Shown: in pieces, positions 1 to 32,000 of the stretch
How the letters are laid out: every line of letters begins with the position of its first letter
Position numbering within the stretch: the first letter of the stretch is position 1
From: Deinococcus radiodurans R1 = ATCC 13939 = DSM 20539
GTDB lineage: Bacteria > Deinococcota > Deinococci > Deinococcales > Deinococcaceae
Length of the DNA stretch: 32,000 bases
Reading direction: 5' to 3'
Assembly (NCBI RefSeq): GCF_000008565.1
Contig: NC_001264.1
Span: 157,418 to 189,417, forward strand
The notes under the pieces: model-generated
The model's database searches: none
Told to the model about the DNA's origin: nothing
Seen by the model: only the letters and a program-made list of their open reading frames with translations
Translations under genes and position numbers: made by a program

Positions 1-195
1 CAGCCCTTCGCCCGCCGTGTCCAGGGCGCTGCGGACGGCGGCGAACTGCGTCAGGATGTCGTGGCAGTCGCGGCCTTCCTCCACCATCTTCTGAATCCCG
101 CGCACTTGCCCTTCGATGCGGCGCAGCCGCTTGAGCAGCTTTTCTTCCTCGGGGCCCAGGGGGGGAGCGGCGGTGGGAGCAGCATTGGTCGTCAT
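1..195 (-). CDS. CsoR/RcnR-family metal- or persulfide-sensing transcriptional repressor (3' end cut by window edge)
   Basis: Reverse-strand ATG at 195-193. My translation is [65 protein letters not shown]... It shows the family pattern L.RL.RIEGQ.RGI..M.E....C.DIL.Q..A...AL. It is absent from the ORF track, presumably because it runs off the window. Confidence 0.75.
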
Positions 196-468
196 CGGGA
201 GTCTCCAGCGCACGGAAAAACGGGACAAGGCCATGGATGAGGGCGGTGGGGGTGCCGTGCCCGCACCCGTCGCCGCGTGTCCGTCTCATGGTCGCTGCAA
301 ATGCACTCTGCTGCAACTGCCGGGGTCACGAACGTCTGGGCAGGGAGCGGGGAAGGAAGGGCTGCGTCGCCGTTCTTGCCGGTAAGAACCGTTCCTCTAT
401 GCGGCACATCCCCAGTCTTCGGAAGCCTTGACGCCCCGCTGACAAAGCCCCGCCACACTCGGCGACGT

Positions 469-1488
469 ATGAAGAAGACCCTGCTGGGCCTCAGCGCCCT
501 TGTCATGATCAGCACCGCCGCCGCCCAGGGCGCCATCACCGGCGCGGGCGCGAGCTTCCCCTATCCCCTGTACTCCAAGATGTTCAGCGAGTACAAGGCG
601 AGCAACGTCAACTACCAGTCGGTGGGCTCGGGCAGCGGCCAGAAGCAGATTCTGGAGCGCACCGTGGACTTCGCGGGCAGCGACAACCCCATGACCGACG
701 CGCAGCTGGGGAGCGCCCCCGGCACCCTGCTGCACGTGCCCACCGCCATCGGCGCCGTGGTGCCCGCCTACAACCTGCCCGGCGTGACCAAGCCCCTGAA
801 CTTCGATGGCCCCACGCTCGCCAACATCTACCTCGGCAAAATCAAGACCTGGGGTGACCCCGCCATCGCCAAGCTCAACCCCGGCGTGACCATTCCCCCG
901 CTGCCGATCACCGTGGCGCGCCGCTCCGACGGCTCGGGTACCACCTTCGTGTTCTCGGACTACCTGAGCAAAGTCAGCGGCGAGTGGAAGAGCAAGGTCG
1001 GCGCGGGCAACAGCCTTCAGTGGCCCGTCGGCACCGGCGCCAAGGGCAACGACGGCGTGGCGGGCGTGGTCAAGGGCACCCCCGGCGCCATCGGTTACGT
1101 GGAACTGGTGTACGCCAAGCAGAACAAGCTGTCCTTCGGCGCCGTGAAAAACCGCGCGGGCAAGTTCATCCTGGCCGATAACGGTCCCGCCAGCAACGCG
1201 GCTCTGGGCGTGGTCATCCCCGCCGATACCCGCGTCAGTCTGACCAACAGCGCCAACGCCGGCGCTTACCCGATTGCCAGCTTCACCTACCTGATTTTCT
1301 ACAAGGATCAGAAGTACGGCAACCGCACCGAAGCCCAGGCCAAGGCGCTCAAGAACCTGCTCACCTACGTCGTGACCAGCGGCCAGCAGTACAACGAAGG
1401 CCTCGACTACGCCAAGCTGCCCAGCAACGTGGCGGCCAAGGCCAAGACCATCATCAACTCGATGAACTACGGCGGCAAGAAGCTCTGA
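469..1488 (+). CDS. pstS: Phosphate ABC transporter substrate-binding protein PstS
   Basis: In-frame ATG at 469 inside ORF 277..1488 gives [21 protein letters not shown], a classic signal peptide. The body ([32 protein letters not shown]) is typical PstS. It is followed by pstCAB-phoU. The 277-468 extension is composition-biased and rejected. Confidence 0.93.
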
Positions 1489-1601
1489 TGGCCTGCCGGG
1501 CAGGGGAGAGCGCCGAAGACCGCTCTGCCCCGCCTGGAAAGCGCTCAGGGTCCAGCTCAGTGCAGCCAAGCCAAAACAGTGTCACAGCAAAGTGTCACAG
1601 A

Positions 1602-1641
1602 AAAAGGGGGGATGGTTTCCGAAGTGGAACCGCCCCCTTTT
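1602..1641 (+). terminator. Hairpin with flanking A- and T-tracts between pstS and pstC (attenuator or partial terminator)
   Basis: The sequence is aaaagggggg-atggtttccgaagtggaaccg-ccccctttt. A GGGGG/CCCCC plus AAAA/TTTT stem encloses an inner ggtttcc/ggaacc stem and is followed by a T-rich tail. Confidence 0.45.
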
Positions 1642-1786
1642 CGCTTGGCCCGCTGCCTGACCCGGACACCGTATGACGCCTGGCTGACCTGCCGCTGACA
1701 AAAAGGCCCCGACCCACGCGCGCCATGACGCAGAGCTGACCGTTGGCCTGTCAACTGTGGGCACCCTATGGAGGACTTCCACCGCC

Positions 1787-2806
1787 ATGATTGAACCTGT
1801 CAAATCCCCACCCCAGCTTCCGGGCCGGCTGTCGAGCCGCAGCGACCGGGTCTTCGAGATCGTGATTCTGCTGCTCGCTTCGATCATCGCCCTGATCTTC
1901 GTACTGAGCGTCTACCAGCTCGGCAAGGAGTCGTGGCCGGCCTTGCAGAAGTTCGGGCTGAACTTTTTCACGTCGCGCACCTGGAACCCGGTCAACGGGG
2001 AGTTCGGCGCGGTGTCCATGATCGCGGGCACGCTGATCACCAGCCTCGCCGCGCTCGTCATCAGCGTGCCGCTCGCCATCGCCAGCGCGCTCTTCGTGGC
2101 CGAGTACGCGCCCAAGTGGCTCGCCAATCCGGTGGGCTACCTGATCGAGCTGCTCGCCGCCGTGCCGAGCGTGGTCTACGGCCTCTTCGCGCTGTTTGTC
2201 ATCGCGCCGCTGCTCGCCAAGTGGCAGGCCACCTTTTTCGACAACCTGCACTACCCCGAGCGCTTCGCCCTCTTTACTAAATGCTCGCAGCTGTGGGCCG
2301 AGAACCACTCCTCGCTTCAGTGCTTCTTCGTGCCCAACGGCGGCGCCGGACGCGGGCTCGCGCTCGCCATTATCATTCTGACGGTCATGATTTTGCCCTA
2401 CACCGCAAGTGTGGCGCGTGACGTGATCCGGCTGGTGCCCGCCGATCAGCGCGAGGCGATGTACGCGCTCGGCGCCACCAAGTGGGAAGTGATTTCCCGC
2501 GCCATCTTGCCCTACGCCCGCGCCGGCATCATGGGCGGCGTCATCCTGGCGCTCGGGCGCGCGCTGGGCGAAACGCTCGCCGTGGCGATGGTCATCGGCG
2601 ACAGCCAGGACGTGATTCGCAGCCTGTGGGGCAACGCGAGCACCATGGCGTCGGTTATCGCCAACCAGTTCGGCGACGCGCAGGAAACCATTCACCGCTC
2701 CAGCGTGGTGACGCTCGGCCTGACGCTGTTTTTCCTCAGCGTGCTCGTCAACTACCTGGCCCGCATCATCATCACCCGGCTGACGCCGAAAGGAATTCAG
2801 CAGTGA
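1787..2806 (+). CDS. pstC: Phosphate ABC transporter permease PstC
   Basis: ORF 1757..2806. I prefer the ATG at 1787 (MIEPVKSPP...), preceded by GGAGGA about 9 nt upstream. It is a multi-TM protein with the ABC permease EAA-like loop ([15 protein letters not shown]) and sits in pst operon context. Confidence 0.9.
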
Positions 2807-2811
2807 GAAGC

Positions 2812-3708
2812 ATGACGACGACTGCTGCCCCCCCCACCCGCCCGGCAGGCCTGAGCACGGGCCGGCGCCTGAACAACCTGCTGATGGGCGCGCTCATCGT
2901 GCTCGCCACCGCCGTCGTGGTCGCCCCCTTGATTCTGATTTTCGTCTACCTGCTCAAGGAAGGCTTTACCGCCATGTTCGGCATTCAGGACGGCAAGCTC
3001 AGCACCGCCAACCTGAACTTTTTCACCCACGTCCCTGCGCCCGAAGGCGAAACGGGCGGCGGCATGAAAAACGCCATTCTCGGCAGCCTGGAAATGCTGG
3101 CGATGGCCTCGGTCATCGGGGTCGGCGTGGGCGTGGCGGGCGGCATCTTCCTCGCCGAGTACCCCCGCCACCCGCTGATGCCCACCATCCGGATGCTCAG
3201 CGACGTGCTGGCCGGGATTCCCGCCATCGTGATGGGGCTGGTCGCCTACGGGCTGCTGGTGCTGACGATGGGCCACTTCAGCGGCCTCGCCGGGGCGCTC
3301 GCGCTGGGCTTCCTGATGATTCCCATCGTGGTCCGCACCACCGAGGAAGTGCTCAAGCTGGTGCCGCTGACCGTGCGCGAAGCGGGGCTGGGCCTCGGCC
3401 TGCCCAAATGGCTGGTCACGCTCAAAATCGTGCTGCCTGCCGCCGCCGGGGGCATCATCACCGGCGTGATGCTGGCGCTCGCCCGCGTGGCCGGGGAAGC
3501 CGCGCCGCTGCTCTTTACCGCCTTCGGCAACAACCTCGTCAACCTCGACCCCACCAAGCCGATGAGCGCCCTGCCGCTGGAAATCTACCGGGGCGCCACC
3601 TCCGCCTACGACGAAAACCAGCGTATGGCGAAGGCGGGGGCGTTGCTGCTGATTCTGCTGATTTTCGTCACGAGTATGCTCGCCCGGCGCTTCAGCCGCC
3701 GCAAGTAA
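2812..3708 (+). CDS. pstA: Phosphate ABC transporter permease PstA
   Basis: In-frame ATG at 2812 (MTTTAAPPTRPAGL...) lies 3 nt after the pstC stop. It has TM segments and the loop VREAGLGLGLPKW. The upstream part of ORF 2482..3708 overlaps pstC and is Arg/Gly/Pro-rich shadow. Confidence 0.9.
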   Translation: MTTTAAPPTRPAGLSTGRRLNNLLMGALIVLATAVVVAPLILIFVYLLKEGFTAMFGIQDGKLSTANLNFFTHVPAPEGETGGGMKNAILGSLEMLAMASVIGVGVGVAGGIFLAEYPRHPLMPTIRMLSDVLAGIPAIVMGLVAYGLLVLTMGHFSGLAGALALGFLMIPIVVRTTEEVLKLVPLTVREAGLGLGLPKWLVTLKIVLPAAAGGIITGVMLALARVAGEAAPLLFTAFGNNLVNLDPTKPMSALPLEIYRGATSAYDENQRMAKAGALLLILLIFVTSMLARRFSRRK

Positions 3709-3756
3709 TCAAATTGGGGCGCGCTGCACCGGCCCCCTCTTTCCAAGGAGTTCCCC

Positions 3757-4521
3757 ATGACCAGTCCCCTCCTCCTGAGCGCGCAAGACGTGAGCATCTA
3801 CTACGGCGACAAACAGGCCGTCAAAAACGTGAATCTCGATGTGCGCCCTGGCACCGTCAACGCCTTCATCGGGCCGTCGGGCTGCGGCAAGACGACCTTC
3901 CTGCGGGCCATCAACCGCATGCACGACCTGACCCCCGGCGCCCGCGTGACCGGCAGCATCCTGCTCGACGGGCAGGACATCTACAGCCCGAGCGTGGACC
4001 CCGTCGCCATGCGCCGCCGCGTGGGTATGGTGTTTCAAAAGCCCAACCCCTTCCCGACCATGAGCGTGTTCGACAACGTGGTGGCGGGCCTGAAACTGAC
4101 CGGCGTGAAAAACCGTGACCACCTGATGCAGGTCGCCGAGCGCTCCCTGCGCGGGGCCGCGCTGTGGGACGAGGTCAAAGATCGCCTGAACACCCCCGCC
4201 ACCGGCCTCTCGGGCGGGCAGCAGCAGCGCCTGTGCATCGCCCGCGCGCTTGCCGTGGAGCCTGAAATTCTGCTGATGGACGAACCGACCTCGGCGCTCG
4301 ACCCTGCCAGCACCGCCAAGATCGAGGACCTGCTCGGCGACCTGAAAAAAGTCACCACCATCATCATCGTGACCCACAACATGCACCAGGCGGCGCGCGT
4401 GTCGGACACCACCAGCTTCTTCCTGGTGGGCGACCTGGTCGAACACGGCCCCACCGATCAGGTGTTCACCAACCCGCGCGACGAGCGCACCGAGGCCTAC
4501 GTGTCGGGGCGGTTCGGATGA
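3757..4521 (+). CDS. pstB: Phosphate import ATP-binding protein PstB
   Basis: Walker [13 protein letters not shown] signature LSGGQQQRL and Walker [13 protein letters not shown] are present. AAGGAG Shine-Dalgarno lies upstream of the ATG at 3757. Confidence 0.96.
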
Positions 4522-5186
4522 GCGCCGGTTCGCTGGGAGGCCGCTCGCGCCTCGACGAGCAGCTCGAGCGCATGACCGCCGATTTTCTCTCCATGCAAGA
4601 CACGCTCGCCGGTCAACTGCGGGCGCTGCAAGCCGCGTTCGCGCAGGGCGATACCAGCGTCCGCGAGGAAGTCGAGCGTCTGGACCGCGACATCGACGCC
4701 GCCAACGCCCGCATCGAGGGTGAGGCGCTGCACCTACTTGCCCGGCAGTCGCCGGTGGCACACGACCTCAAGCTGACGCTGCTGATTTTGCAAAGCACCC
4801 CCGACCTGGAACGCGCCGGAGACTACGCCAAGCACGTGGCGCGCCGCCTGTCTGCCCTGCGCGCCGGAACAGCCGGCCACCCGTCCGAGTTCGCGCAGGC
4901 GCTCGCGCTGCTGCTGCAGATGGCGACCACCCTGCGCGCCGCCTCGTCCCCGATGAACGCCGCTCTCGCCCACGAGGTGCGGGCACTCGACGATCAGGTG
5001 GACGCGCTCTACGACCGGGCGGTCGAGCAGGTGCTCGCCGGGCGTCCCGACGCCGCGCTCGCCGACACCCTGGAAGCGAGCCACGCCTGGCGGGCCGCTG
5101 AGCGTCTGGGCGACCACCTCGTCAACGTGGCGCAGCGCACCGAGCGCCTGCTCGCCCGCCCGGCCCCGAGCGACGCCCCGGCCTGA
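4518..5186 (+). CDS. phoU: Phosphate signalling complex protein PhoU
   Basis: ATGA start/stop overlap with pstB. It has the duplicated PhoU helical pattern (…[28 protein letters not shown]…, …[12 protein letters not shown]…) and the expected operon position. Confidence 0.9.
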
Positions 5187-5402
5187 GCTTTCGCGCCCCC
5201 ACGTCCTCTTCCTGCGCTCCTGTGCCGGGAAGGGGATTTGCTTTGCCGCCCAAACCGCCCACAAATCCGACCCGACCGACATTTTGTTTACCCACCGGGG
5301 GTATTCTTCTCCGGTTGTGACACAGCAGAGGCCCGCAGGCCGGGAAAGGCCGGGCCGCCCTGCACGTCCCTTGCCGTTTCGCCTGCTCCCCGAGGTTTCC
5401 CC

Positions 5403-5989
5403 ATGACTGACCTGCTCGACCTGCTCCGTTCGCCCTGGCCCTGGTGGGTGGGCGGCCCCCTGATCGGCCTGACGGTGCCGCTGCTGCTGTGGCTGGGCAA
5501 CAAATCGTTCGGCATTTCCAGCAACCTGCGCCACCTGTGCGCCATTGCGCTGCCCGAGGCGGCCAAGCCGCCATTTTTCCGCTATGACTGGCGGGCCGAA
5601 GGGTGGAATCTGGCCTTCGCGCTGGGGTTGGTGCTGGCCGGGGCAGTGTTCGGCGGCCTGCTCGCCAACCCGCAGCCCACGCACCTGAGCGCCGCCGGAG
5701 TCCAAAGTCTGCACGACCTCGGCGTGGCGGTGCGGCCCGGTCTGGTGCCCGCTGAACTCACTGACCTGCGTCATCCCGGCGTGTGGGGGCTGCTCGCCCT
5801 GAGTGGCCTGCTCATCGGCTTCGGCACCCGCTATGCGGGCGGCTGCACCAGCGGTCACGCGATTACCGGGCTCAGCACCCTGCAACTTCCGAGCCTGATT
5901 GCCACCGTCTCCTTTTTCGCCGGGGGCATCTTCAGCGCCAACGTGCTGCTGCCGCTCCTGTTCGGCGCCCTGGGTATCGGAGGGCTGAA

Positions 5990-5993
<4 letters not shown>
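5403..5993 (+). CDS. YeeE/YedE-family membrane protein (sulfur-compound transport family), first half-size subunit
   Basis: ATG at 5403 ([23 protein letters not shown]...) follows a GAGG Shine-Dalgarno. The hallmark [14 protein letters not shown] motif and several TM segments are present. Confidence 0.8.
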
Positions 5994-6463
<470 letters not shown>

Positions 6464-6503
6464 GCTGTGGCCCACAGCATTTCCCTTTCCCCCGGAGGAC
6501 CCC

Positions 6504-6932
6504 ATGAGTGACATCCTGACCTGTACCCACTGCCAGGCCAAAAACCGCGTCGGTGCTGTGCCCGCCGGACAGGTGCCGAGCTGCGCCCGCTGCGGCGCCG
6601 CGCTGCCCTGGCTGCACGACGGCACCGACGCGACCTTCGAGCAGGACCTTCAGACAAGCGTGCCGGTGCTGGTGGACTTCTGGGCGCCGTGGTGCGGCCC
6701 CTGCCGCGTGATGGGGCCGGTTCTCGAAGACCTCGCCCGCGACCTGCCCGGCAAGGTGCGGGTGGTGAAGGTCAACGTGGACGAGAACCCGCGCACCGCC
6801 GCCCGTTTCGAGGTCCGCAGCATTCCCACGCTGCTGATGTTCAAGGACGGGGAAGAGGTGGACCAGATGGTCGGCGTAACCCAGAAGGCGGCGCTGCGGG
6901 CGCGGGTGGAACACCTCAACCAGCTTTCCTGA
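6504..6932 (+). CDS. trxC: Thioredoxin with N-terminal zinc-finger extension (Trx2/TrxC type)
   Basis: The N-terminus carries CTHC...CARC (two CxxC pairs). The thioredoxin core has a WCGPC active site. GGAGGA Shine-Dalgarno precedes the ATG at 6504. Confidence 0.9.
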   Translation: MSDILTCTHCQAKNRVGAVPAGQVPSCARCGAALPWLHDGTDATFEQDLQTSVPVLVDFWAPWCGPCRVMGPVLEDLARDLPGKVRVVKVNVDENPRTAARFEVRSIPTLLMFKDGEEVDQMVGVTQKAALRARVEHLNQLS

Positions 6933-6977
6933 ACGGCGCTGCTTCGCTGGCTGCTGGAAGTCAAAACCGGCTTGTTT

Positions 6978-6998
6978 GGTTATGCTATTTACATAACC
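6978..6998. promoter_or_regulatory. Perfect palindrome GGTTATG-N7-CATAACC. Candidate repressor operator that resembles the Deinococcus RDRM (DdrO site) as I recall it.
   Basis: Read directly: ggttatgctatttacataacc, with 7-bp arms that are exact reverse complements. It lies in an AT-rich patch 62 nt upstream of the ATG at 7060 and overlaps the predicted -35. Confidence 0.5.
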
Positions 6999-7016
6999 AC
7001 TCCTCGCGTGTAGACT
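6988..7016 (+). promoter_or_regulatory. Sigma-70-like promoter for the 7060-12994 operon
   Basis: TTTACA (6988-6993), a 17-nt spacer, then TAGACT (7011-7016). GAGG Shine-Dalgarno is at 7051-7054, before the ATG at 7060. Confidence 0.4.
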
Positions 7017-7059
7017 CAAAGGTGAAAACCACCACCTTCTCTGTTGCCCCGAGGTTCCC

Positions 7060-7464
7060 ATGCTGGTTGAAACCAAGATTGTAGGCCGCCGCACGCCGTT
7101 CGAGCGCAAACCCTTCGACCTGCCCGCTGGGCCGCACACCCTGCGGAGCCTGCTTACCCACCTCGTCGCCGGGGAAGTCGCCGCCTATGAAGAGCGGCAG
7201 GGCAGCGTCGGCGTGCTGCGGGTACTGACCGAGCAGGAACTTTTGAGTGGCGCCGCCGCCGGCAAAATCCAACTGGCACCGCAGGAGCGGGGCGGCGTGG
7301 TCACGCCTGAGGAGGCGACCCGCACCGCCCTGCGCGCCTTTGAAGACGGGCTGTACTACGTCTTCGTGGACGACGAGCAGGTGGAAACGCTTGACGAAAC
7401 CGTTGCCCTACAGCCCGACAGCACCCTGTTGCTGCTGCGCCTGACCGCGCTGGCGGGGGGCTGA
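7060..7464 (+). CDS. Hypothetical 134-aa protein with ubiquitin-like (beta-grasp-like) N- and C-terminal segments, ending ...LRLTALAGG-stop
   Basis: Third codon positions are G/C-rich and a Shine-Dalgarno is present. The stop lies 2 nt before the next ATG. The C-terminus YVFVDDEQVETLDETVALQPDSTLLLLRLTALAGG compares with the ubiquitin tail [34 protein letters not shown]. The N-terminus MLVETKIVGRRT compares with [12 protein letters not shown]. Confidence 0.7.
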   Translation: MLVETKIVGRRTPFERKPFDLPAGPHTLRSLLTHLVAGEVAAYEERQGSVGVLRVLTEQELLSGAAAGKIQLAPQERGGVVTPEEATRTALRAFEDGLYYVFVDDEQVETLDETVALQPDSTLLLLRLTALAGG

Positions 7465-7466
7465 GC

Positions 7467-10400
7467 ATGGCCGGGGGTCTGGACCTCACCGAGTATTTCC
7501 GCCAGTACGAGCAGCCCTGGCAACCCGACTTCGCGGCCCGTCTCGCCGCCGCGCCCGAGTCGGTGCAGGGCTGGGTGCAGGCGCGGCTGACCGAGGGAAA
7601 AACCTGGCCCGCGATGCAAGAGCAGGCGCGGGTCTGGAGTGAGGCTTTACTCAGCGCTTCCCCGGAGGAATTGCGGGCGCTCACCGGCGTTCTGTTTCCT
7701 CAGTTTCCTGAGCTGGCCGCCCGCGCCTACCGCACGGTGCTCGAAACGCGGCCCTACACGCGGGGGCTGCTGCGCCGCGCCTTTCGCGCCGGGGCGCAGG
7801 GAAACGACGCCGAGCGCGGTGGGGCCGCCGCCGGGTGGCTGTGGAGCCTCTGGACGCTGCTGCGGGCCTACCCGGAAGGCGTGCTGTGGGTGGCGGAGGC
7901 GGCGGGGCTGTTCGAGGCTTATGAGAGCCGCCTGCTGGGGCCACTGCTCGCGCAGGCGGTGAGTGAGGGAGATGCGGGCGTCCTGCAACTGCTCAAGGAC
8001 ACCGCCAGCACCCAGCACCCCGTCGCCCGGATGGGGCGGCACGTGCCGCAGGCGCTCCTCGGCAGCGACGACCCGCAGGCGTGGGAGTATGCCCGGCAGT
8101 TGCTGCTCGCGGCGCAGCGGCAAGAGGGGCTGCGACAAGTCATCCTCGAAACGGTGGACGAGGCACACCCCGGCGCTTTTCCCCTTTTCCTGAACACGGT
8201 GCTCGATGAAGACCTGCTGCGCTTTGCTGCGGTGCTGCGGGCCGCCTGCGTGTGGTACGGCCTGGGCTACGACGTGACCGACATGAAAAAGGTGCGGCAG
8301 TTGCTCACGCTGGCGCGGGGCTATCTCGAAGACGCGGCGCAGGTGACACAGGCCGTGAGCAGCGGCAGCGGCGAGGAAGTCTATATGGCGCTCTACACGC
8401 TGGGGATGCGCGACGCGGACGAGGCCGCCGCGCTCGCCCGGCCCCTGCTCACCGACCCCGACCCCGCGCGCCGCATGGCCGCCGCGCAGTTTCTGAGCGC
8501 CGCGCACTTGCTCCAGTCCGCTGACCTCGCCCGCCTCCTTGCCGATGAAGACCTGCGGTTGGGCGCGGTGGCATTGGCCCCGGGCTCGTACCCTTCCGGC
8601 TGGGTTACCCCTGAGAACACGAACCCCCTGACCTTCGACGCGCTGCGGGCCTACGCCGAGCGTCTCTCCCGCGCGCCCCGGCACGACCCGCTGCTCTTTC
8701 CCTGGCTGGGCGACGTTCCCGACCGCGCCAGCGTGACGGATGGGCTGGTCGCCGTGCTGCCTCCCGACGAACTCGGGCGCATCGTGCCGCACCTGGGCGA
8801 GCTGTCCCCCGGCGGCAAAAGCTTTCTGCTCGCGCGGCTCCGGGCGCTGGCCGAGCGGAGGGACAGGGGAGAGACGGTTCGCCTTCCCGACGATACACGC
8901 TTCATCCTGCTGACCCTGCTGCAAGACCGCAGCAGCGCCACGTCGCAGGAAGCGGTGACGACCCTCACGGCGCTGAGGCTGGAGCTGTCGGGCGAGGAGC
9001 GCACGCTCGCCCACGACCTGCTGCGGCGCAAATCCGCCGACCTGCGCCGGGGACTGATTCGCCTGCTCGCGGCGGACCCCGCCCAGGGCGCGGCGAGCGC
9101 GGCGGCGCTGCTGGCCCTCAAAAGCACCGAGCAGCGGCAGGCGGGATTGCAACTCCTTGAAGAAGTCGGCGGCCTGCCCCCCGCCGATTTTCAGCCCAAA
9201 AACGTTTCGGAAGCGACGCTCCTCGCCAAACTCGCCGCGCCGGAGAGCCAGCTCACCCTGAACAACGGCCTGGGCCTCTTCGACCCGCAGGACCTCAGCC
9301 AGCCCCAGCCGCTGCGCCCGTCTGACAACGACTTCGTGGCCGACGTGGAGCGCGGCGCGGAGCTCCTTCGTTCGCTCGACGACTTTCTGGCCGAGCACGC
9401 CGAAACCCCGGTCTCGGGCACCGGCTGGGACGGCGAAACGACGGAGCTGCTCACGAATCTGTCGCCCTACTGGCTGAGTGCGAGAGTGGGGCGCGACATG
9501 CCGCTCGCCGGGCTCTGGAACGGCTGGTGGGCGGCGCGGGCCGGCGCGCAGGAAGGCGACCTCACCCGGATGGCCTGGGCGCTGGGGCACCGGGTCGACC
9601 GCACTGAGACGACCGAAACCGAGCTGCTTCAGGAATTGAGCGAGGGCGGGGACACCTCCCCGGAACAGGAACACGCCCGCCTCCTGCGCCAGCGCCTGAT
9701 TCAGCAGACCCTGCACGCCGTTCTGGGGCCACCCGTTCCGCTCAAGCTCGACCGGGCGCCGCTTATCGAGCCGGTGCTGGACTACCTGTCCACGCAAGAG
9801 CTGACCGAAGTGGACACCGGGATGCAACTGGACGCCTGGGAAAGCGCGCTGAGCCGCCTGCCAAGCGATACGCCCCTGCTGAAACTGGGGGAGGAGCGGT
9901 GGCAGGTCGAAGACCCGCGCTCGCTGCTCGGTCCCCTGGTTCTGCAAGGCATCGAGCTGGCGGCCCTGCCCGCCGAGCAGTTCCAGCAGCTCTGGCGAGT
10001 TCAGTTGCACCACCATGCGGCCTTTCCAAACCTGCCCCGCCTGCGGATGTCCGCCGAGATGCTCATTCTCGCCGAGCGCGCGGGGCTGGCGAACCGCGCC
10101 GACCTGCTCGACCTGCTCATCGGGGAGCGGAACGCCGGCATGGGGGACGTGTATTACGGCAATTCCTTCGACGACTTGCGGAGCTATACCCGGCGCAAGC
10201 TGTCCGACCTCCTGCCGACCTCGCCCGCCTGGATGCAGGCCGTGAACGACGCCCGTGACCGCGTGCTCGCCGTCGAGCTGGAGCGCGGCGACCTCGAAAC
10301 GCCCGCCACCCTGCCCGCGCTGGCGCTGCAAAGCGTGAGCGGCGCGGCCCGGACGCTGCGGCTGCTGGCCGGCCTGGGTAAACAACCGCTCCGGCGCGGG

Positions 10401-12347
10401 TACAGCGGCCACAGTCTGGGCAAGGACGCGACCTTCAGTCACCTGCTGCGGGTGTCGTTTCCTGACCCCGGCGACACCGCCCAGACTGTGCGCGAGCAGG
10501 CGAAAACCCTGGGGCTGAGCGACCCCCGGCTGCTTGACCTCGCCATGTTCGCGCCGCAGTGGGCCGAGCTCGTCAGCGGCGCGGTGGGCTGGAAGGGGCT
10601 GGCGGACGGCGTGTACTGGCTGCACGCCCACACCCGCGACTCTCAGTGGAGCGTGCCGACGGACATCCGCGAGGCCTGGGAAGCCGAAATCAGCGAGCGC
10701 ACGCCGCTGCGCCCCACCGACCTCACCGAGGGTGCCGTGGACGTGGCGTGGTTCCGGCGGATGCACCGCGCCCTGGGCCGCGCGCACTTTCAGACCTTGC
10801 TCGGCGCGGCCAAATATGCGTCGTCCAGTGGCGGGCACAAACGCGCCGAACTGTTCGCCGCGGCCATTCTGGGCGAGGTGCCGGAAGACACCCTGCTCGC
10901 CCGCATCCGCGAAAAACGCAACCAGGACGCGGTGCGGGCGCTGGGGCTGCTGCCGCTGCCGAAGGGCAAAAAGGCCGCGCAGGTGCTGGAGGCGCGTTAC
11001 CTCACCCTCGTCACCTTTCGCCGCGAGACCCGGCAGTTCGGCGCGCAGCGGCAGGCCAGCGAGCGCCTCGCCGCCGACATCGGCCTACAAAACCTCGCCC
11101 GCAGCGCCGGATACGCCGACCCCCAGCGCCTGATGTGGGCAATGGAAGCGCGCATGGCCCCCGACTGGCAGCAGGTGGTGACCGCCGATGGGGTGACCGT
11201 GAGCGCCGAACTCGATGGGGCGGGCGCAGCGACCCTGCTCGTCCGGCGCGGCGAGAAGCCCCTCAAGACCCTGCCGCCCGCACTCAGAAAAAACCCCGAG
11301 GTGCTCGCGCTGCGTGAGGCCGTCAAAGACCTCGCCGCCACCCGCACCCGCATGCGCGCGGCCCTCGAAGAAGCGATGGTGCGCGGCGACCACTTCACCC
11401 CCCAGGAACTCCGCGACCTCGCGCGGCACCCGATCATCGCCCCGATGCTCGGGAGTCTGGTGTGGGTGCTCGGCGAAGGGCCGCTGGGCTTCTGGGAAGA
11501 CGAAAGCCTGCGGACGCTGACCGGAGAACTCCCGCTGGGCGACCAGGCCCTACGCCTCGCACACCCGCACGACCTTTTTACTGGCGGGCAGTGGCGCGAG
11601 TATCAGGCGGCAGTGCTTAAGCGCCAGCTCACCCAGCCCTTCAAGCAGGTCTTCCGCGAGTATTACCCGCTCACCGCCGCCGAAAAAACCGCCCAGCGCA
11701 GCGTCCGCTACGAGGGCCACCACGTTCAGCCTGTCAAGGCCGCCGCACTCCTCAAGGCGCGGGGCTGGGTCAGCATTTACGACGAAGGCACCCGCAAGAC
11801 CTTCCACGACGAGGGCCTCAGTGTCTGGATTGACGATGCGCTTAGCGCCGGCACCCCGAACGAGGTGGAAGGCCTGCCGCTGCACGCCGCCTATTTCATG
11901 CGGGTGGGCGAGGCGCAGCCCCTGCCACTGGCCGCCGTTCCGCCCCGGCTGTTCAGCCAGGTCTTGCGCGACCTCGACCTCGTGGTGAGTGTGGCCCACG
12001 TGGGCGGCGTGGACCCCGAAGCCTCGCAGAGCACGGTGGAAATGCGCGAAAGCCTGCTGCGCGAGACTCTGCGCCTGCTGAAGCTGAAAAACGTGCGCCT
12101 CGAACACGGACACGCCCTGATCGACGGTCACCACAGCCGCTACAGCGTGCACCTCGGCAGCGGCACCGTTCACCGCCAGCCGGGGGGCTTCCTGTGCATC
12201 GTGCCGGTTCACAACCAGGCGCAGGGCCGCCTCTTTCTTCCCTTCGCCGACCCCGACCCGCGTACGGCGGAGGTGGTAAGCAAGGTGCTGCTGCTCGCCG
12301 AAGACCGCAAGATTCAGGACCCGACGATTCTGGAACAGTTGCGCTGA
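7467..12347 (+). CDS. Giant (1626 aa) alpha-helical repeat protein. The C-terminal ~600 aa resemble the DUF4132 / MolR-YehI family. Function unknown.
   Basis: Uninterrupted 4.9-kb ORF with strong G/C third-position bias. HEAT-like repeats occur (e.g. LLTDPDPARRMAAAQFL). The C-terminal motifs APQWAELV, TPLRPTDLTEGAVDVAWF, GGHKRAEL, NQDAVRALGLLPL, RQFGAQRQASE, QPFKQVFREYY, LRDLDLVVSVAH and YSVHLGSG match my memory of DUF4132-family proteins. No search was possible. Confidence 0.85.
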   Translation: MAGGLDLTEYFRQYEQPWQPDFAARLAAAPESVQGWVQARLTEGKTWPAMQEQARVWSEALLSASPEELRALTGVLFPQFPELAARAYRTVLETRPYTRGLLRRAFRAGAQGNDAERGGAAAGWLWSLWTLLRAYPEGVLWVAEAAGLFEAYESRLLGPLLAQAVSEGDAGVLQLLKDTASTQHPVARMGRHVPQALLGSDDPQAWEYARQLLLAAQRQEGLRQVILETVDEAHPGAFPLFLNTVLDEDLLRFAAVLRAACVWYGLGYDVTDMKKVRQLLTLARGYLEDAAQVTQAVSSGSGEEVYMALYTLGMRDADEAAALARPLLTDPDPARRMAAAQFLSAAHLLQSADLARLLADEDLRLGAVALAPGSYPSGWVTPENTNPLTFDALRAYAERLSRAPRHDPLLFPWLGDVPDRASVTDGLVAVLPPDELGRIVPHLGELSPGGKSFLLARLRALAERRDRGETVRLPDDTRFILLTLLQDRSSATSQEAVTTLTALRLELSGEERTLAHDLLRRKSADLRRGLIRLLAADPAQGAASAAALLALKSTEQRQAGLQLLEEVGGLPPADFQPKNVSEATLLAKLAAPESQLTLNNGLGLFDPQDLSQPQPLRPSDNDFVADVERGAELLRSLDDFLAEHAETPVSGTGWDGETTELLTNLSPYWLSARVGRDMPLAGLWNGWWAARAGAQEGDLTRMAWALGHRVDRTETTETELLQELSEGGDTSPEQEHARLLRQRLIQQTLHAVLGPPVPLKLDRAPLIEPVLDYLSTQELTEVDTGMQLDAWESALSRLPSDTPLLKLGEERWQVEDPRSLLGPLVLQGIELAALPAEQFQQLWRVQLHHHAAFPNLPRLRMSAEMLILAERAGLANRADLLDLLIGERNAGMGDVYYGNSFDDLRSYTRRKLSDLLPTSPAWMQAVNDARDRVLAVELERGDLETPATLPALALQSVSGAARTLRLLAGLGKQPLRRGYSGHSLGKDATFSHLLRVSFPDPGDTAQTVREQAKTLGLSDPRLLDLAMFAPQWAELVSGAVGWKGLADGVYWLHAHTRDSQWSVPTDIREAWEAEISERTPLRPTDLTEGAVDVAWFRRMHRALGRAHFQTLLGAAKYASSSGGHKRAELFAAAILGEVPEDTLLARIREKRNQDAVRALGLLPLPKGKKAAQVLEARYLTLVTFRRETRQFGAQRQASERLAADIGLQNLARSAGYADPQRLMWAMEARMAPDWQQVVTADGVTVSAELDGAGAATLLVRRGEKPLKTLPPALRKNPEVLALREAVKDLAATRTRMRAALEEAMVRGDHFTPQELRDLARHPIIAPMLGSLVWVLGEGPLGFWEDESLRTLTGELPLGDQALRLAHPHDLFTGGQWREYQAAVLKRQLTQPFKQVFREYYPLTAAEKTAQRSVRYEGHHVQPVKAAALLKARGWVSIYDEGTRKTFHDEGLSVWIDDALSAGTPNEVEGLPLHAAYFMRVGEAQPLPLAAVPPRLFSQVLRDLDLVVSVAHVGGVDPEASQSTVEMRESLLRETLRLLKLKNVRLEHGHALIDGHHSRYSVHLGSGTVHRQPGGFLCIVPVHNQAQGRLFLPFADPDPRTAEVVSKVLLLAEDRKIQDPTILEQLR

Positions 12348-12409
12348 GTGGGGGCGTCCGGGGCCTGCGCCATCTCTTTGCCGCCCCAGACGCTAACGTT
12401 GTGCCCCAG

Positions 12410-12994
12410 ATGCCTGTTCCTGTCCCTCGCGCTTACCCCCGCTTGAGCCATGCCATCGGCTTCGACGACGCGCCGTTTGCCCGCGAGTGGCGCGGCGACG
12501 TGCGGATTTTTGGGGCCGTCTACGCCGGGCCGACCCTGCACGCCGTGGTCAGCGGGCGGGTCCGCCGCGACGGGCGCAACGCCACCGACGAACTCAGCCG
12601 GCTGGTCACGGCGCAGGCCGAGCACTTGCAACTGGTGTTCTTGCAGGGTATCGCGCTCGCGGGCTTCAATGTGGTGGACCTCGGCGCCCTGCACGCCCGC
12701 ACGGGCCTGCCGGTGCTGGTGGTGGCCCGCAGGAAACCCCGGCTCGACCGCATTCGCCGCGCCCTGCTCGAAGAAGTACCGGGCGGCGCGCGCAAGTGGC
12801 GCCTCATCGAGCAGGCAGGGGAGATGGAGCCCTGCGCTGGCCTCTACGTCCAGCGGGCGGGCCTGTTGCTGGCAGAGGCGGAAGCCGCGCTCGGCACCTT
12901 TTGCCTTACCGGGCGCATTCCTGAACCTCTACGCACGGCCCACCTGATTGCCGGAGGCGTGACGCGCGGCAGCAGCGCGGGCCAGCGCGTTTAA
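12410..12994 (+). CDS. DUF99/UPF0215-family protein (endonuclease V-like fold; Endo_dU family)
   Basis: ATG at 12410 (MPVPVPRAYPRLSHAIGFDDAPF...). The family-typical motifs GFDD near the N-terminus, DG.NATDEL, GIALAGFNVVD and GLPVLVVARRKP are present. The 12194-12409 extension overlaps the giant gene and is rejected. Confidence 0.8.
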   Translation: MPVPVPRAYPRLSHAIGFDDAPFAREWRGDVRIFGAVYAGPTLHAVVSGRVRRDGRNATDELSRLVTAQAEHLQLVFLQGIALAGFNVVDLGALHARTGLPVLVVARRKPRLDRIRRALLEEVPGGARKWRLIEQAGEMEPCAGLYVQRAGLLLAEAEAALGTFCLTGRIPEPLRTAHLIAGGVTRGSSAGQRV

Positions 12995-13010
12995 CAAGGC
13001 CTCCGATTGA

Positions 13011-13205
13011 GTCCAGCAATAGTCCGTGCAGTTTTGGAATTCAGCTAACCAAGCTGCGATAAACACGGCGTTTTTTGTCCCTCCCTCCTTGCGGGGGAGG
13101 TTGGGATGGGGGAGCGCAAATGGCGTCCTAGACAGCAAGATCTTGATCGCCCTCTGTAACGACCACAAAACTGCACGAACCATTGGTCCAGTTGTTTTGG
13201 ATTCA
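13011..13205. repeat. Small non-coding repeat / MITE-like element (Deinococcus SNR-type)
   Basis: Inverted repeats are gtccgtgcagttttgg (13022-13037) and ccacaaaactgcacgaac (13163-13180). Flanking direct repeats are cagttttggaattca and cagttgttttggattca. The central core tgtccctccctccttgcgggggagg...gggggagcgc is shared with the element at 18720-18765. It fills the convergent gap between DUF99 and modB. Confidence 0.5.
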
Positions 13206-13237
13206 ATACGGCTGTGCTGGAATGGAGCGGAACCCGT

Positions 13238-14038
13238 CTAACCGGCGGCCCGTTCCCGCCGTCCGGCAACACTGCGGACCAGCAGCAGCAATCCGAACGC
13301 GACGAGCACCATCACCGCGCTCAAGACCAGTGCGGGCGCGAGGTCGGATTCCAGCGCGGCGTAGATGGCCAGCGTGACCGTGCGGGTTTGGCCTTGCAGC
13401 GACCCGGCAAACAGGATGGTGGCGCCGAATTCGCCCAGCGCCCGCGCCCAGGCAAGGACCAGCCCCTCCAGCAAAAAGGGAAACGCCAGTGGCCAGGTGA
13501 TCAGCCGGAAGACCTGCCCGTCACTCGCGCCATCGGTGCGGGCAGCGTCCTCGGCGTCGCGGTTCACCGCCTGAAACCCGGCGCGGGCGGTCCGCAGGTA
13601 AAAAGGCGCCGACACGAACAGTTGCGCGAGCACCACCGCCGCCGTGGAAAAGGCAAGCTGAATCCCCGCGAGTTCGAGCGCCGGCCCCAGCAGCCCGCCG
13701 CGCCCGAAGGTAAGCAGCAGTCCAACCCCCGCCACCACCGGCGGCAACACGATGGGGAGGTCAAGGAGCGTTTCGAGGACGGGCTTGCCCGGAAAATCGA
13801 AGCGCGCCAGCAGCCACGCAACCGGCGTGACCAACGTGACGGTGAGCAGCAGCGTGATTCCGGTGGTCAGCAGACTGACGCGCAGGGCGTCCCCCACCGC
13901 CCGGCTCGCCAGCGCCGGCCAGAACGACGCCGTCAGCCCCCGCGTGAGCAGCACCAGCACCGGCACGACCAGAAACAGCGTCAGCGCCCCCCCCAGCAGC
14001 AGGGCCAGCGGAGGCGCGGAGCGGGGCGGGCGACTCAT
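13238..14038 (-). CDS. modB: Molybdate ABC transporter permease ModB
   Basis: 266-aa multi-TM protein with the ABC permease loop (ARTDGASDGQVFRLITWPLA) and ModB-like sequence. It lies immediately downstream of modA. Confidence 0.9.
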   Translation of the reverse strand: MSRPPRSAPPLALLLGGALTLFLVVPVLVLLTRGLTASFWPALASRAVGDALRVSLLTTGITLLLTVTLVTPVAWLLARFDFPGKPVLETLLDLPIVLPPVVAGVGLLLTFGRGGLLGPALELAGIQLAFSTAAVVLAQLFVSAPFYLRTARAGFQAVNRDAEDAARTDGASDGQVFRLITWPLAFPFLLEGLVLAWARALGEFGATILFAGSLQGQTRTVTLAIYAALESDLAPALVLSAVMVLVAFGLLLLVRSVAGRRERAAG

Positions 14039-14099
14039 ACGGTTCTGGACTTTAATTCACCTCGGCCAGAAAAGCATCAGCCGAAGCTTCTGACCTGCC

Positions 14100-14855
14100 T
14101 CAGCGCGGGCTCTGGAAGCCCCATTTACGCAGAATCTTCTGGCCTTCGATCGAACGGACGTACGCGATGAAGGCTTGCGCGGCGGCAGCGTTGCGCGACG
14201 CCTTGAGCGTGCCGATAGGGTACCTCGCGGTCTGGTTGAAGCGCGTCGGCAGCGCGACCACTCGCACGTCGTTTTTCAGGGCGGGCGTCACGTCGCTGCG
14301 GTAGACCACGGCGGCGTCGGCCTCGCCCAGCCCCACCTTCAGTGCCACCTGCCGCACGTTGGGCTCCTCGCTCACCACGTTTTTCATAAACCGCGCCGAA
14401 AAGTCCTTGCCGTAGGTGCCCGCCTGATCAATGGCCCCCAGCATCCGCCGGGTGTAGTCCCCGACCGGCACGGCCTTGTCGGCAATCACGATTCGGACCC
14501 CCGGCGCCGTCAGGTCACGCAGGGTGCTGACTTTGCGGCTATTGCTCGGCACGATGACGGCGAGTTTGTTGCTGACGAACGGCTGCCCGGCCACGACCAA
14601 TCCGGCCTTGACCAGCGGGTCGAACTGGGCATTGTTCGCGCTGGCGTACACGTCGGCCCGCGCCCCATTTTCGAGTTGGGTACGCAGCGCCTGCGACCCG
14701 GCGAACTGAAAAACGGTCTTGTTGCCGGTGCGGGCGTCGAACTGCTGGCCGAGTTCGGTAAAGGCGTCAGTCAGCGAGGCGGCGGCAAACACGGTGAGCT
14801 GAGCGGCGGAGGCGGTGCTGCCCAGCAGCAGGGTGGTCAGGACAATCAAGCGCAT
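14100..14855 (-). CDS. modA: Molybdate ABC transporter substrate-binding protein ModA
   Basis: Signal peptide MRLIVLTTLLLGSTASAAQ followed by LTVFAAASLTDAF, YASAN and ADAAVVY, which are typical ModA motifs. GAGGAGG Shine-Dalgarno is present. Confidence 0.9.
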   Translation of the reverse strand: MRLIVLTTLLLGSTASAAQLTVFAAASLTDAFTELGQQFDARTGNKTVFQFAGSQALRTQLENGARADVYASANNAQFDPLVKAGLVVAGQPFVSNKLAVIVPSNSRKVSTLRDLTAPGVRIVIADKAVPVGDYTRRMLGAIDQAGTYGKDFSARFMKNVVSEEPNVRQVALKVGLGEADAAVVYRSDVTPALKNDVRVVALPTRFNQTARYPIGTLKASRNAAAAQAFIAYVRSIEGQKILRKWGFQSPR

Positions 14856-15053
14856 GGGTGGCCTCCTCGGAACTTCTTTTGAATTCGCTGTTTGGGGCCT
14901 AGGGCGGCAAAACGGTGGTCAGGATACCCCCCGGCGCCTGGGCTGCCGCCTTTAACCGTCTATTGCTGCGCCGCCCGTACCTTCTGTGCACTGACCGCAG
15001 CGCGGCAGTTCGGCTTTTCTCCACGCTTCCCGCCCCTCAAAAGGAGTGTTCCC

Positions 15054-16031
15054 ATGACCGACCCCCAAGACCCTCGCCTGATCCTCACACCCGGCGCAGA
15101 CCACGACCATGACCACGCCGACGACGACTTCACCCACCTCGGCCTGGCTGCCGACACGCAGATGCTGGGCCGCTCGGTGCTCGACCGCCGCCGGCTGCTG
15201 GGGCTGGGCGCCCTGGGCGTCGGCACGCTGCTGGGCGCGGTGGCTCTCGGCACCCCTGCGTCGGCGCTGCTGGCGGGCCGACCCCCGCTGCCTCCTGGGG
15301 GTCCGGGCGGCCCTGGTGGACCCGGCGCAGGTGGACCGGCGGGGCAGGGCGACGCCGATACCGTCAGCAGCGCCAACGGCCAGTGCCGCACCCTGCCGAG
15401 CGAAACCCAGGGGCCGTACCCCGCCGACGGCAGCAGCGCGTCGGGGCAGACCCTCAACCTGCTCGAGCAGTCGGGCATCGTGCGGCGCGACCTGACCCGC
15501 AGCCTCAAGACGGGCCACACCGTGTCGGGCGTGCCGCTCACGCTGACGCTGCAACTGGTGAACGTCAAGAGCAACTGCGCGCCGCTCGCCGGGCATGTCT
15601 TCTACCTCTGGAGCTGCACGCCCGCCGGGGAATACTCGCTCTACAGCCGCAGCATCGTCGGGGAAGACTACCTGCGCGGCGCCCAGGTCACCGACGCGCA
15701 GGGCCGGGTCACTTTTCAGACCGTCTTTCCCGGCTGCTACGCGGGGCGCTGGCCGCACCTGCACTTCGAGGTTTATCCGAGCCTGGCGGCGGCAGTGAAA
15801 GGCAACGTGGACCACAACGCCGCGCTGGTGTCGCAAATCGCCCTGCCCGAGACCGTCTGCCGCGCCGTCTACGCTGACCCGCGCTACAGCGGCAGCCTGC
15901 GTAACTTCGGCGCCATTACCCTGGCCACCGACAACGTGTTCCGCGACGGGGTGGCCGCCCAGACCCCGCGCATCACGGGGAGCGCTGCGACGGGCTATAC
16001 GGCGAACCTCACGGTGGGCTTGCAAGTCTGA
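15054..16031 (+). CDS. Tat-exported intradiol ring-cleavage dioxygenase-like protein
   Basis: ATG at 15054 follows AAGGAG. A twin-arginine signal (DRRRLLGLGALGVGTLLGA) and a Pro/Gly-rich linker precede the core. The core ...GVPLTLTLQLVN...YLWSCTPAGEYS...LRGAQVTDAQGRVTFQTVFPGCYAGRWPHLHFEV fits the dioxygenase C-terminal domain pattern. Confidence 0.75.
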   Translation: MTDPQDPRLILTPGADHDHDHADDDFTHLGLAADTQMLGRSVLDRRRLLGLGALGVGTLLGAVALGTPASALLAGRPPLPPGGPGGPGGPGAGGPAGQGDADTVSSANGQCRTLPSETQGPYPADGSSASGQTLNLLEQSGIVRRDLTRSLKTGHTVSGVPLTLTLQLVNVKSNCAPLAGHVFYLWSCTPAGEYSLYSRSIVGEDYLRGAQVTDAQGRVTFQTVFPGCYAGRWPHLHFEVYPSLAAAVKGNVDHNAALVSQIALPETVCRAVYADPRYSGSLRNFGAITLATDNVFRDGVAAQTPRITGSAATGYTANLTVGLQV

Positions 16032-16039
16032 CGTGATTG

Positions 16040-16795
16040 TCAGTGGGGGTCGGGCCGGAACCCCAGCGGCCCGTGCCCCGCGCCCAGCCCCGGCGCCCGC
16101 CGCAGCGCGCCTTGCAGGTAGGCGTGCGCCTGCATGACCGCGCCCGGCAGGTCCAGTCCCCGCGCCAGATTCGCCGTGATGGCCGCCGAGAGCGTGCAGC
16201 CGGTGCCGTGCGTGTGCCGGGTCCGCAGCCGGGGCGCGGTCAGCGTGAGCGAGTGCGCGGGCGTGCGGAGTTCGTCGGTGACGCTGTCGCTGCCCTCCTC
16301 CGCATGGCCGCCCTTGAGCAGCAGCGGCAGCGTGTCGGGCGCTCCAGCCTGGCATAGCACGTTCCATTCTGGCGTGTTGGGCGTCACCAGCGTGGCAAGG
16401 GGCAACAACTCGCCCAGCACCGTGCTGATGGCTTCAGCGTCCAGCAGGGCGTCCCCACTTTTCGCCAGCATCACCGGGTCCACCACCAGCGGCAGCCCGC
16501 GCCCGCGCAGTTCCTCCGCCACCACCCGCACGATTTCGGGCCGGCCCAGGGCGCCCGTTTTGACCGCACCCACTGGAAAGTCGTCCAGCACGGCGCGCAG
16601 TTGAGCGCGCACCATGTACGGCGAAACATAGTCCACGCCCTGCACGCCCAAAGTATTCTGCGCCGTGACCAGGGTGATGACCGAGGTGCCGTACACGCCG
16701 CGCGCCTCAAAGGTCTTGAGGTCGGCCTGAATGCCCGCGCCGCCGCCGGAGTCGCTGCCGGCGATGGTGAGGGCGACGGGGACGGTCACGCTCAC
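16040..16795 (-). CDS. thiD: Hydroxymethylpyrimidine/phosphomethylpyrimidine kinase ThiD
   Basis: [27 protein letters not shown] and [13 protein letters not shown] are ThiD hallmarks. The GTG start at 16795 overlaps the thiG stop (GTGA). Confidence 0.92.
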
Positions 16796-17595
16796 GCGGG
16801 GACTTCAGGGTCGGGCAGCCGCACCACGCCCGCTGCCGGGCTGCTCGGACTCGCGCTGTCGCGCTGCTGCATCCGTCCGGCGAGGTAACCCAGGCGCCCG
16901 GCCTCCACCCCCAACGCAAAGGCGCGGGCCATCGCCACCGGGTCGCGCGCCTCGGCAATGGCGGTGTTGACGAGCACGGCGTCGGCGCCCAGTTCCAGCG
17001 CCTGCGCCGCGTCGCTCGGCACGCCCAGCCCGGCGTCCACCACGATGGGCACGCCCGCGCCGTCAATCACGGTGCGAATGAGTTCCGGCGTCCGCAGGCC
17101 CTTGCCGGTGCCGATTGGACTCGCCAGCGGCATCACTGTGGCGCAGCCTACCGCTTCGAGCGCGCGGGCAAGCACGCCGTCGGGCTGCACGTAAGGCAGC
17201 ACCGTGAAGCCCTCGCCCACCAGAATCTCGGCAGCCCTGAGCGTGCCGATGGGGTCAGGCAGCAGGTACTTGGGGTCGGGAATCACCTCAAGTTTCAGCC
17301 AGCTCACGCCCGTCGCGGCGCGCGCCAGTTTCGCCACCCGCACGGCTTCCTCGGCGGTGCGGCACCCGGCGGTGTTGGGCAAAAGCTGAAACCTGTCGAG
17401 GTCGAGCGCGTCGAGCAGGCCGTCGTGCCCCGGTGCTTTCAGTTCCACGCGGCGAATGGCGACGGTCACAATCTGGGTGCCGCTGGCGCCCAGCGCGTCT
17501 TGCATCACCGCAAAGTCGCGGTACTTGCCGGTGCCGAGCAGCAGGCGCGAGGAAAAGGACTGGCCGCCGATGGTCAAGAGGTCGTTCGTATTCAT
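16792..17595 (-). CDS. thiG: Thiazole synthase ThiG
   Basis: Start at the ATG at 17595 ([25 protein letters not shown]...) with GGGGAG Shine-Dalgarno. [18 protein letters not shown] and VVDAGLG motifs are present. Confidence 0.93.
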
Positions 17596-17648
17596 GTATT
17601 TACTCCCCTGGAAGGTTGCTAGGTGTTGGAAACAGTCATGCTGGACGG

Positions 17649-17681
17649 CTTCTATCAACCGTCACCCATTCACCATCAACG
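17649..17681. repeat. Copy 1 of a ~31-bp CTATCAACC-rich repeat (thiG-thiS spacer)
   Basis: cttctatcaaccgtcacccattcaccatcaacg is nearly identical to 17941-17974 (ctctctatcaaccatcaaccattcaccatcaacg). Confidence 0.7.
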
Positions 17682-17682
17682 T

Positions 17683-17877
17683 TTACCCTCCGCCGATGAC
17701 CCGCACGATTTCCACCACGTCCGCCTCCTCCAGCTCGCGGTCGGGGGCCTGACCGCCGGGGTAAAAGTCGTCGTTCACAGCGATGGCGACGCGCTCAGGC
17801 CGGATGTCCAGTTCGCGCAGCAGGCCGTGCAGGGTGAGGCCGGGTACGCAGGGGCGGGGTTCTCCGTTGACTTGCAT
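17683..17877 (-). CDS. thiS: Sulfur carrier protein ThiS
   Basis: 64 aa, [10 protein letters not shown]...[10 protein letters not shown]-stop. It has the ThiS length, the C-terminal GG and the position between thiE and thiG. The longer ORF 17683..18303 is rejected. Confidence 0.85.
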
Positions 17878-17893
17878 AAAGCTCCTTGGGGCT

Positions 17894-17973
17894 GTTGATA
17901 GTTGAGGGGTGATGGTTGATAGGAAAATGCGTTCCAGCCGCTCTCTATCAACCATCAACCATTCACCATCAAC
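17894..17973. repeat. Imperfect 29-bp inverted repeat (long hairpin) in the thiE-thiS junction
   Basis: The left arm is gttgatagttgaggggtgatggttgatag (17894-17922). The right arm is ctatcaaccatcaaccattcaccatcaac (17945-17973). By my count 23 of 29 positions are complementary, with a 22-nt loop. The right arm overlaps the last codons of thiE. Confidence 0.7.
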
Positions 17974-18611
17974 GCTTCCCGCAATGCGTGTGCCGCCGCC
18001 GCGCAGTCGTCCGCGTCGAGCACCGCCCGCACCACGGCGATGCGGGTGGCTCCAGCGTCCAGCACGGCCTGCACGTTCCCCAGGTCGATGCCGCCGATGG
18101 CGTACCAGGGCAGTGTGGGCCTGAGCGCGGCGATGTGGCGCACGTAGCCGAGTCCAGCGGCGACGCGGCCCGGTTTGGTGGGCGTGGCATGCACGGGGCC
18201 GGTGGCGAAGTAGGCGGGGGCTTCGGCCAGGGCGCGCGCGGCGTCTTCCGGACGGTGGGTCGAGCGGCCCACCCGCAGCCCCGGCGCCATGAGCCGCGCC
18301 CACTCCACCGGCAGGTCGTTTTGCCCGAGGTGCACGCCGTCAGCGCCCGCCGCGAGCGCCACGTCCACCCGGTCGTTCACGAAAAAGGGCACGTTCCGGG
18401 CGTGGGCGAGGTCGCGCAGCCGCTCGGCCAGCGCGATGTAGGGCCGCGCCTCCCCGTATTGCCCAGAATCGGCCTTGCAGCGCAGTTGCAGGGTGTCCAC
18501 CCCGCCCGCGAGCGCGTCTTCCACCCGCCGCAGAAACTCGGCTTCGGATTGACCGGGGCGCGGCGTGGCGACGAGGTAGAGGTGACCGAGAGGACGGGTG
18601 GGCGCGGTCAT
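17955..18611 (-). CDS. thiE: Thiamine-phosphate synthase ThiE
   Basis: Start at the ATG at 18611 ([17 protein letters not shown]...) with GAGGGGG Shine-Dalgarno. [30 protein letters not shown] and [15 protein letters not shown] motifs are present. Confidence 0.9.
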
Positions 18612-18639
18612 GCGGAGGCCCCCTCGCCCCGTTGCTTCG

Positions 18640-18800
18640 CCGCGCCTCTCTCTGCTTCGCAGCTCTCCGCGTCCCTCGGAGGGAAAGGCGTCAGCAAAAG
18701 CCAAAAGCTGAGGCTGTGTTCTGTCCCTCTCCACCTGTGGGAGAGGGGGGGAGCCGCGCAGCGGCGGAAGGGTGAGGGGGCTCCCAGACCAACCCACCGC
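18640..18800. repeat. Small non-coding repeat element (same family as 13011-13205) inserted between thiC and thiE
   Basis: The hairpin ccctctcc-acctgtg-ggagaggg lies at 18725-18747. The core tgtccctct...ggggggagccgcgc parallels tgtccctcc...gggggagcgc at 13076-13117. A second palindrome tccctcggaggga lies at about 18672-18684. Boundaries are approximate. Confidence 0.45.
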
Positions 18801-18824
18801 ACATCCCCACCCCGCCCCCTGCCC

Positions 18825-20735
<1,911 letters not shown>

Positions 20736-20808
20736 TCAAGCTGTAGTGTTCGTCGGGGAAGGCAGCGGCGAAGTCACGGTGCCTGCCCGGTCTCAGTCAG
20801 TGTCGGTC

Positions 20809-20846
20809 AATAAAAAAGCCCTCCCCACGAAGAAACGGAGGAGGGC
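20809..20846 (-). terminator. Intrinsic terminator forming the expression platform of the TPP riboswitch
   Basis: The minus strand reads GCCCTCCTCCGTTTCTTCGTGGGGAGGGC followed by TTTTTTATT. This is a stem of about 9 bp plus a U-tract, located just 3' of the aptamer. Confidence 0.7.
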
Positions 20847-20866
20847 AGAACAAAAGTCTCTGCGCC

Positions 20867-20969
20867 CGTCACACTCCCTCCGCTGGTGCTAACCAGTTCA
20901 GGTTCATAGGGTTAGGCCCGAGTTGCCCTCTCAGCCTCCGGCCCATATGCGGAGGCACCCCTGTTGACG
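20867..20969 (-). promoter_or_regulatory. TPP (thiamine pyrophosphate) riboswitch aptamer
   Basis: The minus strand reads CGTCAACAGGGGTGCCTCCGCATATGGGCCGGAGGCTGAGAGGGCAACTCGGGCCTAACCCTATGAACCTGAACTGGTTAGCACCAGCGGAGGGAGTGTGACG. It contains the conserved GGGGTGC, CTGAGA, ACCC..TGAACCTGA.CTGG.TA..ACCAGCG.AGGGA blocks and a closing P1 helix. Confidence 0.92.
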
Positions 20970-20977
20970 ATGCCCCG

Positions 20978-21006
20978 AGTTTGCCACCGCGTCAGGGACA
21001 GGTCAA
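20978..21006 (-). promoter_or_regulatory. Candidate thi operon promoter
   Basis: On the minus strand: TTGACC (21006-21001), a 17-nt spacer, then CAAACT (20983-20978). This places the transcription start a few nt before the riboswitch P1. Confidence 0.35.
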
Positions 21007-21169
21007 GCCCGACAGCAAGACAAGTGCCAAACAGTCTAAAAAGTTTTTTATATGAAGATCTCCCTGTTGTCCCTTCACATACAGACATATCCCCCCCTTA
21101 CCCTTGCGTTTCCCTGCCCAAGCTTTATCCTCTGCACATTCAAAGCTCAGCCACCCGAGGAGGGAGCGC

Positions 21170-22546
21170 GTGACCGCAACACCCAGCCCAACCGTCCACC
21201 CCGTCGATGAGGTGCCCGCCGCCCAGAACCTGCTGGTCTTCGGCCTGCAACACGTCATGAGCATGTACGCGGGCATCGTCGCCGTGCCGCTGATCCTCGC
21301 CGGGGCACTGGGGCTCGATGCCACCACCGCCGCGCGCATCGTCAGCGCCAGCTTCTTCATGTGCGGCCTCGCCACCCTGGTCCAGACGCTCGGCGTCGGT
21401 CCCTTCGGCGCCAAGTTGCCCATCGTGCAGGGGACCACCTTCGCCGCCGTAGGCACCATGATTCTGGTCGGCAAGGAGTTCGGTCTGCCGGGCATCTACG
21501 GCGCGGTGATCGCGGGCGGCCTGTTCACCATCCTGCTCGCGCCGTATTTCTCGCGCCTGCTGCGCTTCTTTCCGCCGGTCGTGTCGGGCACCGTCATCAC
21601 CATGATCGGCATTTCGCTGCTGCCGGTGGCCTTCAACTGGGCCGGTGGGGGCGTGGGCAACCCCAACTTCGGCAGCCCCGGCAACCTGGGCCTGGCGGCC
21701 ATCACCCTGCTCATCGTGCTGCTCATCAGCCGCTTCGGCCGGGGCTACCTCGGGCGCATCGCGGTGCTGCTCGGGCTGGTCATCGGCAGCGTCATCGCCG
21801 CGCTTTTCGGGCAAGTGAACGGCGCCCCCATCAGCAGCGCCGCCTGGGTGGGCTTCACACCGCCGCTCGCCTTCGGGGCGCCCACCTGGCACCTCGTGCC
21901 GATTCTGTCCATGCTGCTGGTGATGTTGGTCGTGATGGTCGAAACCACCGCTGACCTGCTCGCCATCGGAGAAATCACCGGCAAGAAAGTCGGTCCCCGC
22001 GAAGTCGCCGCCGGGCTGCGCGCCGACGGGCTCTCCACCGCCGTCGGGGGGCTGTTCAACTCCTTTCCCTTCACCGCCTTTGCCCAGAACGTCGGGCTGG
22101 TGCGCTTTACCGGCATCAAGAGTCGCTTTGTCGTCGCGGCGGCGGGCGTCATCCTGCTGCTGATGGGCTTTTTCCCCAAACTCAGCGCGCTCGTCGCCAG
22201 CATTCCGCTGCCGGTGCTCGGCGGCGCCGGACTGGTGCTGTTCGCCTCGGTGGCCGTTTCCGGCATTCAGACCCTCGCCAAGGTGGACCTCAGCGACACC
22301 CGCAACCTCACCGTCGTCTCGGTCAGCCTCGCGCTCGGCCTGATTCCCTCCACCGTGCCCGGCCTGTACGCCCACCTGCCCGCGCAGGCGCAACTGTTCC
22401 TCGGCAGCGGCATCACTGCCGCGAGCCTGTGCGCCATCTTGCTCAACATCCTCTTCAACATCGTCGGCAGCGACCGCCCGCGTCCCTCCGCGACCGCCAC
22501 CGTGGCTGAGCACGCGCCCGAACCGGGGGACCTCGCCGAGCACTGA
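21170..22546 (+). CDS. NCS2-family nucleobase:cation symporter (xanthine/uric acid permease type)
   Basis: I prefer the GTG at 21170, after GAGGAGGGA. The N-terminus VHPVDEVPAAQNLLVFGLQHVMSMYAGIVAVPLIL is typical of PbuX/XanP-like permeases. About 12 TM segments are apparent. It sits upstream of xdhABC. Confidence 0.85.
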   Translation: MTATPSPTVHPVDEVPAAQNLLVFGLQHVMSMYAGIVAVPLILAGALGLDATTAARIVSASFFMCGLATLVQTLGVGPFGAKLPIVQGTTFAAVGTMILVGKEFGLPGIYGAVIAGGLFTILLAPYFSRLLRFFPPVVSGTVITMIGISLLPVAFNWAGGGVGNPNFGSPGNLGLAAITLLIVLLISRFGRGYLGRIAVLLGLVIGSVIAALFGQVNGAPISSAAWVGFTPPLAFGAPTWHLVPILSMLLVMLVVMVETTADLLAIGEITGKKVGPREVAAGLRADGLSTAVGGLFNSFPFTAFAQNVGLVRFTGIKSRFVVAAAGVILLLMGFFPKLSALVASIPLPVLGGAGLVLFASVAVSGIQTLAKVDLSDTRNLTVVSVSLALGLIPSTVPGLYAHLPAQAQLFLGSGITAASLCAILLNILFNIVGSDRPRPSATATVAEHAPEPGDLAEH

Positions 22547-22589
22547 CCGGCCCGAGTTGAGCTAGACTCGGCCCACCACAACCAGACCC

Positions 22590-22639
<50 letters not shown>

Positions 22640-22723
22640 CACGCCCACCCCTGGGCCAGGGCGCATGCTGAAGCCACCAGACGGACCGTCTTTTTTCTTT
22701 TTCCTTTTCCTTAGAGGAGGCCC

Positions 22724-24174
22724 ATGAACACATTCGAGCTGACCGTCAACGGCGCCGCGCGGCGGGTCCGAGACGTGCCCCCCCACACCACGCTGCTGCA
22801 TTGGCTGCGCGACCAGGGCCTGACCGGCTGCAAGGAAGGCTGCGCCGAGGGCGAATGCGGCGCCTGCGCGGTGCTCGTCGCTCGGCCTGACGGCGAGGGC
22901 GCAGACACCCGCTGGGAAAGCGTCAACGCCTGCCTCGTCACGCTGGCAGCACTCAGCGGGCAGGAAGTCGTGACCGCCGAGGGGCTCGGTTCGCCTGCGG
23001 ACCTCCACCCGGTGCAGCGCGAACTCGCCGGGCGCGGCGGCTCGCAGTGCGGGTACTGCACCCCCGGCTTCGTGACGAGCATGGCCGCCGAGTACTACCG
23101 CGAGCGCACCCCCCAGAACCACGGCGCCCCCAACGGCTTCGACCTGCACGCCCTGAGCGGCAACCTCTGCCGCTGTACCGGCTACCGCCCGATTCGTGAC
23201 GCGGCGTACGCCCTCGGGACGCCGGACGGGGAAGACCCCCTCGCGCAGCGGCGCACGCAGCCGGCCCCAGCGCCCCAGGCCACCGAACTCGTCACGCCGC
23301 AGGGCAATTTTTACCGGCCTCTTGCTCTGGCCGACGCGCTCGACCTGATGGCCCAGCACCCCGGTGCCCGGCTGCTCGCGGGCGGCACCGACTGGAACGT
23401 GGACGTCAATTTACGTCACGCCCGTGCCGAGACGGTGATTGCCGTAGACGCCCTGCCCGAGCTGCGCGAACTGAAGTGGAGCACTGGTCCTCTTGATACG
23501 GGCACGCTGGAGATCGGCGCCGGACTCAACCTCTCGGACATCGAGCGCCGTCTCGGTGGGCGGGTGCCACTGCTGGCGCAGCTGTGGCCGCAATTCGCCA
23601 GTCGCCTCATTCGCAACTCTGCCACGCTGGGGGGCAACCTCGGCACCGCCTCGCCCATCGGCGACAGCCCGCCCGCGCTGCTGGCGCTCGACGCCTCGCT
23701 GGTGCTGGTGTCGAGTGGGGGAGAACGCACCGTGCCGCTCGCCGAGTACTTCACCGGCTACCGGCAAACCGCCTTGCAACCCGGCGAACTCATCCGCGCG
23801 GTGCGAATTCCGCTGCCGCTCTCGCCCCTCACCGCCTTCCACAAAATCGCCAAGCGGCGCTTCGACGATATTTCCAGCGTGGCGGTCGCCTTCGCGCTCG
23901 ACGTGCAGGGGGGCGTGGTTCACAAAGCCCGCATCGGCCTCGGCGGCGTGGCGGCCACCCCACTGCGGGCTTACGAGACGGAGCAGGCGCTCGAAGGCCA
24001 GCCCTGGACCGAGGCGACGGTGCAGCGGGCCGCCCGCGCCCTGCGTGGCGAAGGCACCCCCATGAGCGACCACCGCGCCAGCGCCGAGTACCGCGCCGCG
24101 ATGCTGGGGCAGGCGCTGCTGCGGTTTTTTTACGAGTCCCAGCAAGGCGAAAGTGATGTCAGGGAGGCCCAGGC

Positions 24175-24178
<4 letters not shown>
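22724..24178 (+). CDS. xdhA: Xanthine dehydrogenase small subunit XdhA ([2Fe-2S] plus FAD-binding domains)
   Basis: Cysteine patterns CKEGCAEGECGACAV and QCGYCTPGF...CRCTGY are present, followed by an FAD-binding domain (LLAGGTDWNV, ATLGGNLGTASPIGD). AGGAGG Shine-Dalgarno is present. Confidence 0.92.
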
Positions 24179-26598
<2,420 letters not shown>

Positions 26599-26609
26599 CC
26601 CATGAGCGG

Positions 26610-27430
26610 TTGGCTGCCGGGCGTGCAGGCGCTCACCGAGCGGGGCGAGCGGGCGTGCTCGTTACCCTCGCCGTCGTGCGCGGGCACGCCCCGCGTGAGG
26701 CGGGGGCCAAGATGGTCGTCTCGGTCACGCAAACCTGGGACACGGTGGGCGGCGGCAACCTCGAAGCGACGGCGGTGGCCCGTGCCCGTGCGCTGCTCGA
26801 AACCGGGGCGAGTGCGCCCGAACTGCTCACCCTGCGCCTGACCGACCGTGCCCCCAACGAGTACGGGCGGCAGTGCTGCGGCGGCGAGGTGACGCTGCTG
26901 CTCGAGCCGCTGCGGACCGCGTTCCCAGTGGTCGCGCTGTTCGGCATCGGGCACGTGGGGCTGGAGCTCGGGCTGCTGCTCTCGCGCCACCCGGTCGAGC
27001 TCCACCTCGCCGACTCGCGCGCCGCGCAGCTCACGCCCGAGCGGCTCGCCCCGCTGCGTGGCGGCCCGGCGCGGCTGCACGTTCACCACTCGCCCATTCC
27101 CGAGATGGCGCTCGCCGAGTTGCCGCCTGGTGCCTGCGCCGTCTTTCTCACCCACGACCACGCCGAGGACCTCGCGCTGTGCGACGCCGCGCTGCATCGG
27201 GGCGACCTGGCGTTTACCGGCCTCATCGGGTCCGCCGTCAAATGGTCGCGCTTCCGTGAGCAGCTGCGGGCGGCGGGACACACCCCGGAGGCCATCAAGA
27301 CCATTACCTGCCCCGTTGGACTGCCGGGGCTCGGCGGCAAGGCGCCCGCCGTGATTGCCCTGAGCATCGCCGCCCAGCTTTATCCGCTGCTGTTTCCTGC
27401 CGTACCTGCGCCCTCTCCCGAAAGGACTCC

Positions 27431-27434
<4 letters not shown>
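26610..27434 (+). CDS. xdhC: Xanthine dehydrogenase accessory protein XdhC. The 5' end is uncertain because of a possible 1-nt frameshift (see findings).
   Basis: VLVTLAVVRGHAPREAGAKMVV..., GGGNLE, the Rossmann-like FGIGHVG and DHAEDL are XdhC/CoxI features. The ORF-track start is a TTG without a Shine-Dalgarno. The ATG at 26602 with a GGAG Shine-Dalgarno is in another frame. Confidence 0.8.
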
Positions 27435-28750
<1,316 letters not shown>

Positions 28751-28755
28751 GAGGC

Positions 28756-28797
28756 AGGAGCCACTGGGACTTGCCTGGGGGCTCGCTTTTTCTGTTT
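28756..28797 (+). terminator. Weak hairpin plus T-run after guaD
   Basis: A gagcc...ggctc stem is followed by gctttttctgttt. The stem is short, so this is only a tentative terminator. Confidence 0.3.
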
Positions 28798-28995
28798 GAC
28801 TTCTAACGATCACAATTTGGCTTTCTTACCTAAGGCCGCTTATGGATAAAAGGCATCATTTGCCCCTTTACCCTTCTGTCGCCAGCCAGCGTACGAGATT
28901 TGAGAGATGCGTCACTTTAAGCTGTCGGTGCTGGTGGTCGGTGTCCGCTGCTTGACTGGGCGGGTGGAGGCGTCTGCCTGTTGAGGAGGGGCTCC

Positions 28996-30069
28996 ATGTT
29001 GCGTACCTTGGTTCTCAATTTCTGTTTGCTGGTCACGCTGGTATACCTGCTGAGTCTGACCTATAAAAGTGCGGCTGATTTGGCCGACTCTCGTCTCCAG
29101 GTGCCACGCTTCCTGCTCGTTTCGCTGATGTGCGTGCCGCTGATGTTTTTTCCGGCGCAGGTGGCGCCTGGGGTCTTTGTTGACCTGCGAGCAGTGCCGA
29201 TTGCTTTCCTGACCCTCCGCCTGGGCTGGGGCTGGGGGCTGGTGGGCGCCGTGCCGCTGCTCGTCTACCGCTACCTGCTGGGCGGCGTGGGCTGGCCGCC
29301 GGCCATGGTGAGTGCGATCGGTGTGGTGCTGGTGGCGGGGCTCTTTCATGGTCGGCTGGGACTGTTCAGGCCGCAGTGGCCGTGGGAACGACTACTTTTG
29401 CCGCTGCTGCTGATTTTTCTGCCCAATGGGCTGCTGCTGCCGATTATCCGGCATGATTTGAGCCTCTATCTGACCGTGTGGCTGCCGCTGCTGGTAATGT
29501 GCTTTCTGGGCGCGTTAATCACGCTGGGCATCTTGCGCAGTCGTTTCCGCCTGCTCTCGCTGGTCGAAACCTTTGAGCGGCAGGCCCACCAGGACGCGCT
29601 CTCGACCCTCGCCAACCGGCGGCAGTTTGATCTCGACATCCAGACGCTGGGGCCTGACGACGTGCTGTGCCTGATCGATATTGACCATTTCAAGCAGGTG
29701 AACGACGTGCACGGGCACGAAGCGGGCGACGGGGTGCTGGTGCAACTCGGGGAGCTGTTGCCGCGTTGCCTGCGCGCCTCGGACCGGGCCTACCGTTACG
29801 GCGGCGAGGAATTTGCCGTGCTCTTCCGGATGACGGGGGCGGTGGACCCGGCAGTACTTGGCGAACGGTTACGCGCCCAGGTGGCCCAGACAGCCTTTAC
29901 GGTACTGGGGGGCGCTCCTCTGACGGTGTCGGTCGGGCTGGCGCGCCGGGGCGAGGGCAGCGTGGGCGACTGCTTTCGACGGGCGGACGTGGCACTTTAC
30001 GCGGCGAAGCGAGGAGGGCGGAATAGGGCGGTGGTGTGGGGGCCGGAGTTGGGAGAAGGAACGGGATGA
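28996..30069 (+). CDS. Membrane-anchored diguanylate cyclase (multi-TM sensor domain plus GGDEF domain with I-site)
   Basis: ATG at 28996 follows GAGGAGGGG. The N-terminal ~190 aa contain about 6 hydrophobic segments. The C-terminus reads DALSTLANRRQF...DIDHFKQVND..GH..GD...RASDRAYRYGGEEFAVLF...ALYAAKRGGRNR. This gives a GGEEF active site with RxxD five residues upstream. Confidence 0.88.
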   Translation: MLRTLVLNFCLLVTLVYLLSLTYKSAADLADSRLQVPRFLLVSLMCVPLMFFPAQVAPGVFVDLRAVPIAFLTLRLGWGWGLVGAVPLLVYRYLLGGVGWPPAMVSAIGVVLVAGLFHGRLGLFRPQWPWERLLLPLLLIFLPNGLLLPIIRHDLSLYLTVWLPLLVMCFLGALITLGILRSRFRLLSLVETFERQAHQDALSTLANRRQFDLDIQTLGPDDVLCLIDIDHFKQVNDVHGHEAGDGVLVQLGELLPRCLRASDRAYRYGGEEFAVLFRMTGAVDPAVLGERLRAQVAQTAFTVLGGAPLTVSVGLARRGEGSVGDCFRRADVALYAAKRGGRNRAVVWGPELGEGTG

Positions 30070-30118
30070 CAGCTTCAGGTAGCTTGTTTTTTATTGACAT
30101 AGGCATATAAAATTGTGT

Positions 30119-30991
30119 ATGCATCCACAGGACGAACGGCAACTCAAGCTGACGCGAGCGTTGCAGGAAGCGGACCTCGACACCGTGCTGGGGATTCTGG
30201 GGCCGGAGCTGCGCTGGCCGCTCAAGCAACTGCGGAGCAACCTGCGGCTGATCTTCGCGGCGGCGGAGCGCGACCATGTCAGCTTGCTGCATCCGCCTGC
30301 CGATTTCGTGACGTGGTTGCAGGGGCCACTGCACGAAACGGTTAAGGGGCCGGGCACTGCCAAGGCGAATACCGTGGTGGCGCGGCTTTCCACCATCTCA
30401 CGGCTGTACGAACTGTTGATGGACGAGGGCGTTGTGATTCGTCAACCGCTGCGGGGACTGGTGCGCCCGCCGGGGGAACGCAAGGTGGAAAAGGTGCCGC
30501 CGCGTGAAGACATCGAGCGGCTGCTGGTGCACGCGCAGCCTGACCCGGCGCTGTTCGCCGCTTTGACGCTGATGTACCGACATACCTTTCAGGTGGCCGA
30601 GATGCTCGCGCTGCGCTGGTCGGCGTTCCGGCACGAAGACGGCACCATCCTGCGGCGGCGGACGCTATGCCAGCTTGACGACGCGAGTTATGCGGCGCTC
30701 GACCGGCTGCTCGCGCAGGCGGGGGGGCCGCTGTCTAATCCCGCCGGGCGCATTTTCCCCTTTGAAAACAACGACGCGCTGCGGACCCGAATTTTTCAGG
30801 TGTGCCGGGAGGCCAATCTCACCTTCGTCAATCCAGCCAAGCTGCGCAAGGCAGGGCTGCGCGACTTTCCACTTACGCCCGATCAGGCAGGCTTTATCGG
30901 CGACGAGGCGTATGCGCTGGCAAGAGAACTGGCGAGCCGCTTGACGGAGGAGGACTCCGTCTCTTCTGCCACTGGGTCGGTCAATCAATAA
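30119..30991 (+). CDS. Tyrosine-recombinase (phage-integrase)-like protein, apparently degenerate
   Basis: ATG at 30119 lies directly after an AT-rich promoter-like patch. The N-terminal core-binding-like segment is TVVARLSTISRLYELLMDEGVVIRQPLRGLVRP. The box-I-like segment LTLMYRHTFQVAEMLALRWSAF has Q where the catalytic Arg is expected. The box-II-like segment AKLRKAGL lacks the His residues. Confidence 0.55.
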   Translation: MHPQDERQLKLTRALQEADLDTVLGILGPELRWPLKQLRSNLRLIFAAAERDHVSLLHPPADFVTWLQGPLHETVKGPGTAKANTVVARLSTISRLYELLMDEGVVIRQPLRGLVRPPGERKVEKVPPREDIERLLVHAQPDPALFAALTLMYRHTFQVAEMLALRWSAFRHEDGTILRRRTLCQLDDASYAALDRLLAQAGGPLSNPAGRIFPFENNDALRTRIFQVCREANLTFVNPAKLRKAGLRDFPLTPDQAGFIGDEAYALARELASRLTEEDSVSSATGSVNQ

Positions 30992-31105
30992 CTTCGCGCT
31001 TGTGACCTGCACTTCGGCGCGATAGAAGCGATGATCGACGAGGCACAGAATCTCGTCGGGGACATAGCCCTATTCATATATTTTTTTGTTTAGCCAACAA
31101 GACTT

Positions 31106-31137
31106 AAAAACCGGGCTGTAGCGCCCGGTCCTTTTTT
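31106..31137. terminator. Bidirectional intrinsic terminator between the integrase-like gene and the convergent permease
   Basis: The sequence is aaaaa-ccgggc-tgtagc-gcccgg-tcctttttt. A 7-bp GC-rich stem (accgggc/gcccggt) is flanked by an A-tract and a T-tract. Confidence 0.65.
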
Positions 31138-31141
31138 ACCC

Positions 31142-32000
31142 TTAGTGTTGCAGCCAGAGATACCGGGCGAGCAGCAGCAGGCCCAAGCCATACAGCAGCG
31201 GGCTGACTTCGCGGCCACGACCTCCGATGAGTTTGATCAGGCAGTAGGAGATGACACCGAGGCTCACGCCGTTGGCGATGGAGAAGGTCAGCGGCATCAT
31301 GATGATGGTCAGGAAGGCAGGCAGGCTCTCGGTCAGGTCGTCCCAGTCGATCTGCTTGATGCCTTCCATCATCAGGGCGCCCACCAGAATCAGCGCGGGC
31401 GCGGTGGCGGCGGCGGGAATGGCGGCGGCGAGCGGCCACAGCAGCATGGCGAAGAGGAACAGCACGCCCACCGTCACGGCGGTCAGGCCGGTGCGCCCCC
31501 CTTCCCCGATGCCGCTCGCGGACTCGACATAGGCGGTGGTGGTGCTCGTGCCCATGAAGGCGCCGAACATAGCGGCGAGGCCGTCCATCGCAAAGAGGCG
31601 CCGGGCGCGCGGCATGTTGCCGTGCTCGTCGAGGAAACCCGCCTTTTGGGAGAGGCCGGTCAGAGTGCCGGTGGCGTCGAAAAAGTCCACGAAGAAGAAG
31701 GTGAAGACCACGTTCAGCAGGCCCAGGCCCAGCGCCCCGCCGATGTCGAGCTGGCCGACGAGGTCCACCGGCCACACCGGCGCCCCGAAGATGCCGAGCA
31801 GCGAGCCCTGAAAGCCGGGAAACGCTTGCAGCGCACCTTCGGCGCCCCCGGCGAACACCGGCAGGCGCAGCACAATAGCGGCGGCGGAGGTCAGCAGGAT
31901 GCCCCAGAGAATCGCGCCCGTGACCCGCCGCACCATCAGCCCCGCCGTGACGACGAGTCCGAGCAGCGCGAGCCACGCCCCAGGCGCGGTGAGGCTGCCG
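31142..32000 (-). CDS. NCS2/AzgA-type adenine-guanine-hypoxanthine permease (5' end beyond window)
   Basis: The frame stays open upstream of the listed Met to the window edge (my translation ...GSLTAPGAWLALLGLVVTAGLMVRRVTGAILWG...). The C-terminal half (FDATGTL, TTTAYVESASGIGEGGRTGLT, PALILVG) is typical of PurP/PbuG/AzgA permeases. The stop is TAA at 31144-31142. Confidence 0.85.
   Translation of the reverse strand, partial: GSLTAPGAWLALLGLVVTAGLMVRRVTGAILWGILLTSAAAIVLRLPVFAGGAEGALQAFPGFQGSLLGIFGAPVWPVDLVGQLDIGGALGLGLLNVVFTFFFVDFFDATGTLTGLSQKAGFLDEHGNMPRARRLFAMDGLAAMFGAFMGTSTTTAYVESASGIGEGGRTGLTAVTVGVLFLFAMLLWPLAAAIPAAATAPALILVGALMMEGIKQIDWDDLTESLPAFLTIIMMPLTFSIANGVSLGVISYCLIKLIGGRGREVSPLLYGLGLLLLARYLWLQH

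Follow-up and report, generated by a model that had tools for sequence, protein, structure and literature searches.

A near-consensus DdrO operator on the promoter of the two-gene operon DR_A0165-DR_A0166 of Deinococcus radiodurans

Results and Discussion

The palindrome analysed here is a near-consensus DdrO binding site on the promoter of the two-gene operon DR_A0165-DR_A0166. We estimate the probability at about 95% that its 17-bp core, at positions 6980-6996 of the window (the whole 32-kb stretch of DNA that was analysed), is the radiation/desiccation response motif (RDRM) of this operon, through which the operon is repressed by DdrO and relieved by IrrE. Published experiments place DdrO on the site in vivo and document the induction of the genes upon DdrO depletion as well as the IrrE dependence of the DR_A0166 protein (PMC8533742), and our analysis adds a near-maximal motif score, uniqueness in the window and conservation at the same position across the genus. 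A study of 2021 had already reported the site itself, the binding of DdrO to it and the induction of DR_A0165-DR_A0166 in dependence on DdrO and IrrE, and the operator reading is therefore correct and not new. The genus-wide conservation of the operator has not been reported for this operon in published work and is new here.

Sequence and score of the operator

The palindrome is a perfect 8-7-8 inverted repeat, TGGTTATG-N7-CATAACCA, located at 6977-6999 (no strand assigned), with its arms at 6977-6984 and 6992-6999 lying 7 nt apart. An earlier note, made from the sequence alone, had described it as GGTTATGCTATTTACATAACC at 6978-6998 in an AT-rich patch. This sequence is present exactly as described and the perfect inverted repeat extends one base further on each side. 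The patch is indeed AT-rich, since the RDRM 17-mer TTATGCTATTTACATAA (6980-6996, no strand assigned) contains only 3 G/C in 17 positions as compared to about 68% GC in the window. Assignment of this 17-mer as a DdrO operator is based on a position weight matrix (PWM), a consensus match, a published ChIP-seq peak and conservation.

A single match to TTATG-N7-CATAA is found in the 32-kb window, and 100 shuffles that preserve the dinucleotide composition gave none. If two mismatches are allowed in the core pattern, about one chance match is expected per window and therefore it is the exactness of TTATG-N7-CATAA that counts. The published degenerate consensus TTMYGYNNNNNRCRKAA finds a zero-mismatch match in the window only at 6980-6996, and the same 17-mer fits the RDRM class pattern TTMYGYNNTNNRCRKAA with 0 mismatches.

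The PWM was built from 31 other RDRM sites of D. radiodurans presented in Table 2 of Eugenie et al. 2021 (PMC8533742). The DR_A0165 site itself and reverse-complement duplicates were left out, the matrix was symmetrised and the base composition of the window was used as background. The 17-mer scores 27.14 of a maximum of 30.64 bits, and in a leave-one-out ranking it is second to ddrC (27.5) alone, with ddrB, ssb and ddrF slightly lower. The exact tail probability is ~6.6e-11 per position, which corresponds to ~2e-4 matches expected per 3.28-Mb genome, so that the PWM check proposed in the earlier note is clearly passed. The runner-up 17-mer in the window reaches 11.9 bits; the motif is thus present as a single copy, as had been stated from the sequence, both by the exact pattern and by the matrix.

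It could be argued that the palindrome has arisen by chance in an AT-rich intergenic patch and has no regulatory role, since short palindromes are common in intergenic DNA and about one core match per window is expected at two mismatches. However, the exact pattern is found in 0 of the 100 shuffles, the PWM gives P ~7e-11 per position, and the site is kept in 16 of 16 Deinococcus orthologous promoters despite their diverging flanks. Together with the published ChIP-seq and expression data (PMC8533742), these observations make a chance origin exceedingly improbable.

Published evidence for the site

In Table 2 of Eugenie et al. 2021 (PMC8533742), an RDRM of DRA0165, GGTTATGCTATTTACATAAC, is presented at -83 of the start codon, and DRA0165 is labelled as 'putatively in operon with drA0166'. 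This 20-mer is identical to our site in sequence and in distance (7060 - 83 = 6977). The 34-nt MEME site given for DRO_A0167/DRA0165 in Table S4 of the same study is the exact reverse complement of window positions 6978-7011. Table S4 also contains one DdrO ChIP-seq peak at DRO_A 164001-164701, with MEME/FIMO matches in all modes, which corresponds to ~6602-7302 in the window and encloses the site.

The gene coordinates in Table S7 of that study (PMC8533742) run colinear with those of the window, shifted by 157,399, placing the thioredoxin gene DRA0164 (163903-164331) at 6504-6932 and DRA0165, identical to DRO_A0167 (164459-164863), at 7060-7464. DRA0166 is given there as 164864-169744 where 164866-169746 would be expected, a 2-nt difference, and DRA0167 (169807-170391) falls on 12410-12994 with an offset of 157,397. 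The tagging primer NE285 used by the authors matches 12326-12345, just ahead of the stop codon of the giant gene DR_A0166. These agreements place the window on chromosome II of D. radiodurans R1 or of a nearly identical strain.

RNA-seq values in Table S7 (PMC8533742) are fold changes versus 1 h, at 4, 6, 8, 16 and 24 h. Upon DdrO depletion, DRA0165 changes by 1.3, 3.5, 5.5, 3.7 and 7.1 at these times, as compared to -1.1, -1.35, -1.2, 1.07 and 3.6 in the control, and DRA0166 by 2.5, 7.3, 8.1, 1.4 and 6.6, as compared to -1.4, -1.5, -1.8, -1.8 and 2.4. At the protein level, mitomycin C induces V5-tagged DRA0166 in the wild type but not in the delta-irrE strain (PMC8533742), and a peptide of the DR_A0165 product (SEP068184) is increased after 8 kGy of gamma irradiation and after H2O2 (PMC9650054). 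A search of the literature for an EMSA on the DR_A0165 site found none. The fit of the 17-mer to the RDRM, which had earlier been proposed from the sequence, is thus borne out by the PWM, by conservation in the orthologues and by published experiments on the very same site.

The DR_A0165 site was outside the original bioinformatic regulon (Makarova 2007; Blanchard 2017 Table 4) and joined the regulon only with the 2021 ChIP-seq/RNA-seq study (PMC8533742). In Table 2 of the latter, DR2574 is listed as ddrO of D. radiodurans. Neither the ddrO nor the irrE/pprI gene is located within the 32-kb window. Besides DdrO, D. radiodurans also encodes IrrE (DR0167).

Conservation of the operator in Deinococcus

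Twenty Deinococcus orthologues of the giant protein were aligned, and the alignment was used to fetch 80 related loci (L002-L081) from one-genome-per-species contigs; the locus of D. metalli (L082) was fetched separately. All 16 other Deinococcus loci (15 in L002-L081 and that of D. metalli) carry an RDRM at the corresponding place in the promoter, which scores ~20-27 bits and lies 54-95 nt upstream of the DR_A0165 orthologue. In D. metalli it reads TTACGCTATTTACATAG and lies at -81. The distance to the giant gene is 470-520 nt in 15 Deinococcus loci and 487 nt in the window. In 15 Deinococcus loci the RDRM is the top PWM match of the whole 10-17-kb locus (a close second in L011), and the remaining matches in these loci do not exceed 13.8 bits, barring a second strong site in L011. 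The check on orthologous promoters proposed in the earlier note therefore has a clear outcome in favour of the operator.

The exception, L011, is a Deinococcus MAG in which a second strong RDRM, TTACGTACATAGCATAA (4906-4922, 24.2 bits), is found ~620 nt upstream of the operon's own RDRM and presumably serves a neighbouring gene.

A background-corrected test with a conservative locus-specific background was applied to the 400 nt ahead of the DR_A0165 orthologue, in the window and in L002-L081. E is at most 3e-4 for the window and for every one of the 15 Deinococcus loci, and it is 1.6e-5 for L049, a Deinococcales MAG. No RDRM is present in the corresponding 400 nt of the 60 loci from other taxa, comprising cyanobacteria, Planctomycetota, Acidobacteriota, Chloroflexota, Bacteroidota, Trueperaceae and others, where E is at least 0.02, as expected by chance over 60 trials. 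Strong PWM matches that had appeared in AT-rich outgroup loci with the GC-rich background (for example 21.3 bits in L063) were rejected as they were gone under locus-specific backgrounds.

Two Deinococcales MAGs show an arrangement ahead of the module in which a strong sigma-70 promoter (10/12 matches in L049, 5127-5290; 12/12 in L064, 5026-5200) is directly followed, after its TATAAT, by an RDRM-like sequence, TTACGTTAATAACAGAA in L049 (E = 1.6e-5) and TTTAGCTGTAAGCATAA in L064 (E = 0.04). A terminator-like hairpin with a T-run is located ~110-130 nt further downstream, 70-90 nt before the start codon, and could represent a leader, an attenuator or a short damage-induced transcript.

The sequences flanking the 17-mer diverge among the Deinococcus orthologues, and the GG..CC ends of the palindrome are found in D. 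radiodurans alone, with A/T in their place in the orthologues; the conserved element is therefore the 17-mer. Accordingly, of the longer palindrome described in the earlier note, the 17-mer stands as the conserved part while its GG..CC ends do not. The presence of the site throughout the genus means that the operon is a core member of the radiation/desiccation regulon wherever it is present and not a quirk of D. radiodurans.

The site might also be read as a transcription terminator or RNA hairpin ending the upstream thioredoxin gene, DR_A0164, as the stop codon of that gene (6930-6932) is only 45 nt away and the palindrome could fold into a stem of 8 bp. The stem is, however, AT-rich and without a T-run after it, and the terminator scan does not call the site. 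Moreover, the site is kept where the upstream gene is not a thioredoxin gene, and it keeps a fixed distance to the downstream gene. We give the terminator practically no weight and retain the reading of the site as the DdrO operator of the downstream genes.

Promoter, leader and proposed mechanism

The operator lies over a predicted sigma-70-like promoter on the plus strand. Its -35 element TTTACA (6988-6993) is inside the RDRM and its -10 element TAGACT (7011-7016) follows 17 nt past the -35, both by match to the consensus and at just the places where the earlier note had put them. This TTTACA-17 nt-TAGACT arrangement is the sole sigma-70-like match in 6000-8000, where 0.1 are expected from shuffles. 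From it we predict the transcription start at about 7022-7025; a literature search for a genome-wide TSS map of D. radiodurans gave none usable. A Shine-Dalgarno sequence GAGG (7051-7054, plus strand) is found in a conserved GAGGTTCCC-ATG context, as judged from the sequence and from the orthologue alignment by eye.

The overlap of the RDRM with the predicted -35 is kept in 13 of 16 orthologues, the -35 and -10 elements being consensus predictions. TTTACA occupies RDRM positions 9-14 in 11 of the 16 Deinococcus orthologues, and two more carry TTTACG or TATACA at the -35 place with TAnnnT 17 and 16 nt downstream. In these 13 orthologues TAnnnT follows 17 nt past the -35 (16 nt in L006), and then a short leader and GAGGTTCCC-ATG. 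In the three loci of the aquatilis group the -35 place reads TAAACG and has no matching -10, although here too the promoter region is overlapped by the RDRM.

A second perfect inverted repeat, AAGGTG-N8-CACCTT, is located at 7019-7038, just past the predicted -10 and around the expected transcription start, and a GGTGAA...CACC(AT) element is seen at the same place in ~10 Deinococcus orthologues. This repeat could be a second operator or an element of the 5' end. Folding of the 5' UTR (7017-7075) against shuffles gave a z-score of 0.14, which is not significant.

The second repeat raises the question of whether a regulator other than DdrO binds or shares the palindrome, or whether a second control element exists, so that DdrO would be only part of the control. 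Besides the repeat at 7019-7038 and its GGTGAA...CACC counterparts in the orthologues, such a view draws on the 2.4- to 3.6-fold rise of the operon at 24 h in control cells, where DdrO is retained (PMC8533742); an additional input, e.g. stationary phase, may account for this rise. However, it was DdrO itself that gave the ChIP-seq peak and its depletion alone induces the genes (PMC8533742), the score of the site is on a par with those of the strongest DdrO sites known, and the repeat is without a known binding protein and folds as RNA no better than shuffles. We therefore regard control by another regulator as very unlikely, slightly less so than a chance palindrome or a terminator, and an additional regulator would add to the control by DdrO and not replace it.

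With DdrO as the regulator, the account best supported by the data has a dimer of this XRE-family repressor on the two half-sites (TTATGC / GCATAA-type) in unstressed cells, where it would cover the -35 hexamer together with the adjoining upstream end of the spacer and thereby block RNA polymerase from the promoter. Cleavage of DdrO by the metalloprotease IrrE (PprI), set off by irradiation, by desiccation or by another genotoxic or oxidative stress, would then vacate the operator, and DR_A0165-DR_A0166 would be transcribed. This corresponds to the standard mechanism of the RDR regulon, for which background is given in PMC5552922 and PMC8533742; occlusion of the -35 is the mode of repression that we infer for this promoter.

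The regulated unit

The first gene of the operon, DR_A0165 (7060-7464, plus strand), is an open reading frame colinear with DRO_A0167, which encodes a putative MoaD/ubiquitin-like protein of 134 amino acids and is induced up to 7.1-fold on DdrO depletion. The second, DR_A0166 (7467-12347, plus strand), encodes a giant protein of 1626 amino acids with the Pfam domains DUF5724, DUF4132 and DUF7737 and is induced up to 8.1-fold. In a tblastn survey of 80 loci from many phyla, 76 have a DR_A0165 homologue as the gene directly preceding the giant gene, and DR_A0165 and DR_A0166 thus form a conserved two-gene module. The regulated and conserved unit is this pair.

DR_A0167 (12410-12994, plus strand), a DUF99 gene matching Endo_dU in Pfam, is a doubtful member of the operon and probably belongs to it by read-through. 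Its matches to Endo_dU in NCBIfam are below the cut-off. A DUF99/Endo_dU gene is absent from all 80 related loci, and the giant gene of D. metalli and D. taeanensis has a convergent gene as its downstream neighbour, so that DUF99 was rejected as a conserved operon member. On DdrO depletion DR_A0167 is induced 1.4- to 3-fold (PMC8533742). No terminator-like site was found in the 62-nt gap between DR_A0166 and DR_A0167, and therefore read-through is probably the simplest explanation for this weak induction. Where the earlier note had counted a Ubl/giant/DUF99 operon in the radiation regulon, the first two genes do belong there and the membership of DUF99 was overstated. The weak coupling of DR_A0167, a homologue of a uracil-DNA endonuclease, to the damage regulon is confined to D. 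radiodurans and may have arisen by an accident of gene order.

The DR_A0165 and DR_A0166 proteins

DR_A0165 homologues end in ...LRLxALxGG-stop, and the C-terminal Gly-Gly is invariant in all 34 aligned sequences. Some of the orthologues carry MoaD/ThiS family names in UniRef, and a similarity of the DR_A0165 product to MoaD/SAMP1 has also been predicted in PMC9650054. The AF2 model of DR_A0165 has a pLDDT of 78 and contains a low-confidence insert of ~30 residues. A Foldseek search of the PDB with this model returned MoaD and ubiquitin as its top matches, which are weak (E 0.09-1.4, TM 0.45-0.54 on the target). DR_A0165 has no match in Pfam or NCBIfam. The label 'Ubl' used in the earlier note is thus plausible and not proven. 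The original annotation of DR_A0165 was seemingly an N-terminally truncated version of 83 amino acids (P0196).

The only constant neighbour of the DR_A0165 homologues is the DUF5724/DUF4132/DUF7737 protein. No E1-like (ThiF/MoeB) or MoaE/ThiG-type partner was seen adjoining them in the loci examined, and Pfam finds no ThiF/MoeB or MoaE domain in DR_A0166. A sequence search of the PDB and an NCBIfam scan gave nothing for either protein, and a PADLOC scan of DR_A0165, DR_A0166 and DR_A0167 gave no matches to defence systems. The C-terminal 397 residues of DR_A0166 (DUF4132 and DUF7737), modelled by AF2 with a pLDDT of 84, have a best PDB match of E = 0.14, which is not meaningful, and a literature search on the function of DUF5724, DUF4132 and DUF7737 found no functional study.

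One may speculate that the pair is the Deinococcus copy of a largely unnoticed module spread over many phyla, in which the Gly-Gly protein would be activated by, or attached onto, the ~1600-residue giant as a tag or sulfur carrier. This idea of a new bacterial ubiquitin-like system draws on the conserved pairing (76/80), the invariant Gly-Gly, the weak beta-grasp match and the damage-inducible expression, and we consider it possible but rather doubtful. If true, Deinococcus would respond to DNA damage by turning on a ubiquitin-like system of a type new for bacteria. What still merits experimental attention at this locus is the widely distributed pairing of a small Gly-Gly protein with a giant one.

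Genes for a molybdate ABC transporter lie right past the operon on the minus strand (modB-like, 13238-14038; modA-like, 14100-14855), and DRA0168 is annotated as 'molybdenum ABC transporter permease' (PMC8533742). In D. metalli a MoeA gene (L082, 5190-6389) is located ~3 kb upstream of the module, and in D. taeanensis SufE and rhodanese genes (L083, 3882-5326) are located ~4-6 kb upstream. A MoaD-like first gene with neighbours of molybdenum and sulfur metabolism might point to trafficking of molybdenum cofactor or of sulfur, or may be a coincidence.

The upstream gene DR_A0164 (6504-6932) encodes a thioredoxin of the Trx2 type with an N-terminal Zn-ribbon, and this thioredoxin is reported to bind the DR_A0165 product (PMC9650054). 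Its expression rises over time, up to 4.7-fold in control and 12-fold in DdrO-depleted cells (PMC8533742); since the rise is seen in both, DR_A0164 is regulated by stress or growth phase. It has no RDRM of its own, and its adjacency to DR_A0165 is not conserved in other species among the 80 related loci. Elsewhere in the window, a TPP riboswitch (RF00059) is found at 20857-20972 on the minus strand (58.6 bits, above the gathering score), and there are no tRNA genes.

Disagreement with an earlier functional study

Our results do not agree with PMC9650054 (2022), in which it was stated that no RDRM is present upstream of DR_A0165, that the gene is therefore outside the RDR regulon and that the protein occurs only in Deinococcus. 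All three statements are contradicted by the sequence, the PWM, the ChIP-seq and RNA-seq data of PMC8533742 and the tblastn survey. The model in this functional study of SEP068184 (PMC9650054) was based on the absent RDRM and on the restriction of the protein to Deinococcus. Both premises are wrong, and the contradiction in the literature is thereby settled. In addition, the C-terminal tags used there (PMC9650054) would mask the Gly-Gly of DR_A0165, which matters if it is a ubiquitin-like or sulfur-carrier protein.

Comparison with known systems

DR_A0165 shares with the beta-grasp proteins MoaD, ThiS, SAMP and ubiquitin the Gly-Gly at the very C-terminus, and MoaD and ubiquitin are its top, though weak, fold matches. 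In contrast to them, it is 134 residues long with an insert of ~30 residues, no E1-like partner was seen adjoining it, and its constant partner is a giant protein.

The operators of the RDR regulon (ddrB, ddrC, ssb, ddrF, DR1143 and others) are bound by DdrO and relieved by IrrE/PprI. The sites of ddrB (TTATGTTATTTACGTAA), ddrC (TTATGTCAAAAACATAA) and DR_A0165 (TTATGCTATTTACATAA) belong to the same class of 17-bp palindrome, and like the other RDRMs the DR_A0165 site lies over the predicted core promoter, carries a DdrO ChIP signal and goes with DdrO/IrrE-dependent induction. A difference is that DR_A0165 and DR_A0166 are not recognisable DNA-repair genes.

A similar case, from D. deserti and other deinococci, is the operon ddrTUVWX (SWIM zinc-finger ... 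VWA CoxE-like), which is also RDRM-controlled and strongly radiation-induced and whose function is unknown. In contrast to DR_A0165-DR_A0166, ddrTUVWX is absent from D. radiodurans. The Deinococcus loci that were inspected showed no genes for SWIM, MoxR or VWA proteins alongside the DR_A0165-DR_A0166 module. In E. coli, the DUF4132 genes yehI and molR adjoin a set of SWIM/MoxR/VWA genes, yehLMPQ. This suggests that the ddrTUVWX and DR_A0165-DR_A0166 operons may be parts of one wider functional system.

E. coli MolR (WGR and DUF4132) has been described as a member of the LexA regulon (PMC8533742). A search with simple LexA/SOS-box patterns (Cheo, gamma, alpha, cyanobacterial) upstream of the modules of other phyla gave three scattered matches and no enrichment over control regions; these simple patterns thus do not point to SOS control of the module in other phyla. 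As regulatory systems, LexA with its SOS boxes and the pairs of an XRE repressor and a COG2856 protease (ImmR/ImmA of ICEBs1) resemble DdrO in that the repressor is a dimer acting on a palindromic operator that overlies the promoter, and in that proteolysis lifts the repression upon DNA damage. A difference lies in how the repressor is lost, as DdrO is cleaved by a separate metalloprotease whereas in the LexA/SOS system RecA stimulates self-cleavage.

Follow-up and report, generated by a model that had tools for sequence, protein, structure and literature searches.

We find that DR_A0165 of Deinococcus radiodurans, a small protein that ends exactly in Gly-Gly, and the giant protein DR_A0166 are encoded as a strict two-gene module, and that changes at the end of the small protein's tail go together with changes at one cysteine of the giant, Cys1577 (C1577). 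This co-variation is new here and suggests an undescribed ubiquitin-like mechanism. Our preferred reading, which we hold on balance rather than firmly, is that the two proteins make up a dedicated complex in which the tail is docked at the C1577 site; covalent chemistry at this cysteine is a tentative possibility. All positions refer to the window, the whole 32,000-nucleotide stretch of DNA that was analysed, and the features are collected in Table 1.

Table 1. Features of the DR_A0165-DR_A0166 module, with positions in the window.
Feature	Position	Strand	Description
RDRM, DdrO operator GGTTATGCTATTTACATAAC	6978..6997		palindrome arms 6977-6984 and 6992-6999
Predicted sigma-70-like promoter	6988..7016	+	-35 TTTACA, 17-nt spacer, -10 TAGACT; consensus match only
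DR_A0165 = DRO_A0167 = WP_227086044.1	7060..7464	+	134 aa, predicted beta-grasp-like fold with insert
Conserved tail codons R127-L-T-A-L-A-G-G134	7438..7461	+	family motif RLxxLxGG-stop
DR_A0166 = WP_010889426.1	7467..12347	+	1626 aa, DUF5724 + DUF4132 + DUF7737
DUF5724 region, aa 84-1226	7716..11144	+	mostly helical repeats; Pfam E = 4e-179, 598.6 bits
DUF4132 domain, aa 1264-1434	11256..11768	+	Pfam PF13569 E = 7e-45
DUF7737 domain, aa 1524-1625	12036..12341	+	Pfam E = 7e-36, 122.8 bits; proposed tail-binding site
Cys1577 codon TGC	12195..12197	+	motif PGGxLC[IV][IV]P in DUF7737

Gene model of DR_A0165

DR_A0165 lies on chromosome II of D. radiodurans. Translation of the plus-strand frame at 7060-7464 yields 134 aa with the C-terminus DSTLLLLRLTALAGG followed at once by TGA, which confirms the first-pass annotation's reading of a 134-aa ORF ending in LRLTALAGG and a stop. 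A GAGG Shine-Dalgarno motif is found 7 nt 5′ of the ATG at 7060. An older annotation gives the gene only 83 aa; since residues 1-51 of the longer product are kept across phyla (G9, L28, V36, E39), the longer model is correct and the shorter one is wrong. Peptides of DR_A0165 have been seen by mass spectrometry, with levels up ~4-fold after irradiation (PMC9650054); the C-terminus was apparently outside the coverage of these published data.

DNA-damage regulation of the operon

The operator upstream of DR_A0165 is identical to the RDRM reported at -83 of DRA0165 with DdrO ChIP-seq support (PMC8533742). We observe RDRM-like sites (≤3 mismatches) at -76 to -95 in all 15 of the 15 Deinococcus-genus loci. 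The predicted promoter is the sole promoter-like site in 6850-13100, a region in which shuffled sequences lead one to expect 0.2 such sites, and its -35 hexamer overlaps the right RDRM arm. Because the published DdrO operator overlaps the only promoter-like site, the pair is induced by DNA damage. Published experiments found that mitomycin C induces the DRA0166-V5 protein in a way that depends on IrrE and that depletion of DdrO derepresses the operon (PMC8533742). With an RDRM near the promoter here and DdrO/IrrE dependence in that report, the pair belongs to the Deinococcus radiation-desiccation response (RDR) regulon. In other phyla, a search for upstream LexA boxes with simple regular expressions gave two isolated matches and no systematic pattern.

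Conservation and variants of the Gly-Gly tail

The tail of DR_A0165 is conserved far above chance. A GG terminus is present in 98 of 99 close homologues, and 127 of the 146 diverse cluster representatives recovered by a whole-length profile search (87%) have GG followed by the stop. R127, L128, L131 and G133 show little or no variation, and G134 is ~90% conserved. The earlier observation that the stop codon follows the GG immediately thus holds for most of the family. Invariance of the GG across orthologues does not hold, as the remaining 13% of diverse members end in GA, in GG plus 1-2 residues, or in GRxW, SGI, SGR or SGH. The first-pass annotation had itself proposed that orthologues without a conserved terminal Gly-Gly would count against it, and by this measure an obligatory carrier or conjugation role is weakened.

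Both terminal positions draw on all four Gly codons, and 18 loci retain the GG even with the partner start >13 nt away or upstream of the GG codons. The tail is therefore under constraint at the protein level and is not a by-product of a ribosome-binding site.

Predicted fold and relationship to ubiquitin-like proteins

The AF2 model of DR_A0165 (pLDDT 77) has the order b1 b2 a1, insert, a b3 b4 b5, with a terminal tail of low confidence. Foldseek searches of PDB and BFVD with this model placed MoaD, ubiquitin and Urm1-type proteins at the top, with no match below E = 0.05. The proposal of a beta-grasp fold is thus the best available reading of the model, although no structural match is significant at that level. 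An independent published structure prediction agrees with the MoaD-like resemblance, and both the fold resemblance and the damage induction of DR_A0165 are already in the literature (PMC9650054, PMC8533742). We predict, with moderate confidence, a beta-grasp of the MoaD/Urm1/ubiquitin type into which a conserved helical segment of ~45 aa is inserted. An insert between two ubiquitin-like parts had been noted previously and is indeed present; however, it carries the conserved residues R46, Q47, G68 and K69, so it is more than a spacer.

Sequence comparisons gave much less. The family matches no Pfam or NCBIfam family, and in a Pfam scan of 131 members against the PF02597, ubiquitin and Urm1 models none reached E ≤ 1. 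Searches of PDB sequences by phmmer and hmmsearch with the small protein found no significant match to ubiquitin, MoaD, ThiS or Urm1. Using hhalign, the family profile was compared with E. coli MoaD (E = 0.095, not significant), with a MoaD alignment that was shallow, containing only relatives ≥78% identical (E = 0.13, not significant), and with the ThiS encoded in the window itself at 17683-17877 on the minus strand (E = 0.2, no similarity). Sequence profiles (Pfam, NCBIfam, hhalign) thus do not place DR_A0165 in the ThiS/MoaD family, and the family's sole sub-threshold signal is to b1-b2-a1 of Urm1. The first reading had also lined up the C-terminal part with ubiquitin; hhalign recovers the same ALQPDSTLLL register, but over 10 columns only and at E = 0.39. 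As judged by these comparisons, the likeness to ubiquitin is a motif-level resemblance with no detectable homology.

The giant partner DR_A0166

The stop of DR_A0165 and the start of DR_A0166 are read as TGAgcATG, and this 2-nt spacer suggests that the two genes are probably coupled in translation. Three regions make up the giant. DUF5724 is dispensable in the short actinobacterial partners of 834-841 aa, in which only the last ~70 DUF5724 profile positions are left, DUF4132 and DUF7737 are retained, and the small gene is still present. The DUF4132 domain scores 153.6 bits against PF13569, for which the gathering cut-off is 27. DUF7737 is the best conserved part of the partner, with a mean column identity of ~0.8 among 43 full-length homologues, and in the same set C1577 is the only conserved cysteine.

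An AF2 model of the C-terminal core (pLDDT 84.3) was used to search PDB with Foldseek and gave nothing below E = 0.4; PDB profile searches with the giant yielded noise only. Neither domain scans nor the structure search with the core model identified an adenylation, E1, E2, HECT or JAB fold or motif in the partner.

Family spread and gene pairing

The DR_A0165 family comprises 2072 clusters from at least six phyla, and the pair occurs in Deinococcota, Cyanobacteria, Chloroflexota, Armatimonadota, Actinomycetota and Bacteroidota. In at least 68 of 71 loci, the gene that follows the small one encodes a homologue of the giant, and in 57 of the 71 the start of this homologue overlaps the small-gene stop or lies ≤13 nt from it. 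The 71 loci share no conserved neighbour besides the pair itself. An E1, E2 or JAB gene is neither present in the 32-kb window nor conserved among the 71 related loci, which bears out and extends the earlier remark that none is adjacent. We likewise found no association with MoaE, ThiG, ThiF or a sulfur acceptor, the giant being the only conserved neighbour. The plasmids on which the pair was matched are megaplasmids or chromosome-II-type replicons. A role in anti-phage defence or as part of a mobile element was considered and rejected: PADLOC gave no hits for either protein and PHROG no meaningful ones.

In D. radiodurans, the neighbours of DR_A0165 include YeeE/YedE sulfur-transporter genes, trxC, modAB, a thi cluster and xdh. 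MoeA is encoded 0.8-4 kb from the pair in 5 loci from two phyla. We dropped the molybdenum and sulfur context as functional evidence, since these neighbours are not conserved across loci.

Co-variation of the tail end with Cys1577

The identity of residue 1577 follows the end of the small protein. It is Cys in 46 of the 46 inspected pairs with GG, GA or GGC ends (41 full-length and 3 short partners of GG-stop proteins, 1 GA and 1 GGC). It is replaced in every lineage with a tail that is two residues longer or has lost the second glycine (GGYF/GGYY, GRLW, GRMW, SGI or SGH): by Ser with GGYF and GGYY, by Ala or Thr with GRLW, by Met with GRMW, and by Phe with SGI and SGH. Among 242 conserved partner positions, the only ones to differ in all five variant partners are C1577, a column at which the window itself has Ser, and A320, whose changes are conservative. 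For a single pre-specified site, the pattern is expected by chance at ~8e-4, or ~1e-4 with core-only rates, and a permutation gave P = 0.001. The diversity of variant-tail pairs comes from exact-protein look-ups; a metagenome scan for diverse pairs returned only near-identical gut Bacteroides loci. 'G1460' was set aside as a second co-varying site: it is not robust, being Ser in the window's own partner.

A proposed dedicated complex with a docked tail

The first-pass annotation had offered, as the second of two alternatives, that the GG tail serves to dock onto the giant partner. The near-universal pairing and the co-variation of tail and C1577 lend this idea support, and from them we infer a physical complex with a tail-C1577 contact. 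The short actinobacterial partners, which hold on to DUF7737 together with the small gene, and E. coli YehI, which has neither, also speak for this reading, as do the predicted fold and the damage induction of both gene products. DR_A0165 would be the dedicated small subunit of DR_A0166, and the two genes would form a self-contained module whose transcription in Deinococcus starts, after DNA damage, at a single promoter repressed by DdrO. The flexible tail, RLxALxGG-COOH, would insert into DUF7737 of the partner, much as the MoaD tail does in MoaE, and place its terminal glycine beside Cys1577. The complex would then serve in the response to DNA damage, in which other DUF4132 proteins also appear to take part.

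The contact could instead be chemical. After adenylation, the Gly134 carboxylate would form a thioester or an acyl-disulfide with Cys1577; the adenylating enzyme would be a shared E1 of the MoeB/TtuC type, encoded at another locus, or the giant itself through an activity not yet recognised. The giant would serve as an E2- or HECT-like carrier handing the small protein to a target in the damage response. We treat covalent charging as a tentative possibility. An exact GG-stop in most diverse members is what is seen in carriers whose carboxylate is used chemically, and the coupled residue is a cysteine, the only conserved one in the partner. To our knowledge, cysteine is the nucleophile of all Ubl transfer chemistry. 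The replacements of C1577 (F, M, A, T, S) are not size-compensating and look like a joint loss of constraint, and the GA and GGC tails retain the Cys. The same phylum provides a precedent, as a distant E1, TtuC, serves TtuB, MoaD and ThiS, and TtuB is conjugated to its partner enzyme (PMC3980101). However, the partner and its neighbourhood contain no detectable adenylation, E1, E2, HECT or JAB fold or motif, and ~6% of partner fragments lack the Cys. Additionally, the module is well conserved in clades without GG and Cys, including Bacteroides loci from human-gut metagenomes, so any chemistry is not essential to the core function; lineages without both would retain the non-covalent function only. 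In its fullest form, this alternative would make the pair a minimal self-contained Ubl charging system with no recognisable E1, E2, E3 or DUB fold and the giant as carrier or ligase in the response to DNA damage, which we consider doubtful. The pair is under DdrO control in Deinococcus, and related DUF4132 proteins are under LexA in E. coli. Gut Bacteroides, Saprospiraceae and others might, somewhat speculatively, have lost the chemistry secondarily and kept the complex.

It is improbable that DR_A0165 is a free sulfur carrier or modifier, that is, a divergent protein of the MoaD/ThiS/TtuB type that is thiocarboxylated by a housekeeping E1 and either gives its sulfur to targets unrelated to the giant or is conjugated onto them, possibly in Moco metabolism, with the pairing reflecting co-regulation only. 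The best structural matches are MoaD-like and the tail ends in GG; the sulfur and molybdenum genes near the pair in D. radiodurans and the five loci with MoeA would also fit, and annotation makes the E. coli DUF4132 gene a regulator of molybdate metabolism. However, DR_A0165 fails to join ThiS/MoaD by sequence, those neighbours are not conserved, and the Moco genes are not derepressed together with the operon (PMC8533742). The GRLW, SGI and SGH clades are incapable of a C-terminal glycyl thiocarboxylate, and neither the strict pairing with the giant nor the co-variation of the tail with C1577 is accounted for.

A published account describes the product as SEP068184, an 83-aa sORF peptide specific to Deinococcus that interacts with thioredoxin DR_A0164 and makes cells less resistant to oxidative stress, with no part for DdrO or the giant; survival of H2O2 improved in the knock-out, and a Trx1 pull-down was positive (PMC9650054). 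We regard this explanation as very unlikely. The real product has 134 aa, and the constructs were without b1, b2 and most of helix 1. The interactors numbered 157 and included DnaK, DnaJ, GroES and ribosomal proteins. An RDRM is present, the family extends far outside Deinococcus, and thioredoxin is not a conserved neighbour. Finally, GGGGGC does lie 5-10 nt ahead of the partner ATG in the window, but the idea that the tail is a nucleotide by-product (GGN GGN as the Shine-Dalgarno of the downstream gene) or a functionless chance likeness is effectively refuted by the codon and spacing control above and by the conservation of the entire RLxxLxGG motif as protein across phyla.

Comparison with known systems

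The module resembles MoaD-MoaE (molybdopterin synthase) and the ThiS/MoaD sulfur carriers (PF02597) in having a small GG-stop protein whose predicted structure is best matched by MoaD, a small gene directly upstream of its partner and probably coupled to it in translation, no adjacent E1, and a flexible tail that is proposed to insert. It differs in that the small protein has 134-145 aa with the ~45-aa insert (ThiS and MoaD have 66-81 aa), the partner has 830-1750 aa and is not MoaE or ThiG, there is no sequence-profile relationship, and the GG is not obligatory. YukD (type VII secretion) and Hub1 are non-conjugated beta-grasp partners of larger machines and are not known to have a conserved GG-stop. 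A non-covalent role of this kind fits the GRLW, SGI and SGH clades; in contrast to YukD and Hub1, 87% of the DR_A0165 family have a GG-stop, which is coupled to a partner cysteine.

TtuB/TtuC/TtuA of Thermus thermophilus, Urm1-Uba4 and the archaeal SAMPs, which are sulfur carriers and modifiers at once, are likewise systems of GG beta-grasp proteins that rely on a shared distant E1 and are conjugated to their own partner enzymes, and TtuB comes from the same phylum as Deinococcus (PMC3980101). Unlike DR_A0165, they can be assigned to known families and have their role in tRNA thiolation; a TtuA/Ncs6-type partner and a JAMM gene are absent from the system described here. The CBASS Cap2/Cap3 and Bil/Bub operons also encode a bacterial Ubl with a C-terminal glycine in a compact operon. 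In those operons, E1, E2 and JAB or other peptidase genes stand beside the Ubl and the role is anti-phage (PMC10097602, PMC10557695), whereas the DR_A0165 pair has no E1, E2 or JAB, has no PADLOC match, and is regulated by DNA damage.

The DUF4132 domain of DR_A0166 is shared with E. coli MolR, YehH and YehI and with D. radiodurans DR2173. YehI aligns with it at 24% identity over 185 aa; it has no DUF7737 and no GG-tailed neighbour. DNA-damage induction is common to several of these genes, with molR under LexA and both DR2173 and DR_A0166 under DdrO, and a known SOS box is on record for molR (PMC6590174). MolR and DR2173 differ from DR_A0166 in having an N-terminal WGR domain where the latter has DUF5724.

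Significance

Among the functionally uncharacterised genes of the model radioresistant bacterium, DR_A0165 and DR_A0166 rank with those under the strongest DdrO control. Setting the gene length at 134 aa and not 83 reconciles two conflicting papers, since the 83-aa model led one group to overlook the RDRM and to work on a shortened protein. The strict two-gene module defined here includes a large family that stands outside Pfam and NCBIfam and is not specific to Deinococcus, reaching at least six phyla and the Bacteroides of the human gut. Naming one residue pair, the terminal Gly-Gly and Cys1577, provides a direct and inexpensive experimental handle. If the link is covalent, the pair would represent a mechanism of ubiquitin-like transfer that uses unrelated folds and is linked to survival of DNA damage; if it is non-covalent, it would still offer a first way into the organisation of DUF4132/DUF7737 proteins.

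Gene model and operon structure

DR_A0165 is an ORF of exactly the kind described by the first-pass annotation, with two terminal glycines followed directly by TGA, and carries a GAGG motif 7 nt 5′ of its ATG (7060). The window matches the D. radiodurans chromosome II sequence NZ_OV024759.1 at 100% identity, and RefSeq labels DR_A0165 "hypothetical protein" (WP_227086044.1, 134 aa) and DR_A0166 "DUF4132 domain-containing protein". There is no terminator-like site between them, and the −35 hexamer of the upstream sigma-70-like site coincides in part with the right-hand arm of the RDRM palindrome.

Coordinates of features in the window (nt, or aa of DR_A0166 where marked)
Feature	Position	Strand	Details
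Two YeeE/YedE sulfur-transporter genes, trxC	5400-6932		upstream flank
RDRM palindrome arms	6977-6984, 6992-6999
RDRM GGTTATGCTATTTACATAAC	6978-6997
Sigma-70-like promoter	6988-7016		only such site within 6850-13100
DR_A0165	7060-7464	+	134-aa ORF, MLVETKIVGRRT...DSTLLLLRLTALAGG, TGA immediately after
83-aa form (SEP068184)	7213-7464	+	residues 52-134
DR_A0166	start 7467	+	1626-aa ORF; junction TGAgcATG
Patch AAQRQEGLRQxI	8109-8144 (aa 215-226)	+	helical-repeat region
DUF5724	aa 84-1226
DUF4132	aa 1264-1434
DUF7737	aa 1524-1625
C1577 codon TGC	12195-12197	+	motif PGGxLC[IV][IV]P within DUF7737
DUF99/Endonuclease-dU gene	12410-12994	+	~60 nt after giant gene
modB, modA	13238-14855		molybdate transporter
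ThiS	17683-17877	-	64 aa, ends VIGGG; inside thiC-thiE-thiS-thiG-thiD cluster, ~10 kb from module
TPP riboswitch	20857-20972	-	Rfam RF00059, 58.6 bits; upstream of thiC
Site-specific integrase	30121-30945	+	near window end, beside diguanylate cyclase gene; unrelated to module

The pairing of the two genes is widely conserved. In at least 68 of 71 loci the small gene is immediately followed by a giant homologue, which in 57 of them starts ≤13 nt from the small-gene stop or overlaps it, and clustering of all neighbouring ORFs revealed no other conserved gene near the pair. The 32-kb window holds no ThiF/MoeB, E2, JAB or rhodanese gene, in line with the earlier observation that no E1, E2 or JAB is adjacent. 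In D. radiodurans the module is preceded by pstSCAB-phoU, the YeeE/YedE genes and trxC (DR_A0164), and followed by the DUF99/Endonuclease-dU gene, modAB, the thi cluster and the xdh operon for a molybdenum-cofactor-dependent enzyme. These sulfur and molybdenum flanks look suggestive for a MoaD-like protein, but other genomes do not keep these neighbours. The DUF99 gene may be co-transcribed with the giant gene here and is no conserved neighbour elsewhere. A Pfam-confirmed MoeA (molybdopterin molybdenumtransferase) gene occurs 0.8-4 kb 5′ of the small gene in two Deinococcus (L001, L002) and three Pseudanabaena (L030, L033, L034) loci, which echoes the old label of E. coli MolR, "molybdate metabolism regulator"; given the many Moco-related genes that could be noticed, this proximity in two unrelated lineages is not significant.

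In the giant, the C-terminal 526 aa retain ~50% identity across phyla and model well (pLDDT 84.3). This region has no PDB analogue by Foldseek (best E = 0.4) or profile search, and we saw no E1, E2, HECT or JAB-like element in the giant. Actinobacterial partners (834-841 aa) are reduced to the tail of DUF5724 plus DUF4132 and DUF7737, whereas E. coli YehI shares DUF4132 alone and has neither DUF7737 nor a GG-tailed neighbour. A second, unexpectedly invariant patch lies at aa 215-226, far from the C-terminal core. Some partner homologues (P0258, P0282; L159:148-2106) also have precomputed WGR (PF05406) matches besides the three DUFs, which ties the subfamily to MolR and D. radiodurans DR2173 with their WGR-DUF4132 architecture. 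In one metagenomic lineage with ...GGC tails (L166:1236-6089, L167), the module sits beside Prim-Pol, TPR protein and DDE transposase genes, which may point to a mobile context for this lineage alone. Our literature search found no paper that assigns a function to DUF4132, DUF5724 or DUF7737.

DNA-damage control

The operon has been characterized as a target of DdrO. Eugenie et al. 2021 (PMC8533742) listed an RDRM, identical to that in the window, at -83 of DRA0165 with DdrO ChIP-seq support, and found strong derepression of drA0165-drA0166 upon DdrO depletion; in their hands mitomycin C also induced DRA0166-V5 in an IrrE-dependent way. Zhou et al. 2022 (PMC9650054) handled the gene as an 83-aa "sORF peptide", SEP068184, which was up ~4-fold after irradiation, and stated that the protein is confined to Deinococcus and lacks an RDRM. 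Neither statement holds for the 134-aa gene. The conflict between the two studies arises from the gene model: the 83-aa form begins at the GTG codon of V52 and lacks β1, β2 and most of helix 1, and the 134-aa model reconciles Zhou et al. with an RDRM at -83 and a wide phyletic spread.

All 15 Deinococcus-genus loci have an RDRM-like site (≤3 mismatches to the window site) between -76 and -95, against a strict-pattern background of ~0.07 matches per kb. Deeper-branching Deinococcales MAGs have no RDRM site, and a search for LexA-box patterns in other phyla gave no systematic signal. In E. coli, the DUF4132 gene molR is in the SOS regulon list with a known SOS box (PMC6590174), so that damage induction of DUF4132 proteins runs through two unrelated repressors.

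Predicted fold of DR_A0165

An AF2 model built from a 46-sequence alignment (mean pLDDT 77.3, pTM 0.66) places strands at residues 2-8, 15-18, 99-103, 106-108 and 122-128, with helices at 28-53, 58-66 and 83-95 between the second and third strands; confidence is low at about residues 50-80 and in the final three. Foldseek against the PDB ranked MoaD on top (3rpf_C, E = 0.05; 5mpo_B, prob 0.85, TM by target 0.54), with ubiquitin and Urm1-type chains making up nearly all the remaining top 50, and no match at E ≤ 0.001. In BFVD, searched independently, the first two matches were a giant-virus ubiquitin (TM by target 0.55) and a ubiquitin-like protein (0.44). DR_A0165 is probably a β-grasp protein with a conserved helical insert. 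Sequence signals were all sub-threshold: Urm1 β1-β2-α1 (hmmsearch E = 1.6; hhalign P = 0.0018), MoaD α1-β5 (E = 0.095-0.13) and ubiquitin (10 columns, E = 0.39). Membership of the ThiS/MoaD or ubiquitin sequence families is thus not detectable, and the window's genuine ThiS, an internal comparator, has no similarity to DR_A0165. The proposed likeness to ubiquitin shows in the structural matches, themselves below significance, and is no significant sequence link. The fold resemblance (to MOCS2A, SAMP1 and Urm1) and damage induction are not new, as they were already reported in PMC9650054 and PMC8533742; Iyer et al. 2006, surveying prokaryotic ubiquitin-like proteins, made no mention of the gene.

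Conservation of the tail

No Pfam or NCBIfam model matches DR_A0165. A word-indexed search returned 99 homologues, almost all of them Deinococcus proteins, with GG at the end of 98, and a profile run against 1.84 billion cluster representatives gave 2072 matches at E ≤ 1e-3 (862 at E ≤ 1e-10). Scanning one genome per species yielded the 71 loci, in Deinococcota, Cyanobacteria, Chloroflexota, Armatimonadota, Actinomycetota and Bacteroidota; 68 end in GG, a count that is biased because one of the two retrieval patterns held the tail itself. The less biased figure comes from 146 profile-search representatives, in which the terminal GG, whose invariance the first-pass annotation had raised, proved frequent and not invariant: 127 end in GG, 8 in GA, 6 in GG plus 1-2 residues (GGC, GGYF, GGIF, GGYY), 3 in GR[MS]W, and one each in SGI and SGR. 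A non-GG entry ending in ...SSYR (P0197) may not be intact. The constant core is R127-L128-x-x-L131-x-G133, with G134 ~90% conserved. GG is a constraint at the protein level; all four Gly codons are used at both terminal positions, and GG is kept in 18 loci whose Gly codons cannot be the partner's ribosome-binding site.

The module turned up on many human-gut metagenome contigs of Bacteroides (L073:7227-14984, L076-L155; 80 loci kept from 297 hits), and their ...LSGRLW tail is stable (79/80 loci, 79-99% identity to the query). In B. finegoldii, which has this tail, the small gene lies 8 nt past the end of a rhomboid protease gene, with a GAF-domain gene after the giant. One member on a short AT-rich metagenomic contig (L168:247-702, ...LAGGIF) has no partner gene in 700 nt downstream and may be an orphan.

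Co-variation of the tail with C1577

DR_A0166 has two cysteines, of which only C1577 is conserved (≥95% in 43 full-length homologues). When each small protein was paired with its own partner, the tail end co-varied with this residue, a new and directly testable observation.

Tail end of the small protein and residue 1577 of its own partner
Tail	Partner 1577	Loci
GG-stop	Cys	41 full-length + 3 short actinobacterial pairs, five phyla
GA-stop	Cys	L053
GGC-stop	Cys	L166
GGYF, GGYY	Ser	L060, L170
GRLW	Ala (Thr in one)	gut Bacteroides, 37 complete pairs
GRMW	Met	L163
SGI	Phe	L160
SGH	Phe	L156

Among 242 partner positions that are each ≥93% conserved in 44 GG/GA/GGC-type partners, just three are changed in every one of the five full-length partners with variant tails: A320, where the changes are conservative, one other column that is already Ser in the window's own partner, and C1577. 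The variant lineages are mutually 28-33% identical. The L160 partner is otherwise canonical-like (41-42% identity to cyanobacterial and chloroflexal partners), suggesting independent loss. From observed per-lineage substitution rates at conserved sites, the probability that one pre-specified site changes in all four independent lineages is ~8e-4 (~1e-4 with core-only rates), and permutation gave P = 0.001 for three or more such sites; these statistics rest on few independent events, and rates vary between sites. The Cys is missing from about 6% of metagenomic partner fragments; among these, a small protein could be retrieved for L156 alone, and its tail is non-GG.

Interpretation

The most parsimonious reading, and the one towards which we lean, is a docking complex, whatever the chemistry. 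DR_A0165 and DR_A0166 would form a dedicated two-subunit complex in which the DR_A0165 tail enters DUF7737, in the manner of MoaD with MoaE, and its terminus is positioned against C1577.

Covalent loading of the carboxylate on C1577, as a thioester or acyl-disulfide, is a rather doubtful extension. The exact GG-stop is widely conserved, the residue coupled to it is a cysteine whose replacements give no size compensation, and the E1 could plausibly be a shared one from another locus: Thermus TtuC works for TtuB, MoaD and ThiS alike, with TtuB also becoming conjugated to its partner TtuA (PMC3980101). However, an adenylating or Ubl-transfer fold is not detectable, and the module stays conserved in clades without both features, so any chemistry would be non-essential to the core function. 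A classical free sulfur carrier is improbable. Working with the 83-aa form, Zhou et al. identified 157 proteins in co-IP, recovered the thioredoxin DR_A0164 by pull-down and observed more H2O2 resistance in the knock-out; their reading as a Trx1 inhibitor seems very improbable to us, and an artefact scarcely credible.

The observation that opened this analysis is thus confirmed and its reading supported in part. Its product is probably one of the GG-tailed β-grasp proteins, a known kind, among which it is new in being an uncatalogued sequence family with a conserved insert, in lacking an adjacent E1, E2 or DUB, in having a unique giant partner, and in being under DNA-damage control.

Follow-up and report, generated by a model that had tools for sequence, protein, structure and literature searches.

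The model radioresistant bacterium Deinococcus radiodurans has among its most strongly DdrO-controlled genes two, DR_A0165 and DR_A0166, whose function is unassigned. The first encodes a small protein that ends in Gly-Gly, the second a giant that starts right behind it. The question raised by this locus is what such a regulated pair does. The reading favoured here, at a probability of about 0.45, is that the two proteins form an obligate complex that modulates DNA-damage repair or recovery, with the Gly-Gly tail held by the C-terminal module of the giant. The window is the whole stretch of 32,000 nucleotides of D. radiodurans DNA that was analysed; the features discussed below are listed in Table 1.

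Table 1. Features of the DR_A0165-DR_A0166 locus, in window coordinates
Feature	Position	Strand	Basis
RDRM palindrome TTATGCTATTTACATAA, DdrO repressor operator	6980..6996	.	exact match and published site
sigma-70-like promoter, TTTACA, 17-nt spacer, TAGACT	6988..7016	+	consensus match only
DR_A0165, 134-aa small protein, predicted beta-grasp (ubiquitin/MoaD-like)	7060..7464	+	sequence, AF2 model
DR_A0166, 1626-aa giant (DUF5724 + DUF4132 + DUF7737)	7467..12347	+	ORF, Pfam, gene records
N-terminal conserved patch, residues ~197-263, LLLAAQRQEGLRQ.ILE..DEAHP	8055..8255	+	ortholog conservation
HEAT/alphaRep-type repeat array, residues ~300-570 (approximate)	8364..9176	+	PDB profile, HEAT_2 in orthologs
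DUF4132 domain, residues 1264-1434	11256..11768	+	Pfam, conservation
conserved linker domain, residues 1435-1523, RDLDLVVSVAH.GGvDPEaS	11769..12035	+	ortholog conservation
DUF7737 domain, residues 1524-1625	12036..12341	+	Pfam, conservation
DR_A0167, Endo_dU/DUF99, 194 aa	12410..12994	+	Pfam Endo_dU, E 2e-54

The giant is DR_A0166, a DNA-damage-induced protein; the exact protein and gene order are recovered in D. radiodurans records (chromosome II). An earlier note on this DNA, made from its letters alone, had described a single unbroken reading frame, and this is what is found. Orthologs are not split or pseudogenised either: in every complete orthologous locus examined the gene is whole, coding for roughly 1560-1850 aa. 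Several smaller statements of that note also hold. All 11 peptides it quoted occur in the protein, between residues 324 and 1559, and there are exactly two cysteines (261 and 1577). Leu, Ala and Arg make up 15.7%, 12.9% and 8.7% of the composition. The codon bias is host-like, since GC3 is 0.86 and neighbouring genes range from 0.81 to 0.90. A 1063-aa antisense ORF at 7647-10838 was set aside as an artefact of high GC; it is the + strand gene that orthologous loci keep intact. The NCBIfam profile library gave zero matches, and literature searches on DUF5724, DUF7737, DUF6493 and YehI returned nothing relevant.

Three Pfam domains lie in a row on the giant, all above threshold. DUF5724 (PF18991) covers residues 84-1226 with 598.6 bits (E 4e-179). 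The predicted DUF4132 match (PF13569) was borne out by the profile, with 153.6 bits against a cutoff of 27 (E 7e-45), and DUF7737 (PF24879) follows with 122.8 bits (E 7e-36). The same collinear architecture is found in orthologs from more than 10 phyla. The HEAT-like repeats that had been suspected in the N-terminal part are real as well: a profile of 32 orthologs matches PDB alphaRep/HEAT proteins at positions ~295-570, with E values of 1e-21 to 1e-8 for alphaRep chains, and Pfam HEAT_2 is matched by orthologs.

Conservation is concentrated at the C-terminal end. Outside the C-terminal third there is a single peak, at residues 200-300, where 23 columns are at least 90% conserved. DUF4132 ends with the invariant motif QPFKQvFRE.Y..T..E ... 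RY.G, and DUF7737 carries YsvHLGS, PGG and RGRlFLPFaDdDP..AE..SK. The giant had been described as having no catalytic signatures. Textbook motifs are indeed absent, but some 60 residues of the last ~620 aa are invariant, and a good number of these are charged or polar, a pattern typically seen in active sites or in interfaces with several partners. The invariant polar or charged ones include K1393, R1397, E1398, H1366, D1369, D1502, D1504, H1511, D1516 and E1518; R1527, E1533, H1562, S1565 and R1588 are invariant too. As to specific motifs, the earlier statement is right about HExxH; there is one Walker-A-like string (ARLTEGKT, residue 39), but it lies in an unconserved stretch and was dropped as a functional motif. 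The DR_A0166 sequence contains no CxxC, and in the alignment of the giants neither an invariant Cys nor a conserved nucleotide-binding motif is seen.

A model of the C-terminal 400 aa (pLDDT 84.8) found no significant match in PDB or BFVD with Foldseek. Searches of PDB by sequence and profile, with the giant alone, the giant profile and the small-protein profile, gave HEAT/alphaRep matches only. Given that the fold of the C-terminal module has no PDB match, its activity cannot be read from structure.

The C-terminal module had also been called MolR/YehI-like. This is true for DUF4132, which E. coli MolR (yehF/yehH) and YehI have in common with DR_A0166, PF(K/R)Q motif included, but the likeness is limited to that ~170-aa domain. 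YehI is 24% identical to DR_A0166 over 185 aa, and full-length collinearity with YehI or MolR was not found. Since YehI lacks DUF5724 and DUF7737 and aligns in DUF4132 only, DR_A0166 is in a distinct subfamily. MolR has a WGR N-terminus, whereas DR_A0166 is without WGR. DUF5724, DUF7737 and a nearby small-protein homolog are all missing from the E. coli proteins and all present in the DR_A0166 pair. YehK was considered as an E. coli equivalent of the small protein, and rejected: the small-protein HMM does not match it.

The molybdate role of the MolR group is a historical name, and DR_A0166 is probably not a molybdate regulator. A modA gene lies near it on the opposite strand, a placement that is not conserved, and moeA and moeB are outside DdrO co-regulation in D. 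radiodurans (PMC8533742). The E. coli paralog, molR, figures among listed SOS-box genes; its SOS box and WGR domain parallel the damage induction and the WGR links of the DR_A0166 family.

The small partner, DR_A0165, ends in ...RLTALAGG. The start codon of the giant sits 2 nt (GC) past the stop of the small gene, as had been noted. The label of ubiquitin-like protein (Ubl) fared less well. It is favoured by a medium-confidence AF2 model (pLDDT 76.5), in which strands and a long helix are followed by a Gly-Gly tail without order, and by weak Foldseek matches: MoaD comes out on top, ubiquitin and ThiS are also among the best, and the top 50 are mostly these three, at a target-normalised TM of 0.45-0.57 and E values of at least 0.09. 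But there is no sequence profile link to ThiS, MoaD or ubiquitin. None of 43 small-protein members matches a ThiS or ubiquitin Pfam profile at E <= 10, no link of the family to PF02597 was found, and a PDB profile search with the family was negative for Ubl folds. A comparison by hhalign with single MoaD and ubiquitin sequences, which are weak templates, gave a probability below 1%. UniRef does label two members as 'MoaD/ThiS family'.

The family numbers about 2100 representative clusters (2125), and no fusions of the small protein were seen in the best 146 of these. G133 is invariant family-wide, and the C-terminus lies either there or 1-4 residues beyond. Gly-Gly at the very end is found in D. 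radiodurans, in 126 of the 146 top representatives, and in 7/7 loci of a short type described below. The context, LRL..L.GG, resembles the LRLRGG of ubiquitin. About 30 of 75 sampled loci have GA or G-S/G-Y-W instead, the latter in Bacteroidota and Acidobacteria, which means that a free Gly-Gly is not needed everywhere. In Bacteroidota the YW extension is itself conserved. Giant positions that track the type of tail were looked for and came down to one uninformative column. DR_A0165 was previously annotated as the 83-aa 'SEP068184', which appears from family conservation to be an N-terminally truncated form of the 134-aa protein. Long upstream ORFs that seemed fused to the small protein in four loci (L025, L073, L050, L027) have no Pfam domains and were discarded as ORF over-extension in high-GC DNA.

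The coupling of the giant to a GG-ending small protein is not a local affair. A neighbourhood comparison shows the pair kept across phyla: in 70 of 72 informative long-type loci, from more than 10 phyla, a small-protein homolog lies directly upstream of the giant on the same strand. An alphaproteobacterial subfamily of short giants (~830 aa), which have DUF4132 and DUF7737 only and are ~28% identical to the long type, has the homolog directly upstream in 7/7 loci. Stop and start are at most 4 nt apart or overlap in all short-type and ~22 long-type loci. Judged by gene order, the small partner tracks the DUF4132-DUF7737 module specifically. The conservation of the pair from Deinococcus to cyanobacteria, Planctomycetes, Bacteroidota and Alphaproteobacteria is new relative to the literature searched. 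Its distribution is patchy, consistent with horizontal transfer, with copies on megaplasmids.

Clustering of neighbours across loci found no other conserved neighbour of the pair. In particular, no E1 (ThiF), E2 or JAB gene is among the same-strand neighbours of 39 loci or the conserved neighbour clusters, and the neighbour survey found no MoeB/ThiF or rhodanese gene near the pair. An ABC-transporter cluster present at 19 loci was rejected as a partner: the family is promiscuous and its positions vary.

In D. radiodurans, published data show when the pair is made. The sequence TTMYGYNNTDNRCRKAA has a single exact match within the window, at 6980-6996, and the RDRM there is identical to the published DRA0165 site at -83, positive in ChIP-seq and transcriptome (PMC8533742). 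It overlaps the -35 hexamer of the predicted DR_A0165 promoter, the sole promoter-like site in 6400-13400. DdrO binds there by ChIP-seq, the operon is derepressed on DdrO depletion, and a Western shows DRA0166-V5 induced by mitomycin C in wild type and not in delta-irrE (PMC8533742). A DR_A0165 peptide becomes more abundant when cells are exposed to gamma rays or to H2O2 (Zhou et al. 2022, PMC9650054). The locus has thus been shown to be the DdrO/IrrE-regulated drA0165-drA0166 operon of the radiation/desiccation response (RDR) regulon. The RDRM is kept in five Deinococcaceae; in D. ficus, D. psychrotolerans and two Deinococcaceae MAGs it has 0-1 mismatch and lies 57-88 nt upstream of the small gene.

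Elsewhere the picture is mixed. Of 9 cyanobacterial loci, 5 have a LexA-box-like site upstream, and there are 2 weaker sites besides, where ~0.04 per locus would be expected. Published Bacteroidetes SOS motifs were found upstream of 0/27 loci and the alphaproteobacterial LexA box upstream of 0/7 short-type loci; E. coli-type and Cheo boxes were not found upstream at the remaining loci. Going by these motifs, damage regulation of the pair is not universal.

Further links to DNA repair come from individual loci. WGR, a domain of DNA-break sensors, is fused to the giant in one (L029), an ATP-dependent DNA ligase-WGR gene adjoins the pair in 3 Planctomycetes loci, and a WGR-DUF6493 protein does so in 3 Flavobacterium loci, where the downstream gene has the architecture WGR-DUF6493-DUF7824-DUF7825. 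DdrO also controls DR2173, a WGR protein (PMC8533742). Directly upstream of the pair is the translesion cassette imuB-dnaE2 in another locus (L093), and upstream of it in D. psychrotolerans is a photolyase-domain gene. The Endo_dU gene downstream in D. radiodurans is counted among these DNA links.

The published phenotype is less simple. Deletion of DR_A0165 raises survival of H2O2 with little effect after gamma or UV, and expression from a plasmid sensitises cells (Zhou et al. 2022, PMC9650054). This phenotype argues against a simple protective role in repair. Trx1 was pulled down with DR_A0165, and deletion alters antioxidant capacity; the main text of that work does not report DR_A0166 in the pull-down (PMC9650054).

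The favoured reading, an obligate complex, would work as follows. The first step has been demonstrated: DdrO binds the RDRM over the -35 element, and IrrE cleaves DdrO after DNA damage, which derepresses the operon. Translational coupling would then give a fixed product ratio and so an obligate DR_A0165-DR_A0166 complex. By analogy with the MoaD tail in MoaE, the DUF4132-linker-DUF7737 module may hold the flexible Gly-Gly tail, with the DUF5724/HEAT solenoid as a putative docking platform. The complex would act where DNA is broken or being replicated, or close by, probably with WGR-domain proteins as partners, and would modulate repair or recovery; it is presumably not a core repair enzyme.

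It is also conceivable, if unlikely, that the pair is a self-contained Ubl system independent of E1 and E2. DUF4132-DUF7737 would then be an enzyme of a novel kind, activating the C-terminal Gly of the small protein without a Rossmann E1 or catalytic Cys, and the small protein would be ligated to target proteins, or to the giant itself, after DNA damage; G-S/G-Y-W tails would first be trimmed by the same giant. Such a system would make sense of the terminal GG or GA with its invariant penultimate Gly in a ubiquitin-like context, of short post-Gly extensions as in Ubl precursors, of the ~60 invariant and often charged or polar residues in the partner module, and of a strict two-gene linkage that needs no other genes. 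It sits badly with the lack of ThiF/E1, E2 and JAB genes nearby and of an invariant Cys or conserved nucleotide-binding motif. Typical pro-peptides, moreover, are not conserved in the way that the Bacteroidota YW extension is, structural likeness to PafA/Dop, ATP-grasp or E1 folds was not found, and the published DR_A0165 work reports no conjugates (PMC9650054).

The raised H2O2 survival on deletion and the sensitisation by plasmid expression would suit a damage- or stress-triggered module for growth arrest, toxicity or conflict. Like toxins induced by SOS, or like abortive defence, the pair would then hold back recovery or kill cells with heavy damage. The patchy distribution with megaplasmid copies would fit, as would AbiEii-like ATPase, Uma2 or polyvalent-kinase neighbours at a few loci, and the E. 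coli paralogs adjoin a MoxR-VWA-SWIM cluster. Nevertheless this is improbable: PADLOC models gave zero matches, no phage copies were found, and orthologs are 50-57% identical across phyla, a degree of conservation not usual in conflict genes, which evolve fast. The neighbours vary by locus and are for the most part housekeeping genes, so there is no defence-island pattern. A very slim chance is left for a sulfur-carrier pathway, with the small protein as a ThiS/MoaD-type thiocarboxylate carrier and the giant as sulfur acceptor in thiol/redox metabolism. The GG terminus, the two UniRef names and the top Foldseek match to MoaD point that way, and so do the Trx1 pull-down, the changed antioxidant capacity, and the YeeE/YedE sulfur transporters and TrxC that precede the D. 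radiodurans operon. But Trx and YeeE do not adjoin the pair in other Deinococcus species or in any other phylum, GA and GSYW termini are incompatible with thiocarboxylate chemistry, and the missing MoeB/ThiF, rhodanese and PF02597 links, with moeA and moeB outside the co-regulation, also speak against it.

Known bacterial systems of comparable layout exist. Bil, Bub/6E and CBASS Cap2/Cap3 have a GG-ended Ubl in an operon with its own processing machinery; they have recognisable E1, E2, JAB and catalytic cysteines, and sit in defence islands. The DR_A0165-DR_A0166 pair is GG-ended like these Ubls, but comes without E1, E2, JAB or a defence-island setting. It resembles MoaD-MoaE, ThiS-ThiG/ThiF and ubiquitin in the flexible Gly-Gly of a small protein whose gene adjoins that of a large partner and is translationally coupled to it; the small protein may also be a beta-grasp. 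However, the DR_A0165 family has a helical insertion of ~40 residues and no detected profile link to them, GA and GSYW termini occur in it, and DR_A0166 is unrelated to MoaE, ThiG or E1. The context is DNA damage, not cofactor synthesis.

The locus itself has been described before. The RDR operon of Eugenie et al. 2021 (PMC8533742) is the same one, with an identical 20-nt RDRM-containing sequence, gene order and protein. For its authors neither protein has a known role, and a 'molybdopterin' guess is repeated; the predicted ubiquitin likeness of A0165, the DUF5724 and DUF7737 domains and the cross-phylum pairing are added here. In Zhou et al. 2022 (PMC9650054), SEP068184, which is DR_A0165, is described as a negative regulator of oxidative-stress resistance that is specific to Deinococcus. 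They state that it is confined to that genus and lacks an RDRM; the present results contradict them on both points.

With these two corrections, and with the molybdate annotation removed as a guide, three Pfam DUFs and an 'orphan peptide' become one testable system. What it could reveal is a damage-response complex of a new type, or else new Ubl chemistry. If the latter were true, bacteria of more than 10 phyla would have an analogue of the ubiquitin/SUMO signalling with which eukaryotes respond to DNA damage.

As for the remaining neighbours in D. radiodurans, the gene order Trx1, A0165, A0166, A0167 is identical to that of the published locus (PMC8533742). The earlier note had linked the giant to the DUF99 protein, DR_A0167, and this did not stand: Endo_dU adjoins the pair only in D. 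radiodurans and is absent at all other loci, other Deinococcus included. Endo_dU/DUF99 and thioredoxin were both rejected as parts of the system for being adjacent in this species only. Within D. radiodurans, DR_A0167 begins 63 nt downstream of DR_A0166, and is possibly co-transcribed with the pair.

The DUF4132 giants come with a small protein. When one genome per species was scanned, 80 loci from more than 10 phyla emerged, 72 of them with upstream DNA. The earlier note suggested looking for small ORFs ahead of such giants, and in 70 of these 72 a homolog of the 134-aa DR_A0165 indeed directly precedes the giant on its strand (HMM matches at E 1e-19 to 1e-63). Spacing is tight. The stop codon of DR_A0165, which ends in ...LAGG, was correctly placed 2 nt before the ATG of the giant, and in around 22 of the 70 paired loci the distance is at most 4 nt, or the genes overlap. 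The pairing is strict and ancient. No other neighbour is conserved past genus level, and E1/ThiF, E2 and JAB genes are absent among the neighbours. The proposed link to the DUF99 protein is not a conserved one: Endo_dU follows the giant in D. radiodurans only, and D. ficus, D. psychrotolerans and D. sp. D7000 retain the pair without it.

Alphaproteobacteria have a short type of about 830 aa, where an unrelated N-terminus is followed by DUF4132 and DUF7737, this module being some 28% identical to that of D. radiodurans. A small-protein homolog of 131-146 aa, ending in GG, sits directly upstream with a 1-4-nt overlap (7/7 loci). Since the small protein is kept next to an unrelated N-terminus, the partner goes with the DUF4132-DUF7737 module rather than with the HEAT region. 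One Kiloniellales contig (L092) has a single small gene ahead of two tandem ~830-aa DUF4132-DUF7737 paralogs. The small-protein profile matches 2125 representative clusters, 914 at E <= 1e-10; the best 146 newly retrieved matches of these 2125 are all stand-alone, 100-221 aa long, and aligned to their final residue.

Coordinates of features (window positions, residues of the giant, or positions in homologous loci)
Feature	Where	Position	Remark
Two YeeE/YedE genes and TrxC	window	5238-6932	same strand as operon
RDRM TTATGCTATTTACATAA	window	6980-6996	sole exact motif match in window
DR_A0165	window	7060-7464(+)	134 aa
DR_A0166	window	7467-12347(+)	1626 aa
DUF5724	giant	84-1226	Pfam E 4e-179
DUF4132	giant	1264-1434	Pfam E 7e-45
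DUF7737	giant	1524-1625	Pfam E 7e-36
modA and permease	window	~13238-14855(-)	
ThiS gene	window	~17683-17877(-)	64 aa
TPP riboswitch	window	20857-20972(-)	Rfam RF00059, 58.6 bits
Ligase-WGR gene	L015	10989-12701	beside giant
Ligase-WGR gene	L038	11808-13538	beside giant
Ligase-WGR gene	L066	11277-12605(-)	beside giant
1034-aa WGR gene	L061	11445-14549	directly downstream
1034-aa WGR gene	L062	11292-14396	directly downstream
1034-aa WGR gene	L070	11646-14750	directly downstream
imuB-dnaE2 and cassette	L093	1-6481	
Small gene, two paralogs	L092	1077-6517	
18-bp palindrome	L063	~5600-5690	
18-bp palindrome	L068	~40-120	

The giant is matched exactly by a protein of D. radiodurans chromosome II, and its earlier description was accurate: the frame is open throughout, all quoted peptides are found, the composition is Leu/Ala/Arg-rich, the only two cysteines are residues 261 and 1577, and codon bias is host-like (GC3 0.86, similar to neighbouring genes). 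A long antisense ORF (7647-10838) is a GC artefact. The HEAT-like repeats hold up, with residues ~300-570 matching alphaRep proteins by profile (E 1e-21) and orthologs showing Pfam HEAT_2 matches, and Pfam confirms DUF4132. Nor is the gene split in relatives, the giant measuring ~1560-1850 aa in every complete locus of the scan. One D. radiodurans record does include a 277-aa 'DUF4132 domain-containing protein' (P0102) with 93% identity to the C-terminus, probably a gene call that was frameshifted or broken up in an older assembly and not a true pseudogene.

Conservation peaks at residues ~200-260 (LLLAAQRQEGLRQ.ILE..DEAHP) and 1000-1626, with 47 columns at least 90% conserved within 1500-1600. 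The last 400 aa keep 50-57% identity in Cyanobacteria, Planctomycetota, Chloroflexota, Bacteroidota and Gemmatimonadota. Their AF2 model is confident (pLDDT 84.8) save for GVDPEAS and RGRLFLPFADDDP, two loops that are strongly conserved and may need a partner for folding. This model has no significant structural match in PDB or BFVD.

The module had been called MolR/YehI-like. DUF4132 is indeed common to both (24% identity over 185 aa, including the PF(R/K)Q motif), but E. coli YehI lacks DUF5724 and DUF7737, and no homolog of the small protein was found at the E. coli yeh locus. E. coli molR (WGR + DUF4132) appears in a list of SOS-box genes. The molybdate ABC transporter just downstream of DR_A0167, on the opposite strand, fits the historical 'MolR' name by coincidence only; it is a feature that other Deinococcus species do not share.

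The AF2 model of DR_A0165 (pLDDT 76.5) opens with two N-terminal strands that lead into a long helix; after a poorly predicted insertion come a second helix and three C-terminal strands, then a disordered tail. The top Foldseek matches are MoaD, ubiquitin and ThiS, none significant (best E 0.09), and neither Pfam, PDB profiles nor hhalign link the protein to these three. 'Ubiquitin-like' is therefore probable, not proven. G133 never varies. Most lineages end in G, Gemmatimonadota and some others in A, and Bacteroidota and Acidobacteria in G-(S/G)-Y-W; a free GG is therefore not universal.

DR_A0165 and DR_A0166 are co-expressed upon damage, under control of DdrO and IrrE. The RDRM lies 64 nt upstream of the DR_A0165 start and overlaps the -35 hexamer of the region's only sigma-70-like promoter (by consensus match). 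Eugenie et al. 2021 (PMC8533742) give an identical 20-mer for DRA0165, with a DdrO ChIP-seq signal and strong derepression upon DdrO depletion; they also report IrrE-dependent induction of DRA0166-V5 by mitomycin C, and DdrO control of the WGR protein DR2173, which is thus co-regulated with the pair.

Another study treats DR_A0165 as a 'small ORF peptide', SEP068184 (PMC9650054). Its level rises with gamma rays and H2O2, deletion improves H2O2 survival, over-expression sensitises cells, and Trx1 was pulled down with it. The same paper describes the RDRM as absent and the peptide as Deinococcus-restricted; the site found here and the cross-phylum homologs contradict both. The 83-aa version (P0076) used there, and current in databases, appears from sequence to be a truncated annotation of a 134-aa product, as cross-phylum conservation extends over the N-terminal 51 residues. 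The genes run in the order pstB-phoU, two YeeE/YedE sulfur-transport genes, trxC (DR_A0164, zinc-ribbon), DR_A0165, DR_A0166 and DR_A0167 (DUF99/Endo_dU). Only D. radiodurans has the YeeE/TrxC context, which probably lies behind the reported Trx1 pull-down hypothesis.

Within the Deinococcaceae, the small gene is preceded at 57-88 nt by an RDRM with 0-1 mismatch in D. radiodurans, D. ficus, D. psychrotolerans and two MAGs. Five of nine cyanobacterial loci have an RGTACNNNDGTWCB site (<=1 mismatch, <=200 nt upstream; background expectation ~0.04 per locus), in three cases at -30 to -32, and two more loci have two-mismatch versions at that position. Two published Bacteroidetes SOS motifs are absent from all 27 Flavobacterium and Chryseobacterium upstream regions, as is the alphaproteobacterial LexA box from all 7 short-type loci. 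Damage control is thus lineage-specific. Two Acidobacteria (L063, L068) share a perfect 18-bp palindrome, TGTTTCA-N4-TGAAACA, upstream of the small gene and immediately ahead of a TATAAT box; it may be the operator of some repressor. Two Trueperaceae (L008, L009) share the palindrome CTTAAAATTTAAG adjoining GGTATAAT, ~40 nt upstream of the small gene. This is not an RDRM, and could be an operator of another kind in this family of Deinococcota.

Repair genes recur nearby. In one of the Gemmataceae the giant has a WGR domain at its C-terminus, and in three Planctomycetes an ATP-dependent DNA ligase gene is adjacent, encoding a minimal ligase (DNA_ligase_A_M + OB_2) with a fused C-terminal WGR, a fusion unusual in its own right. 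Three Flavobacterium loci have a WGR-DUF6493-DUF7824-DUF7825 gene, whose product may correspond to DR2173. One alphaproteobacterial short-type cassette (L093) lies 64 nt downstream of the SOS mutagenesis cassette imuB-dnaE2, on the same strand, and D. psychrotolerans has a photolyase-domain gene upstream of the pair.

We infer, as the best-supported reading, that both proteins would form a stoichiometric complex, the DUF4132-linker-DUF7737 module holding the Gly-rich tail of the beta-grasp subunit and the HEAT solenoid serving as platform, and that this complex would work in the damage response alongside WGR-type DNA-end sensors. Better H2O2 survival without DR_A0165 (PMC9650054) suggests that the role is one of modulation or restraint and not core repair.

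Alternatively, the giant could be a self-contained Ubl-conjugation enzyme. The GG/GA tail, precursor-like extensions past Gly in some small proteins, and the many invariant polar residues of the giant would fit this (H1366, D1369, K1393, R1397, E1398, Y1400, E1406, R1414, D1502, D1504, H1511, D1516, E1518, R1527, E1533, N1542, Y1559, H1562, S1565 and R1588 among them). However, the alignment holds no invariant Cys, no E1-like motif and no conserved nucleotide-binding motif, and published work on DR_A0165 reports no conjugates. A sulfur-carrier pathway would draw on the Trx and YeeE genes, but these support it in D. radiodurans only. A damage-triggered toxic or conflict module is a further rival. 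Categorically new chemistry is unlikely, at about one chance in five.

Small beta-grasp subunits that have a large partner of their own are a known arrangement, here set in DNA damage. For D. radiodurans, earlier papers already cover the DR_A0166 gene and its regulation, and its three domains are catalogued as DUFs. The one library searched has no description of the cross-phylum cassette, the short subfamily, the ubiquitin-like character of the partner, or the recurrent WGR, ligase and imuB-dnaE2 associations; papers beyond it may describe these points.

The window also has a genuine ThiS gene, unrelated to the 134-aa protein, in a thiamine operon, and a TPP riboswitch upstream of thiC.
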